64,000 nt of DNA from Guillardia theta CCMP2712 (GCF_000315625.1 NW_005434624.1:121677-185676), one strand, 5' to 3'; shown: positions 1 through 64,000, counted from the stretch's first letter. Numbers and translations are program-made. Notes: generated by a model from the sequence alone, not told the origin.

Positions 1-290
1 TGGGGAGAGCAGACTCGTTCCCGTAGTAAGTTTCAAATTGTTGAGCTAGAAACCGTGTGAGGGCGAAAGCAAACAGCCGTCCCCGGATGCGTTCTCGTGC
101 GCCATCCACCTCACCGCCAACGCCATGTCAAGCTTCTTCTCCAGATTGGCCGCCCTTTCCGACTCAAAGAAGGCCGAACGCTAAAATGAAACAAAACCCA
201 TCCCTACTCCCCCTGCCCCCCCCCTTCCCCCTCCCTTCTCTCTTTTCCTCGCTTCCACGCGCTCCCTCTTCCCATCTCCCTCCCTCTCTC

Positions 291-3200
291 TCACCTCGTC
301 AGCGGGCGATCCTTCCTGAAGTCATTCAGATGGTCCTCAAGGTTCGCCAGCGACACTTCCTCTGCTCCTGCTGGCTCATACAGGTAGAGGCTCAGCCTCA
401 TCGTCCTCAGCACCTCGAACAGCGTCTGCTCATCCGCCGACCGGTTCTTGCAGATCGAGAGGATGTCTCTCCCGATGGGCAGGCGTTCTGGTTGGCTCTC
501 CTCCCCCTCCTCCTCTGCATCGTCGAAGGAGACCATGAGCGACAGGTTTCCTTCCTGCGATATCACCCCCATGTGCGACTTGAAGTCTGCGGTCAGCGAC
601 TCGAAGCTCTTCCTCAGCGCGTGGTGTGCAGAAACCTTGCTCGTCCTCGCCCTCGCCTCCTCCCTGTCGCTGTAGAGGTCGCTGTCGTAGTTCCCCCAGT
701 ACAGCCCGTCCGCAGTCTGCATGGCGTACAGGCAGCTCCTGACCGCCGGCTCCAGCACCTTGTGGATGTAGACGTGACGGTTCCTGTCGCGGAAAGCGGA
801 CTTGGCAAGGATATGGATCTGCTGCACGTGCACGCACATCTCCTTGACAGTCGCCTGGTTCTCCTTCTTGACCCGATGGGTCGCGACGCTCTTGGGGACG
901 GCGAAGTAGAGCTCGAGGAAGGGGAGGAGGCCGCGCGAGAGGTACTGCAGGACGTGAAAGATGCTCTCCTGGTCCTCCAGATCGCTGGCGGAGAAGATGC
1001 CGAGGAGGCTGATAGAGGAGCGGAGGTCTTGAACGATGCTCTCCATCAGAGAGGTCCTGGCAGTGCTGAGCTTGACAAACAGGCCGCTGCTGTCGGAGTG
1101 CAGCTCCTGCCAAAGTTTCTCCACGTCAGTCTTGAGGTAGACCCAGGTGAGGAAGCGAAGGTGCGCAGCCTTGCTCTTGGACACGCTGATGATCCGTCCC
1201 TTGCGCGTGAAGGTGTTGTCAAGGTCCCTCGCCGCGATCATCTCCACCAGCTGCGGGACTGTCATCAGGCTGCACGCATGGATCTGCGGGCTAGGATTCT
1301 TGCCCTCGCAGAGAGAGGTGATGAGCTCTAGAGACTCTAGGTAGACGACCTCCGCCTCGTCCTCCTCCAACAAGATGGAGGAAGAGAGCTGGTGCACGGA
1401 GGTGGACAGAGCAGTCTGGTCGACCTGCCAGGTCGGTTCGAAGTCCTGGAGGGCGTGGAGGACAGGGAAGTCCTGCGACTGCAGGAGGCGGTTGATGAGG
1501 TGCTGGTTCTCCTTCCATGGGACCCCCTGGCAGGTGCAGAGGGAGCGGAGCAGCAGCATCCAGTCAGGAGGAAGCATCCTGTAGCGGGCGATCAGGTCGG
1601 AGAACACGCGCTCAATCCACTGCTTGCTCCTCTCCATCATCAGCCAGTAGTGGTTGCCCACCATCGACGCCAGCAACTCCCCAGCTGGGACGTCCTCGAT
1701 GCTCATGTAGCTCCAGATCAGGCCAGCCCTCTTGCTCATCCGCTCCTGCAGGCTCGGGTCGTTCCGGCACAAGTTGCCGAGCAGGTTGAGGCTGAGCAGG
1801 ACCACTTCCTTCAGCGATTCGTCCTTGATCCGGTCCAGCTGACCTCCACCTGACTTGGTGGTCTTGGTGAGGGGCAGCTCGAGGAACTCGAGGAGCAGCG
1901 CGTCAGCCTCGATGCTCGAGAAGATGCGCTTGCAGTCGTACTCGAGGTCGACGCTGTAGGCGAGGAGGTGGGCGTTCTTGAGGGGGGCGTTCCAGCGCTT
2001 GAGGATGCTGATGAACTCATCGCAGACCCTCCTCTCCTCGTCCTGCGTGTTCCTGCCAGACACGGAAGAGAACTCGTGAAGGGAGTTGGAGATCTCGCTC
2101 AGCCTGGCGTACTCCTTCTTAATGTTGAAGTATCTCACGGCCACCTGGGGGTCGCAGATGAGGTGAACAGAGGAGAGATGATGGAAGAAGGAGGAGAACT
2201 GGCTGTACATCTTGACCAGGATCATGAACGCCTTCTCCTTGATCGCAGGCGCCCTCACCCGCATCAGGTTGAACAGCGCGTGCACGACGTCCGTCCTCGA
2301 CCTGCATGTCATCCAGTCCAGCTTGCTAAAGCTGAAGTCCTGCAAGATGATTTCGTCCTCGCTGATCTCCTTGAAGAACTCCTTCGTCTCCTCCCCGATC
2401 CACGGCGGCTCCTTGCTCCACAGCCCCTCGTCGAGCATGTACCTCCCGATCCCCAGCGAGCTTGTTAGCGACTCTCCCTTCCTCTGACTGAAGCTCATCA
2501 CCTCCCCGTTGGACTCCTTCCCGCTCCTCCCGCTTCTCGTGCTGGGCGCGGGGGTGTGCATCGTCGCCACCTCCTGCATGATCTCGTCCCACGAGCTGCA
2601 GCCCAGGGAGTGGGTGAGGCTCCGCTCCCAGAACTCTACGAACTTGATGACTTTGATGTTGACCTCGTGCTCCACGATGTCCTGCAGCAAGGCCAGCACA
2701 CAGAGCATCTTTCTCGTCCATGCCTTGCTGAACTTGACCTGCTGCTTGTCTGCCCTCTTGGGGACCTGCCCGAACGACACGTCCTCCTTTCTCAGCCTCT
2801 CCCCCACAGTCGTCGGAGTACCGATGCCGGACTCCTGCTGCTCGTTAGTCTCCCTCGTTCGAGAGGACCGAGTATCGCTGTCAACCCGCACGAACACATC
2901 CCCGTCTCGCCCTCTCCCGTCTCCCGCCCTGATCACCGACAGGAGCGCGGAGGCGATCGGTTTGATCTCCACACAGTTGAGCTGCTCCTGGCGGTCATGG
3001 TAGAACCCGAGCTCGAGCAGCTTCGAGATGGCCTTGAGGATGCTGACCAGGAAGTACTCCTCGTGATCGTTGCTCTTCCCCGACACCGCCGAGGTCGACA
3101 GCTCCTCCGCCAGGCACGACTTGAACTCGTCGAGCATGGTCTTGGGCAGGGCCCCTCCCGTGTCCCCCCCCCTCAGGAAGCGCTCGTAGTCTGCGGGCTT

Positions 3201-5741
3201 GCTAGGGGACCACACGCGGGTTGTGGTGATCCTAGGGATGTAGTGATGAGGGTTCTGGTCCACGTAGAGCGCAACGAAGAGGGAGCAGCATGCGGCGCGG
3301 TAGGAGAAGGGCATGGTGCTGTTGTTGACGATGAGGAGGAGCTGGCGGGGCTCGACCCCGAACCTCTCGGCAGATGCGAGGAAGATCTTGAGAACGCTTT
3401 CGTTCCTCCCCTCCACCAGCGTCTCCATCAGCTTCAGCACCCGCAGGTGGTAGCAGAACTGCTGGGCCCCCCTGCTGCTCCCCGAGCTCCACTCCGCGTT
3501 CCCGGCAGCGAAGATGTTGGACTCTCCCTTCCTCATCAGCATCCTGAGCGAGACAGAGCCCGCAGTGCTGGTGAGATGTATGTCGTTGCCTGTCATCTCA
3601 GTCTGGAAAACGAGCTCCGGGGCGTCCACGAAGATCATCTGCGCCCAGCGATTCTGGTTGCGGGGGATGGGGACGCCGGCGCAGGAGCAGGTCTCCATGA
3701 TGAGGTTGACGGTCACGGAGTTGCGCACCTTCTTCAGCAGCTTCACCTGCTCCTCGAACACCTCGTCCTCTAGGTTCTCCAGCAGCTCCCTGCTGTTGCT
3801 GTACACCTGCACCAGCGCCGTGAAAGACCCGACGTCGGCTGGGAGGTGCCTGGACATCTGCGGGACGAAGCTAAGCATGACGGACTTGTTCCTCTGATTC
3901 CGGTTGCAGACCGAGTCCACCATGCCGTATAGCCGCCGCATCAGAGCATGCGCTGTTGGATGCTCGGAGGCGAGGGAGGTCAGGGTGACGTCGAAGTTGA
4001 GCACCGACTCGTCGAGGATCGACATGACCACGTTGAGTATCCCGATCTCCCGGATGATGTCTTGGTACTCCTGCGTCGTCTTCTCCGACCCCGCAAACTC
4101 CTCCTCGAACTTGCACAGCGTGTTCACTATGCTCACTGCGATCTCCAGCTCCTTCTTGAACTCCTCCATGATGCTGTCCAGGCTCGCGCTGCGACAGATG
4201 ACCTCTTCCACCTGCCCCTCCGCCGCCTCCTCCCCCTGCCCCTCCGCCGCCTCCTCCTGCTGCCGCTGCTGCCGCATCTGCAGCTGGAACTGCCTCTCGT
4301 TGAGCTCCCTCGTCGCTCTCTGCAGCGACAGCAGGCAGGTCTTGAAGATCGAGTTGCACAACATCAGTTTCTCCACCGTCTCCGACTTCTCCCTGGTGAT
4401 TGACTTCACCTCAAGCACGTCTTCGTCTCCCGGCGACTCCCCTTGCTGTGTGCAGACTGCGTTGGGCTCCCCTCCCTTCCCCTTCATCACCGACTTCTTC
4501 TGCAGCGACAGCCATGAGACTGTATCACGATTCTCGTGTACGTTCTGCAGCCAAACGACGTCCCCGTCAGCCAGCTCGTCGTCCCCCGACGCTCGCTGCC
4601 ATGGCCTCACAGTCCACAGCGCCTTCGGGCTCGCGTACTTGACCGTCAGCGACACAAACTTCTTCTCGCACGTCAGGTACTGGCCTGTCAGCACGTGCTG
4701 CACCAGCACCAGCTGCCCGGACAGGCTGATTTCCTTCCCACAGAAGTCCGTGGTCTTGGGCTGGATCCTCCACAGGGAGGAAGGGATGGTAAAATCGCTA
4801 CTTCCCTCAGCCCCTTTCTTCCTGTAACACCACTCCACCCGGTTCGTGGCCGCGTTCACTCCAAGGTAAGAACCGTCCCTCCTCCTGTAGAAGCACACGA
4901 CGTCGAGCCCGGACACTTGAGCTGTGGCCTCCTCGTTCTCTACCTCCTCTTCATCCTCCGCCAAGGTGGTCTGGAACGTCCTGTAGGGCCGCACCTGGAA
5001 GTTGGAGGGGTAGGCGGTCGCGTTTACCTCCAGCCTGCACTCACAGGAGGGGTGTAGCGTGCTGGAGCCATGGTCCTTCGTCTGCAACGCCTCTTCTGTG
5101 TAGACGGAGACGGACGAGTCGTAGAACCTCACACTCTCAAGGTAAACCCTGTCCCCCAGAATCACCTGCTCTCCATCTACCTTGATCCCATCGGCCGACT
5201 TGATCCTCCACCAAGAGCCCTTCTTGCCCGCATTCAGGCACACCTCCATGGCCAGCCTGTTCAGGTATGCTCGGTTCCTGACCTGCGTAAGAAACAAGTT
5301 GCTCTTTGAGTGCTTCAGCTGGATTACGCTCCCGTACAGCACGTCCAACCCGGACTGCCGCGCACAGTCGAGCTCGTTGATCGCGGCCTCGTCCTCCAGC
5401 GCCTCGAACGATTCTATGAGAGCCGCATGCTCCTCCTCCTCCGGGTCCAGCTTGACTTTCCAGTTGTCAATGTCTACATTCGTCAACCCGGTAAACCTCA
5501 GGTGCTTCTCGCACGCCTTGAACGCCGAGTACTGGTACCGCGGCGTCACCTTGAACACGCAGTGCTGTATGTTATGAACAGTCTTGGAGGGGTCATACTC
5601 TGCCTTGACGCGGTCGATGTAGCAATGCTTCGATATGATGGCCTCCCCATGCAGGAACCCCCCGGCGTCCGAGCAGGCCAGAAGGATTTCATCGCCGAAC
5701 TTGAGCGTGGCCGACATGGCTTCCTTCTGCTTCGAAGCCAT
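291..5741 (-). CDS. ITPR: Inositol 1,4,5-trisphosphate/ryanodine receptor-like Ca2+ channel, N-terminal ~1815 aa (single large exon; gene continues past the left edge)
   Basis: 1816-aa ORF with the IP3R N-terminal pattern (LKFGDEILL..GFL), MIR-like repeats (VLYGSVIQLKHSKSNLFLT; GSWWRIKS..GEQVILGDRVYLESV; VLVQHVLTGQYL) and RIH-like segments (QDIIREIGILNVVMSIL; NQRNK; LCRNDPSLQE; SLCEGKN). It ends at a GTGA donor followed by a purine-rich intron; the TM pore is not in the window. Confidence 0.85.
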   Translation of the reverse strand: MASKQKEAMSATLKFGDEILLACSDAGGFLHGEAIISKHCYIDRVKAEYDPSKTVHNIQHCVFKVTPRYQYSAFKACEKHLRFTGLTNVDIDNWKVKLDPEEEEHAALIESFEALEDEAAINELDCARQSGLDVLYGSVIQLKHSKSNLFLTQVRNRAYLNRLAMEVCLNAGKKGSWWRIKSADGIKVDGEQVILGDRVYLESVRFYDSSVSVYTEEALQTKDHGSSTLHPSCECRLEVNATAYPSNFQVRPYRTFQTTLAEDEEEVENEEATAQVSGLDVVCFYRRRDGSYLGVNAATNRVEWCYRKKGAEGSSDFTIPSSLWRIQPKTTDFCGKEISLSGQLVLVQHVLTGQYLTCEKKFVSLTVKYASPKALWTVRPWQRASGDDELADGDVVWLQNVHENRDTVSWLSLQKKSVMKGKGGEPNAVCTQQGESPGDEDVLEVKSITREKSETVEKLMLCNSIFKTCLLSLQRATRELNERQFQLQMRQQRQQEEAAEGQGEEAAEGQVEEVICRSASLDSIMEEFKKELEIAVSIVNTLCKFEEEFAGSEKTTQEYQDIIREIGILNVVMSILDESVLNFDVTLTSLASEHPTAHALMRRLYGMVDSVCNRNQRNKSVMLSFVPQMSRHLPADVGSFTALVQVYSNSRELLENLEDEVFEEQVKLLKKVRNSVTVNLIMETCSCAGVPIPRNQNRWAQMIFVDAPELVFQTEMTGNDIHLTSTAGSVSLRMLMRKGESNIFAAGNAEWSSGSSRGAQQFCYHLRVLKLMETLVEGRNESVLKIFLASAERFGVEPRQLLLIVNNSTMPFSYRAACCSLFVALYVDQNPHHYIPRITTTRVWSPSKPADYERFLRGGDTGGALPKTMLDEFKSCLAEELSTSAVSGKSNDHEEYFLVSILKAISKLLELGFYHDRQEQLNCVEIKPIASALLSVIRAGDGRGRDGDVFVRVDSDTRSSRTRETNEQQESGIGTPTTVGERLRKEDVSFGQVPKRADKQQVKFSKAWTRKMLCVLALLQDIVEHEVNIKVIKFVEFWERSLTHSLGCSSWDEIMQEVATMHTPAPSTRSGRSGKESNGEVMSFSQRKGESLTSSLGIGRYMLDEGLWSKEPPWIGEETKEFFKEISEDEIILQDFSFSKLDWMTCRSRTDVVHALFNLMRVRAPAIKEKAFMILVKMYSQFSSFFHHLSSVHLICDPQVAVRYFNIKKEYARLSEISNSLHEFSSVSGRNTQDEERRVCDEFISILKRWNAPLKNAHLLAYSVDLEYDCKRIFSSIEADALLLEFLELPLTKTTKSGGGQLDRIKDESLKEVVLLSLNLLGNLCRNDPSLQERMSKRAGLIWSYMSIEDVPAGELLASMVGNHYWLMMERSKQWIERVFSDLIARYRMLPPDWMLLLRSLCTCQGVPWKENQHLINRLLQSQDFPVLHALQDFEPTWQVDQTALSTSVHQLSSSILLEEDEAEVVYLESLELITSLCEGKNPSPQIHACSLMTVPQLVEMIAARDLDNTFTRKGRIISVSKSKAAHLRFLTWVYLKTDVEKLWQELHSDSSGLFVKLSTARTSLMESIVQDLRSSISLLGIFSASDLEDQESIFHVLQYLSRGLLPFLELYFAVPKSVATHRVKKENQATVKEMCVHVQQIHILAKSAFRDRNRHVYIHKVLEPAVRSCLYAMQTADGLYWGNYDSDLYSDREEARARTSKVSAHHALRKSFESLTADFKSHMGVISQEGNLSLMVSFDDAEEEGEESQPERLPIGRDILSICKNRSADEQTLFEVLRTMRLSLYLYEPAGAEEVSLANLEDHLNDFRKDRPLTR

Positions 5742-6769
5742 CGGATTGTCTTACTTGCGATCAGCGACTAGGGCGAAGCATGCGCCCCAACACTCGTGAT
5801 CCTTCACCAACTGTGAAAACAAAACATGTGAATAACTTGATTTCTCGGAACCCAACTATCGATGAACAGAGGTGTGCCCTTCATCGGTCAAACAGTGGGC
5901 CGGAAATAAGTCACAATAGTACCAGATGATAGAGCATAGGAGCAGGAGAGTTCTTTCTATGGGACAAGGGACACACGTCTTGATTCATGCTCACGAATTC
6001 AAATTCTACGAAGTGGACTTCTGTTTTGAGGGACAGGGACCCTTCTACGATAAGCCATGGAGACTATCATAGAAGAGAGGAGAGCAGGTCAGAAATGGTG
6101 AGAGCATGGAGTCCCGGAGGAGATAACAAAGAACGCCATAGAATTGGTCGGTCAGAATGGAAGGGACTAGCAAAGGGCGAGCAAAGAGAGGAGGGAGTAA
6201 AAGCAAACTGCACTAGGATTGAGGCAAGAGGAAAGACCGCACATGAGCATGAAGCTGGATGAAAGGAGAAGGAAAGGAGAGATACGGGCTGGGGAATGGT
6301 GAAGCGAGGAAGACAAGCAACGGTGGGGAAGGGGAACCAAAGGAGAAATTCGATCACAAGAAAGGGGGCCAGGAGGAGGTAGAAGCAACGGAAGAGAGAT
6401 TGGAAACAGAGAAAGAGGGGAAGAGATGGGTGACAGGAAGGTAGGTAGGTAGGTAGGGAGGGAGGGAGGGAGGAGAGGCGTGTAGCAAGGGGCCATCGGT
6501 AAGCTGATTTTTCCTGGCGTGCATAGCAGGAGCGGGGTTGGCCTGCGCTCTGGTCACGGCTATTTCACGGCTATCCAACTACCCGTCCTTTTTAAAGTGT
6601 CTATGTGTGGTGGGGGTGGCTTCCTGTTACAGTTATTAGTATTTCGAAATAGATTCTTTTCGAGATCATAAAGTCATCATTGGCTAAAAATATCCTTTCG
6701 AATTCGATTTCTGGTACGAAGGTCAAATGGTCAAATGTTGAAAGATAGTTATTTCTCATCGTTTGAGAA

Positions 6770-7440
6770 TGCCCCTGGTACCCCATCTGTACATTCAAAT
6801 TATTAAAAACCTACCCACTCTTTCAGACCCAAGTACCCACCTTTTTGAGCACCTCAGGATAATCGCAGTCATGACTACCCTCGTCAGTTATTCCCCCACT
6901 ATTACTCCACTTTTGGGGGGTCTTACCGTCCAGGGTTATGAAATAATCAGGAGGGGTGAAGTTATCAACATGATATCAGGACGGGTACACAAGACAAGCA
7001 GGGGGTATAAGTGGTTACCGGTACTGAAATTTTTGGTAGAAAGGAGGGGTGTAGCTTACAGGGTAAGGACAAGCACACGGGACCTGTTCCTGGCTATTAC
7101 ACAACCCTGCTTCGATAGGGGGTGGGGTACATTACTCAGGGATGGGGGTAGTATAGAGTCAATCTCAGTGGGTAGGGGTGGTATACTGGTCACTCCCAAG
7201 GGGTAGTACATTGGTCGTACCCTTGAACCCCTGTGAATTGAAGTAAGAGCAGAAAGGGGTACTTTTTGTGCTGAATAGAGGGGGTAGTGAGGATTTGAAC
7301 GCGTCGAAGGGTGGGGGTAAAGGAGTTAAAAGTTTTTAGATGATGAGGGGGAGGGGGTAGGTGGGGTGGTTCTTCCGGGGTGGTCCCTGCGGAGGGTTAT
7401 GAGGGCCGACTCTAAAGGGTGATCGGTCGTTTTGAGTAAT
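6770..7440. promoter_or_regulatory. TACCC/GGGGTA-rich field in the divergent ITPR/RAD51 intergenic region
   Basis: Many GGGGT(A/G) and GTAC words; C-rich part first, then G-rich. The regulatory role is inferred from position only. Confidence 0.4.
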
Positions 7441-8351
7441 AATTTCCTGGTAGGCTGAAAAGGCGGGGAAAGTGGAATAAAGGAAAGGATGGGGAAGAGG
7501 TTAAAAAAACAAATATTTTTATTGTCTTGCCTCAATTATGTTTTCATTTTTCAAGATTAATGGACAAGTTTGAAATATAAATTCATAAAAGTGATATTTG
7601 TTTTTAGTGATCGTCACATTCAAATTTCCCTCCCTGCTCCGACGCTCAAACCTCCGTATCCCCCTTGCCTTCATGTCTGGCTCTTCATCCCTCCCCTTCC
7701 TCCTCCCCTCCTCCCCTCCTCCCCTCCTCCTCCAGTTTCTCTCTCTCCTATCCTCCATACTATCGCCTTCCTCTCGTCTTCATCTGTGACTTCCCACCCT
7801 CCAGCACTTGCAACCTCTCCTGCCTGTACTCCTGAACTGCAGGCACCTCTATTGATTACCTTTCTCAGCCATGGGAGCGCCTTTCTACTGCCTTGATTGA
7901 TTTTGTCCCGCAAGCAGGACTATTCCTTGCATATATCGATGTTCTGCCGTGATGATCTTCGCTGCTCATTTCCTTGATGCTCCTTTCCCGCGCATGTGCC
8001 CTTGGTGCAGCAAAGTGCTAAACATTGATGAGGAGGTTTCAGAGAGCGAGAAAGCACTGGACAGGAATAAATATTTCTTAGAATTGGAATAGATCATGGG
8101 AAACTGGTTTTTGTTGAGAAGATCTTAGAGCAAATACACGTTGTGAATTTGTCCTCAATACACTTTCCGAACACAGACACAAGGATTCAACGATTATGTG
8201 ATGTGTAGGCTGTACAGTCAAATGAGCCATCGCGATGACATTTAGATACATGAAAATTGGCAGGATAGAAGTATAGCACCAGCCAATAGACTTTACAAAT
8301 CTGAATACGCTGTCTGTTGAATAATCGGAAAAGCGCTGAGTTTGATGCAGG

Positions 8352-9618
8352 ATGGCGGTAGCTGCAGTGCACCAATCAGAACAGCAAGTTGTACAGGATC
8401 AAGTGTCTGAACAAGATTGTGGTCCCATTCCGATCGCACAGCTTGAGGTCTACTTCTATTCTTGACCTCGGCATCAGCTGAAACCTCTGCCAGGGTAGTG
8501 GAATCACGCGCAATGATCTTCAGAAGCTTGTCGACGCAGGCTACATGACGGTAGCTTAGTCCCCCCTTGACCGACACGCTCTCAATGCCCCTTGGCAGGT
8601 TGAGTCAGTCGCCTACTCGACTTCCAGTGCTCTGCTGAAGATTAAGGGTCTGGGAGAAAGCAAGGTGCAGAAAATGAAGGATGCGGCTGCGAAACTGGTT
8701 CCGATGGGCTTCACGACTGCCGCTGAATACCACAAGCAACGACAGGAGATCATTCAAATACACACGGGGAGTAAAGAGTTGGACAAGTTGCTAGGCGGCG
8801 GGTTCGAGACGGGCTCAATCACTGAGATGTTTGGAGAATTTAGAACAGGCAAGTCTTCCCTCTCCCTTTGCACATCCACCCTCTCAACTCTCTATGTGCA
8901 GGAAAGACCCAGCTATGCCATCAGCTGTGCGTCACCTGCCAGCTCCCCCTGGAGTCAGGAGGGGCGGAGGGAAAGGCTCTCTACATCGACACGGAAGGAA
9001 CCTTCCGACCTGACAGGCTCATGGCGATCGCCGAACGTTATGGTCTCAATGGCAATGACGTGCTAGACAACGTGGCGTATGCCCGAGCATACAACAGTGA
9101 ACACCAGACGCAGTTGCTGATGCAGGCTGCCGCCATGATGGCCGAATCTAGATATGCTCTTGTGATCGTGGACAGTGCCACGGCTCTGTACAGGACAGAC
9201 TATGTGGGACGAGGAGAGCTGGCAGCAAGGCAGCAGCACCTCGCACTTTTCCTGCGTGCTCTGCAGAGGATCGCCGATGAGTTTGGAGTGGCAGTAGTGG
9301 TAACCAACCAGGTGATCCTTGCCCCTCCTCCCTGCGCTATTGTGATAGGCTTGAATCAGGTTGTTGCGCAAGTTGACGGCATGTCGTTCAACCCTGACCC
9401 CAAGAAGCCGATCGGAGGGAACATCATTGCACATGCGTCAACCACCCGCTTGTGTGAGTGGAAAGAGACAGCCTTTTCTTTGCTGACTATTTACTTTAGA
9501 CCTGAAGAAAGGAAAGGGTGAAGCCCGTGTCTGCAAGATCTACGACTCGCCGAACTTGCCAGAATCGGAAGCCCAATATGCTATCCGAGAGGATGGCATC
9601 GGCGATGTGAAAGAATAG
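8352..9618 (+). CDS. RAD51: DNA repair/recombination protein RAD51 (multi-exon)
   Basis: Spliced translation [36 protein letters not shown] (Walker A), [66 protein letters not shown]. These residues match RAD51 rather than DMC1. Confidence 0.96.
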
Positions 9619-9699
9619 TTCCCACCGAGCTACTTGCTGCTGCTCTTCTGTATTGTAAAGTCTCACCCACCAGAACTCCTCTCCCCTCCTCCTCACCTT

Positions 9700-11601
9700 C
9701 TGTCGCCTGCCTGTATGGGTACAGTACGCGACTCCGTTGACATTCTTGTACCACGCGCTGCAAGCCACCTGCGTCAGACCTGTAGGCCTGCTCCAACTGA
9801 GCCTCACCCGGCGTTGAGCACAAGGCCCTGCGATGTCGGCCCCTTGAAGAGGAAGGGAACCTGGAGGATTCAATCAGTCCTCACCTGCTTCCTCCCAGCT
9901 CTCACCGTCGTCCACTCCCTGCCATCATGGAAGTCCCCACACCTCTTCACGTGGAAGTGAACGTGGGGCCTCGAGGTGAAGCCAGTCATGCCGATGAAGC
10001 CGATGACCTGCCCGTCGGTCAACAGACTTGAAGTCCGCTGACGCCTCGACCGTCACCTGCCCTCTCCTGACCTTGGCTCCCACCCGAGCCGTGACCCCGC
10101 CCTTCAGGAAATGAAGGTAGCAGCCAACGGTGTGGTCAGAGTGGAGTATTTGAACTGCAGACAAGGGTAAGTCTCAAGCGACCAGTCGAGCTCTCCTCCT
10201 CCCTCACCGAAGTTTGCTGAGCCAGAGTATTTCTTGGACGCTCCTCCTTCATCGCTGAATGCAGAGTGCCGAGGGGGTTGCGGAGTGAGGAATGGGAAAC
10301 AGAACGAGACAAGGAGGGGAGGCAAAAGAGAGGAGAGGGGAGAGGGGAGAGGAAAGCGATGGGATGGGATGGGATGGGATGGGATGGGATGGGGGAGGGG
10401 AGCAGCGGCGAGCCTCCAGAAGGGTTTGGAGTGGAAACATTGCAAGCAGAGAAGACAAAGATCAGAATTTCTGACCTGTCATTCTTGGTGGCGATCACTA
10501 TCCCCGAGCGGCACGCCCGAACCTCCAGGGCATGTCAGGACGGATGAAGACGGCCAGCGGAACCCGACCTGGTGACCCACAGGCATGTCGAAGTCAACGC
10601 TGTTGTGGAGCTGCCCCCGGTGGGAGTACTTGCCCCCTGCCAAGGTCCACGGGGTGAGCAGGGCAAGCATCAAGGGGGGGAGGGAAGGATGACCGAACGA
10701 CTGACAGACATGGCGAGCTGCTCCGTTGAAAGGGAGGGAATATCGAATGCCCTTTGACTGAACAGCATCCGGATCACCCAGCCCGAAACTCCAGCTCTCG
10801 GAGATGAACTCTGCGTCCTGGAAGCAGCTCTCTCTCATCAGCAGGTGCGCGATGGTGGAGGCGGCAAGCTACCTGCACATTCTCGATGGGAAGCGAGGCA
10901 ATGATGAAGTCGTTCACGTTGGCGGGTGCAACCTTGCGGAACGTTCCCAGGCACACTTGTGATCTGACGTCTAACACCTCCAGTTTCACGTGGATCGGGG
11001 TGTATTTGTCGTTGCTCAGCAGGAATTTGACAAGCAAGCTGCTGCTCGCCACCTTCTCGCCGGATGTGGAAGAGCAGGAAGACGATTTCGAGGAGAGGGA
11101 GCTTGACCGCCTGGATCCTGAAGCAACCTTGGTTGTTCTCTGACTTTCTGTCCTCGCCGGCAAGGGGGCAGAACACCAGGAGTACCATCGGCGCATGCTC
11201 ACATTCGACTCGTCTGAACTGTTCGAGCCGGTGAGCCCATCTGCCCGTCGTCGAGCCGGAGCTTGCTCAGCAACAGGGGCAGATGGAACTTCCATGCTGT
11301 GCCCATCCTCGCAAACCGCCTCATCAGCTCCTGAACACTCCAACTCTCCTCCTTCACTTGCTGGCTGCTCGGTGAAGTTGTGTTCCTCCTCGTCTAACGG
11401 CATGCCCCCGTCTTCAGTCTCGGATGAATGCGGAGCGCATCCTTCTTCTCGTGCCGAAGCATCGTCCCCAATGCAGTCCTCCGCGTCCGACCCTTCTTCA
11501 CTCCAAATTCCCACATCACAGCAGTCCGTGGAGTCCGAGTCGACGTCCGCCATCGCATCTTCCCCTACCTTGTCGTTTTGCAGGTACGAGGACATGTCCA
11601 T
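9700..11601 (-). CDS. Peptidase family M23 protein (bacterial type) with a long acidic N-terminal extension; multi-exon, 3' end approximate
   Basis: Joined exons read GDPDAVQSKGIRYSLPFNG..CQSFGGKYSHRGQLHNSVDFDMPVG..VIATKN..EGGASKKYSGSANF..QILHSDHTVGCYLHFLKGGVTARVGAKVRRGQVIGFIGMTGFTSRPHVHFHV..VPFLF, giving the HxxxD, YxH and HxH zinc motifs of M23. Confidence 0.8.
10359..10392. repeat. (GGGAT)n microsatellite in an M23 intron
   Basis: Direct reading of the sequence. Confidence 0.85.
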
Positions 11602-11904
11602 TGTTGAAGCTCGCCGCTCAGTCACTTCCAGTGGAAAGTGAATCTCCAAAACAAGTCCTCACGCTCCCTGCACCAACGGCCCTTACGAGCGTATCGCTAC
11701 AAGCATGATGTACAAATGACCATCCCACAAAATGTGCATTCCTGTGCTCGCCATCACGAACTGAAATCCTTTCCTTGTGAATGCTGTCTATTATCATCTG
11801 GCATGCAAAACCATGGTCCCTTCTCCTTCTCTCGGACTCACTGCTCACGCACTCGCCCATTCTCTACCTCCCTTCTCCTCCATCCTCTCTCCTCCTCACC
11901 CAGC

Positions 11905-12075
11905 CCCTCCCCTGCTGCCCCCTGCTGCCCCCTGCTGTCCCCTGCTGTCCCCTGCTGTCCCCTACTCTGCTCTGCTCTGCCCTACTCTGCTCTGCTCTGC
12001 TCTGATCTGCCCTGCTCTGCCCTGCTCTGCCCTGCTCTGCCCTGCTCGCCCTGCTCTCCCCTGCTCCCACCTGCT
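11905..12075. repeat. Degenerate (CCCTG/CTCTG)n pentanucleotide tandem repeat
   Basis: Direct reading of the sequence. Confidence 0.85.
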
Positions 12076-14279
12076 CTCCCCTCCGCTTCCCCACCGTACC
12101 TGCGACCATGGCAAGAACAACCGCCTCCCACATCCTCAGGGGTACCTTCGATTCCCTCACCCTACCCCTTCTCAAAATGCAGAGAACCCCTACCTACCCT
12201 GTGCCCTCTTCAACGACCTACCACCCCCTTCCAGACCACCCCCCCTTTTCCTCCACCACCCTGACAAAAGTCAGGTCCGAACTCTTTATTGACTGAAAAA
12301 GAAGGGCAAACCGGAGCAAACAAAGGAGGGGGAGGATAGAACCTACAAACCCGCCTCAATAAAATACTAGGAAACGAAGGAGGCAGCGAAAACCGGCACT
12401 CCAACCATGTCCGAACTGATCCGCAAGTAACTAAACCCCCCGAAAACCTAAACCTGGTGATCTCCGAATGTCGCCGCTACGACGCTGCAAGGACATGGAG
12501 TTGCGAGTTGAGCTCGTGCAGGACCTGCAGAGGACGAGCTCATGTCGGACCACCTGAGACATCTTCCACACTATGAGACCCGCGGCAGAGGACCACGAGG
12601 GCTCGGCCCGAGAGCAGGTAGACGGCAGCTAAAAATTAGGCGGTTGGACGCAATGGCCGAACATAGGGCGGCGATCTCGCCGGATTCTCTTGGCATGGAG
12701 CAGCTGCATAAAGCGAGGGAACGGGGATCGTGTGCATGAAGAGTGTTGGGGGGAGGAGGATGAGGGAGAACGCAAGTCACATAGCTAAACACATTCTGGT
12801 CATCATTATGAGGGACAAGAGAAATCGATGGACGCTGCCATTTGATTCGAAACTTTCTTGAGCAAGCTTCACCGCACCTAACTTAGCAAAGTCTACTTGA
12901 CAACTTCCTGCCCGTGAGTTCCCACGGATGCATTTTCTGCACTGACAGTACCCAAGTGGTGGCGCTCGCATCAGCGCTGCAGAAAAGCACCTGAGCGCAT
13001 GTAACATCGAGGATCTTCAACACCCTTCGAGTGAAAACCTCCTCTGACAGATCGGAGATGATCTCGGCCCTTCATTCTTGGTTCGGCTGCAACACAAGCC
13101 TCTCAGTCCCTCTCTCCTTTTGAAGCGCATCCTCCACTCTGAAGCTACTCTACGGGGAACACGGGACGAGGACGAGGTCGTGACCTTGTGCCGTCAACGC
13201 CTTGCTCAGTCGGCTTCTCTCATTCAGTAACGCTGGTCCTCCCGTGTAGACCTTGCCGTCGGCACGAGCTGGGCCCCGAAACTTGAACGCCATGTCTCTT
13301 CAGCTGGTCTGTCGAGCGGAGGTAAAAACGTTGCGCGCACCATGAAAATGCGTTTCCTCCCCTGTGCGCAGAGGAATGAGGTTACAGAAGCACGATCTGA
13401 TGATGTCGCCTTGTGCACTCGCCTGCTGCCCATTGGTAACGGATCTGACGATTGTGCTGGTGTCCCTCCTGCCGCGCTGCTGCCTTCCAGCAATGGGAGG
13501 CAAACTTATCCAGAATCCGCTCACGCAGAGACCAGCTTATGATGATGATAAGACCCCCGAACGACTCCAGAGTATTCCCGTCACGCTTGAAAGCATCGAC
13601 TGCTATGACATTGCGCGAAAACCCCGACAGCCCTCCGAGGGTTTGCCACAGTACCCGTATAGCGGGCAAGGGCTCCTCGATCATGAAATACATTCCACAT
13701 ACCGCCATAGTATTCCGATCGAGCCAGCTTGGATTGTGACTGGTGGACAAAGTCTGCACCAGTCGCTCTGTCATGTACATGTCGGAATCCGTTGGCATCA
13801 GTGTGATGATGGTTTCTTGGCTGAATCCCCGACGGGAGGGTTGCACTCTCAGGCATTCAGAGGAGCGAACCCTCTTCAGAGCTGCTTCTGCGACATCCCA
13901 TCATGTGCTGCGAGCTGAAAGATACAGTAGAGAGTTGAGTCTTTCAAACAAAGCTTGCACTGTCGTACTGTCTTAAATCAAGATACCGGCAGCGGCTCAT
14001 CGGAACAGAGATCAATGCGTCCGGTCGCTGATCGACTCTTCAAGGAGCCCATGTCCATGCCTCTGAATATAGCTCAAATGAACCCTGTTTCTACGTCGAA
14101 GATAAAACACACGATGGATGAGCTCTGTGACTCATTATTCACCTCCTCCCGTCGGACCACAACGGTCTCGCGATCTCCTAGACTACTTACCCATCAATGC
14201 CTCCTTTCGCCCATCTGGCATCGGTGGGCATCCAACGTGGCAGTACACTCAGCCGATGTCACTCGACGGAATCCTGGCT

Positions 14280-15100
14280 GAGCCGCAAGTATCCCCGGGA
14301 TGACCGAGTCGGCGGGCCGGCCTAGTAAGTGACCGTCACTACACGGTCCACGCCGGGTACCGGCTGTGACATTCCAGCCGATAGTATCAACCGAACCGTG
14401 TTGAACACTGGCAGTGACACTGTCACAGGCTTGTCGACGGTCTACCGTACACTGACAGCGGTCACTACTAAGCGGCGGCACTGCGGCATGCCTGCGGGCA
14501 CTGAAGCAGCTCGGCCGGCCCGCGCCGCCGGCTCGTACCGTCGTGACGGTCGGCGGGTCGAAGCGGCTATGTCGGATCAGCCGGCCCGGGCGGGCCCGCT
14601 GGGCCCCCCGCGCTGGGCCCGCCCCCACTGTGGCCGGCCGGGCCGCCGCCCGGCCCACTGGTAGTACCCGGTAGTACGGCGCCGCCCCGCCCGCGGGCCC
14701 CCCCGGGCCATCCGGCGATCCCGGGCGGCGGGGGCCCGCCGCCGCGGGGCCGTGCGGGCCGCCGGGGCATCGGGGGGGGGCGGCGGGCTCCGCCTCGGCA
14801 GTCACGGGCCGCCCGGCGGCCCGGGGCCGGCGGGAGTCGGGCCGCCCGGCCCCGGTGACCCGGCCGGGTCGGCCCCCCGGATGATGATGGGCCCGGGCCC
14901 GCGGCATGCTACGGCAGTGACTCAGTCAAACGGTCAGTGCCGTCCGAGCTGACTCGATATTGAAAGTCCCGTTGCTATCTCCGACCACTTTGCTAAGTTG
15001 GCATCACTAGCCACTAGCCAACTTGATCACAGCGGCTATCGGCCTGTGATACGCCGCCGGTCAGAGTCCGGCGATCCGGCGTCGCCGCGGCGTTGTGGCA
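14280..15100. other. Very GC-rich CCGG/GGCC low-complexity island
   Basis: Dense ccgg, ggcc, gggccc, cagtgac/gtcac and gagtc words; no credible protein. Confidence 0.7.
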
Positions 15101-15139
15101 GTTATTCATGTGTAACTGTCATGACTTTTGATCAACAGG

Positions 15140-15900
15140 ACCCACCCTCAAGTTTGCTACACTATGACAAGTTATATACTTGTCCTCTACCCCCTACATC
15201 CCTATGTTATGTACCCCCGCACCCTACTTTCCCAACCCTCCCCACCCCCCAACCCCATCGATAATGATGAGACGTCACTTGTACAACCCCTTCTATCACC
15301 CCACCCATCTTTCCCCTTCAGTCCCTCCCTCACCCTAGTGACCACCCGTAGGTAGATTGAGTAGATGACAGAGTACCGGGTCTTCTCTCAACCATGAATA
15401 GTCATAAGTACGGGTACTTCCCTGCTCATAGAGGTGTGAGAGGGTCATTCACTGAAATGAAGCTTTGATTGAAACGGATGGTAGGGTGCTCTTCACAAGG
15501 GGGGGTGATAAACCCGATCTCACCACCAGGGGGGTAGGATAGCAGGATGAAAATGTTTTAGGGGGTACTGAGAAGCATGAAGGTAGGGGTAGGGTACCTA
15601 CTTTGTATCTGAGATAGGGTAGGTGTTGAAGGGACTCAAGAAGGGTAGGGTATGGATTTCAAGGGGGTACTACAATTCAGTCACATACCACCCCAAGTAT
15701 TTTCGACAAAATGGGGGGTAGCGCTTGGGCAAGGGTCGGGGTAGTACGATTGATGGGGTACAGGTAGTCCTTGCTATATGTAAGGGTGGGTACTCTAAAG
15801 TACAAATCAACGAATTACAAGGGGTAGACGTTTCACGAAGGGGGTAGGGACGAGTTATGACGAGATTCGGGGGGTTAATTAGGGGAGGGGGGGGGAGTAC
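15140..15900. promoter_or_regulatory. ACCCC-to-GGGGTA switching field upstream of the plastid-protein gene
   Basis: C-rich 15140-15350, then G-rich GGGGTA/GTAC up to the ATG at 15917. Confidence 0.45.
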
Positions 15901-15916
15901 CTGTCGACCCCCCGCC

Positions 15917-17171
15917 ATGGCACGCCGAGCGGCTGTTGCGTCTGCGCTCCTCCTCCTCGCCCCCGCCACCGAGGCCTTCGCCCCCTCTGCGGGCGTTGCT
16001 GCTCGTCTCGGCCTCAGGAGCAATGCTGCTGTTAGCCGCAGAGCCACCGTCGTTGCCCCCCGTATGGCCATGGACGTGAACCACATTGCTGAGAGTGCCC
16101 AGTCCCTCCTGGCTGCTGTGCCCAACGTTCCCTTCGTCGACGAGGTTACTGGCGAGGCCCAGGGCTTCACTGCTCCCAAGAACCACTTCGCCTCGGTGAG
16201 CTGACGTTTTTTGATGTCTCATGACCTGGTTGGGGTTTGGGTGTGGTGCAACACGTCACTACTCAATGCCAGTTGATCACAAAGATCTGATAATATCCTT
16301 ACCGAGATTATCATCAAGACTGATTTTCAGCGCTCTAACCTCTGATTCATTAGGTGATTGGTCTCTGGGCTCTCTTTGCCCTTCCCGTCTGGTCTGCTGC
16401 CTACAAGCAGGCTGGATGTGACACCCCTTCCTGGTTCGGTGTCTCCCAGGTTTCCGAGGATGCCCCTGGAATTGGCCTCGTCGCCAAGGCTGCCCCTGTT
16501 TACGATGGTCCTTCCTTCCGTGAGGTGATTTGAACATTTTGATCGCTGATGCTATCTTCGGCCTACTGCATCTGATGACGTGTTTGTCTTTGAGAAAAAC
16601 GTGTAATCTGAGCTGCAGGGACTCGAGTATGTCCTTTCCTTCTTGTGGAAGCCCCCTATCCTCATCGCCTGGAGACCCCGTGCCGATCTTGACCGTGAGA
16701 ACATGGACCCGGCCCGTGACACCGTTGTCTCCTCCCTCTACAAGTCCCTCGGTGGAGCCCTCGATAAGACTGCTATCTACGATGAGGAGGACCAGCTCCT
16801 TATTCTTTCTGACATGTGAGTTGCATTGCTATTCTATTGTTCTGCTTCCTTTCCTTGGCCTCTTTCCTGCCCCATCCTGCTCCGATCTTCTCATGATTCT
16901 GATCCTGTCCATCAGCGAGGAGTTCCCCTCTACTCCTCTCGGTGAGCGCCGCTTCGCTATCGCCGAGGCGGCTGGCTGGATGACTGGCAACCCCTCCTTT
17001 GGCAAGGTGATCACATTGCAGCGTTACTTCGAGAGCGTTGCTAACTGACGTCTGCAGTCCCTCATCGAATTCTCCGAGGAGACCAGGAAGGGCAAGAAGC
17101 AGGCCGGCACTGTTACCATCTCTGCTGAGGAGCTCCAGAGACTTCGTGCTGAGGCTGCCAAGATGAAGTAA
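15917..17171 (+). CDS. Nucleus-encoded plastid membrane protein (~280 aa, 5 exons); candidate cryptophyte photosystem-antenna linker (CCPII-S/Psb-gamma/CAL-II-like)
   Basis: Signal peptide ending TEA-FAP plus a Ser/Ala/Arg transit peptide; hydrophobic segments NHFASVIGLWALFALPVWSAAY and GLEYVLSFLWKPPILIAW; strong high-expression codon bias; GT-AG introns keep frame to AAKMK*. The family name is from recollection and is unverified. Confidence 0.7.
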
Positions 17172-17322
17172 ATGATCTAGATATATTATTGAGGCATATG
17201 CTGTCAGAATTGTGAAAATAAAATGAAATTCTGTGTTGAGCATAAGCTTTGTGTGGGGTGTGGTGATCTGAAGGAACAGGTAATGGCTCATTTACATTAC
17301 ATAAAGTTACATGTTAATGCTG

Positions 17323-18893
17323 TTATCTGTAGGCTGCGGTCTCCTTCTGTTTGAAACTTTCCACTTCCAGCTTGTTCTTCTGGCAGTACTTCTGCAGTTC
17401 CTCCAGCCGCAATCTGTGCGATGTTAACCTCTTCATGTCTCACCAAGGTATGATAACCTGAGTGACGACATTGGTTCCCATACCCCGATCTGACACCGAA
17501 GTCAGGATTTGTTGCGAGCTGAGAAAAATTCTTACCTGTGTGTCGACAATCATTCCAGAGCAGAAGCTGAAGAAGTCAGTCTTGTCCGATTGCTTCACCA
17601 TCTTCTGTTCCATCGCCTGCACGGCAAGTAAGGCAAGAGCTCAATGCTGGACATGAAATGGTCATGGGAAAACCTTGCATCGCGACATCGCCTTCTCGAT
17701 GTCAGACTTGAGGGAGCGGACACTTTCTTTGAGCGCAATGACCTGGTCGAGCTCCCTAAGGAGCAGCAGAAGGTATTAGTCGCTGCCATATCAGCAGTGA
17801 GAGGAGGTCAGACTCACGATGTGTGAACGCCCTGCTCGTTCGAGTTCCTTCCCTTCACGAAGACGTTTCTTCTTCTCTGTGGAGACTTTGCCTCCGTCCT
17901 CGCCTCCGGGTTCCCGATCTTCAACCTCGTCGCGTCAGTTGCTGTCTTTGGCCGCACGAGCCTCGCCGGGCTGAACTTGGACTGCCTGGCGCGAGGACGA
18001 GGCTCCTCCGTCCTCAAGGCGCTCGACGAATTGAGCGACCTCTGCGACCTCGGGGAGACTACGGCGAGGGTGACGATGGGTATGCTCTCAGTCCCCTTGA
18101 GGGAGGGTTTCCGACGGTTCAGTGCCCTCCACATGCTTGCCCTGACATGTCCGAGTAGCACAGCATCCGACGCCGTCTTAGGACGAGCAGGCTTTAGTCT
18201 GTCTGAGCTCAACCCTCTCCAGGAGTCAGGGCTTCTGGGGTTGAAATCTTCGCTCCTCCTGCGAACAGAAGTTCAGTGAGTAGCTGGGAACGAGGTCGGA
18301 AGACGGGACCTCGGCTGGGCCGACCAGATCCTCTTGGGTTGTCCCCTCTGAGATACGTACAAGTTGTCTGGGAAGGGAGTGGGATAAGAAGGAAGGGGAA
18401 AGCTCATTGCAGACGACCTTTATTTCCCTTGAGGGTTCCTTCTTGAGCGATGACCAATTGTGGGCTGTCCTTGGACCTGCACAGCTCATGCCCATCACTT
18501 TGACATGGCAACACGCAGTTGTTCCTTTCGATCCTTCACGTCATCCTCTTCCTCCCTACAAATTTCCCGCTTCTCCCTGTTCCTGCCCTCGCCCTCTCAT
18601 GCATTCAACTTTTCTCCCTCGTCTCCTCTCACTTTCTCACTGCCTCTTCCTCCTGCTCTTGTTCTTACCTGGCGATAATCTGGTCGGCGGCGGCTCTGAT
18701 CTCAGCAAGAGCAGATTGTCCGCGCTTTGTTGTGATCTGAAGAGAGCGATCAGGGTTGAAGTCTCGCTGACTTCCTCCATCATATACCTGCATCAGCACC
18801 GCGCTGATGGGGATCGATGGGACAAAACTGACCTCACTCGTACAGATACCTGGGCATTTCAGAAGCGAGTCAGACATGGAGTCTCGACCCATT
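17323..18893 (-). CDS. Hypothetical multi-exon protein (basic/coiled-coil, RPKTA repeats)
   Basis: Chain of short ORFs separated by GT-AG-like introns ending ..LEELQKYCQKNKLEVESFKQKETAAYR*; no recognisable domain. Confidence 0.4.
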
Positions 18894-18966
18894 CCTGCGA
18901 TTTCGAGGTATCTACTTATCCCTCCTAGAGTCAATATCTGCATCTCTCCTTCCTTCCTTCTTATAA

Positions 18967-19100
18967 TTCAGTCAGTCAGTCAGTCAGTCAGTCAGTCAGT
19001 CAGTCAGTCAGTCAGTCAGTCAGTCAGTCAGTCAGTCAGTCAGTCAGTCAGTCAGTCAGTCAGTCAGGCAGTCAGGCAGTCAGTCAGTCAAACAGTCAGT
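18967..19100. repeat. (TCAG)n microsatellite
   Basis: Direct reading of the sequence. Confidence 0.95.
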
Positions 19101-19554
19101 CGGATTCTGCATTTCTCCCGCCCACCCTACCCTTTCCTAGTGTTTACTTTCCTTTTAAAACCATTTTTTCTCCAAGGAGGCACGACAATAAGGGGGTAGG
19201 GGTTGTTTGATATGAGGGGTACTTGCAGAGTTCCACAGGTCAATTAGGGGGGTCAGCTGCCGGTACGAATGTGTCAATTTTCATAGCCTCCGGTGGGGTG
19301 GTATTATAGTGACTACTTATATAAACCATGATGGGGGTGGCACAAGAAAAGATAAAAGGTTTTCAAGGAAAATTTAAAACTTTAAAATATAATTTATCTT
19401 TACTCACTTAGATAATACTGTAGGTCACATTTGATTCGGTAGCAAATTGAGTACCATTATTGAACAGTCAAATGTTCCTCATGGTACTGAATTCCGAAGG
19501 CTAAAATGAAGCAGGTCAAGTCTACCTTGTCAACGGTCGGATCAAATCTTGAAA

Positions 19555-19985
19555 GTCACCGTACCATCCGATCACGGTACGGTAGTCCGGCCGCCCGGCG
19601 GGCCCGAACTCACTGGGCCAGGCCCGCCGCCGTCGGCCCGGGGCTGCTACTGAGTTCCGAGCGAGATCGAGTCATCCACTCAGGGAAACTTGATCAGGAT
19701 CCGAATGCGGAGGCTTTCACTGTCCGCCGCCCTCACTTGAAGTTCAGTGGCCCTTCCGGCCCCAGCAATGATGATCGGCGGGCGGCAGCCAGGCTCAGCC
19801 ACGGTGTTGTATGTGGTAATACTACTATTACACGGCAGTCACTGAATGATTGGTGCGGCGCCCGGCCGCCACCCGCCCCGTCCCGGCCCGGGTGGCCGGG
19901 CCGCCGGGCCCCGGGGGTCGGCGAGTCACTCGGCGCGGGGGACTGAGGCGGAACGCACCGTCACCCGTGACCGTCTGCCTCGGCT
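19555..19985. other. GC-rich CCGG/GGCC island
   Basis: Same word composition as 14280-15100; abuts the LysM gene stop codon. Confidence 0.65.
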
Positions 19986-19989
19986 AAAG

Positions 19990-22900
19990 TTACATGGAGC
20001 AGGGGATAAGGCAGACGTCCTGCCCCTCCTTGAGCATGTCGACGTTTTGAAAGTCCGGGTTCAAGTTCAAGATGCTCTGACGGATCTTCGCGTCAGGCCC
20101 AGCAGGGTGGCCGAAGGCGAGGAGCTAGCTCACCTTGGTTGTTGTCTGAAACCTCGCAGCGACGCTGAAGATCGACTCTCCCTCCTTGAGCTGACAGGCA
20201 CATGTTAGCCGAGCACATGGAAGGTAAGGCTGAGCGAGAGTTGGAGATGAGGGAAAGAAGGGAGCGAAGGAGGGAGAAGAAGAGGAGGAGGACTAGGCCA
20301 CAGATGAGCGCGAGGGTCCAGCAACGAGTCAGGTGGCGGATCACCTGATAGATCGGTCCGATGTTGAGCAGAGCTTGCAGCCCTTGAGTCGAGAGGACAT
20401 CAGGATCTTCAAGAGACTGTCGCACGTCAAAAGTGAGTCGTTTTCCTCAACCTCCTGTGCCTCGTCCTTTGCTCTTCTCTCACTTCCTCCTTCTTTCCAC
20501 TCCTTGCCCTCCTCCTCCTCCTCCTTCTCCTTTTCCTCCTCCTCCTGCAAAGAGGACCGTTGTTAGCTCGTCGTTGTCGTCTATTGCGTTGGCTGCAAAC
20601 AGTCGGAGCCAGTTCGTTTCAGCTGAGAACCTCTTCATCTGCAATGGCAGGATCGTCAAGATCGAGGAGGAGAGTTCAAGTGCGAGGAGGAGGAGGAGGA
20701 GGAGGAGGAGGAGGTGGTGGTGGTGGTGGAGGAGGAGGAGGTGGTGGTGCTGGAGGAGGAGGAGGAGGAGGAGGAGGAGGAGAAGGAGGAGGAGGAGGAG
20801 GGGGCACCTGGAGGAGCATAGTCTCGTGTTCGCTGGTACAGTACTTGCACTTCCTGACCTGTGGAGAATGTAACCGTCTCAAGTCTCCAGCATGGCATGT
20901 CGACCTTGATGTCCAGGCACTGGTACGATGAGTACTGCATGCCGGCTATGTCCCTGACAGCCCCTCCCCGCATCCCGTACCCTCTTGCTGATCCTACAAG
21001 GCAGACGCGGAAGGTTGAACCCTCTTGACCTCTGACGGGCCCGAAGGTCAGCTCAGACACGCTTGTCACGCCTACTTGGAGCGCCGACAGGGCCCACTGA
21101 GGAGAGAGCTGCGTGTCCGGGGACAGCGCTATGACGGATGTGTAGTTCCCCCCGGACAAGGTGAAAGTCCAGGAGCTCTTGCAACCCACGTGCGCAAAGT
21201 ACGGAGTCCCCAGCTCAGTACCAGCAAGGGGCGGCAGCCATTGGAGGGAGGAGGGGACGACGTCGAGGTCGATGCAGTAGGGCAGGCTGTAGTAGCCTGC
21301 TGACGTGGCGAGCGGGGACTCAGGGCTGAAGAGGAAGTTGAGATGCTGGGAGCACATGGTGGAATCGTCTCGGGCGACGAAGCAAACGCTTGAGACCGCA
21401 GTCAGCGTCTCCTCCCCTTCGAGCCCTCCAGCCCTACCGGATTCTCTTTCCCGCTTCCTCCTCGGCTGGTGTCCACTGCGAAGATTGAGTCGGGCATAAT
21501 GATGAGGAGGAGAGAAGAAGGAGCGAAGGAGGAGAGAAGGAGGAGAGAAGAAGGAGAGATGGAGAAGGGAAGGAGGAGGGAGGGAGAAGGGAAGGAGGAT
21601 TGCTCCGATTGAGTCGAGGGATTTGCAGAAGGAGGAAGAGAGGCAGGAAGAGAATTTTCACCTGCAATCTTCTGAAGCCCTCAGAGCACTGCGAGTCCAT
21701 GAGCTGGTTGTTGAGACGGTTGTTTGGCACGTTGATATGTGGGACGCACTGAAGAGGATCGATGCGCAGGTCTGGCAGCCCGGGGTCCTCTAGCGATAGG
21801 ATGGAGACGACATTCTGGACGTAGCAGCGTGAGGGAGGAGGAGGCAGGTGCTGGGAAGGAGCTTACCTCAGGGTTTGGATCCCTTGCCCGGATGGTGAGA
21901 TTGAGATCCTAAATGGCGGTCGGTGATCAGAACTCACAGCCAGGAAGGTGAAAGAGTGAGTGAGTGAGTGAGTGAGTGAGTGAGTGAGTGAGTGAGTGAG
22001 TGAGTGAGTGAGTGAGTGAGTGAGTGAGTGAGTGAGTGAGTGAGTGAGTGAGTGAGTGAGTGAGTGAGTGAGTGAGTGAGGGAGGGAGGGAGGGAGGGAG
22101 GGAGGGGAGGGAGGGGAGGGAGGGGANNNNNNNNNNNNNNNNNNNNNNNNNNNNNNNNNNNNNNNNNNNNNNNNNNNNNNNNNNNNNNNNNNNNNNNNNN
22201 NNNNNNNNNNNNNNNNNNNNNNNNNNGGAGGGAGGGAGGGAGTGTGGTGGTGGAGGAAGAGGATAAGGGTACCTGGTTGTCTGTTGCAATGAAGCAGACC
22301 TGCTTGTCGCTGGTGAAGAGCACTGACTGCCGGTCCCCGCCTTGCACAAACGTCATCGGAGCCGTTCCGTTGGTGTTGCCGAAGGTGACAGTCACGTTGA
22401 GGAAGAGAGAAGCTACTGAGCAGTGCGGGTTTTGCTGGTACAAGTCTGTAGAGTAGCAGGCTCCCTGCAAGTATCTTGTGCTGGTGGATTTGCTGACGAA
22501 CGCCGGATCCAGCAAGAAGATGCTCGAGTACTGGGGCTGCTCCAGGAAGTTCATTGTAACCGTGTCACCGTAGTCATCGTCGACTGCTGTGAAGAGGAAG
22601 TTGGTGGTGGCTGCTCCTTGCGCGTACTGGAAGGCAGTCATGAAGTGCAGGAGGAGGGAGTGGTAACAGCGCATGCAAGGACGACGAGGAGATCGGACAG
22701 GAACGACAAGGAGGAGAGGAGGAAGAGCAGGCTCAGGAGGACCTGGGAAGGCCATCCGTTCGCCTCAGGCCTGCCGGGCGAGTTGTCTGGATGTCTTGTT
22801 AGCTGCTTCCAGCACGCGGGCAAGTTGACGCAGTCGCTGCTGAAGTCGATGTTGGGGACGTTGCTCTGAAAGCTCTCGTTGGAGAAGAAGGAGAACAACT

Positions 22901-25147
22901 TGCAGGTGGGAGAGAGACCTGGCGGAGGATCAAAAAAGACTCAGTGGCAGAGTTGGAGGGAGGGAGGGAGGGAGGGAGGGGAGGGAGGGAGGGAAGCAGA
23001 GGGGGAGGGGTGGGAAGGGGGGGATGGAGGAGAGGGGAGGATAGGCACGGGAGGCAGGACAGAGAAGGAGGAGAGGGGGGGTTTGCACACAACTGCACCT
23101 GGGGCAACAATCCTTGGCTTGCGGCCGAAGATGTGAATGGTAACACAATGCGGAAGGCCGTAACAACAAGTAGGGCACTTCCTTGCTTGGAAGCACATGG
23201 CGAGCTTGCGGCCAGTGTCCGACTCGACGGGGTGCGCGGCCAACGGGCGACTCCCAAACACTGAGACAGTGAGGAGAGCTGTGTTGTTGGCGGTGGGCTG
23301 CTTGACGAAGAGGTGGCAGTTGGAAGTGCCGGGCGACACCTGCATGGCGTCCTTGCATCCCTGGAGGGCTGCTTGCTGTGTGTCAATCTCCACCGCGTCC
23401 CCCCCAGTCATCGTCTGCAAGCTCCTGTCGCAGAGGAGCGAGTCGGAGACACCCGGCTGGAGGTCCCAGTAGCAGACCTTGGAGGAAGAAAGGTCGTAGG
23501 CGACGGCTGAAACGTTGAAAGAGCAAGAGGACCCAACGAAGCACTCTATGAGCCGTGGTGGAGGCGAATGCCTCGGTCCGAGGGCGACGAAGATAGGGGC
23601 AAGGTTTCTCACCTGCTCCTCCTGTGTCACATGGGGACGGGGACTGTGGTTTAAGGGCCATCGAGCGATGGGGCAGAGAGGACAAGGTGGGAGCGGAACA
23701 AGCATCGACCTGATCAGTTGGATCGACGGTCACGTTGACCACGCCGAAGGTGTAGAGGGAGATGGTAGGGCAGACGATCATGGCGAGTTCCAAGTAGACA
23801 TAGACCTGAAGCCTATCTGTGACCTTGAGCCGGAGAGGGTAAACGGGGCTGCCGTTGGTCTGCCCTTTCATCGGTCCCTGGAGCGCAAGCTGCATCCCCC
23901 CTCCTGCCGCGACGTCGTTGGGGCTGAGCTTCCACTGACCTGCCAACAGAGCGCAACGTGACCCGGAAAGAAGCAAGAAGGTAGAGGAGGTTTAAAGTGT
24001 AAGGAGAAAGAAAGAGGAGTGACTCCAAGAACGAAGAGGCAGTGAGTGAGTGAGTGAGTGAGTGAGTGAGTGAGTGAGTGAGTGAGGGAGTGAGGAGGAG
24101 GAGGTAGTGTCAAGTCGAGTATGGAGAAGAAAAACCGAAATGAACAGGGACAAGTGAAGGGAGGGGAGAAGTTGAGGGGATCGACGTAAACAAGGGCACA
24201 CCTCGAACGCCAGCAGTGTAATCAGAATGGCAGGAAAGTGTATACCCATCGGTCGACACCTTTGCTATATCCCAAGTCATGTCAACGTTGTTACAAGACT
24301 CAACGCAGTTGGTAGCCTTGCTTGCACCGTCCTCATCAAAACCTGACGTCGATCAGAAAGATTCCTAGGGTCCAGGGAGCTCACCTGGAAGCGCAAGACT
24401 GACAGTCCGACTTGCATCTGACACCAGGGGGATGGTGAAGATCGGTAGCATCGGTGCTACGGGAGAGTGATGGTTGTTCAACGGGCTCATCTGATACTCG
24501 TTGTAGCCTGTGCTCGTACCAGCACACTCAGCAAACGTCACCCTGGTAGTCAGGCGGAAAGGAGAGCTGGAGTAGTTCGCCATGGCAGTGCTGCAGAGAC
24601 TATCGCCTGCTTCTGGAGCAGGAGCAAGGCAGATCTGACTTGACGTAGTCGTGCACTGGGAGAACCGATTGACACCCTCGAAGGATGCTATGACTTCAGG
24701 CAGGGAGCTCGAGCAGCTGTAGAGGCGGACGAGATCGTAACGGAGTTGGAAGGCCTTGTGTGCGACGGACCCGACCATGAAGTCTCGGATGCCCACCACT
24801 CTGAACTTCAAGGAGGTAGCTGTCGCACCGGCATCCCCGAGGCTGAATTTGAAGCTTGAGCTGACATCCACCTCCCCGCCCACCCCCCCGGGCGCACCGG
24901 CGCCGAAGAAGGAGCTGTGTACGAGGAGAGAGACATGGAAGAGGATCTTCGCCGGTGCCCTTGTGCACGTAGACACTTGATCTGAAGGGAGGAGCACGTC
25001 CAGATACTGCACGCAATCTTGAGGAGATACCAGCATCTGAGGAACCACCCCGATCCTCTCCCAGGTGAGCGAGCCTGAGATGACGTAGCTTCCCGCCATG
25101 GGGATCCATAAGGCAAGGAGGATAGCGAAGATGATGCTGCAAGTCAT
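19990..25147 (-). CDS. Large secreted Cys-rich protein with C-terminal LysM domain(s); many exons, spans an assembly gap
   Basis: N-terminus MTCSIIFAILLALWIPMAGS (signal peptide). Last exons splice to IYQLKEGESIFSVAARFQTTTKSILNLNPDFQNVDMLKEGQDVCLIPCSM* (LysM consensus), preceded by a second LysM-like unit CKYCTSEHETMLLQMKRFSAETNWLRLFAAN..LEDPDVL. That all middle exons belong to one gene is inferred. Confidence 0.7.
20684..20800. repeat. (GGA)n/(GGT)n trinucleotide tract (intronic)
   Basis: Direct reading; lies between a minus-strand GT donor (~20807) and AG acceptor (~20640). Confidence 0.9.
21953..22126. repeat. (GAGT)n plus (GGGA)n microsatellite (intronic)
   Basis: Direct reading of the sequence. 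Confidence 0.95.
22127..22226. other. Assembly gap (100 N)
   Basis: Run of n flanked by simple repeats. Confidence 1.
24041..24092. repeat. (GAGT)n microsatellite (intronic)
   Basis: Direct reading of the sequence. Confidence 0.9.
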
Positions 25148-25189
25148 TCCAGAACTCTTGCCCCGGCTTTCCCCTTCCTCTGCTCCTTG

Positions 25190-25300
25190 CCCCTGCCTCC
25201 TGCCTCCTGCCTCCTGCCTCCTGCCACCTGTCTCCTGCCTCCTGCCTCCTGCCACCTGCGTCCTGCTTCCTGCTTCCTGCGTCCTGCCTCCTGCTTGCTG
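25190..25300. repeat. (CCTGCCT)n-like heptamer tandem repeat upstream of the LysM gene start
   Basis: Direct reading of the sequence. Confidence 0.8.
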
Positions 25301-25592
25301 CTCTCCCCGCTTTTGATCCGAAGCAGGTGATGGATGTGATGGTTGGATTTGACCTGATATCGGGCCCCCCTCGGAGTTCCCTCTATTTTCCAACTCCCAC
25401 CCTACCTTAGAGTACCCCTCATACCTGGAATTATCAGGTCAAAGGACGGGTCCGATAGAGACTCGAGGACCCCTACCCGCCATTTGATGATTTGATATGC
25501 GCATCCCTGCTTCAGTGCAGAAATTTCTCAGGCCATCTACCCAAGCTGGCTGAAGAACTGGTTTCAGAAGGGGAGCTCGAAGAAGAACCTTG

Positions 25593-25670
25593 TTGAAGCT
25601 GATGCTTTCTTCTTGAAGCTGATGCTTTCTTCTTGAAGCTAAAGCTTTCTTCTTGAAGCTGATGCTCTCC
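25593..25670. repeat. 20-bp tandem repeat TTGAAGCTGATGCTTTCTTC, about 4 copies
   Basis: Direct reading of the sequence. Confidence 0.85.
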
Positions 25671-26779
25671 CTCGCCAAGAATGACTTTACAAGAACTGGG
25701 TTCCAAAGGAATGTGAAGGCGTTCACGCTGATGACAGTGAGCTTATCTCTTACACCATAACTTACGTATGTAGCAATGGGCACATCTTCTTTCAGCTTTG
25801 CAATCTGGCGATCCAGCATCTTGAGGTGAAGAAGATTAAGCTCACCAGCCTGTTCATGGAGAGGGCTCTCGCAGAGACCCACAACAGAGTCACGACGCAG
25901 CTTCAGAATCCAGCTCGCAAGACGAGGACTTCAACTGGCAGCAGTGCGAAGAAGTCTTATGAGGAGGCAGCAGGTTCTGAGAGTGATTAGCTGATGGTAC
26001 CGTAGTACGATGGCTTACTTGCTTGTTTGCTTGCAAACAAATAAAGATAGCACTTGTGATGGTTCATGATAGGTAATATTTACTTTAAAGAGATTTAAGA
26101 ATCTCTTTAAGAGAGATTAAAGTATGAAATGAAGTTCTGGGGGATATTTCAAAAGTATTCTACAGGTCCCCTCAGTGTCTAAGCAATCCCTTGATTTCAC
26201 AACTTCTTCAGAAAACCTCCAGGACCTTTCCCACTCCGGAAACCCCCAGAACCTGTAGTCAGTTCAAGGCTAACAAGTTCCATAGAAAAGATGAGTGAAG
26301 AGTCCCCTTGCTGTGTGTGCTGGCACACACCGCCGCGCTATCGCGCTGGCTACCTCCGACCCTCATAAGAGAGCAAAAAGCCTTTTGAGAATGGTAAGAG
26401 ATTTTGAAGAAATATTTTTATTCTTTCGAGATCACAAATGTACCTTTTAAGTGAAAGCAAGGACGAGTAATGCTGATGGCTTACACACAAGAGCTGATCA
26501 ACAGACCCCTCATTGTTCACCGTAGGTCACGAACGAAATCTCTTTCAGTTTCACCGTACCTGATACGACCCCCCCTCGTTTTATGGTCACGAAGGTCAGA
26601 CACTCCTGACCTCGAGCCATCGCAGCCGGCCCTGTAAAGGCACGGCAGGCACGGCAGACTTGAATCGTATGGGATGTAGGAGGAGAGTTCACGTACAGGG
26701 AGACTCATCGTTGAAGTAGTTTTATTTCAGGCACAAGTTCACTCTAAAATCTCATTTCAGGTTAAGATCATGATCACAA

Positions 26780-27355
26780 TCACGCAAAAATCTCTGGAGA
26801 CCAATTGGGCATTTTGATGTCGTCGTCGACCCTTGGCAAGTACAGATCTATCCATTCTGCTGGATTCACCATGACAACCTCACCATTTTCTGTAAGATGG
26901 AGAATGGAGTTGTTGTCGTTTTCAAGGTATTCTGGCTCAATTGTTCTGTTCTCTTGGTCTACCAGCATGCTGCACGCATTCAGATCACTGCCCGTTTCTT
27001 CCGATGAAATCTTCTGATCATAAATATATGAAGTATCTGAACTCGCAACGTCCTGTCGATGCTGTGCCGGTAAGAATTCTTGCAGCCATGCTTCGTAGGA
27101 CTCAAAAGCATTTCGATTCATTTGCTGTGCTTCCTGCACCGGCTGAGATCTATTTCCTCCTCGCTTGTACGGCCAGCGGGAGATGCCCAGGCGTCGGCAG
27201 GCAGACTTCAAGCTGGTGAGGGAGATGCCGAGGACGTGAGCAGCTTGATCCTGAGGGGTGTGGAAGAGAGGGGAGAGAGCCTGGAGGGAGAGGGAGACAT
27301 GGGAGGGAGCAGAGGAGCCGGGGCGAGGCCGGGGAGCGATGGAGACTGAAGCCAT
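26780..27355 (-). CDS. RWP-RK transcription factor, type A copy 1 (191 aa, intronless)
   Basis: LSLQALSPLFHTPQDQAAHVLGISLTSLKSACRRLGISRWPYKR matches the RWP-RK domain consensus. Confidence 0.92.
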   Translation of the reverse strand: MASVSIAPRPRPGSSAPSHVSLSLQALSPLFHTPQDQAAHVLGISLTSLKSACRRLGISRWPYKRGGNRSQPVQEAQQMNRNAFESYEAWLQEFLPAQHRQDVASSDTSYIYDQKISSEETGSDLNACSMLVDQENRTIEPEYLENDNNSILHLTENGEVVMVNPAEWIDLYLPRVDDDIKMPNWSPEIFA

Positions 27356-27604
27356 GGTGGAAGTGCACTGAAGAGAGGTGGGTTGGGAATGATCAGACAA
27401 GGAAAGGCAGCGGATGAGAGGGGGGCGCAGACTAGTAGATATGAAGGTCGGGATATAATTTATTAATGATAATAGACTCGGAGCAACTTGTTGTCGTGCC
27501 AGTGTGAACCCTTGTTGTCGTGCCAGTGCGACCGTCACGTTATCCAATTTCAAGTCACGTTACCTTGTAGTAAACTCAGGGACGGAATTGCTGCGCCTGC
27601 CAAA

Positions 27605-28192
27605 ATGCGTGGATCTTCCGTGGTGGTCGCTCCTCGCTTCCGTCCTCACTCCTCCTTCTCCCCCATCGAAGTCCGCCTCGACATCCCCACCCTCTCCTCT
27701 CTCTTCCATATCTCCCAAAAAGACGCCGCCGCCCATCTCGGAATGTCTCTGAGCAGCCTCAAGTCGGCCTGCCGCAGGCTTGGGCTGACGCGTTGGCCTT
27801 TCAAGCGGGGGAAGAGATCCCTGACGACGATGCACGGATCGTTCAGACCGGAGGAGGGCTCGGCGAGCGCTACGGCAGCGTCAAGTGGCAAGACAGGAGC
27901 GCAGGAAGGCTACGGGTCATGCCAGGATGGGGCTGGGCTGGGCTGGGCGGACGCGGTTACAGAAGGCAAGGTGGGGCAGGAAGAAGGAGACAAGGAGGGA
28001 ATAGCCGGGGAGGATGATGTAGGGTCATGGCAATCAGAGGACGGGCAGGCAGGGGATGTTGAAGAGGAGACGGGGATGGGTCTGGAGAAGGGAGGGAGGG
28101 GGCAGGTTGGAGAGGATGGCTGGGTAGGATGGTACACGGGATGGGAGGAAGAAGGAGCATACCAAGGGGAGGGGGGGATGCTTTTTCAATGA
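27605..28192 (+). CDS. RWP-RK transcription factor, type B copy 1
   Basis: LSSLFHISQKDAAAHLGMSLSSLKSACRRLGLTRWPFKR; Gly/Glu-rich tail. Confidence 0.92.
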   Translation: MRGSSVVVAPRFRPHSSFSPIEVRLDIPTLSSLFHISQKDAAAHLGMSLSSLKSACRRLGLTRWPFKRGKRSLTTMHGSFRPEEGSASATAASSGKTGAQEGYGSCQDGAGLGWADAVTEGKVGQEEGDKEGIAGEDDVGSWQSEDGQAGDVEEETGMGLEKGGRGQVGEDGWVGWYTGWEEEGAYQGEGGMLFQ

Positions 28193-28291
28193 AAATTTAT
28201 CAAAATTTACTTCTTCCTCACTCACTTTCGACAGTGTGTATTAATGATTGATATTTATTTTATTTGAAGAGCAGATATATTAAGTTTTGAT

Positions 28292-28849
28292 TTAATAGAA
28301 AGGTCTGATATGCATGTCATCGTCTTCGCATGTGACAAACCACTTTATCCATTCACCCATTCTATCGTTGGCTTGATTTGAGGTATCTTCATCACCGTCC
28401 TCGACTACTAAGAACTCGTTTGCTAGTGCCTCATTCACTTGCTCCTCGCAAAAGAGATGTGCCCTTGGAGAGAACTCATCTATCCAGGAGTTTGTTGCTT
28501 CTGATTCACCTTGCAGAGCACTTGTGGAATGTTTGTTCTGGTACAAAGTGGCAGATTCTTCAAACCAAGCAGTCACGATTTCCGTTCTTGTTTCGCTTGT
28601 GATACTATCATTTGATTCTTTCTTTGTTCCACGCCTGTATGGCCAGCGAGGTATTCCAAGGCGTCTGCAAGCAGACTTCAAGCTGGTCAGGGAGATTCCG
28701 AGGAGCTGTGCAGCTTGATCTTGCGGTGTATTGAAGAGTGGCGCAAGAGCATCGACACTGAGGCGAACCTCGAGGGGCGACTGACGCTCTCCAGCCCGAG
28801 GGCGAGGTGCGATGGTGACGGAGTCTTGGTTGAGAAATTGCGAGGCCAT
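28292..28849 (-). CDS. RWP-RK transcription factor, type C copy 1
   Basis: LAPLFNTPQDQAAQLLGISLTSLKSACRRLGIPRWPYRR. Confidence 0.92.
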   Translation of the reverse strand: MASQFLNQDSVTIAPRPRAGERQSPLEVRLSVDALAPLFNTPQDQAAQLLGISLTSLKSACRRLGIPRWPYRRGTKKESNDSITSETRTEIVTAWFEESATLYQNKHSTSALQGESEATNSWIDEFSPRAHLFCEEQVNEALANEFLVVEDGDEDTSNQANDRMGEWIKWFVTCEDDDMHIRPFY

Positions 28850-29521
28850 GTCTGGAAGGTGGCAGGAGCTTCTTGTGCGTTGCAGGATAATCAGAGGGTG
28901 GAGCGAGGAACGTGGAGTGCTGGTGGCGGGGAGGGACTCCTTTTTATTGGGGGCTTCCCTTACCGGGATCGCATCACTTGGGACGAAGCACGTCGCACAC
29001 GTCATCTCCCAGCGAAAAATTAGTTTCATAGAACCACTTTGACTAGACAACACATCGATCCGCCAAACGAGGGATTTCTCTGTTTTCTCGAATATGCCTG
29101 TTTGCCGAAAATGAAGCGATGCGATTAAACAGGTTATTATCTTCCAAAAGCCTCAATGTTGTAGCCCTTCATCGATCGAATTGCGATGCTGATCCGACCG
29201 ACTGTTTTAGATCGCACTCCTCATGTCCCGAAGAAATCTCCCAAAACACGTATTTTCAATGTTGCGACACGCCTCCAGCGATCTGAGGCGAGCTCAACGT
29301 GTCGTTGCGCCGTGCCGCATCCCGACAGTCCGCCTCAGGACATGTTGGTGTTTTTTTTGTTTCAATTTTTAGTTAAAGTATCATCAAGCTTGCCTCAATC
29401 TATTGCTATTGAAAACTGAAGGACAGCTAGTTGAGACTCCTGCCAACCTGACTCAAGAGACCTTACGTGATAATCTGCCATGCTCGCCTGGCTCTCCGTG
29501 GCGGGGCCGGGGAAGGGGAGG

Positions 29522-31319
29522 ATGAAGCTTGCCGCCTTCATGCTACTTTCCGTCTTGTGTAGGTCATCAGCATGGCAAGGAACGATGACAACGAAGCTGA
29601 GGATGAGCAGCGAGACAAGGAGGGATGTGATGAGGAAGATGATGACGGTAAGGGCTGACGAGCCAAAGATTGAGTAGCCTACTGACTGGTTCAACCCTCA
29701 GTTCGGAGCTCTTGCACCGATGAAGGTAGGGCATTGTCAAGAAGAGAAGGACGAATCCTTTCTGAACTTTCGCTCTCCTCGTTGTTAACGACCGTCTCCT
29801 CCCCCCTAGGTGTACGCACAAGGAGCGGTCAATCTGAACCCTCTGGCTGATGAGTGGGAAGGATTCAAGGTAGATCTGCATCATCCTGATTTGCCCCAAT
29901 GCGAATAATTCATGTCCCAAGGAAACCAGGACATTCAATAGAGGCGGGAAGGACATTGTTCTTGAACAGGTTTTGCAGAGTGACTTGGGTGTGGCACGAA
30001 AATCTGACCTGGTTGCACGGAAGGAATTCACGTCCAAGAGGAAGAACGGGCTTGCAGTATACGAAGGAAATGTTGTGTTGACAGACTATATGCAGGCATG
30101 TGGCAGAAATCGCGATGCTCAGTTTCTATCTCACACATTGTGCCCCACAGTCGCTTCCCAAGGAGTTGTGGAAGGATAAGAATGTATTGGAGCTTGGATG
30201 CGGTTGCCTGCTGCCCCGTTTGCCGTGCTCCACTTCTTACAAGGAGAAAACACTACCAGGGACAGGCCTCGGATCCATCACAGCATCCCTTCTTGGGGCC
30301 AAGGTGACATACATAACCTTGGAGGAGCCACTGCTGTTCTGACCAAGGCAAAGCTCGTCACTGCAAGCGACCGTGACCCCGTGGTGGACGCAGCAGCCAG
30401 GAAGTTGTTGTGGACTGACTTGCTGTGGACCAGGTGTTGTCTTTGGCGGAGAGAAACATGTTAAGAAACTTGAAAGATGTCTGCCCTTCTGCCTCCGTGT
30501 GAACTCATCTCACCAGCTCTGTGTAGGAAACCTCATTCAGGACCGCAAGGATCTCGTACAAAATCGCGCCATCTCCTCAAAGCTTGTAACGCTGCTGTCA
30601 GATGGGGAACGCCATTCTGCACGACAGAAGCTCAATACATGAGGGATATGGGACAGGTGAATCCTCCTTGATCAGTGTTTCCCAGCACTGATCCTACTCT
30701 TCTAATCCTCTAGTGTTGGGACTCGAAGTTTGCATTTCAAAAAGTAGATGACTATGCTCCTTGCAGTTTAAATCCTTTGGTTACCTTTCATCAGGGCTAT
30801 GACGTCATCATCGGAGCAGACCTTACCTACTCAGCAGGATTGATTCCATTGTTGGCTGGTTTCTACCTTCTGACATCCGACGACCTTGCGCTTAAATACC
30901 GTGCTTGCAGATACTCTGAATGACTTCAGTGGACCTCAGACCGAGATCTTATTGTGTTGGTCAGTAATTGCTCTCAAATATTCTGAATTCTAATTCGATG
31001 GAAGGTGCGAACCAAAGCTCTTCACGTGGAACACAGATGTACTTCTTGCTTTCGCTCCTCTGAATCTATGTTTGATTCCCGCTTTGTCAACGTCCACTCG
31101 AAATCGATGGCTTTTTCTTCACTCACTGTTGCTTTGAAGGTGATGGAGGAATTGAACAAAGAGATCGAATACTTCAGATCAAGATTCAAGGTGGAGACAA
31201 TAAGGAGGTTAGATTTTCTCCTTTAACAGGCGACGATCTGCCCTGAATGACTGCTTAGCGGCCCGGCGTTTCAAGGGCACGACAACACGTTCTTGTTGCG
31301 AATGAAAAAGAAAACTTGA
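29522..31319 (+). CDS. SAM-dependent lysine methyltransferase (Methyltransf_16/METTL21-like), probably organelle-targeted; many short exons
   Basis: Exons GLAVYEGNVVLTDYM, WKDKNVLELGCG|TGLGSITASLLGAKVTASD, WG, YDVIIGADLTY; hydrophobic N-terminus MKLAAFMLLSVLCRSSAW. Confidence 0.8.
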
Positions 31320-31449
31320 GGATCGCAGAGGCAAGGTCCTGAAGAGCATGGTTGTTCAGGATGTTGGAGACGCGAGATCTTACGTAAGGCGCATCGAAAA
31401 ATCGGAAATAAAACGATTTCACTAATTACTCTATCGGAATTTTTGCAAG

Positions 31450-31980
31450 CTAGCTCAAAGCAACTGACTCTTTCTTCCAAGGCCGAATGGTAAAGCTAAC
31501 GTCCTCAGCGTCGGTGCAATGAAGATACCAGGAAAGCCAAGGCTCTTCAATCTCTGTGCTTTTGTTGTCCGAAGCAATGTCCCAATCAAGCCGTCTGATG
31601 GAAATACCATGCACCTCGGGTAGGTGGTTGAGCACTCTGACGGTCGATATTGCGAACGCACCGGATTCACTCGAGGATGCATGCTCATTGGTGCTAGTAA
31701 AGGCTTTGATCCAGTCTTCTTCAGTGCTCAAATTACTGCTAAGGTAGTGTCTTTGGTTTTTCATTGATGGAGAGTTGTTTGTCCCTCGCTTGTATGGCCA
31801 GCGGGAGATGCCCAGGCGTCGGCAGGCAGACTTCAAGCTGGTGAGGGAGATGCCGAGGACGTGAGCAGCTTGATCCTGAGGGGTGTGGAAGAGAGGGGAG
31901 AGAGCCTGGAGGGAGAGGGAGACATGGGAGGGAGCAGAGGAGCCGGGGCGAAGCCGGGGAGCAACGGAGACTGAAGCCAT
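31450..31980 (-). CDS. RWP-RK transcription factor, type A copy 2 (176 aa)
   Basis: Same head as copy 1 (about 4 nt differences), different tail. Confidence 0.92.
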   Translation of the reverse strand: MASVSVAPRLRPGSSAPSHVSLSLQALSPLFHTPQDQAAHVLGISLTSLKSACRRLGISRWPYKRGTNNSPSMKNQRHYLSSNLSTEEDWIKAFTSTNEHASSSESGAFAISTVRVLNHLPEVHGISIRRLDWDIASDNKSTEIEEPWLSWYLHCTDAEDVSFTIRPWKKESVALS

Positions 31981-32478
31981 GGCGATGGTTGTGTGGTGGG
32001 GTTGAGCTGTTCAATAGTGGCGGTGCCCCCTCCTTGCTAGCAGGGGAGGGAGCCGAGGTTGTTTTTATTGCCTTATCGGACGTCACGTTACTTTTACATC
32101 GGTGATGTTTGATCACGTTTGATGTCATGGCCATATTTTACCACCAACATGCAAAACCCTATCAGCTAAACATCACGTTTCCTCAGATATAGTCCGACTG
32201 TTTCAGAAACGAAAACAAGATTTTTGGGCGGGCATCCGTTTTTTTTCTAGCAGCATGCATCTGTCACGGTTTAGCCGATATCCTCGCAACTGTCAGAATC
32301 GAAACGACGAGATTTATCAGTCAGTGGACAATCGCTCGTATCGTTGGCAGGATCCAAACGACTCACTTCACATATAATCTGCGCTCCTCTCCCCTCGTTT
32401 GTTCATTCCCTCCCATCTCTTCCTTTCTCCTTCCAAGCTCATTGAGGACATCTGATATCAAGATCTAGAGCAAATAAC

Positions 32479-33063
32479 ATGGAACCTTCCGTGGTGGTCG
32501 CTCCTCGCTTCCGTCCTCACTCCTCCTTCTCCCCCATCGAAGTCCGCCTCGACATCCCCACCCTCTCCTCTCTCTTCCATATCTCCCAAAAAGACGCCGC
32601 CGCCCATCTCGGAATGTCTCTGAGCAGCCTCAAGTCGGCCTGCCGCAGGCTTGGGCTGACGCGTTGGCCTTTCAAGCGGGGGAAGAGATCCCTGACGACG
32701 ATGCACGGATCGTTCAGACCGGAGGAGGGCTCGGCGAGCGCTACGGCAGCGTCAAGTGGCAAGACAGGAGCGCAGGAAGGCTACAGGTCATGCCAGGATG
32801 GGGAGGGGCTGGGCTGGGCGGGCGCGGTTACAGAAGGCAAGGCGGGGCAGGAAGAAGGGGACAAGGAGGGAATAGCCGGGGAGGATGCTGTAGGGTCATG
32901 GCAATCAGAGGATGGGCAGGCAGGGGATGTTGAGGAGGAGACGGGGATGGGCCTGGAGAAGGGAGGGAGGGGGCAGCTTGGAGAGGATTGCTGGGTAGGA
33001 TGGTACACGGGATGGGAGGAAGAAGGAGCATACCAAGGGGAGGGGGAGATGCTTTTTGAATAG
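32479..33063 (+). CDS. RWP-RK transcription factor, type B copy 2 (194 aa)
   Basis: Near-identical paralogue of 27605-28192. Confidence 0.92.
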   Translation: MEPSVVVAPRFRPHSSFSPIEVRLDIPTLSSLFHISQKDAAAHLGMSLSSLKSACRRLGLTRWPFKRGKRSLTTMHGSFRPEEGSASATAASSGKTGAQEGYRSCQDGEGLGWAGAVTEGKAGQEEGDKEGIAGEDAVGSWQSEDGQAGDVEEETGMGLEKGGRGQLGEDCWVGWYTGWEEEGAYQGEGEMLFE

Positions 33064-33368
33064 ATTCAAAACATTGTTTTGAATAAAAACTTGTGGCTTG
33101 ATACACTCCGGATAATTAACCACAATATTTATCAGTTTTCTTCTCTGATAACAGATCATGCTGGTCTTTGTCATTTTGTTTTGACCGAATCTGAGGTGAA
33201 AAACATCTTGTTTGATTGCGAAGATCTTCAAGGACGAAAACTTTGGTATAACATCTGATTTCATAATGTGGTAACTAAACAAATCAAAGTCAAGAGACTC
33301 TTGTGCATGCCAAATTTCGATCAATCTTGAACTTGTTTAAGTATTTACAATGTGTTTCTGCGAACAAA

Positions 33369-33992
33369 TCAAGGATACTGTGTTGCAACGATCCCAGATG
33401 AGCTGGACTGTTCTATTTCTTCGCAGTCAGCATCAGTTCCTGACATGTACCATTCTATCCATACTTGATCCATGACTTCGGTTCGGCTCCCCTCGATTTC
33501 ATCCAGCAGGCTGTCCCCCGATCCTTCAGATTCTTTTCGTTGGTTTGAACCCTCAAACTGTTGCCCAGACGTCTCCTGCCCATCGCTGTTGTCATTGTCT
33601 TCTGAAAACATCTCCAGGTCTGCTGTCGTGTCGCTGGTTACACTTCTTGTGGCAGGAGGATGCGTCTTGTTCTCCTCCCGGGTGGTGGTCGCCTTTGGCC
33701 CCCGCGTGTATGGCCATCGAGCAATGCCGAGTTGTCTGCAGACAGCCTTGAGGCTTGTGACTGAGATCCGAAGCTGTTTAGCGGCATCTTCTTGTTTCAT
33801 GGTGAAGAGAGGTCGAATAGTGTCGAGATTGAGTGTCACTTCTATAGGGGCTGGAATGGGGGCCCCTACTCTAGTCCTAGGAATGACGGTCACTGATTCT
33901 GGAGTAGCGGTGTGCTGTGCAGAATCATTGCGATACTGTGCCGATGCTTGATTTGCATCAAAGGGTGAGATTTGGTGAGCATACTCAGCCAT
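33369..33992 (-). CDS. RWP-RK transcription factor, divergent type C copy 2
   Basis: IRPLFTMKQEDAAKQLRISVTSLKAVCRQLGIARWPYTR. Confidence 0.9.
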   Translation of the reverse strand: MAEYAHQISPFDANQASAQYRNDSAQHTATPESVTVIPRTRVGAPIPAPIEVTLNLDTIRPLFTMKQEDAAKQLRISVTSLKAVCRQLGIARWPYTRGPKATTTREENKTHPPATRSVTSDTTADLEMFSEDNDNSDGQETSGQQFEGSNQRKESEGSGDSLLDEIEGSRTEVMDQVWIEWYMSGTDADCEEIEQSSSSGIVATQYP

Positions 33993-34581
33993 CGCTCTCT
34001 TTTGTTTTCTTGTACAGAAAGATACGCTGAACTTACAAGACTTTTTTTTGAGAAACAAGATTGAATTCCAACTACCTGAAGCCTTCAGGGCTGGTGTGTG
34101 AAGTTTCTAAGGTCTGTTGGGAGGGGAAACAAGTGAGATCAAGGATGATCTGCGAGGAAACCAGAATCCAAGAGAATCAGAGACAGAGGCGAGGAGAGGG
34201 AGGCGAACGAGCAAGCACGGGGTGAGGGGCTGGTTCATATCGTATCTATCACTGCGACTGGTTGCTTGTACCGAAATCAATCGATTTCAGCATTCAACCA
34301 GTCGAGCGACTGTCAGCATACTAGTTTGCTTGTCCCCGGGAGACGGTGCGAATTGAGGGTCATCCGTGCAAATACAGTCCCAAAATGTTTTATAAAAGTT
34401 GAATAAATCACATAAAGGTGTAAATTGAATATCGAACCATGAAATCTTTATTTCCAGTACTGTACGCCCCCAGCGGATCACCCGCAGGCCTCCGGGAGAC
34501 CGGGGCCGGGACCGGGGCCGCGGGCACTCTCAGTGTCCGGAGTCGCAGGACTCTGAGCCCGGTGGGTTAGCGCCTGTTGCA

Positions 34582-36100
34582 ATGGCGACATCATCGCTAC
34601 TGTTGCTGCTCCTCGGGACCTGCGCCCCCTCCTGCTTGTGTTTCATCGCGTCAGGGACACAGAGATACAGCTCGTGTGTACTGATGCGTCGACATGCCGC
34701 ATGCACTGTCAGAAGCAGAAGGAGGTGAAGGAGGGTTCGCCCAAGTTGCCTGTGACCTCCTGCTGCAGCCATTCTGTAGCTAGTACTTGTCTGCAACTTG
34801 AGGCCTCAACCAAGGATGGATTCGATGATGACGTAAGCTTCTTTTCTATGATCCGTTTGCATCAATCGAAATCCTGGCAGGGGAGCAGAAATCGATACCA
34901 GCAGATGGAAGAATTCAACGAAGCAGCCTATTCCGAACTTAGGACGTTCTCTGCTGTCTCGACAGGTGATTACGGCAATCATGGACGTCTGTTGTCATTA
35001 TTTTATATGTCTGCTGACTCGAATGATCTTCTTGCACCGGGCAGGAGCTTCTCTAGATTCGGCCGATGAGAAGCCGCTACTACCAAACCCTGAGCTCTCT
35101 GCTCAACAGAGCATCGCAGCGGTACTGACAGCCATGAAGCTCAACAGCAAGACTGGCTGCAGGTTAGACTCCCTGCAGGTCTTTGTGTCGATTGGATGAC
35201 TCTAGCCTGTGATGGGACAGAGTATATCTCCGTTTCATGAGCGAGCATAACGCGCAGAGCAATTTGACGCCACAGGTCTGAATAGAGCTGTAAAGCTTAG
35301 CTAATGTCTTTGGTTTCATTAAGATCGTTGATGATCTTGTAGGAACTCGAAGATTTCCTGAAGATGTCGGGAGAGGTAAGTCACCGGCTTCTTCGTTGAG
35401 GGATGTGAGGGGGTAGGAGGCTTGGAAGCGGGGTGGATGTTAGGGCTGATGAGAATGAGGTTCAGTAGATATGTGGAGGATTCGTTGGACTGTCCATATT
35501 AGTCGTCTCCTCCTCTCTCGCCATTCTTTGATAGAGATGTTGAACACGGCAGATGCAAGTACTGCTCGGGAATTTCCGGTGAAGATCCCCATATAACGTT
35601 TGTCGAGCTCCCCGTTGGATAATGAAAGCATCTCAGCTCATTTCACTTTCCAACGCCGACGTTTGAGCAAGGTAGCCAACGGATTCTGAATTACATCTCA
35701 TCTCTCTCCGAATCTCCTTGTCTTTCTTCAGTCTGAGATCGTAATTCAGATGTCGACGGCTGCAGAATTGCTGTGCAGGAGGTGACCCTATCAGTTCCAG
35801 GTAGTACAGCCTGATGACGTAGATAACAGATCCTTATGGTTCATGTTTTCCATGCAGGTTTCCTTGCTGCAATGATGGGAGTCACACGTGGCTGGAGCTC
35901 CGTGGTATCTCGTTTGTTTTTGTTCTGTGTTGGATACAAGTTAGTGGTATCTCACTTGTTTTTGTTCTGTGTTTGATACAAGTTAGGGGTGTCGGTTTGC
36001 TCTGTGTTTGGTACAAGTTTGTGTCCTGATCAAGATTGCTGAACGAACCAGGCAAGGCTGAGGTGGCAAATGAGCCGAAACAAGATCTCAGACGGTAAAG
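34582..36100 (+). CDS. Hypothetical signal-peptide-bearing (probably plastid) protein, many short exons; end approximate
   Basis: MATSSLLLLLLGTCAPSCLCF.. then exons such as LLPNPELSAQQSIAAVLTAMKLN and VYLRFMSEHN; no secure family call. Confidence 0.45.
35902..36020. repeat. ~42-bp imperfect tandem repeat, 2-3 copies
   Basis: GTGGTATCTC..TTGTTCTGTGTT.GATACAAGTTA repeated. Confidence 0.75.
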
Positions 36101-36478
36101 GTTTTCGTTTCTATACTGTTTTATTGACAACATTGCTCAAAAGTCTGGCTGACGGACTCAATCGAAATCTTACCGAGATAAGCTTGAGGTACTCGATTGT
36201 AAACATTACTGCTAGAAGCCTTCCTTTACCGATATCAAACTTCCGTTATCTCGAATATCTCCTGTAAAGTTCTTGCATGTGCTGAAATCAATCTCAATCA
36301 TGAAGAACTTTTTCGTTTATACCAACTGCTTCGGCTGATGCATTCCCAAGTGAGTCCGATTATTCGTCTGGTATTCCAAATCGCATCGTACTCTGCCACT
36401 CTGCCTTCGCAAGGACAATACAACTCGCTGTCTCATCACTCTCGGTAGATGACGATCAGATCTCATTTCAACGATCAT

Positions 36479-37075
36479 TCACATCTCCTCAGAAAGAGCA
36501 TTTTGCTTGCTACTGCAAGAAAGTGTGAAGCTAATGTCCTCAACATCTTGGTCACTACAACCAAGGTACCAGGCTATTCATCCTTGTTGAAAATCCAAGC
36601 TGAAATCTTCGTCGGCATGTCTTGTGGTGGATTTGGCGGGAAAATGATGCGCTGCAATTTTACGAGAATGTGCTGGAGTGTTCTCTTTGTAATCTTCGAT
36701 GTATTCACTGCGAACTTCCACGTCCACGTTTGATGCTGCATCGAATAAGCTTTGGGATAAATGAGAGCGGCACTGCAGGGATCGTAAAGGCATGAAAGCC
36801 TTGATCCACTCGGCGTCTGCATCCGCTACGCTCTGCTGAGCTTCGTGCTCTCGGTCTGCCCTCCTCGTTGACCTCTGTCCTCGCTTGTACGGCCAGCGGG
36901 AGATGCCCAGGCGTCGGCAGGCAGACTTCAAGCTGGTGAGGGAGATGCCGAGGACGTGAGCAGCTTGATCCTGAGGGGTGTGGAAGAGAGGGGAGAGAGC
37001 CTGGAGGGAGAGGGAGACATGGGAGGGAGCAGAGGAGCCGGGGCGAGGCCGGGGAGCGATGGAGACTGAAGCCAT
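36479..37075 (-). CDS. RWP-RK type A copy 3; in-frame TGA at 36578-36580 truncates the conserved C-terminal motif (truncated allele, pseudogene or readthrough)
   Basis: ORF stops at QQG*, but the frame continues IAWYLGCSDQDVEDISFTLSCSSKQNALSEEM*, homologous to the copy 2 ending WLSWYLHCTDAEDVSFTI..VALS*. Confidence 0.88.
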
Positions 37076-37751
37076 GGCGGTGGTTGTGATGGTAGAAGCC
37101 GAGTGAAAAGATTACTGATAATACTCGATTTCAATGGGAGACTTCGTGAGTCATTCCAAAGGATCATGATCCACTTCTCGTTTACACCCGTCTTGCTTTG
37201 TAGTAAAGCTCAGCGTACAAAATCACGTTACCCTCATTTCGCAGTCATGGCTGTATTTTACATCTAGATCATGACATGTCATGGTTGCATCTGGAGAAAG
37301 ATCCTCTTTTTCCAAAATGACTATTTTCGATTGACTTTTTTGTCATCAAAGTGATCTCGTGGACCACTCTCGTCTCCCCCCCGTCCCCCCCCCCCCCTTT
37401 CCCCGCTAGAAAAAAGGGCACGTTGTCCACTCTTGAACAACTCAACTCCACCACACAACCACCGCCATGGCTTCAGTCTCCATCGCTCCCCGGCCTCGCC
37501 CCGGCTCCTCTGCTCCCTCCCATGTCTCCCTCTCCCTCCAGGCTCTCTCCCCTCTTTTCCACACCCCTCAGGATCAAGCTGCTCACGTCCTCGGCATCTC
37601 CCTCACCAGCTTGAAGTCTGCCTGCCGACGCCTGGGCATCTCCCGCTGGCCGTACAAGCGAGGACAGAGGTCAACGAGGAGGGCAGACCGAGAGCACGAA
37701 GCTCAGCAGAGCGTAGCGGATGCCGACGCCGAGTGGATCAAGGCTTTTATG
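36791..37751. repeat. Inverted repeat: ~298-bp arms (36791-37088 / 37454-37751), ~365-bp spacer
   Basis: The arms are the 5' halves of two divergent RWP-RK genes; about 3 mismatches by eye. Confidence 0.9.
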
Positions 37752-38132
37752 TCTGCCAGCAGGTTTCATGGCCTTCCAGTCTGTCCTGAGCAATCGAATA
37801 TTGACCAAGCTGAGGATATTCTCTATCACGAGCACACTTGTGAGGCATTGATGGGTGACGTGATAGATCAACGATTTATGCATGGACACATAGCTTGCAG
37901 TCAAGAGGGCATGGGCTGTCTTGAGCACATGTGGAGTAGCGCGAACGGAAATATTGAGTCCTATCCGTGCAAAGTTGAGGTTGCAGACGAAGCCGTGATC
38001 AAAGAGGAGAACGTGCTCATGACGCTCGATGAGAAAGAAGACTCCGTCTTGTCCGAGGACGACATCTGGCTGCGATGGTTTCAACCTGTAGAGGATGACG
38101 ACATTGCCAGAAGGAGTTTAGCGCTCGTGTGA
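37467..38132 (+). CDS. RWP-RK transcription factor, type A copy 4 (221 aa)
   Basis: Same head; tail ends DIWLRWFQPVEDDDI. Confidence 0.92.
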   Translation: MASVSIAPRPRPGSSAPSHVSLSLQALSPLFHTPQDQAAHVLGISLTSLKSACRRLGISRWPYKRGQRSTRRADREHEAQQSVADADAEWIKAFMSASRFHGLPVCPEQSNIDQAEDILYHEHTCEALMGDVIDQRFMHGHIACSQEGMGCLEHMWSSANGNIESYPCKVEVADEAVIKEENVLMTLDEKEDSVLSEDDIWLRWFQPVEDDDIARRSLALV

Positions 38133-38498
38133 ATGAATCGGAATTCTTTGATTCTTGCCAGTTGCAACTCAACCTTGCAACGCCTTGTTGTGTCAGCTCT
38201 GCAGTTCCTCCCTTCAATACCCTTCACTCCCCTTACCTCTCCCCTCACTGTTCACATGTCCAACAGAAGATCTTTCCGGGACTCTGTCAAAGATGTGAAG
38301 TGTGTTGTCCCAAAAAGTTCTCCAGACACGGAATATTGCACGACTGCTTCCTCTTGAAGCCTCCTCACAGGACGATGAGATGTAGGGAACTCAAACACAA
38401 GGAGGGGACGAGGGGGGCAGGCTTGGTCTCGAGCCCGCAGTCATGGTGGGCAGATGACTTCATTCTCTTCATGTACAACCATCAGCGCCAGGGCTTCT

Positions 38499-41328
38499 TC
38501 AGTGGGCATGTCCGCATCCACAGCCCGAGTCCGAGCTCATGCTGGAGCCTACCGCAACCTCCTGGCAAGCATGTCAGGTAAGACGAGCACATGGCATACA
38601 AGAGCTCAGTGAACTAACCACCAGGTCCTCCGAGACGGCGTCGTCCTCCACTACTTTACTTCCCTCCTTTGCTTGCTGCGCCCACATCGCCGCATATCGG
38701 CCATTGAGGCCAAGGAGCTCCGCATGAGGGCCCCTTTCCACTACCTTCCCCTGATGCATCACGATGATCTCATCGCAGTTCACGATCGAGCTCAGTCTGT
38801 GAGCAATCAGCAGCGTCGTCTTGCCTCGGCGCAGGTCTCGCAGGCGATCCATCATGTTGCTCTCCGTCTTCACGTCCAAGGCTGACGTGGCCTCGTCGCA
38901 GATCAGGATCGGCGCATCCTTCACTAACGCTCGTGCTAGGGCCACACGCTGCCTCTGACCCCCTGACAGCCTCTGCCCTCTGTCTCCTACCATGGAGTAG
39001 ATCCCATTGTTCATCTTCGCTATCACAGGCTGGAGCTGTGCAGATTCGGCGGCAGAAAGCGCCTCCTGCATCATCATACAGTCAGGCACGTGACGGGGAC
39101 AAGCAAGTTACAACGCAGACCTCTTCCGTGCAGCCGTACTTTCCGTAGGCGATGTTGTAGGCGATGTCCTCGTTGAAGAGCGAAGGGTCCTGATGCACGA
39201 GCGCCACATTGTCGCGCAGGCTCTGGAAGGTGACGTCTCGGACGTCCTGTCCGTCCACAATCACATCTCCCTCCTTGGCCGTGACAGTTCGAGTGAGGAG
39301 CCGGGTGAGCGTTGACTTGCCGCATCCGCTCTCTCCAACGACAGCAACGTAGCTTCCTCCGGGTATCTTGAGGTCCAGACCACACAGCACGTGCTCCTTG
39401 TGGCTCCTGCCCTTGTCCTCCTGTCCAGCATGATCAACGTAGCTGAAGTGAATGTTCTTGAACTCCACGTCGCCCCGACTCACAAGGAGAGGCTTTGCCG
39501 TCTCCCTATCATTCTCCTGGCTCGACTTGTCCTGTATGATGCGGAACATCTCCTTGGCGTCAACCATCCCCTGCATCAGGAACATGTAGTTGGCTCCCAG
39601 GTGGTCCAACGGGCCCATCAGCTGCAGGAGGAGAGTGTTGATCATGATCATCTCACCCACCGTCATGGTGCCTGACAGGACGCTGGATGCTGTCCGGAAG
39701 AGAAGGTAACCGGACCCCAACGCCTCGATGCACTTCTGGCCCCAGTTCAGCACAGCAAGGGAAATGGAGGACTTGAGCTGCGCCCTCTGGTAGTCCACGA
39801 TCTTCTCGTCGTACCGCAGGATCTCGTGGGACTGCCGGTTGTTCAGCGTCACTGCCTCGTAGTGCAGGAGCCCGTCGAGGAGGCGGTTGGTAGCCAAGTT
39901 GTCGGACTTGTTCATCTCCTCAAGGTAGTGCGCACGTTGCTGCACCGTCTGAATGGTGAAGGCACAGTACACAGCCACCGTCGCGAAGCAGACGAGCGCA
40001 AGCTCCGGTCCCGCCTTCCACCACACGATCGCCGAGACCAGCAGCAGCTCGATCGCCTGTGGGACAAGATGCAGGAGCAACCTTGACAGGACAGCGATGA
40101 TGGCACGCATCCCCCTCTCCATGGACCTTGTTAGCGCTCCCGTGTTGGACCCTGTGTGGAAGGAAAGCGGCATCCTGTACAGCGATGCGAGGGCCTCGCG
40201 GCCGAAGACACGTACCGCTGGCTGGACTGTCCTAGCAAACAGAACGTCGTTGGCAGACTGCAGGAACTGTGCAAAGATCTTGGAGACGGTATAAACTGCT
40301 ATCAGGAAGAAGGAGCCCTGGAAGACATTGAGAACGCCGTTGTCCACGAAGGGGAAGATGGAGCGGAACACAGGGGAAACACTGACAGCGCCTGTGCTGA
40401 CTGTATCGAGGACATACTGATACATGAAAGGGGTGCTCACTCGCACAAACTTTGCAAACAGGACGATAGCACAGCAGAAGACCACCGCAGTTTTGCCGCT
40501 CCCCTTCAAGAAAGACTTGTACATGCTGGCGACGATCTGCCAGTTGCCGATTTCCTTAGGATCCTTGAGTTTGACAGCGCGTTGGTCTGCAACCAGGGAT
40601 TGGGGTTCCGGTTTGTTCAGCATCGGAATTTCCAAGTTCCCTCTGCCTGGGGCAGACGCACTGTGGGAGTGGGAGTGGGAGTGGGAGTGGGAGTGGGAGT
40701 GGGAGTGGGAGTGGGAGTGGGAGTCGGTATGCTCGTGAGAATGATCGTGAGAATGATCGTGATCTGAGTGCGAATGAGCTCCGACGCTATGGGGGTCGCG
40801 GGTCGGCGCTGCGCTGCCATGGCTGTGCGAGTGCGAGTGTCCATGCGCAGAGGTGCAGGACCCGTCCTCGCACTCGTGCTCCTCGTGCATGACAATGACC
40901 ACATCCGAAGCTCTTGACAAAGTGGATGAGTTCGCTCCATGCAACCTGTGCTCGCTGCCCGCGGCCCCATCGAGATTCAGGTCACCATGTTGCTGCACGC
41001 CGGTGCTTCGGTGTTCGTGCACATGCCCTGATCCAGCACACATCTGTATGTCTCGGAGCAAGACCGTGCCGCATCTTCTGGAGTGGATCGTGGGAAGAGA
41101 TCGGAGGATTGACTGTCGAATACAAGCGCTTCCTCCGGGAACTTGTTGGCTGCCAAAGTTCTGTTTGCTGCTTACCTCTTGCCATGACGCGCCCAGCCGT
41201 CCATGGAAGAAGGAGCCGAATCCCAGAACGACTTTGCCTCTTCTGGAAAGATTCAAGGCATCTGATGGCAAGAGTGCAAGAAGGAACAGGGTTTGCCATA
41301 GCATGTGCCGGTTCCGTGCTGAAGCCAT
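38499..41328 (-). CDS. ABCB half-transporter, ATM1/HMT1-like, with signal peptide, His-rich N-region and C-terminal GCGCGHAH (3 exons)
   Basis: TMD with LSFH..TGALTRSMERG, DGLLHYEAV, LNWGQ; Walker A GESGCGKS; LFNEDIAYNIAYG; signature LSGGQRQR; Walker B ILICDEATSALD; IAHRLS. Final exon 38561-38499 after a GTTAGT..CAG intron reads EVAVGSSMSSDSGCGCGHAH*. Confidence 0.92.
40663..40724. repeat. (GTGGGA)10 coding microsatellite encoding (HS)n
   Basis: Direct reading, in frame with the ABC ORF. Confidence 0.95.
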
Positions 41329-41859
41329 GGCTAACGAACAGAAACAGTCAACCAACTTGCAGGCAAGTGAATCGATCAGTTCAGCTTGTCATCATCTATA
41401 GAAATCGAAAAGTCAGCAAACCCTCAACAAAAACTTCTTTGACGCGCATGGGGTGAGAGGACATGAAAAAGTGGTGGATGGGGCACGCATGAAGGGCAAG
41501 CTTTGGTTAGTTGCAGGCATCATACGGGAGCAAGCTCTGATCAGTCCTACTCATGACTCCGACAGTAATTCCTGGTCTTCAGACACTAGTCTCATCCACA
41601 CCTACTACACCTCTCGCCTCATTGTCATGACAGTTGTTACAAGTGCAAACAGAGGACTGCTCTATTCTTGAGTTCATCCATGACCGAATCATCATCAGCT
41701 GTTGAGAATTTTGCAACAGAGTGCAGCTTCGAAGCATCATCATCACTATCTCATGGTGAAACACGATCTCCGTGACATCGTGCTCTGCTTTCATGCCGCG
41801 TATCGCTGTACGGAGAGAAGCGGCCATGGGGAGCAAGCCGTCATGGAATGAAAAGGGGA

Positions 41860-42330
41860 AGTCCTTCGTAGGGTGGGTGACAAACACTTGATGGGATGGT
41901 AGGGTGGGGTTAAAAACCTCAAGGGGGAATGATTTCGAGTTGTGTAAACCAATTTGTGCCAACCTTGCAGTAAAGTTTTCAAATATTGCAATAAATTTCT
42001 AATACTGAAAAGTACAATTGCTCAGATGGCGGACAGCAGGGGGTAGGGTATTTTCGCAACAAGGGTAGGGCGGTGTACCGTGCAGTGTATGGGGTAGATC
42101 GATGGGCCGCTACATCCGTGATGGAGGGTGGTGCCCACAGGGGTACTGACAAGGACCCCCAATTATCCCATATGATGACAGGAAATGAAGGGGTACTTTT
42201 AGAAAATGTTTGGGTCAAGTGGGGTCACTGTTGATGGGACAAGGGGACAATGTGATAGGGTAGGGGTGGTGATTTCCAGTACAGTTGTCTCAAAGCGCAT
42301 GGGTCATAGCCAGGGGTGGGTACTTCAGTT
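41860..42330 (+). promoter_or_regulatory. GGGGTA-rich field upstream of the SLT gene
   Basis: Repeated GGGT(A/G), GGGTAC on the sense strand; role inferred. Confidence 0.4.
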
Positions 42331-42641
42331 GCTAGTTGTTGACACGGCCTTGCACGCAGACAGAAAGGGTCTTGGAACGGCGGGAAAAGGCGGGGCGGGC
42401 TCGCAAATTGCCGATGGATGGCGGGGTGCATCAAGCCGGCGAGAGCGCCATGGCTGAAGGAGAGGGGAGGAGGAAGTGAAGGGCGAGGAGCGGAGAGGAG
42501 AGGAGAGGACATAGTGGACTGATCCTGCTGCTGAAGGAGTGCTGTTAAGTGGTTCAGGTTGAGCTGAGCTCCCTTGACTGTCTGTTGCGATCAGTGCGAG
42601 TGGCGGTTCTCTGAAAGTAGGTGCTGGGAACAGGAGGCTCG

Positions 42642-45463
42642 ATGGCGAGCAGAGAAGGGATTGAAGAGCTTCTGCTCGCAAATGATGGATCAGCAGCAAG
42701 TGCGTCTGCTCAGGACCTTGGCTCCAAGGTCTCCGTCGAGACCGGGACGTACATCAGTGACAGGGGCAAATATTCGGAGCTAGACTCGCAGCCTGGAATT
42801 CAAGATCACCTATCCTCCTTCTTTGCAAAGTTCCCTCTCTCCATCGTATGTTTTGTCTGCACATCGGTCGTCTGTGCCGCGGCCAACTTCTTCGATGCCG
42901 TCCCAGAGTTCAACTGGCAGAGCTGGTTAACCATCTGCGTTACGATTGGAGCTTTGCTGCTCATGGCCAACAACTGCCCCCCTGAGTTGGTCATGCTGGC
43001 CGTCACGATCATCCTGCGGCTCTTCAACGTCATCAACGACGACCAGGCATGGAGCGGGTTCCATTCCCAGGGCATCCTCGCCATCGGAGTGCTCCTGGTT
43101 GTGGTGAAGTGCCTGGAGGAAGCAGGGACGATCGAGATGGTGGTTGGCAACTTTCTTGGACGCACGTCCAACCCGACCATCGCAATCTGCCGCCTCTGCT
43201 GCCCTGTGGTCATGACCTCCGCGTTCATCAACAACACCCCAGTCGTTGCCATGATGATCCCGATCGTGCTCAAGTGGGCTAACGCAAACCAGCTGCCCCC
43301 CTCCCAGCTCCTGATCCCGCTCTCTTACTCGGCCCTGCTGGGCGGGATGTGCACGCTGATTGGAACGAGCACCAACCTCATCCTGCAAGAGCTCCTCTTG
43401 CGAGACAAGGAGGAAGGCCACGACCCCGGCTTCCAAATGTCCTTCTTCTCCATCACCCCGGTAGCAGCTCCTGTGGCGGCGGTGGGGCTAATCTACATGA
43501 CGATAGCTGCAAGGTGACAGCATGCTTGTCCTTGCAAGCAGGTGCCCGTTGCTGATGCTGGCGATCATGTCACAGGTACCTCCTCCCCCTCGACCGAGAT
43601 CGCAACAAGGGCGAGATGAAGTTGTATCCCTCCCAGGACTCGTCGAACCTCGGGGGCCTGAGGATCTACACAGTGTCCTTTGTCATTACAGCGTTGGCGT
43701 CGAGGAAGAGCGCTAGTGCTCTCGGGCTGAAGCGAGTGCAGGGGGCCAAGCTGGTCTCCATCCAGAAGGGGAGAGCTCTGTCCAGGTCAACGTCTCCTTG
43801 CTCGCGCGGCCGCAATGTTGCGGCTTCTTCTGCCTCCGACACTGCTCAGGATGCTGCTGGAGGTGTGATCGCTCAAGTGTGCGTGTAGCTCGACTGATGT
43901 CTGCACAGAGATCTCTGAATCCTCTAGGCCGGACGCTACAGCAGAAGAACCTACCCTCCCCCGTGCTGAAAACGCGCAGGAGGATCTCAGTCTCTGGGAG
44001 CAGCCCCTGCTCGAAGGAGACGTTCTGTCCTTCCTCTGCACTGCCGATGCGGTTTCCCAGCTTCGAAAGGTCGAGGGCTTGCAGGCTGCCGCTCATAGCA
44101 GGCTGCATGCCGAACTCAACAGAGCCCCAAAGAGGCGGAGGAGGTGCCTGGTGGAGGTTGTCGTTGACGCCCGGTGAGACCCTCTCTAGCATCAGTTGTG
44201 AATCTCTTGACCATGGAAGTTCCCTATTAGTTGCCCTCTCCTCGGGCAGTCGGTGCAGGACGCGGATACACTGTCCCTGTACAATGCTGCTATCTTCGCC
44301 GTGAGGCCTAGCTTGACCTCGGACGAGTACTTCCCCCTTCTCTCCGGCATCCCGCAGCCTCGCCTGCGGTACGAGCGGGATGGTCGACCGCAGGACAGCG
44401 TCCAAGAGGAGCAGGCGGCTGATGCCCATCGAGAATGTTTGGTGAGTCTGCCGTGAGAGTCAGGGATAGCATGACAGGAGGTGTGACAGATCAGACGGGG
44501 AGACACGCTGCTGCTTGAGACATACCCCAACTTCGTGACGTATCCTCCCTCTTCCTACGGTCTGCTGCCGCCTCAACCTGCGCATGCAGGAACTACAAGG
44601 ACTCTGATCACTTCGCTCTCGTCCGCCTGATTGATGACAGCGCCCCCCCCCGACACAACCAGTAAGTGAGAAGGCAGCAATGGAGATTGGGGGAGTGGGA
44701 GGGGAAAGGGGATCTGTCTCATATCAACTTCAGGTACAAGGATAGGATACGGAGACTGGTGGCAGGGACTGTCTTCCTCTGTATGGTAGTGCTTGTCGCC
44801 TCGCAGCAGGTAGGGTCAGAGTCTTCTCCGGACCAGCCTGACGTCTGGCCTGCAGCTGAGCCTCCTCGTGGCGATGCTCATCGCCTCCTACATCCTCGTC
44901 GGCATTCAGGTGCCGGCAGCTCGTTCCTCCCGTCAGCTCTGACGGCTTGCAGTGCATCACCATTCACTCGGCATTTCGCGCCATCAAGGGCCGCATCATC
45001 CTCGCAGCTATCGCAGCGTTCGGGCTAGGAGAAGGTCTCACCAACACGCACGTCACTTCCAAGCTTGCAGAGGGAATGGTGTCGATAGGACAGTCTCTCG
45101 GGCCCATCCCCCTCCTTTTCCTCGTCTACCTCAGGTGCGTCGACGTGGTCTGCATGGAGAAGCTCATGACATGCTCTAAACAGCACTGCTTGCATGAGTT
45201 GTATTGTGAGCAATCAGGCAACAGTCATCATCATGTATAGTATAGTCAAGAACCTCCAGGTCGAGCTAAGTATGTACAAGTTTGTCGTCGTGCTCATCAT
45301 TGGGGCCTCCTCCTCCTTCATGACGCCCTTCGGCTATCAAACAAACCTCATGGTCTGGCGAGCTGGCGGATACACGTTCGCCGACTACGTCTACTTCGGA
45401 GTCCCGCTGACTTTGATCACTGGCTTGACGACTTCAGTCTTGTGTCATCTGTGGATCCCATAG
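42642..45463 (+). CDS. SLC13/CitMHS-family transporter, algal SLT-type Na+/sulfate cotransporter-like (multi-exon)
   Basis: [39 protein letters not shown], central soluble TrkA-C-like region ([19 protein letters not shown]), [34 protein letters not shown]. Confidence 0.88.
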
Positions 45464-45603
45464 GATGGGAGGCATCATGCGAGACAGCCCAGCTGTTCCC
45501 TGGAGAGGATCCATGTCAGGTTGCTGAGGACGGGTCTCTTGTAACTTACAGCACAACGTCCAGAGACGTGATGAAGTCTCTTTGTGTAAGCTAAAATGAA
45601 GTG

Positions 45604-48231
45604 TCAGACTGTGACATTAATCTTACACCATCTCATGACAACAAACTTGAAAACCCCCACCGCAACAAACTCGAAGAAAGCTCTCACCAGCTGAGGGTTC
45701 TCTGCATCCCTCAACTCTACAGCCAAGTTGCGCCTGACGTCCATGGGAAGGTTCTTCTTGACAGCTGATATGGAGGCGAACGTGTAAAGGCACTTCGCCT
45801 GCGCGGGAGTGAACGAGGGTCGAGGAGAGGAGGACAATACGTCTTGCTGGATGAAGTGCTTCATGTCAACGCCTATGGACTGGAAGGACCTCGACATGAC
45901 TTGCTGCGGTCTGCCATGGCCCGTCAACCCTGGCAGCGCATGATGGCATGAAAGCAAACAACATCATCTGCGACTCGTCCAAATGACGGAGGATCTCCGG
46001 GCTCAGCTCGTGCTTCCTGCGTCCCTCCCATCCGCTGCCGGTCAGCCAGGCGGGGCTGATGAGGAAGCTAAGGCTCTCACCCCTCAGCCTGCAACTGCAG
46101 GAACTGCTGGATAATGACGAGATGATCTTCGCGCACGAAGAGAAGGCCAAGAGCATGGAACATGACCTGCGACCCTCTCAGCTTTCAGCCCCCATCGCAT
46201 TTCGTCTCGTCTCGTCTCGTCTCGTCTCGTCTCGTCTCGTCTCCCCTCCTCTCCTCTCATCTCGTCTCGTCTCGTCTCGTCTCGTCTCGTCTCCTGTCCT
46301 GTCCTGTCCTGTCTTGCCTTGCCTTGCCTTGTGCTTTATCCTCTCCTCCTCTCCACCTCTCCTCTCCTCTCCTCCCCACCCCTTCTCTCTCTCCCACCTC
46401 AATGCTCTCTTTGTCGTTGTTCCTCACCCACTCGTTGAGGATCATGGGGATGGAGGCGTGTTTCTGCGAGCTAGCACGGTAAGAATCCAGTCATTGCAGG
46501 AGCAGAAGACGCACGGAACCGGCCACGACCTCCTTCTGCAGCTCACGGTAGAGCCTGTGCGAAGGGACGACATGAGCTGCAGCGTTCAAGTCAGTGAGCA
46601 GCACAGGCAACAAGCCATGGCACCATCGGGCTGGAACTCATCAGCAACGTTCTCCTTCACGCTCGCTTGCTTCAGCTGAGCCGCTGGGCTGAACGCGTTG
46701 GCTACAACCTTGATAGCCCGGAACCCTTTCCATGCACTCCCCATCAGTTGCAGCTCCAAAGGACCCCTCCTCCTCCCATAACTTCCCCCTCCTTCCCTCT
46801 TCCTCCGATACCTTTCCCCGTCCCCCCGTTCCCCCTCTCCCTCCCTCATTCCCGGCCTTTCCCTCCCCTCCCTCACCTTTCCACCCGCTCATCCCGACGA
46901 GCTTCCAAGAGGCTTAGCGGGTCTCTTCCGACCAGCACAAGACAAGCAGGCAGTTCCTCCTCTCTCAGCACGGCGCTGCCACGTCCCCCGTTGACCCCGG
47001 AACCATGTCCCTTCTCCCCCTGCTCCTCCCCGGCCCTACAGTCCAGGAGGAGGGGAATAGGAAACGCAATTCTGTGCACTGAACGGCGGCGAGCGATGGA
47101 CATGCAGCGGTAGAAGTGAGGACAATGATGAGGCGAATGGGCAGCTGGAAACTAGTGCTGCTCTGATTGGTATGAGATGTTCTGATTGGTATGAGATGTT
47201 TGTCGACAAGAAGAGGCGGGGTTTAATGTCTATGAATTCCTCCAGCTTTGTTCTGCTCAAGGAAGCTGACGAGGTCCTGCCATTCGCACTCATTGCCATC
47301 AATTGCCATACAAGTTGAGGTACATCATACGATACTCCACGATCGTCGTCACTCGTGTTCATCAACTCCATCAACTCCTCTAGTTCTCGCTGGCTCTTTC
47401 ATCAGCGATCATCAGCAACACCAACGTCCTCGTCACCTCGTCACATTGGATCTTGTGAAGCTTCAACCATTCCCGCATTCTCGCCTTGCCTATGAAGCCT
47501 TTCTTGTCCTGACCTCCCCAGTCACCATCTCCCACTCTGACGCCCTTCCGGCATCACCCGCATGTACGTGAAGAACCTGAGCGCTTCATGCCCCCCATCC
47601 GTTTTGCTTACCATCAAAGAGTCAGCACGTTGGAAGGTCGGCGGTATCAGATCATCACCCTGAAAGTGCCGCCACCCACCCTTGGAACTGATGGATGCTG
47701 ATCCCCTTGGCATTCACCTGCCGACGCCGTCGGCTCTCCTCCTCACTCCAAGAATCCTACCGAGTGTCTTTCAGGAATCGCAAACCCCAACAGCCTTCCC
47801 AGTCGTCTTGCATTCTCCACCGGCAAATGGCCTTTCATCAAGTCTGTCAGTCACGAGCATGGCCCTTGTCGCACGATTCTGTGCCATACAAGGAGGTACC
47901 TGTTGACGATGTGTCCATCATGTTGAATATTGCCTCGATCTCACTCCTTCGCTGCCTCTCCTGTGTGTTCACTCCTCATCAGCTACCAGTGACAGGAAAA
48001 AGAAGTCAGGCAGGTTGATTCGTCCTCAAGCGCTTCAAGCGCTCATGTTTTCAAAGGCAGACGGGTGCACTGCAAGCGAGGGCGAGGGGATGGGAGACAA
48101 ACCTCGGAGCGCTTGTTCATCATGTCCTCTACCGTCTCAAACGTTTGACTTTGCTTCCTCCCCTTCTCTCGCCCGCTGTCGACCTCAGTGCCAGTGGCTG
48201 GAGACTCACTGGCCGATGGTGCTGTCGCCAT
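45604..48231 (-). CDS. Hypothetical multi-exon protein
   Basis: Series of coding-like exons separated by purine-rich introns, starting MATAPSASES; no recognised domain. Confidence 0.4.
46202..46330. repeat. (TCGTC)n/(TCCTG)n/(CCTTG)n compound pentamer microsatellite
   Basis: Direct reading of the sequence. Confidence 0.9.
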
Positions 48232-48369
48232 GACTGAGCAGCGACCTCTTACCGTAGTACTGACCGCTTCCCGGTTGCTCTTGAAGTTGCCGAAGTCCTC
48301 CTGTTCTGTGGTCGGTCCAGGACGGAGTCCGATCCGGGAGTCCGTTACTGTTATGCCGTTGAAGCTGAG

Positions 48370-49260
48370 CATATACGGCCCGGCACCCGGGCCCACTGAG
48401 GCTTGCCTTAGTACCGTACCCGGCGCCGGGACCGGGCTACGGCACTACTAGTGACTTGGTGACTTCGAAGCCTGCAGTGCGGCCTTGCAGGACGATGCGT
48501 TGCGCTTTCTGTGGTGGCTGGCGGATCGCTCGGCGAACAGGGAAACGGCAGCGCTGGATGGTCTCTCGGCCTCGCAAGACGTCACGGTCTCAGGTGATCC
48601 GATCAGGTCAGTCCAGGATCTTCGTCAGCTCAACTTGGCATTGAAGCCTTGAAGGCCTCCCTGGAGTCCTACGCTGCCGTCATCGCGGGTGCATCCCGGT
48701 ACTAGCGTCACGAGTCTCATTCCTTAGCCTCCGGCGGCGGCCACCGCCGAGTCCGAGCCGCGACTAGTCGCCATCGCTGGCGGCATGGCCGCGCCGGGGG
48801 GACTTGTCCTGCGCGCAGTTAAGTGAAGGCCCGGTATCAGTTAAGTTTGGGGGACAGCAGTCGGCAGGATTGGGTTTGGTTCTCGCTGTCTTTCTCTTCT
48901 CGCCGTTTGGCCTGTGCGACAGTCTCGTGACGCCGGGTCAGGGTCAAGCCTCATCAGGGGCCTCCTCGACTCTCCTGATTGTCCTCGTACTGATTTCTAA
49001 CTTAACTTTGAGTAAAGACGCCGCCGTGCAGTTGTGCCCCCCCGGGGACCGGCGTAGCGCTGCGCGGCGCGGCAGACTCGCCTCGCCTACTAGAGGCTCG
49101 GACTCCAGGCTCGGACTCCAGGCTCGGCTGCATTCCCTATAATGATGTCCGGACGCGGGGTAGGGTACTTTATTACGGCACGGTACGGTACGGACTGGGA
49201 ATTGATGCGAGGACCCCTCGGTCACCCCCCGAGTCACCCGGTAGGCCTTGCCACGGTAGT
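48370..49260. other. Patchy GC-rich CCGG/GACTC/GTAC island in a divergent intergenic region
   Basis: Same word set as the other islands. Confidence 0.55.
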
Positions 49261-50516
49261 CACCTCTTACATCTCACATCCCACCCCTGCTTTCCCTGCC
49301 CACCCCCCGGGGCACCTGCAGGGATACGCCTCTTCCTCCCCTGCAGCCCTGCAGATACGACAACTCAAGTGGCGCCGCCGCCGGCTTAGTGTTGAGTTCC
49401 TTCGTGCAGGGGCTTCCTAGGACCCCAGATAGGACCGCATTTGCACCTAGATGTAGGAGTTCTAAGCCAAGGTGTTACCGCTGGTAAGACCAAGGGAAGT
49501 CAGATACGCCCCATATGCTGAAACTCGTGTAGGGCACCCACCCCGTGCTGTACCGCTTTTCGGCAAGAGTCCGTGCATAGAGGGTCCTAGCATTGTATCT
49601 GGTCCTAGGGACCGGCTCGGTCAAAGATTTGATGTTTGACCATTTTGACCGCTCCCTGCAATCCCGCTGGCAATTTTTCCTCCTTTTTTTGTGCACCTCC
49701 CACCCACCCCACTTGAACTACTCCTCCGCAACTTCCAACTTCCAACGAACCTACCCACCCCTTCCCCATGGCTCTCCAAGTGTGCCCGGTGTCCGGGACG
49801 GCTTGGAGGCAGAATGGGGGAAGGGTAAGGGTCAGGGAATTGGAGACCTTGTCATGTTTTCAGAGGAACGTGGGGGAGACCTCGAAGGAAATAGGTCCTC
49901 GGCCCTATCATCACTAGTACCCCACATACAAGACCCTACCTCTCTGTATCCAACAGTTGAAGGACCCCCCACCCCCCTTCGGGCCGATATCCCGATGAAA
50001 GGCATGTGACCATTTGACCATCGGTCAAAGAGTGTAAAGTCGAAAAGATGTGTTTTCAAATACAGAATCCCTGAGCCTTAACACTGCGGGACGTGTGTCG
50101 AGATGGGGGTACTTAGATGTAAATCGGAGGGGTTCTTTGCTGGAGCATCTGGTATGGGTGGGGTACATCTTTGGTAGAAGGCAGGGGTGGGGTGGGTGAG
50201 GGGCAACCCATGATAAAGGTGAGACCCGACAGTGCCAGCATCGCAAGAATGCGCAGAGCCTGGGGACTCGGAAATGCGGTAGCGCGCCCTCTCAGCAGAG
50301 TCGGCAGAGTCAGGTGGGGAATGTGAGGATGCGGGATACGATGGTGATCTGTCCAGTGTTGACGACAGTGCAGAAGTCCTTGATGTTTTGTTGTGTTTGT
50401 TCGTGAAGATCGTGCTCGTGCGAGATTTGAAATTGTTGTGCTCGGATTCTTGGTCTTACATCACTTGCAGGGATGTGCAAAAGAGTTTGCCTTCCCGCTA
50501 TAACTCGAAGCGAGCG

Positions 50517-51894
50517 ATGCAGTCAGCGGAGGAGAGGAACGGATACACCAACTTCCCGAATCCGATTCGGGGCGTAGACAAGGTGTCTTGGTTCCCCAAT
50601 CAGGAAGGGCGGGATCTCACCTGGCACAACTTGGAAGCTGACGATGCTCGTGCATCTATGATCGCACCTCTTCTGCCCGAAGAGCTCCAGCATTCTGCCC
50701 GCGTTCTTAAGAGATCCCTCCCACACCTGGGCGTGAACTTGATGGTTGGAGCGGCAGCCGAGATCACGCGCGACCGTCCTGGCAATGGTGGATTCCGCCT
50801 TTGGGTCTACTCGGATCTCGAAACTGCTGAGCGCGAGGCCATTGGACTTGCACAAGGCATGGAGGTGAAGCACACTACCTACAACACGGGCTTCGCTGGA
50901 GCCAAGGTTGTTTGCGATGCTTCTGGAGCGAACAACTCTGTACTCAACGTGAACAAGAACGAACTGATGAAGGCGACCGCAGCTCTCCTGCACGAGCTGA
51001 ACGGAACCATGTACACTGGATGCGATTTGAACACAACCACGGGCGATATGGACAACCTCTCTCAGGATTGCCCATACGTGCTTGCCGCCATCGCCAATGA
51101 GGCGGTGAACCCCAATGATGCCACTGCCTACGGAGTTCTTGGTGCTGTCGAGAGTGTCCTCGAGCACTTTCATGTAAGCCTATGAATGTCTTGTAATGTT
51201 GCTTGTCTGACATCATTCTCAGGGCAAGACCGTTGTGGTTCATGGCTGCGGATCTGTTGGTGGCACAGTGGCTCGAGAGCTTGTTCGAGCTGGAGCCCGT
51301 GTGTACACCATCGATGCGGACGTTGCCAAGGCTGATATCTTTGGCGCCACCAACATCTCCAAGGGAACACCCAACTACGTTGAGGAGTTCTGGAAGATGG
51401 AGATCGACGCTCTCGTCCCATGCTCAATTTCTGGTCTTATCTCTATGGAGATGGCGAAGACCCTGGGATGCAAGGCCATTGTCGGAGCTACCAATCTCCC
51501 CTTCAAGTCCATCGAAGTTCAGCAGTTCGTGGAGGACTCTGGCATCACCTTCGTCCCTGAGGGCGTCTCCTCTGCTGGCGCTGTTATCGTCGACTCCATC
51601 GAGCACTTTGACCTGAAGGCGTTCAAGGAGGCTCAGCCGATCGACATCTATGAGTTTTGCCGACATGTCGTTCTTGAGAAGACCACCGAGCTCTTGCTGA
51701 CTGCTCGCCTCCGTGAGATTGTCACTTCCAAGGCAACCAAGTTCATCAGCGAGGAGTATGGTGCCTCTGAGGAACACAATTACTCGCAGATGCCCATCGG
51801 GCGAACTTTCAGATTCTGGGCACAAGGACGTGGCTCAGTCATCAACCCTGGCGCAGCTGGAACCCGAAAAGCTCTGAGCCGTGATGCTCCTTAG
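50517..51894 (+). CDS. Glu/Leu/Phe/Val amino-acid dehydrogenase (leucine-dehydrogenase-like); intron ~51174-51222, possible extra 5' exon
   Basis: GNGGFRLWVY..GLAQGMEVKH..GFAGAKVV; YTGCDLNTT..DMD; DATAYGV; Rossmann GKTVVVHGCGSVG; IVGATN; FVPEGVSSAGAVI. Confidence 0.88.
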
Positions 51895-52267
51895 ATGATT
51901 TCATCTAAGATGTACATACTAGTCGACAAATTATATTCTTTCAGGCTGTGCCTCACAATAAATGTGTTTGACCAATGACATAGTGTCTCGAACAATTTAT
52001 TTCATGCGTATAGAGGACATGTTCAATGTTCTTTGTTTTTTGACTTCTTTTGCACCTTTGTGAATAGATCGAGAAAATGGTTGTACGGAAGTTAGGTAGA
52101 GTCTGGGATGGCCAGAATCCACGCCTTACAAGCGGAGATAGAAATATAGTGAGTGAACGGCAACTTTGAAGATGGAAAAAGAAGTATTACAGATTATCAC
52201 GATTGAACAAGGAGATAAACAAGGTGAGGATTTCGTTTCGTTGGTTTGTCAGTTACTTCACTCTACA

Positions 52268-54783
52268 TTACATGGAGACGCTAAGATTGTTATAATTTTC
52301 CGTCACAAGCGCTAGCTTAGCGATGATGATCTTGTCCTCTTGGAGGGTCTTTTCTCGGTCCTTGATCAGCGACCTGCACATCCCTCAGCGTCTCCTTGCC
52401 TCCCTCCTTTCCCTTGCTGCTGCTCTCCGACCTCTTGTCCCCTCTCCCTTCCTCTCCTTCTACCCGCAGCCCTTACCTCAGTGAGTCTGAGCCGAGAGCA
52501 ACTCGCACGACAGTCTCATCCTTGGTGATCGAGACCGGCTGGCCGATGTAGCACCTGCCTCAACGTCATTCGCCGTCAGGCAGGAAAGGGGAAGAGGGTT
52601 ACTTGACGGCAGCGCAGGGGTCCGACAACTTGTCGGAGAGATCCTGAGTCATCCATTCGAACACTTTCTTGCATTCAGCCGTGTTCAGGTAGTTGGAGCC
52701 CTGCCTTGCTGTCAGTCCCTCTCCTTCCACTCCGTCCCCTCCTCGGCCACCCTCTCACTCTCTTCTTCTCCGCTCTTCTTCGTCCGTTCTCCATCCTTCG
52801 TTCTCTTCCCTTCATCTCTCTCTTCATTCTTCCTGACCTTGCAGAGTCTGATGGAGACGATGCTCAGACACGACTCGACCTCGAACGCCTCCAGGACGCC
52901 ATGGTGCTTCCCAAGCTCGCTCACGATGAACTTTCTCCACATGTCCATGGACTCGTCCCTCACCGCCGCCGGGATCTCCAATGTTGGCTCCATCTCCTCC
53001 AGCGCTGCCACCCATCGGAGCGCGAGCCCGACGTTCTCGTCTGCCGACAGCGCTGCCTTCCAGTCCGAGAGTGCCGTGGGGATCTCGTGGGAGGTGATGA
53101 AGCGCTTCAGTCCTGCCGGCATGTCCACGTCTGTGTGAATAAGTCGCTCCATAATGCTTCCTGGCACGAGGACGGCGCCGCTGAATGGAGGGCCGCGGTA
53201 GAACTTGGAGCCCGTGATAAGGACGATCGCTCCCTTGTGCAGATACTCGTGGAGCCACTGGCAGCATGTTTCAGAGGAGAGAGGAGGAGGAGGCAAGCTC
53301 GGGTGTACCTCTTCGCAGAACCTCCCCTGGCACGCGTCCACGACCACGAAGGCATCTCTTGTTGCAACCATCTTGCCTGCATTGACATATCACAAGACAG
53401 GAGCTTACAGGATTGCAGTACCAAAGTTGGTCGAGGGAAACGGCTCGTAGATTCCAGTCTTGGAGCCCAACACGCAGTGAACGATAGGAACCGCGTCCTC
53501 CGCTGAACATCTATCGACGATTTCCTGCGTGAATCTGTGAGATGCAGAGAAGGCGATTGCATCAGCGTCACCTGGATGGGATCCGACGAATCAACGACAT
53601 CTCCGTTGTCTCTGCAACGGGCAGGAATCGAGATGCACTCTACACCATTCGCAAGCCCCTCCAACTAGAACGACAAGATGAGCTGGTTTGTGACAACGTA
53701 AAAGGTTCAAGTACCGGCGAACCCATCAACTTCACGTTGTCTTTGTCCTCCTCCTTCCAGTCAGGGAGCGGAACGACGTTGGAGAAGTATCGCCCGCCAG
53801 CAGCATCGATGGTGCCCGAACCAACCTCCGAGTCGCAAGTCACGATGTTCACAATCTGACATGCAATCTCAGTGATCGAGTCCACACCGATGCCACTGCA
53901 CAACCTTCCGTCCCTTGTTGAGGGTCTTGGCAATGAGCAGCGGCATGTACTCTGCATCACTACCAGATGGGCAGAGGAACACTTCAGTTCCTGCGGGAAG
54001 GTCGTACAAGGACTTGATCCTCGATCGCACCCCCTCCATGATGTCGCCAACACTGATCTGAGCATGACATCAGCATGGATCCTGCCAACCTGCATGAACA
54101 GCCAACCTCTCCAGATCGCAGCGAGTAGAACGCCGCTTCAGCCGCCTGGTACGCGCCCTCCGTGGGGATGTTGCAGGTGCAGCTGCCTCGGAAGAGCGAT
54201 CCTACGATGGGCTGAGGGGTGCAGTGGTACTTGTTTGTTCCCTTCTTGTTGAGGATGAGACGGTCGTCTCCCCCCTCTGTGAGGATCTCTGGGTATGTCG
54301 CGTTGAGCGCCATCTCTTCCTCCAGTCGAGGCCTGGGAAGGTCATCAGCGACGAGAACAAGACCGATCTCTCTGGCAATGAAGCCAACTACAGGTAGCCT
54401 AGAGCACATCGATGATGACGTCTGGCAAACTCATAGTAGCGCATCGGATCCCATGTGACCTCAGAGACAATCGAGGGATCTTGCTGCATTCTTTGAAGTT
54501 CCTACCTCGAGCTGCTCAAAAGCATCAATCTATGGGCTGATCCTGATCTACTGCCCAAAAGATCTGATGTTCGCAGTGAAGCTAGCCTGAAAGAAACGCT
54601 GTTTGAAACAGCAGAGCACAGCCTACTTGCAACTAGAAGATGATGGCATGCTCTCTGCAAGTCCTTAACGCCCATGAGTCTTGTCATTCTCTTCGATCCC
54701 GTCCTTGCTCGTCCCTCTCCTTCCTCCTCCTCTTCTGCCTCGTGCATGCCCTCCTGCTCTACGACCCTCGGCTTGTCCGCCAT
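52268..54783 (-). CDS. Uncharacterised fold-type-I PLP-dependent transferase-like protein (bacterial-like family), multi-exon
   Basis: GGDDRL..GTNKYHCTPQP, FPSGSDAEY, EVGSGT..AAGGRYFS, VVVDACQGR (D-x-x-Q), LITGSKFYRGPPFSGAVLVP (putative PLP lysine), CYIGQPV..VRVALG. Confidence 0.72.
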
Positions 54784-54809
54784 CGTCGAACAGCTTTACT
54801 CAACTCTGG

Positions 54810-55930
54810 TACCAGTTGTATTGGTACACCACCTACTTCTAATGACCCCACCCCCTGATACCTTTTTTTACCCCTACCCCCTCTGGTGTGCTAGTTGTTC
54901 ACTTATGCCACCCAACTCTCGACTCCTCTACCCCTCGTACAATCTTCCATCATCTACTACCCACCCTATGAAACAGGAAGCCCCCTCCTGGTATACCGTT
55001 CTATCTACACCCCAGTGAGACAGCAGGGGGTCATTCGTACCACCGGACCCCTTCTTTTCAAACCTGGCTATGTGACGTGGTAGTTCGGATAGCAAACTAT
55101 CGAGGCGGGGTAGTCGAACTTCGGGGTTTGAAAAACCGATAGTAGAAAATGATAGGGGTGGGGTCTGTTCTTGGATAGGGGGTGGGTACAGAAGATCTTC
55201 GTTCATCGTCAGGGTACGGTACTCGAAAAAGGGGTGGGTGGCAGAAAGATTGAGTATTTCGCTTCAGGGAGATTGGGGGAACAAGTTTCCTTAGGGTACC
55301 ACCCCTACCCACATTTGGGAAATAGATTCACAAGAACGGGTGCTTTATAGAGAATCTTGTCTATAAAACTACCCTACCCCTTGTGTAGATATTTTGACTA
55401 TGTTGGGTGGTACCCTGACAGATGGGTATAAGTAAGGTGATGGACCCCCAGGTAACCTCACCCTTCCCCCCCTGAAGCACTCAAAGTTAATCATGAGGGG
55501 TACGATTGTCCCCTGTTCATTGTTAGATGGGTGGGTTGTGGGATTTCTGGGGTAGACGATAAAGGAATGGGGTAGTGTTCACTTTCAGACGGGTGCGATT
55601 GCCAAGCATCATCCGAGAAGTAGGTGGGGTCTGGTGTGCATTGAGGGTAGGGGTACTATATTCACGATTGACCCGTGGGGTGGCTCCTGCAGGGACATGA
55701 TCGGGGGGTAATCCCTGCACGGTCACCTAGGCAGGTGGTAGGAGGGTCATAGCAAGTCAAATTTGACCCTTAGAGGGCTCTATTTGGAGCTCCAAGTCGG
55801 TATAGGAAGGAGATCCTTGTCCTACAGACTTCATAGGTCCTAATGTACAGTGACAACCCAGGTCTAGGACTCCTAGGTCTTTCTATGACCATCCATAAAG
55901 GAGTGGTGAGATATGACCCATACTATGGGA
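54810..55930. promoter_or_regulatory. TACCCC/GGGGTA-rich field upstream of the PLP gene
   Basis: C-rich on + next to the minus-strand ATG, then mostly G-rich; role inferred. Confidence 0.4.
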
Positions 55931-55934
55931 CTCC

Positions 55935-56310
55935 GAGCCACTCAGGGCGCCGCGGCGGCCGGCCGGGCCGGCCCGGGCGCGGCCCGGGTCGGCGCGGCCA
56001 TCATGGCAGCGGCCCGCAGGCTTGACCAGTGAAGTGACTGAGTTGAAGTTGAAGTTCGGGTGCAACGGTTTACTAACATTCCGCCGTGCCGCCGGGCCCG
56101 GCGGCGCCTCTCAAAGGCAGAGTCAGCGGCGGCCACCGTCACAGCGATAAGTTTGGCACTAGACAAGCCTCGGACCGTACATGCCCTGGCCGGGCCGCCG
56201 GGCGTCTGGCCCCCCGCCGGCCGGCCGGGCCGGCGGCCGGGCACCGTCACTGCACTGCCGCACTTGCTGCTGTGCCCGGCCAGTCCAAGACCCTTCAAGT
56301 CCTGACAGTG
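55935..56310. other. GC-rich CCGG/GGCC island
   Basis: ggccggccgggccggcccggg, cagtgaagtgactgag, accgtcac. Confidence 0.7.
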
Positions 56311-57599
56311 AGGCATACAACAAATATACTAAAAGTACTAAACATAAAACAAATATACTAAAAGTGTATGCAAAGCAATTAAATTTGATAATTGTTTCAT
56401 TCTAAAACAATTATGCTGACGGAGGCCACACACAGGGGCCGCTTTAACTCTGGTACAAAAACTCCAAAAGCCTCTTTTCCAAAAACGATCTCCAACTCAA
56501 AAATAGTTGTTGGAAGTGGTTTTGTATGTTAAAACCCCGAGTCCTCATCCAGCCATCCATCAACCAGGGCACACATCCTTCTGTCAATCTTCGTGCTATG
56601 AGGATTGTGTGGTAGCCCTGACCCTTTCGCTCCGACCCCACAAAACATGCCTAAAACTACTGAGGGACTCACTTAGTTGAAACGATCATAAATCTCATCT
56701 ATTCATGAAAAAGGTTGATCTTTTCTTTTTATGTATTTTATAATCTGTACGTGTTGGTTGATGTATTTGTACGGCAACTACTTTGTAGCAGAATTTTAGA
56801 AAGTTTTGAAAACCCCGAGATCGTATGAGATCGCTGGGATAAAAGAGGACCCACCCTTTGAAATAATAGGTGTCACTGATACCGGTACTAGATAGAAATA
56901 TTCGCTCTAAAGACCACCGGTGCAGGCCTCATCGAGGGATGAATTGTAGGGGTAGTCACGCTTTTCTCAGTTTTGGGGGAGCGCATCTCAGAACGAAAGG
57001 GCGGTAGACTGACCGGGTGGGGTACGGAAATTGGTGGGTACTCCCTCAAAAGGGTAGAAGATGACATCCTGTAGTGTGAGATTGATTGATATCTCACTTA
57101 GAAGAAAAGGGGCCTTTGTAAAAGAGGATTTGACCTATCTCAAAAAGAAGGGTAGGGTATCAAAAGATAGTCAGTGGGGTGGGTCTGAAATCGCGTAGAG
57201 CAGGTGATCGTAGGCACAAGGAGGTTGAGGAGAGGAGAGGCGAGGCGAGGCGGCGAGGAGGAGAACATTGAAGCGCTGGAGGGAACAGAGGAAGAGACAG
57301 GGGAAGTCAGAGTGCTGAGAAGCGAAGGAATCCTGGTGAAAGCAGCGCAACACCCCAGCGTCAAAAGATTTGAGTTGCAAAGGGCTTGTCTTTCAAGACT
57401 TCTTGACTCAGGAAGACGCAGTTGCTGCTGCGTCTTTGACATGAAATTGCCAAAATCAAAACACGACAGATAATATATACATCTCAAACAGATCACAACG
57501 TCATCCTGTATTCCACCTCGTGTACGCAGGATAGTTCGATTCGTCACTAAGTATACAGGAATCAGCGTATCCTGCTTTTTGAAGCCAATCACTAGCTCG

Positions 57600-59380
57600 A
57601 TGCAATCACAGGTTTCAGGTCAAAAGACTGCAATTCAGCAGCAAATTGAAAAATTGGCATCCTTGATGTGCTCAGAGGATCCGGATCAAGCTGCGGAAGC
57701 TGCGAAGCGCCTTCGAACCCTCTCAATGGAATACAGGTGACTCAACTTATTCGTTTAGATCTTGTTCAACCCTGATTGATCTTCTTGCAGAGAGGACGAT
57801 GAAATACGTTTCTTACTCGGGAGCAGTTATCCTCTCCGCCAAGGTATACGCTACTTGCTTGTAAATGGATCAGACATGTCACGGTATTGGTGTTGCCATT
57901 GCATAGTTTCACTGTCACATAAGCATTCGAGAAACCAAACAGCCATTGCAAACCATCCTGGATTGATGGAGGCCATCCTCGGTGTTTTACAACAAGGTAC
58001 TGCTGTAAGTAGGGGAGCCGCCTGTTCGGCTTTGGTGGAATCGACTTTCCGAAACGCAGACAATGCGTTGTTGGTGGCTAAGACTCCGGGAATGATGCAA
58101 GGAGTTGTTTCTGTGATGCAAAGCAGCGTCGGCGATGTCAAAGATGATGCAGCTGGAGTTTTGCGTAATTGCTCAAACTATTCAAAAGTTGCTGCTGAGG
58201 TGATTGTGAAGACTCCCGGGGTGTTGGATGCTCTGATCGAAATGGGGAAAGGACAGTTTAATTCAGACAGGTTCACTGCCATGGGAACCATTCAAAATTT
58301 GAGCAGATGTGAAAGTGTTGCTCCTCTTCTGTGCAAATCGCGCGTGATCCATGATGCCTTGCTGCCGTGTTTGCATGCCAACGGCATGGGCGAGGAGCAC
58401 GATGTCATGCGGGCTGAAGCGTTGATGGCAATCACAAACTTGTCGTCAGAAGAGGAATTAAGGAACCTTGAAGTTGAAGGCACTATCGTTGCTGTGATTG
58501 TTCAGATGCTGCGGTGCGCTCTCAAGAATCAGGCATGGCGAGATGTAGCTTGGTATGACTCGGATGAGTGTTTACGACCATTAGCACTCTTGACAACCAA
58601 CAGAAAAAATTGTGAGACTCTGCAATCAGTTGGCATTATCCCTACACTCAAGGATCTTTTGTTTCGATGGATAGAATCTGAATCATGCAGACTTCTACCA
58701 CAAGTTAGAGAGGAGACAGAGACCCAAATTTTTACGAGAAACATACGGAGCAAGATTGGGCTGCTAGCTGGAAAGTCCGTCAATCAGGTAATTGAATTTG
58801 CATTTGCATATCGAATGCCCGATCTTATCAAATGTAGGTAAGCGAGGCTAAAGACGAGTCGGGGGTTGATGCGGATCGCTTCAGGCAGACTTTGTCTCAA
58901 TGGGAATTTGCAGAGCTATGTAATTTTGACCTTGGAGGTGGCAGCCAGTCTGTAGTACCGAGGGAGGTCGACCTCGCTGTGCTTGCTCTCGTGAATCTTG
59001 CTCGTCAAGAACCGTGCCTCAAGGAAATGGTGGACTTGGACGTCGTCCCTTTACTGCGGAGCGTCGCTATTGCCTCCAGGAATGGCACTGTCGTTGGGAG
59101 GCAGTTCTGTACAGCAGAGCTGTGGGTGATGGAGAAGAGGCATCTGGCTGTCTCCATGGGACAACATCTGCGATTGGGTTCTAATCCGCATTGCTTGCTC
59201 ATGGCTATCGATGCACCAGTGCTCTGGATGATCATTCAGAACTCATGTACTGTTAGCGCTGTTGCTGACTGCCTCGCCGAAGCTCTGGACATCAGTCAGC
59301 GGCAGGGTCAACGCGGAGAGAGGAGATCTCTTCTAAACGCAGCTGCTTGTTCGTTCTGTACTCCGAGTATCAGCGGATAG
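57600..59380 (+). CDS. Armadillo-repeat protein (multi-exon)
   Basis: Repeats such as NQTAIANHPGLMEAILGVL, AAGVLRNCS, AMGTIQNLS, ALMAITNLS, AVLALVNLA. Confidence 0.8.
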
Positions 59381-60644
59381 CTGAGTGTTTAACCGGTCTG
59401 CTGACTGTAGAGTCTAATCGTGGGACTCTACAGGGGCGACTGGTGGATGCTCAGTTTATTCATCACATTCCTTGTAGATTGTTGTTATATTGTACGGTAC
59501 CTTGAACTACTTAAATTCTTTCTCACTCAACAAATTGAAGTAGTCTCTTGGATGCTGACTAGTGACTGGTCGCACTCGGCTATCAGCCTAGCGGCTGCCA
59601 TGGCCACCGTTGAAGTCAGGCAGCGTCAGTGGGCCGCGGCCGGGGATGACGGGCCGCCCGGTGGGATTGAGAAGGTTGTAACGGCTGCCCACTGCGTAAC
59701 GTTCAATCAGACTCATGGCGGATGTAGCGGTGGCTGGCCGTCTTGACCCATGGCGGTCAACAGCGCCGGCGCGATGAGGCGAAGAACCATGGAAGGATCC
59801 GAAACGAACATGAGATGACAGACATGCATGAGATGCTATAGGATCATATCGCTCCTCCTCTCCCTGCCCCTCTCGTGCTATTGCTACCTAACTTGCAGTC
59901 CTTCAGTGGAACCGTAGATGTAGTCCGTCGCCCGTTGTCTTACCCCCGCGTTATGATAGCGTCCAACTGCAGAGCTTGCTCTTCTAACTACAGCTCGCTT
60001 GTACTCCCTGCGATCCTAGTAGTCCTCAAAATGATCCATGACGTCATTTTTATGTCAACGATCACTTGTGTCTTCCATATTTACATTATGCCTGGCATAT
60101 CGAGATGTTAGTGCCAACTGTTCTTCATCATTCTTGACATCTTCTTCCTGACGTGTTGTGCATTACTGCCTTTACTCTTGCTTTGAGATGTGAGCGCCGC
60201 CGGGCGGTTTGGATGCTGAGTGGTTCTGTTCGAGTGAGGGTGGAGGTTGCAATGGGACGATGAACCGTTTCATCTCCCTGTGGCATATCTAATAGCATCA
60301 CTGACATATTTTGCTCCTCCCATCCTTGATCGTATCATTTATACATTGACTGTTTCATTTCCCACCCAAAACTCGCTGCAACTGCGCATGTTTCATATCA
60401 TCACCCATTTTCTCAGGCATGTTTCCCAACCTTTTGCCGTTTTTCACAAACACAGTATGCACTGGAGTGGACTCGTTCTTACTTGCTCGCTCTCTGCAGA
60501 CATCTTTGGAGCATAACGAGTTTGTCCCATGGCGGCATCACCATCGGCTGTGAAGCAGGTCGATACTTGCTGGTTGCTCCGATTGTTCTTACCCGCCCTC
60601 AGCACGTTCCGCTTCCTGCTAACAGCGTTGGTCTTCACAGTCCC

Positions 60645-61589
60645 ATGGACAAGGCGGTGAGCCTCAGTCTTATCCTCCCCTCCTCACTCTTACCATCACG
60701 AAGCTCTTCCAAAAGTACATCTACGCCACTAGCTGGAAGGAGCCGATCGCGGACAAGTGAGTCGCTGTTGTGGTGAGTTTGATCCCCTGAGGCCTCAGTG
60801 GTACTGCAGGCAGTGGAAGAAACTGGCAACGATCAAGCCCGGAGACAAGGTGAGGGACAGGGAGAGGGGAGAGCCGAAGTGATGGGGAGAGGAGGGAGGC
60901 GCAGTGATGACACGTCGTTCAGATTATCAACACGCTCTTTATTGTTTTGGAGAAAGGTGCGAGTCTGCGCTCCGAGCCAGTTGCAACTGCTGACATACTC
61001 TGTTGTTGTTGTCAGTTAAGACAACAGGAACCAAGGAGGGCAACACGGTTCACCATATCGTGGTAGCCATCACCTGCATCGAAGCTCGTCAAGTGGCTGC
61101 TTGACAAGCTTGCAGATCGCGGACAACACGGCGAAGATGAATGCTTCGCTCTTCGACGCCTACGGTGACGGCAAGCTCGTTGCGTCTTCTCGTGTAATTT
61201 GACCTCAGGCGAGCTTGTCCAACCTGGCGATATCATCAGATTGACGGGAGGGTAAAAGGCGAGGGAACAAGAATCCCAGATAACCCACTCGCTCCAGGTT
61301 CTGCTCGGCATATCAGCACGTTAGTACGCTCTATGCGGGAAAGCTTGGGAAGATTGAGAGGCTGGGCGAGTAAGATTCTCTCTCCCTCCCCCGCACTCTC
61401 TTTCGCCCTCCCTGCTCCCTGCTCCCTGCTCCCCCCTCCTGCATCCTCCCCCCTCCCCCAGTCCCCCCTCCCTCCTCTTCATGGTTGTGAGTTTGTTGCA
61501 GGTTCTGCTTTCCCTTCACCGACAAACAAGACGGCAGCGACAACATCAGCAAGATGCAATGGCAGTCAATTGGCAACGATCAGTGGTGA
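60645..61589 (+). CDS. NABP: SOSS complex subunit B / NABP (hSSB1-like) OB-fold ssDNA-binding protein; tiny exons missed by the ORF track
   Basis: Spliced: KLATIKPGDK|IINTLFIVLEK|VKTTGTKEGNTVHHIV|IADNTAKMNASLFDAYG|ELVQPGDIIRLTGG|FCSAYQHVSTLYAGKLGKIERLGE|FCFPF, collinear with the SOSS-B pattern IKPGLKNLNLIFIVLE..VADKTGSIN..IQPGDIIRLTKGY..LTLYTGRGG.LQKIGEFC. Confidence 0.85.
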
Positions 61590-62085
61590 TGCGATGTTGC
61601 GAGATGTGTTGCGCATGCCATCATTGCAACTTTTGCTGTCCTGTATAGAATGATGATGACAAAAGCGATGACGATGTTGTTCTTGTGATTGATGATGAGG
61701 AGGAGGAGGAGGTTAAAGTCCTGGTGTTGTTTGTTCATGCAAGTAGTGATGGAAATCGATTGGATTGTGATGTTCATTTTGCGAGTTTTCGTTTTTGCTG
61801 TTGACAGCATCCCCTAATCCTGACATGCTCAGGATCCCCAAACCTCCCGGCAGCTCTCAATCCCCTGTACCTTGAAGACCCCCACACTCCCGGCCTTGTA
61901 TTCTAACTTCATCACAAGCTAGCATTGTGCCCGAAAATGCATCAACGCCAAGTTGAATGAATCCTGCTGACTTCACATGTGAACACGTCGGGTGTACGGA
62001 GGGGAGGGTTCATAGGAGGCATCTTTGAGATGTTATTTCAACGCATCTTGTCTTCAACAACACATTTCAACTTGATCCCGCATGC

Positions 62086-63874
62086 TCAGCCGTGCACCGT
62101 TGACGAGCTTCTCGTGAGTCCTTCCCATCCTATTCTCAGCAGATACGAAGGCATCCAGGCGCCCATCTGAATGCTGGCGATCAACTTCGTCACGAAGTCT
62201 TTGGCTGATTCCATGCAGTCCATCGGCAAGGAGAACAGCTGCATCATCAACATCAGACGGCAACTCGAGCACGAGACCATCGGCTTCACCTGGGTGCGGT
62301 CGTACCCCGGGGTCATCGCCCCCCCTGCCAACAACTTCAGCTCAACTGGAGAGGGAGGGCAGCCAGTACATTTGATGTTCCTTTCAATCTTGTACAGCAG
62401 CTTGCGTAGCAGGTCGGGTTTGTTCTGCCTAGTCGCCTGTATCACATCGTCTGCCATCTTTTCCAACACTGCCCTGCTGAGATTCCTGGAGAAGAACGTC
62501 TGCAAGGAGCCAACTGTCAGGGATGACACAAGGGATGAAAGGCCGTGGCCCGAGACCTTCTTCAGTCCGTACACAAGAAACTGGGTGAGCAAGATTATGT
62601 CTCTCTCAGTAGAGTCTCTTCCCTTGCACCCCTTCTGGTCGTCCTCAAAGATCCTGCACCGCTCCAGTATGAAGTTGACATCTATCGCGCCCTGCTGAGA
62701 CAAATGTTGTCCATAGTGAGCATGATCAGCAGAGGCAGCAGCGGGGGAGCTTGTTTGACCCCTGTTCCAACTCTCATCTTCACCCACATCCCTAGACGCG
62801 TTCAGCTTCATTTCATCCTCGAGCTCTACTTTGATAGAGCTTCCCTTGGCAAGGCCCGCCTCCTGCTCCGACCTCTTTCTCTTCTTGCTCGAGGCGGTGC
62901 CGTGCTTGCCAGGCATCGCTGTCGGTGTGGAGCATTTGGGGTCGCCCTCCTCCATCTCATCCTCTTCTGGGAAGAAAGTCACGGTGATATCCTGAGCAGC
63001 ATCCAAGTCAGCCCAACGACCAAGACTAGCTGCCCGAGCTACCTCATCGGCTGCCCGACTTCGATCGAGCTTCTTGGCGCTGGAGTACCCTTCAGATCTC
63101 CCAGGCTCTGTTGGTCTGATAGAGGCTCTAGAGACACTCTTGGAAGACTCGCGTTTCTTGGAAGATGATGATGGCAGAGAGTTTCTAGCCAACTCTTCCG
63201 CCTCCGGCACCTCCGGGAAGAGCCGTTTCCTCGAGGCGGACTTGGACGCTGCCTTAGCAGAGCCTCGATGGTGCTCGTCACCATCCTCCTTGGTTTTGAT
63301 CGGAAGGAGTTTTCCATCTCGGTATTCGCACTTGAATGCCGCAAGGGCATCGCTGAGTGCCATGTTCATGGATTCAATCACTATGCCATCTAGTTGCGAT
63401 GTCTGTCTGTTCGCATCAGGTCAGGAATGATCGATACCATCACTGAAGACAACCTCTTCGACCAATCCTCGATACTTTGGCAAACGTTGTTACACTCTAC
63501 CTGAAGCGACAGACTGCCGTCCTGAAACAGCTTCTCGTCATGGAGGAGCATGATCAGGTCGAAAGCAGGTGGGTACCTTCGATCTCGATAGATGCAGAAA
63601 TCCCCTTGTCGCCTACAAACATTATCAGCTTTCATCTAGGAGGTCTCTGACTTACCTCTCCGTCACGACCGCTGAATGTCACGGGCTTGCCCGCTAGTTT
63701 CTTTTCCATCTTCATCCATCGCTGCGAGGTGGGAGGGAGCGATCGCTCCCCGTTCTCACGGATCACGTCATGATAGGCCTTCGAATACGAACCCTCGTTG
63801 GTCTGGCGTTGGGTTTCAGCGTTGGAGGTAGCGGCTCCAACCCCATTCCCGCCTCCTTGGATGCTCCCTGCCAT
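62086..63874 (-). CDS. Hypothetical protein (about 3+ exons, probable NLS KKRKR); 3' end uncertain
   Basis: 431-aa ORF preceded by two coding-like exons with GT-AG boundaries; no recognised domain. Confidence 0.55.
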
Positions 63875-64000
63875 TCCGTTGAGCTGCTGTGCCGATCCCA
63901 GGGAAGGAGACAGCTGGTCGACGGGTCTAGCAACGGCTCGAAACGTACGAGCACTGGCCCTCCAAGATGAGAAGAAGATGTGATTCAACGTCGGCGGCCA

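Follow-up and report, generated by a model that had tools for sequence, protein, structure and literature searches.

Near-identical DNA-binding domains on diverged tails: probable domain-restricted gene conversion in an RWP-RK gene array of Guillardia theta

Introduction

The gamma-globin, opsin and Y-palindrome cases are familiar instances of interlocus gene conversion. Interlocus conversion and concerted evolution have likewise been described in human segmental duplications (PMC3790853, PMC4467073) and Drosophila duplicates (PMC3924832), and have been treated in theory (PMC3924837). Tandem families of this kind show short near-identical tracts with abrupt boundaries inside old, diverged duplicates, the copies lie close together in direct or inverted orientation, and the converted tracts are enriched in G and C. 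The gene array described here, which very probably belongs to the nuclear genome of the cryptophyte Guillardia theta, resembles them in each of these respects, but differs in that the tract corresponds to one whole DNA-binding domain of a transcription factor, predicted to be folded, and in that the pattern is repeated from one array to the next within a family that numbers at least 150 genes (the RWP-RK matches scored in the genome, from 571 candidates). Our literature search found no account of domain-wide, array-by-array conversion in such a family, nor of an RWP-RK expansion in cryptophytes or its conversion, and 56 RWP-RK genes have been counted, in passing, in Rhodomonas salina.

Elsewhere, the RWP-RK family is linked to gamete differentiation and nitrogen responses. 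The proteins of this array recall volvocine MID and plant RKD (PMC4086717) in being short and in having RWP-RK as their only recognisable fold, but in MID and RKD the domain sits near the C-terminus, whereas here it is very N-terminal (residues 21–65 of 165–221) and is accompanied by a cryptophyte-type C-terminal Trp motif, in hundreds of copies arranged in arrays. The programmed cassettes of antigenic variation and diversity-generating elements also combine one constant part with differing ones, but the resemblance in layout is superficial: the variable parts here are so stable that their orthologues can be recognised in another genus, and there is no sign of dedicated machinery, of a silent-cassette archive or of an expression site.

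Results and discussion

The window (the whole 64,000-nucleotide stretch that was analysed) contains eight intronless RWP-RK genes packed into 11.4 kb, four of which, here A1 to A4, carry nearly the same 5′ portion, or ‘head’, ahead of a dissimilar ‘tail’. A1 (26780..27355, minus strand, 191 aa by open reading frame and translation) consists of a head at 27158–27355 (codons 1–66), equal to that of A3, and a tail at 26780–27157. A2 (31450..31980, minus strand, 176 aa) has its head at 31784–31980; A3 (36578..37075, minus strand, 165 aa as it stands) at 36878–37075; and A4 (37467..38132, plus strand, 221 aa) at 37467–37664. The other four genes are B1 (27605..28192, plus strand, 195 aa, divergent from A1, recognised by profile match and blastn to B2), its twin B2 (32479..33063, plus strand, 194 aa, divergent from A2), C1 (28292..28849, minus strand, 185 aa), which has an orthologue on L041, a relative diverged by ~12%, and D (33369..33992, minus strand, 207 aa from the ATG at 33992).

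All six proteins tested match PF02042 at 51–62 bits (A1 at 60.8) over a gathering cut-off of 29.3, and B2 and D were assigned to the family through tblastn and alignment. The RWPxRK signature is present as RWPYKR, RWPFKR, RWPYRR or RWPYTR, with R-W-P invariant and the basic pair present, though reversed to K-R in the A and B genes. AlphaFold2 places residues 1–66 in blocks of mean pLDDT 72–92 and most of the tail below 60; on this model, codons 1–66 encode the sole part predicted to fold, the RWP-RK helix-turn-helix preceded by a short N-terminal strand. A sequence search of the PDB returned no solved RWP-RK relative.

The initial annotation had judged by eye that the heads of A1 and A3 are identical, that A4 differs by about one nucleotide and A2 by about four, and that identity stops abruptly after RWPYKRG, and alignment bears this out in detail. 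Numbered from the ATG, A1 and A3 show no difference from −2 to +197 and mismatches from +198, so that the identity runs over the 198 nt from the ATG to codon 66; A4 departs from both only at +89, and A2 at +15, +17, +28 and +185 before breaking at +197, which makes five private variants in all, four of them in A2. Identity is lost within one codon of RWPYKRG, and with blastn (word size 9, E 1e-4) we found no similarity among the A1, A2 and A3/A4 tails, nor among their intergenic DNA. The reported differences in the extent of the tracts also hold. A3 and A4 are identical from −13 to ~+288 except at +89, with the common tract reaching 36788 in A3 and 37754 in A4; together they form a head-to-head inverted repeat (36788..37754) with arms of 301–309 nt at 98–99% identity around a spacer of 350–365 nt (as aligned, 36788–37096 against 37754–37447, 309 nt at 98%). 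A2 and A4 match, with four mismatches, over the 5′UTR from −40 to −1 (31981–32020 and 37427–37466).

A genome-wide search with the head, as the annotation had advised, found the A head only in this array, the next best match being C1 at 80%. The C1 head is 75–80% identical to the A heads, perfect runs shared between the A head and C1, B or D are at most 17 nt long, and C1 and D have been left un-homogenised. B1 and B2 are alike over 576 nt at 97.6%, which is exactly their coding sequence (27615–28190 in B1), with the first 300 nt 100% identical and dS (NG86) of 0.009 in the head and 0.055 in the tail.

Two other routes to this arrangement were considered and rejected. Spread by a mobile element is contradicted by the confinement of the A head to this array. 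A recent 5-kb segmental duplication would have copied spacers and promoters, and these are unalike: tblastx found no similarity between the spacers 29054–31449 and 34059–36577, and short-word blastn of the three divergent promoters returned nothing except the 40-nt stretch common to A2 and A4.

Repeats of 200–300 bp within a draft assembly of 669 contigs are such that an assembler might have homogenised or collapsed the heads, but independent reads, compared over 32400–38200, reduce the probability of this to a negligible level. In DNA run X1, where single-copy depth is ~66, depth is 180.6 over the head unitig (36891–37046) and 242.8 over the head bin, that is ~2.7–3.7 times single-copy depth, which fits three to four copies. 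Loose ends at 36878 lead into the A1 tail (X1 and X2) and the A2 tail (X2), the four private bases of A2 are recovered as other letters at 37462, 37482, 37484 and 37495, and the differences between B1 and B2 are reproduced. In RNA run X6, an A2 transcript contig of 1752 nt covers head and tail. Since copies, private variants and tail junctions are thus reproduced, the pattern is not an assembly artefact; X1 and X2 possibly derive from the same culture strain as the assembly, and so they exclude an assembly error rather than a peculiarity of the strain.

Heads and tails are of very different apparent age, as shown by the separate dS estimates that the initial annotation had called for. By NG86, the A heads differ from one another by 0–3 synonymous changes over 55 synonymous sites (dS 0–0.056), while the A tails are saturated (pS ~0.8) and the A heads stand at dS ~1.0–1.15 from the heads of C1, B or D. 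The dS among A heads is also lower than that between C1 and its L041 orthologue (head 0.165, tail 0.26), a pair which is 88% identical at the nucleotide level and alignable through flanks and intergenic DNA. Purifying selection alone, acting on protein, codons or RNA and without recombination, might be thought to hold the heads identical, as constraint on the domain is strong (the C1 head and its orthologue give a dN/dS of ~0.09). However, the same domain does gain synonymous change, both between the orthologues and between the A heads and those of C1, B and D, the A heads have almost none, and their untranslated bases are identical too, all of which makes this explanation exceedingly improbable.

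Separate trees, compared with Hanusia at the protein level, were expected to group the tails by orthologue and the heads by genome, and the first half of this expectation is borne out by A2. The A2 tail is sister to Hanusia phi P0003 (93/98) and not to its head-twins; it scores a Smith–Waterman z of 15.5 with P0003, whereas no comparison with A1, A3 or A4 reaches 2; and an AU test rejects a single clade of the four G. theta A tails (p 0.018), this clade having been picked after the pairwise scores were seen. The heads of A1–A4 do form a clade (88/87), as the second half would have it, although at the protein level, with 66 columns only, the AU test is weak and does not reject A2 with P0003 (p 0.158). 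A metagenome scan for related arrays yielded nine contigs, all distant, which encode two-domain proteins or single genes, and among them neither close orthologues nor arrays.

Abrupt breaks on either side of the head, and tails too different to align as DNA, are also what would be expected if a duplicated 200–300 bp head had been pasted before unrelated reading frames by illegitimate or unequal recombination, as the initial annotation had offered as its alternative, and A3 is indeed a mosaic, with its first 96 codons matching A4 and its C-terminus resembling A2. Yet the tails are not unrelated: all carry a W[IL]xAF-like motif ~25 residues past the domain and, at the C-terminus, a W[IL]xW[FY]-acidic motif, within sequence that is otherwise mostly disordered. 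The Hanusia proteins, moreover, are already built in this way, of a head (~75% identical) followed by a tail. To replace an existing head by homologous exchange is therefore enough, without any non-homologous joint, and we consider such cassette or exon shuffling very unlikely. Near-identical heads, tails that are saturated yet homologous, and an A2 tail that goes with Hanusia together indicate that the four A genes are old paralogues whose folded domain (residues 1–66) was recently overwritten.

The overwritten segment also has a distinctive composition. As the annotation had described, the A heads are GC-rich and pyrimidine-rich (GC ~0.63–0.65, GC3 0.73–0.75, 69% pyrimidine on the coding strand and 77% in the first 110 nt), while the tails (GC3 0.41–0.65) and the heads of C1 and D (GC3 0.55 and 0.49, pyrimidine 0.57 and 0.52) are AT-richer. 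For the RWP-RK family as a whole, where figures rest on 23 loci, 14 homogenised head groups have a GC3 of 0.83, which exceeds both the 0.68 of the tails belonging to them (Wilcoxon 4e-4) and the 0.60 of 19 single heads (Mann–Whitney 9e-6), in statistics that treat arrays as independent when they are related subfamilies and when several of the low-GC3 single heads come from one subfamily. The raised GC3 fits GC-biased gene conversion, in which, as here, GC3 is elevated where conversion is inferred and both G and C increase at third positions; C rises more than G, and codon usage or a transcription-linked bias could be an alternative source. A survey of GC-biased conversion across eukaryotes lists Guillardia theta with 3 chromosomes and 26% GC and no significant signal (PMC5635611). 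The present evidence differs in concerning nuclear paralogues and is correlative. We take the survey's entry to represent the nucleomorph genome.

A domain-limited pattern is likewise present in other arrays of this genome, on C147, C50 (520 kb), C5 (1.08 Mb), C87 and C38, where the tract ends 20–58 nt past the RWP codon. Among within-locus pairs whose domains are at least 97% identical, 11 of 27 have tails at random-level identity.

The domain-restricted, GC-favouring gene conversion proposed in the initial annotation thus gains support from the head and tail dS, the orthology of the A2 tail, the head clade and the GC3 values, and with 0–4 differences in 198 nt set against unalignable tails and flanks, across sharp boundaries, we regard it as highly probable, judging from sequence comparison, that interlocus conversion has overwritten the heads of old paralogues within the block that is still similar. 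In such a scheme, non-allelic conversion would repeatedly overwrite the first 66 codons among copies no more than ~10 kb apart, whether in direct or inverted orientation, and the exchange would pass only through DNA that remains similar, the tract starting near the ATG and ending within a codon of the domain end. The edges of the tract would coincide with those of the domain because pairing is lost in the intergenic DNA and in the tails, which evolve fast and are mostly disordered. C1, B and D would be too diverged to take part, and would form conversion groups of their own (B1 with B2) or none. Conversion would favour G and C, so that converted heads become GC3-rich. We infer heteroduplex repair as the molecular pathway, together with a homology threshold for conversion, and the GC bias would then be caused by repair rather than by selection.

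It had further been proposed that the process keeps one DNA-binding specificity attached to several effector tails (‘effector’ being an assumption), that is, that selection maintains a shared specificity on differing regulatory tails and simply makes use of conversion to do so. Three of the four heads are identical in protein, with A2 two residues off, the diverged tails retain conserved motifs, and several of the genes are transcribed, all of which would suit such a design: besides A2, both B2 and D have X6 contigs and 3′ reads in X21 (sense for B2, with a poly(A) loose end at ~33101; minus-strand for D), and X21 covers the 3′ end of A4 with sense reads at low depth. However, A3 has a perfect head despite a TGA (36578–36580) in place of the first Trp of its paralogues' C-terminal motif, the remainder of which stays in frame beyond the stop; the stop lies inside X1 contig 33017–36848 with no other letters there. 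No A3 RNA was seen, X6 depth being 0 over 36474–37249 and X21 reads being absent over 36474–37443. In addition, the identity spans all 55 synonymous sites and the 5′UTR, neither of which protein-level selection needs, and the GC3 excess is restricted to the tract, as a neutral repair bias would give. No purpose is therefore evident in the shared head, and an adaptive design appears very unlikely; a truncated gene without detected RNA that still carries a perfect head argues instead for a mechanical cause, and the homogenisation looks mechanical rather than adaptive.

Conclusions

This array offers a clear-cut instance of a process already known, with no new mechanism, and what distinguishes it is the clarity with which non-allelic conversion seems confined to one folded domain, to a degree that merits textbook status. 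It also documents a very large and unexplored RWP-RK expansion in a cryptophyte and adds correlative evidence for GC-biased conversion in a cryptophyte nuclear genome. A broader reading, which we hold to be improbable, is that in cryptophytes the whole family evolves through array-by-array homogenisation of its DNA-binding domain. If it were true, each array of these small genes would have a binding specificity private to it, evolving in concert while the tails diversify, and conversion would drive the rapid appearance of new regulatory specificities. The GC bias would then give the first sign, in the nuclear genome, of meiotic-type recombination in Guillardia theta, in which, to our knowledge, sex has never been observed. 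One part of an old paralogue can seem recent while another seems ancient, and because the domain would have been overwritten by conversion, trees and duplication dates drawn from the RWP-RK domain alone would be wrong for this family.

Eight RWP-RK genes, some with shared heads

Eight neighbouring intronless open reading frames of 165–221 codons lie within 26780–38132 of the window, which covers 121677–185676 of contig C50, and an RWP-RK domain opens each of them (the six proteins scored reach 51–62 bits against the PF02042 cut-off of 29.3). They comprise A1 (26780–27355, − strand), A2 (31450–31980, −), A3 (36578–37075, −), A4 (37467–38132, +), B1 (27605–28192, +), B2 (32479–33063, +), C1 (28292–28849, −) and D (33369–33992, −), with A1/B1, A2/B2 and A3/A4 arranged head to head, and their closest matches outside the genome are proteins of the cryptophyte Hanusia phi. 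The D–A3 interval holds an intron-rich gene (34566–36319, +); a contig from RNA run X6 lacks eleven GT..AG introns of this gene (44–177 nt), one of them containing a 42-nt tandem repeat (35902–35985). Elsewhere, a (GTGA)n tract (21948–22127) runs into a 100-N assembly gap (22127–22226), and a second (GTGA)n tract (24040–24090) and an array of the 7-mer CTCCTGC (25169–25308) also occur.

With positions counted in register with the ATG, the figures that the initial annotation gave for identity of the heads (codons 1–66, 198 nt) all hold. Specifically, A1 and A3 show no difference from −2 to +197, the first mismatches falling at +198, while the A4 head differs only at +89 and the A2 head at +15, +17, +28 and +185. 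Identity of A3 and A4 reaches back to −13 and onward to about +288 (apart from +89), so that the two form an inverted repeat with arms of 301–309 nt, and A2 and A4 have 40 nt of upstream sequence in common with four mismatches. Among the A1, A2 and A3/A4 tails (the remainder of each gene) and the intergenic DNA, blastn detected no similarity. Between B1 and B2, identity is 97.6% across precisely the CDS (100% over the first 300 nt), and the flanks cannot be aligned.

The four-copy head identity is not an artefact, as runs among the four public ones mapped onto 32400–38200 reproduce the head copy excess, the A1 and A2 tail junctions and the A2 private bases. In X1, an independent DNA run, a single-copy contig (33017–36848) has depth 66.5, as against 180.6 for a head unitig (36891–37046) and 242.8 for the whole head bin; a loose end at 36878 leads into the A1 tail, the A2 private bases show up as alternative letters over the A4 head at 37462, 37482, 37484 and 37495, and a second contig carries the B2 tail in its B1 form. 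In run X2, continuations from 36878 into both the A1 and the A2 tail are present, and a 1752-nt X6 contig starts upstream of A2, crosses the head and enters the A2 tail. Nine raw RNA reads with poly(A) loose ends indicate that the B2 mRNA ends at ~33101, ~38 nt past the stop codon, in a library that behaves as a sense-stranded 3′-tag library.

Young heads and old tails

Heads and tails differ in age (Nei–Gojobori estimates), as the initial annotation had anticipated. Among A genes head dS is 0–0.056 (55 synonymous sites), whereas the tails are saturated (pS about 0.8); between A and C1, B or D, head dS is about 1.0–1.15 and the tails are again saturated, while B1 and B2 give 0.009 for heads and 0.055 for tails. 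As a yardstick we used L041, a 1461-nt Logan contig (SRR23967302) from a relative ~12% diverged, which carries a C1 orthologue and is 88% identical to the window across 1383 nt that extend into intergenic DNA. C1 and this orthologue differ by dS of 0.165 in the head and 0.26 in the tail, both above the A-head values, so the A heads coalesce later than the split of that relative. The paralogous units themselves are so old that intergenic DNA between them no longer aligns. On the same contig (1315–1461, against window 27736–28190) a B-gene 3′ end runs straight into a B head identical to B1 and B2 at 82/82 positions; about 308 nt of B tail is thus missing, by deletion or contig artefact.

The tails are homologous and follow orthology. 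In the protein alignment they share two motifs, one W[IL]xAF-like and some 25 residues past the domain, the other a C-terminal W[IL]xW[FY] followed by acidic residues. The A2 tail scores 114 (z 15.5) against that of the Hanusia protein P0003 and 32–37 (z below 2) against the A1, A3 and A4 tails. Separate trees, as the initial annotation had proposed, group the heads by genome, with one clade of four A genes (88/87) and P0003 outside, and the A2 tail with P0003 as sisters (93/98), which A3 joins (78/93). A single clade of the four G. theta A tails, a group named after the pairwise scores were known, is rejected (AU p 0.018), while for the heads, at protein level and with only 66 columns, the AU test does not reject the alternative to the A clade (p 0.158). 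The C1 tail falls in a group with the L041 protein and with P0006 and P0007 of Hanusia.

A3 is a mosaic whose first 96 codons match A4 and whose C-terminus resembles A2. Its frame closes at a TGA (36578–36580, gene strand) exactly at the paralogues' first Trp of the C-terminal motif, past which the motif is completed in frame and followed by an ending like that of A2 and P0003. This TGA is covered by an X1 contig identical to the window, and no A3 RNA was seen in the two RNA data sets examined. The A3 head is still perfect, suggesting that homogenisation is independent of gene usefulness.

Tract limits, locality and GC content

The homogenised block begins essentially at the ATG. In an AlphaFold2 model of A1, residues 1–66 (pLDDT block means 72–92) form a strand (3–6) paired with another (20–23), then three helices; most of the tail scores below 60, and weak helices occur at both motifs. 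The block is therefore the entire folded, conserved part of the protein.

The A head had no occurrence outside the array in a search of the genome (87,145,349 bases, 669 contigs), a confinement that makes the exchange local. The longest perfect runs shared with the A head are at most 17 nt in C1 and 10 nt in B and D. Such runs are short for heteroduplex formation in homologous recombination, which fits the exclusion of C1, B and D from the A group despite their position between A copies.

Head GC3 (third-position GC) is 0.73–0.75 in A genes (tails 0.46–0.58), 0.78 in B genes (0.63–0.65), 0.55 in C1 (0.41) and 0.49 in D (0.53). Across 23 loci, in arrays that are related subfamilies, 14 homogenised head groups (at least two copies with heads at least 97% identical) have a mean GC3 of 0.83, compared with 0.68 for the tails of the same genes (Wilcoxon 4e-4) and 0.60 for 19 single heads (Mann–Whitney 9e-6). 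At third positions, homogenised heads have C at 0.48 and G at 0.35, single heads C at 0.28 and G at 0.27. The head–tail contrast inside the same genes argues against expression-linked codon selection. Because the arrays are related subfamilies and substitutions are unpolarised, we only infer that GC-biased repair lies behind the raised head GC3.

A habit of the RWP-RK family

Domain-limited homogenisation is a habit of the RWP-RK family in this genome, where at least 150 scored matches, all above the Pfam cut-off, stand among 571 candidates, many in local groups arranged in tandem or head to head. At the examined loci the domain sequence is nearly always the same within a cluster and different between clusters. 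For example, in arrays on contigs C147, C50 (at 520 kb), C5 (at 1.08 Mb), C87 and C38, domains are 95–100% identical, tracts end 20–58 nt past the RWP codon (97 nt in the C38 pair) and the tails are little or no more alike than chance would give. Among within-locus pairs with domains at least 97% identical, tails fall below 70% global identity in 11 of 27, against a between-locus background of 0.50 ± 0.08. Another array holds seven copies with a period of about 1528 bp (C2:281944–291187). Some subfamilies (L006–L016, on C6, C16, C54, C38 and C455) apparently carry an intron within the domain, in contrast to the intronless genes of the window, since their open frame does not begin until the '(Q)G[LI]SLT[SA][LF]K' part and the sequence before it looks non-coding.

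With a profile of the eight genes and their Hanusia relatives, 4611 cluster representatives were retrieved at E ≤ 1e-3, of which 589 reach E ≤ 1e-10. In many proteins of 130–260 aa (among P0009–P0153) the match takes in both the head and the C-terminal Trp motif, and a few long ones carry 2–5 RWP-RK stretches (e.g. P0013, 2414 aa). Literature searches returned no account of the cryptophyte RWP-RK family, only a passing count of 56 genes in Rhodomonas salina.

Young heads on old tails, the trees, GC3 and recurrence together support domain-restricted gene conversion, the mechanism first proposed for these genes. The functional reading, a single specificity kept on several effector tails, summarises the outcome, and its role as a cause is putative. 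The array adds a clear new case of a known process, in a cryptophyte gene family that is large and essentially undescribed.
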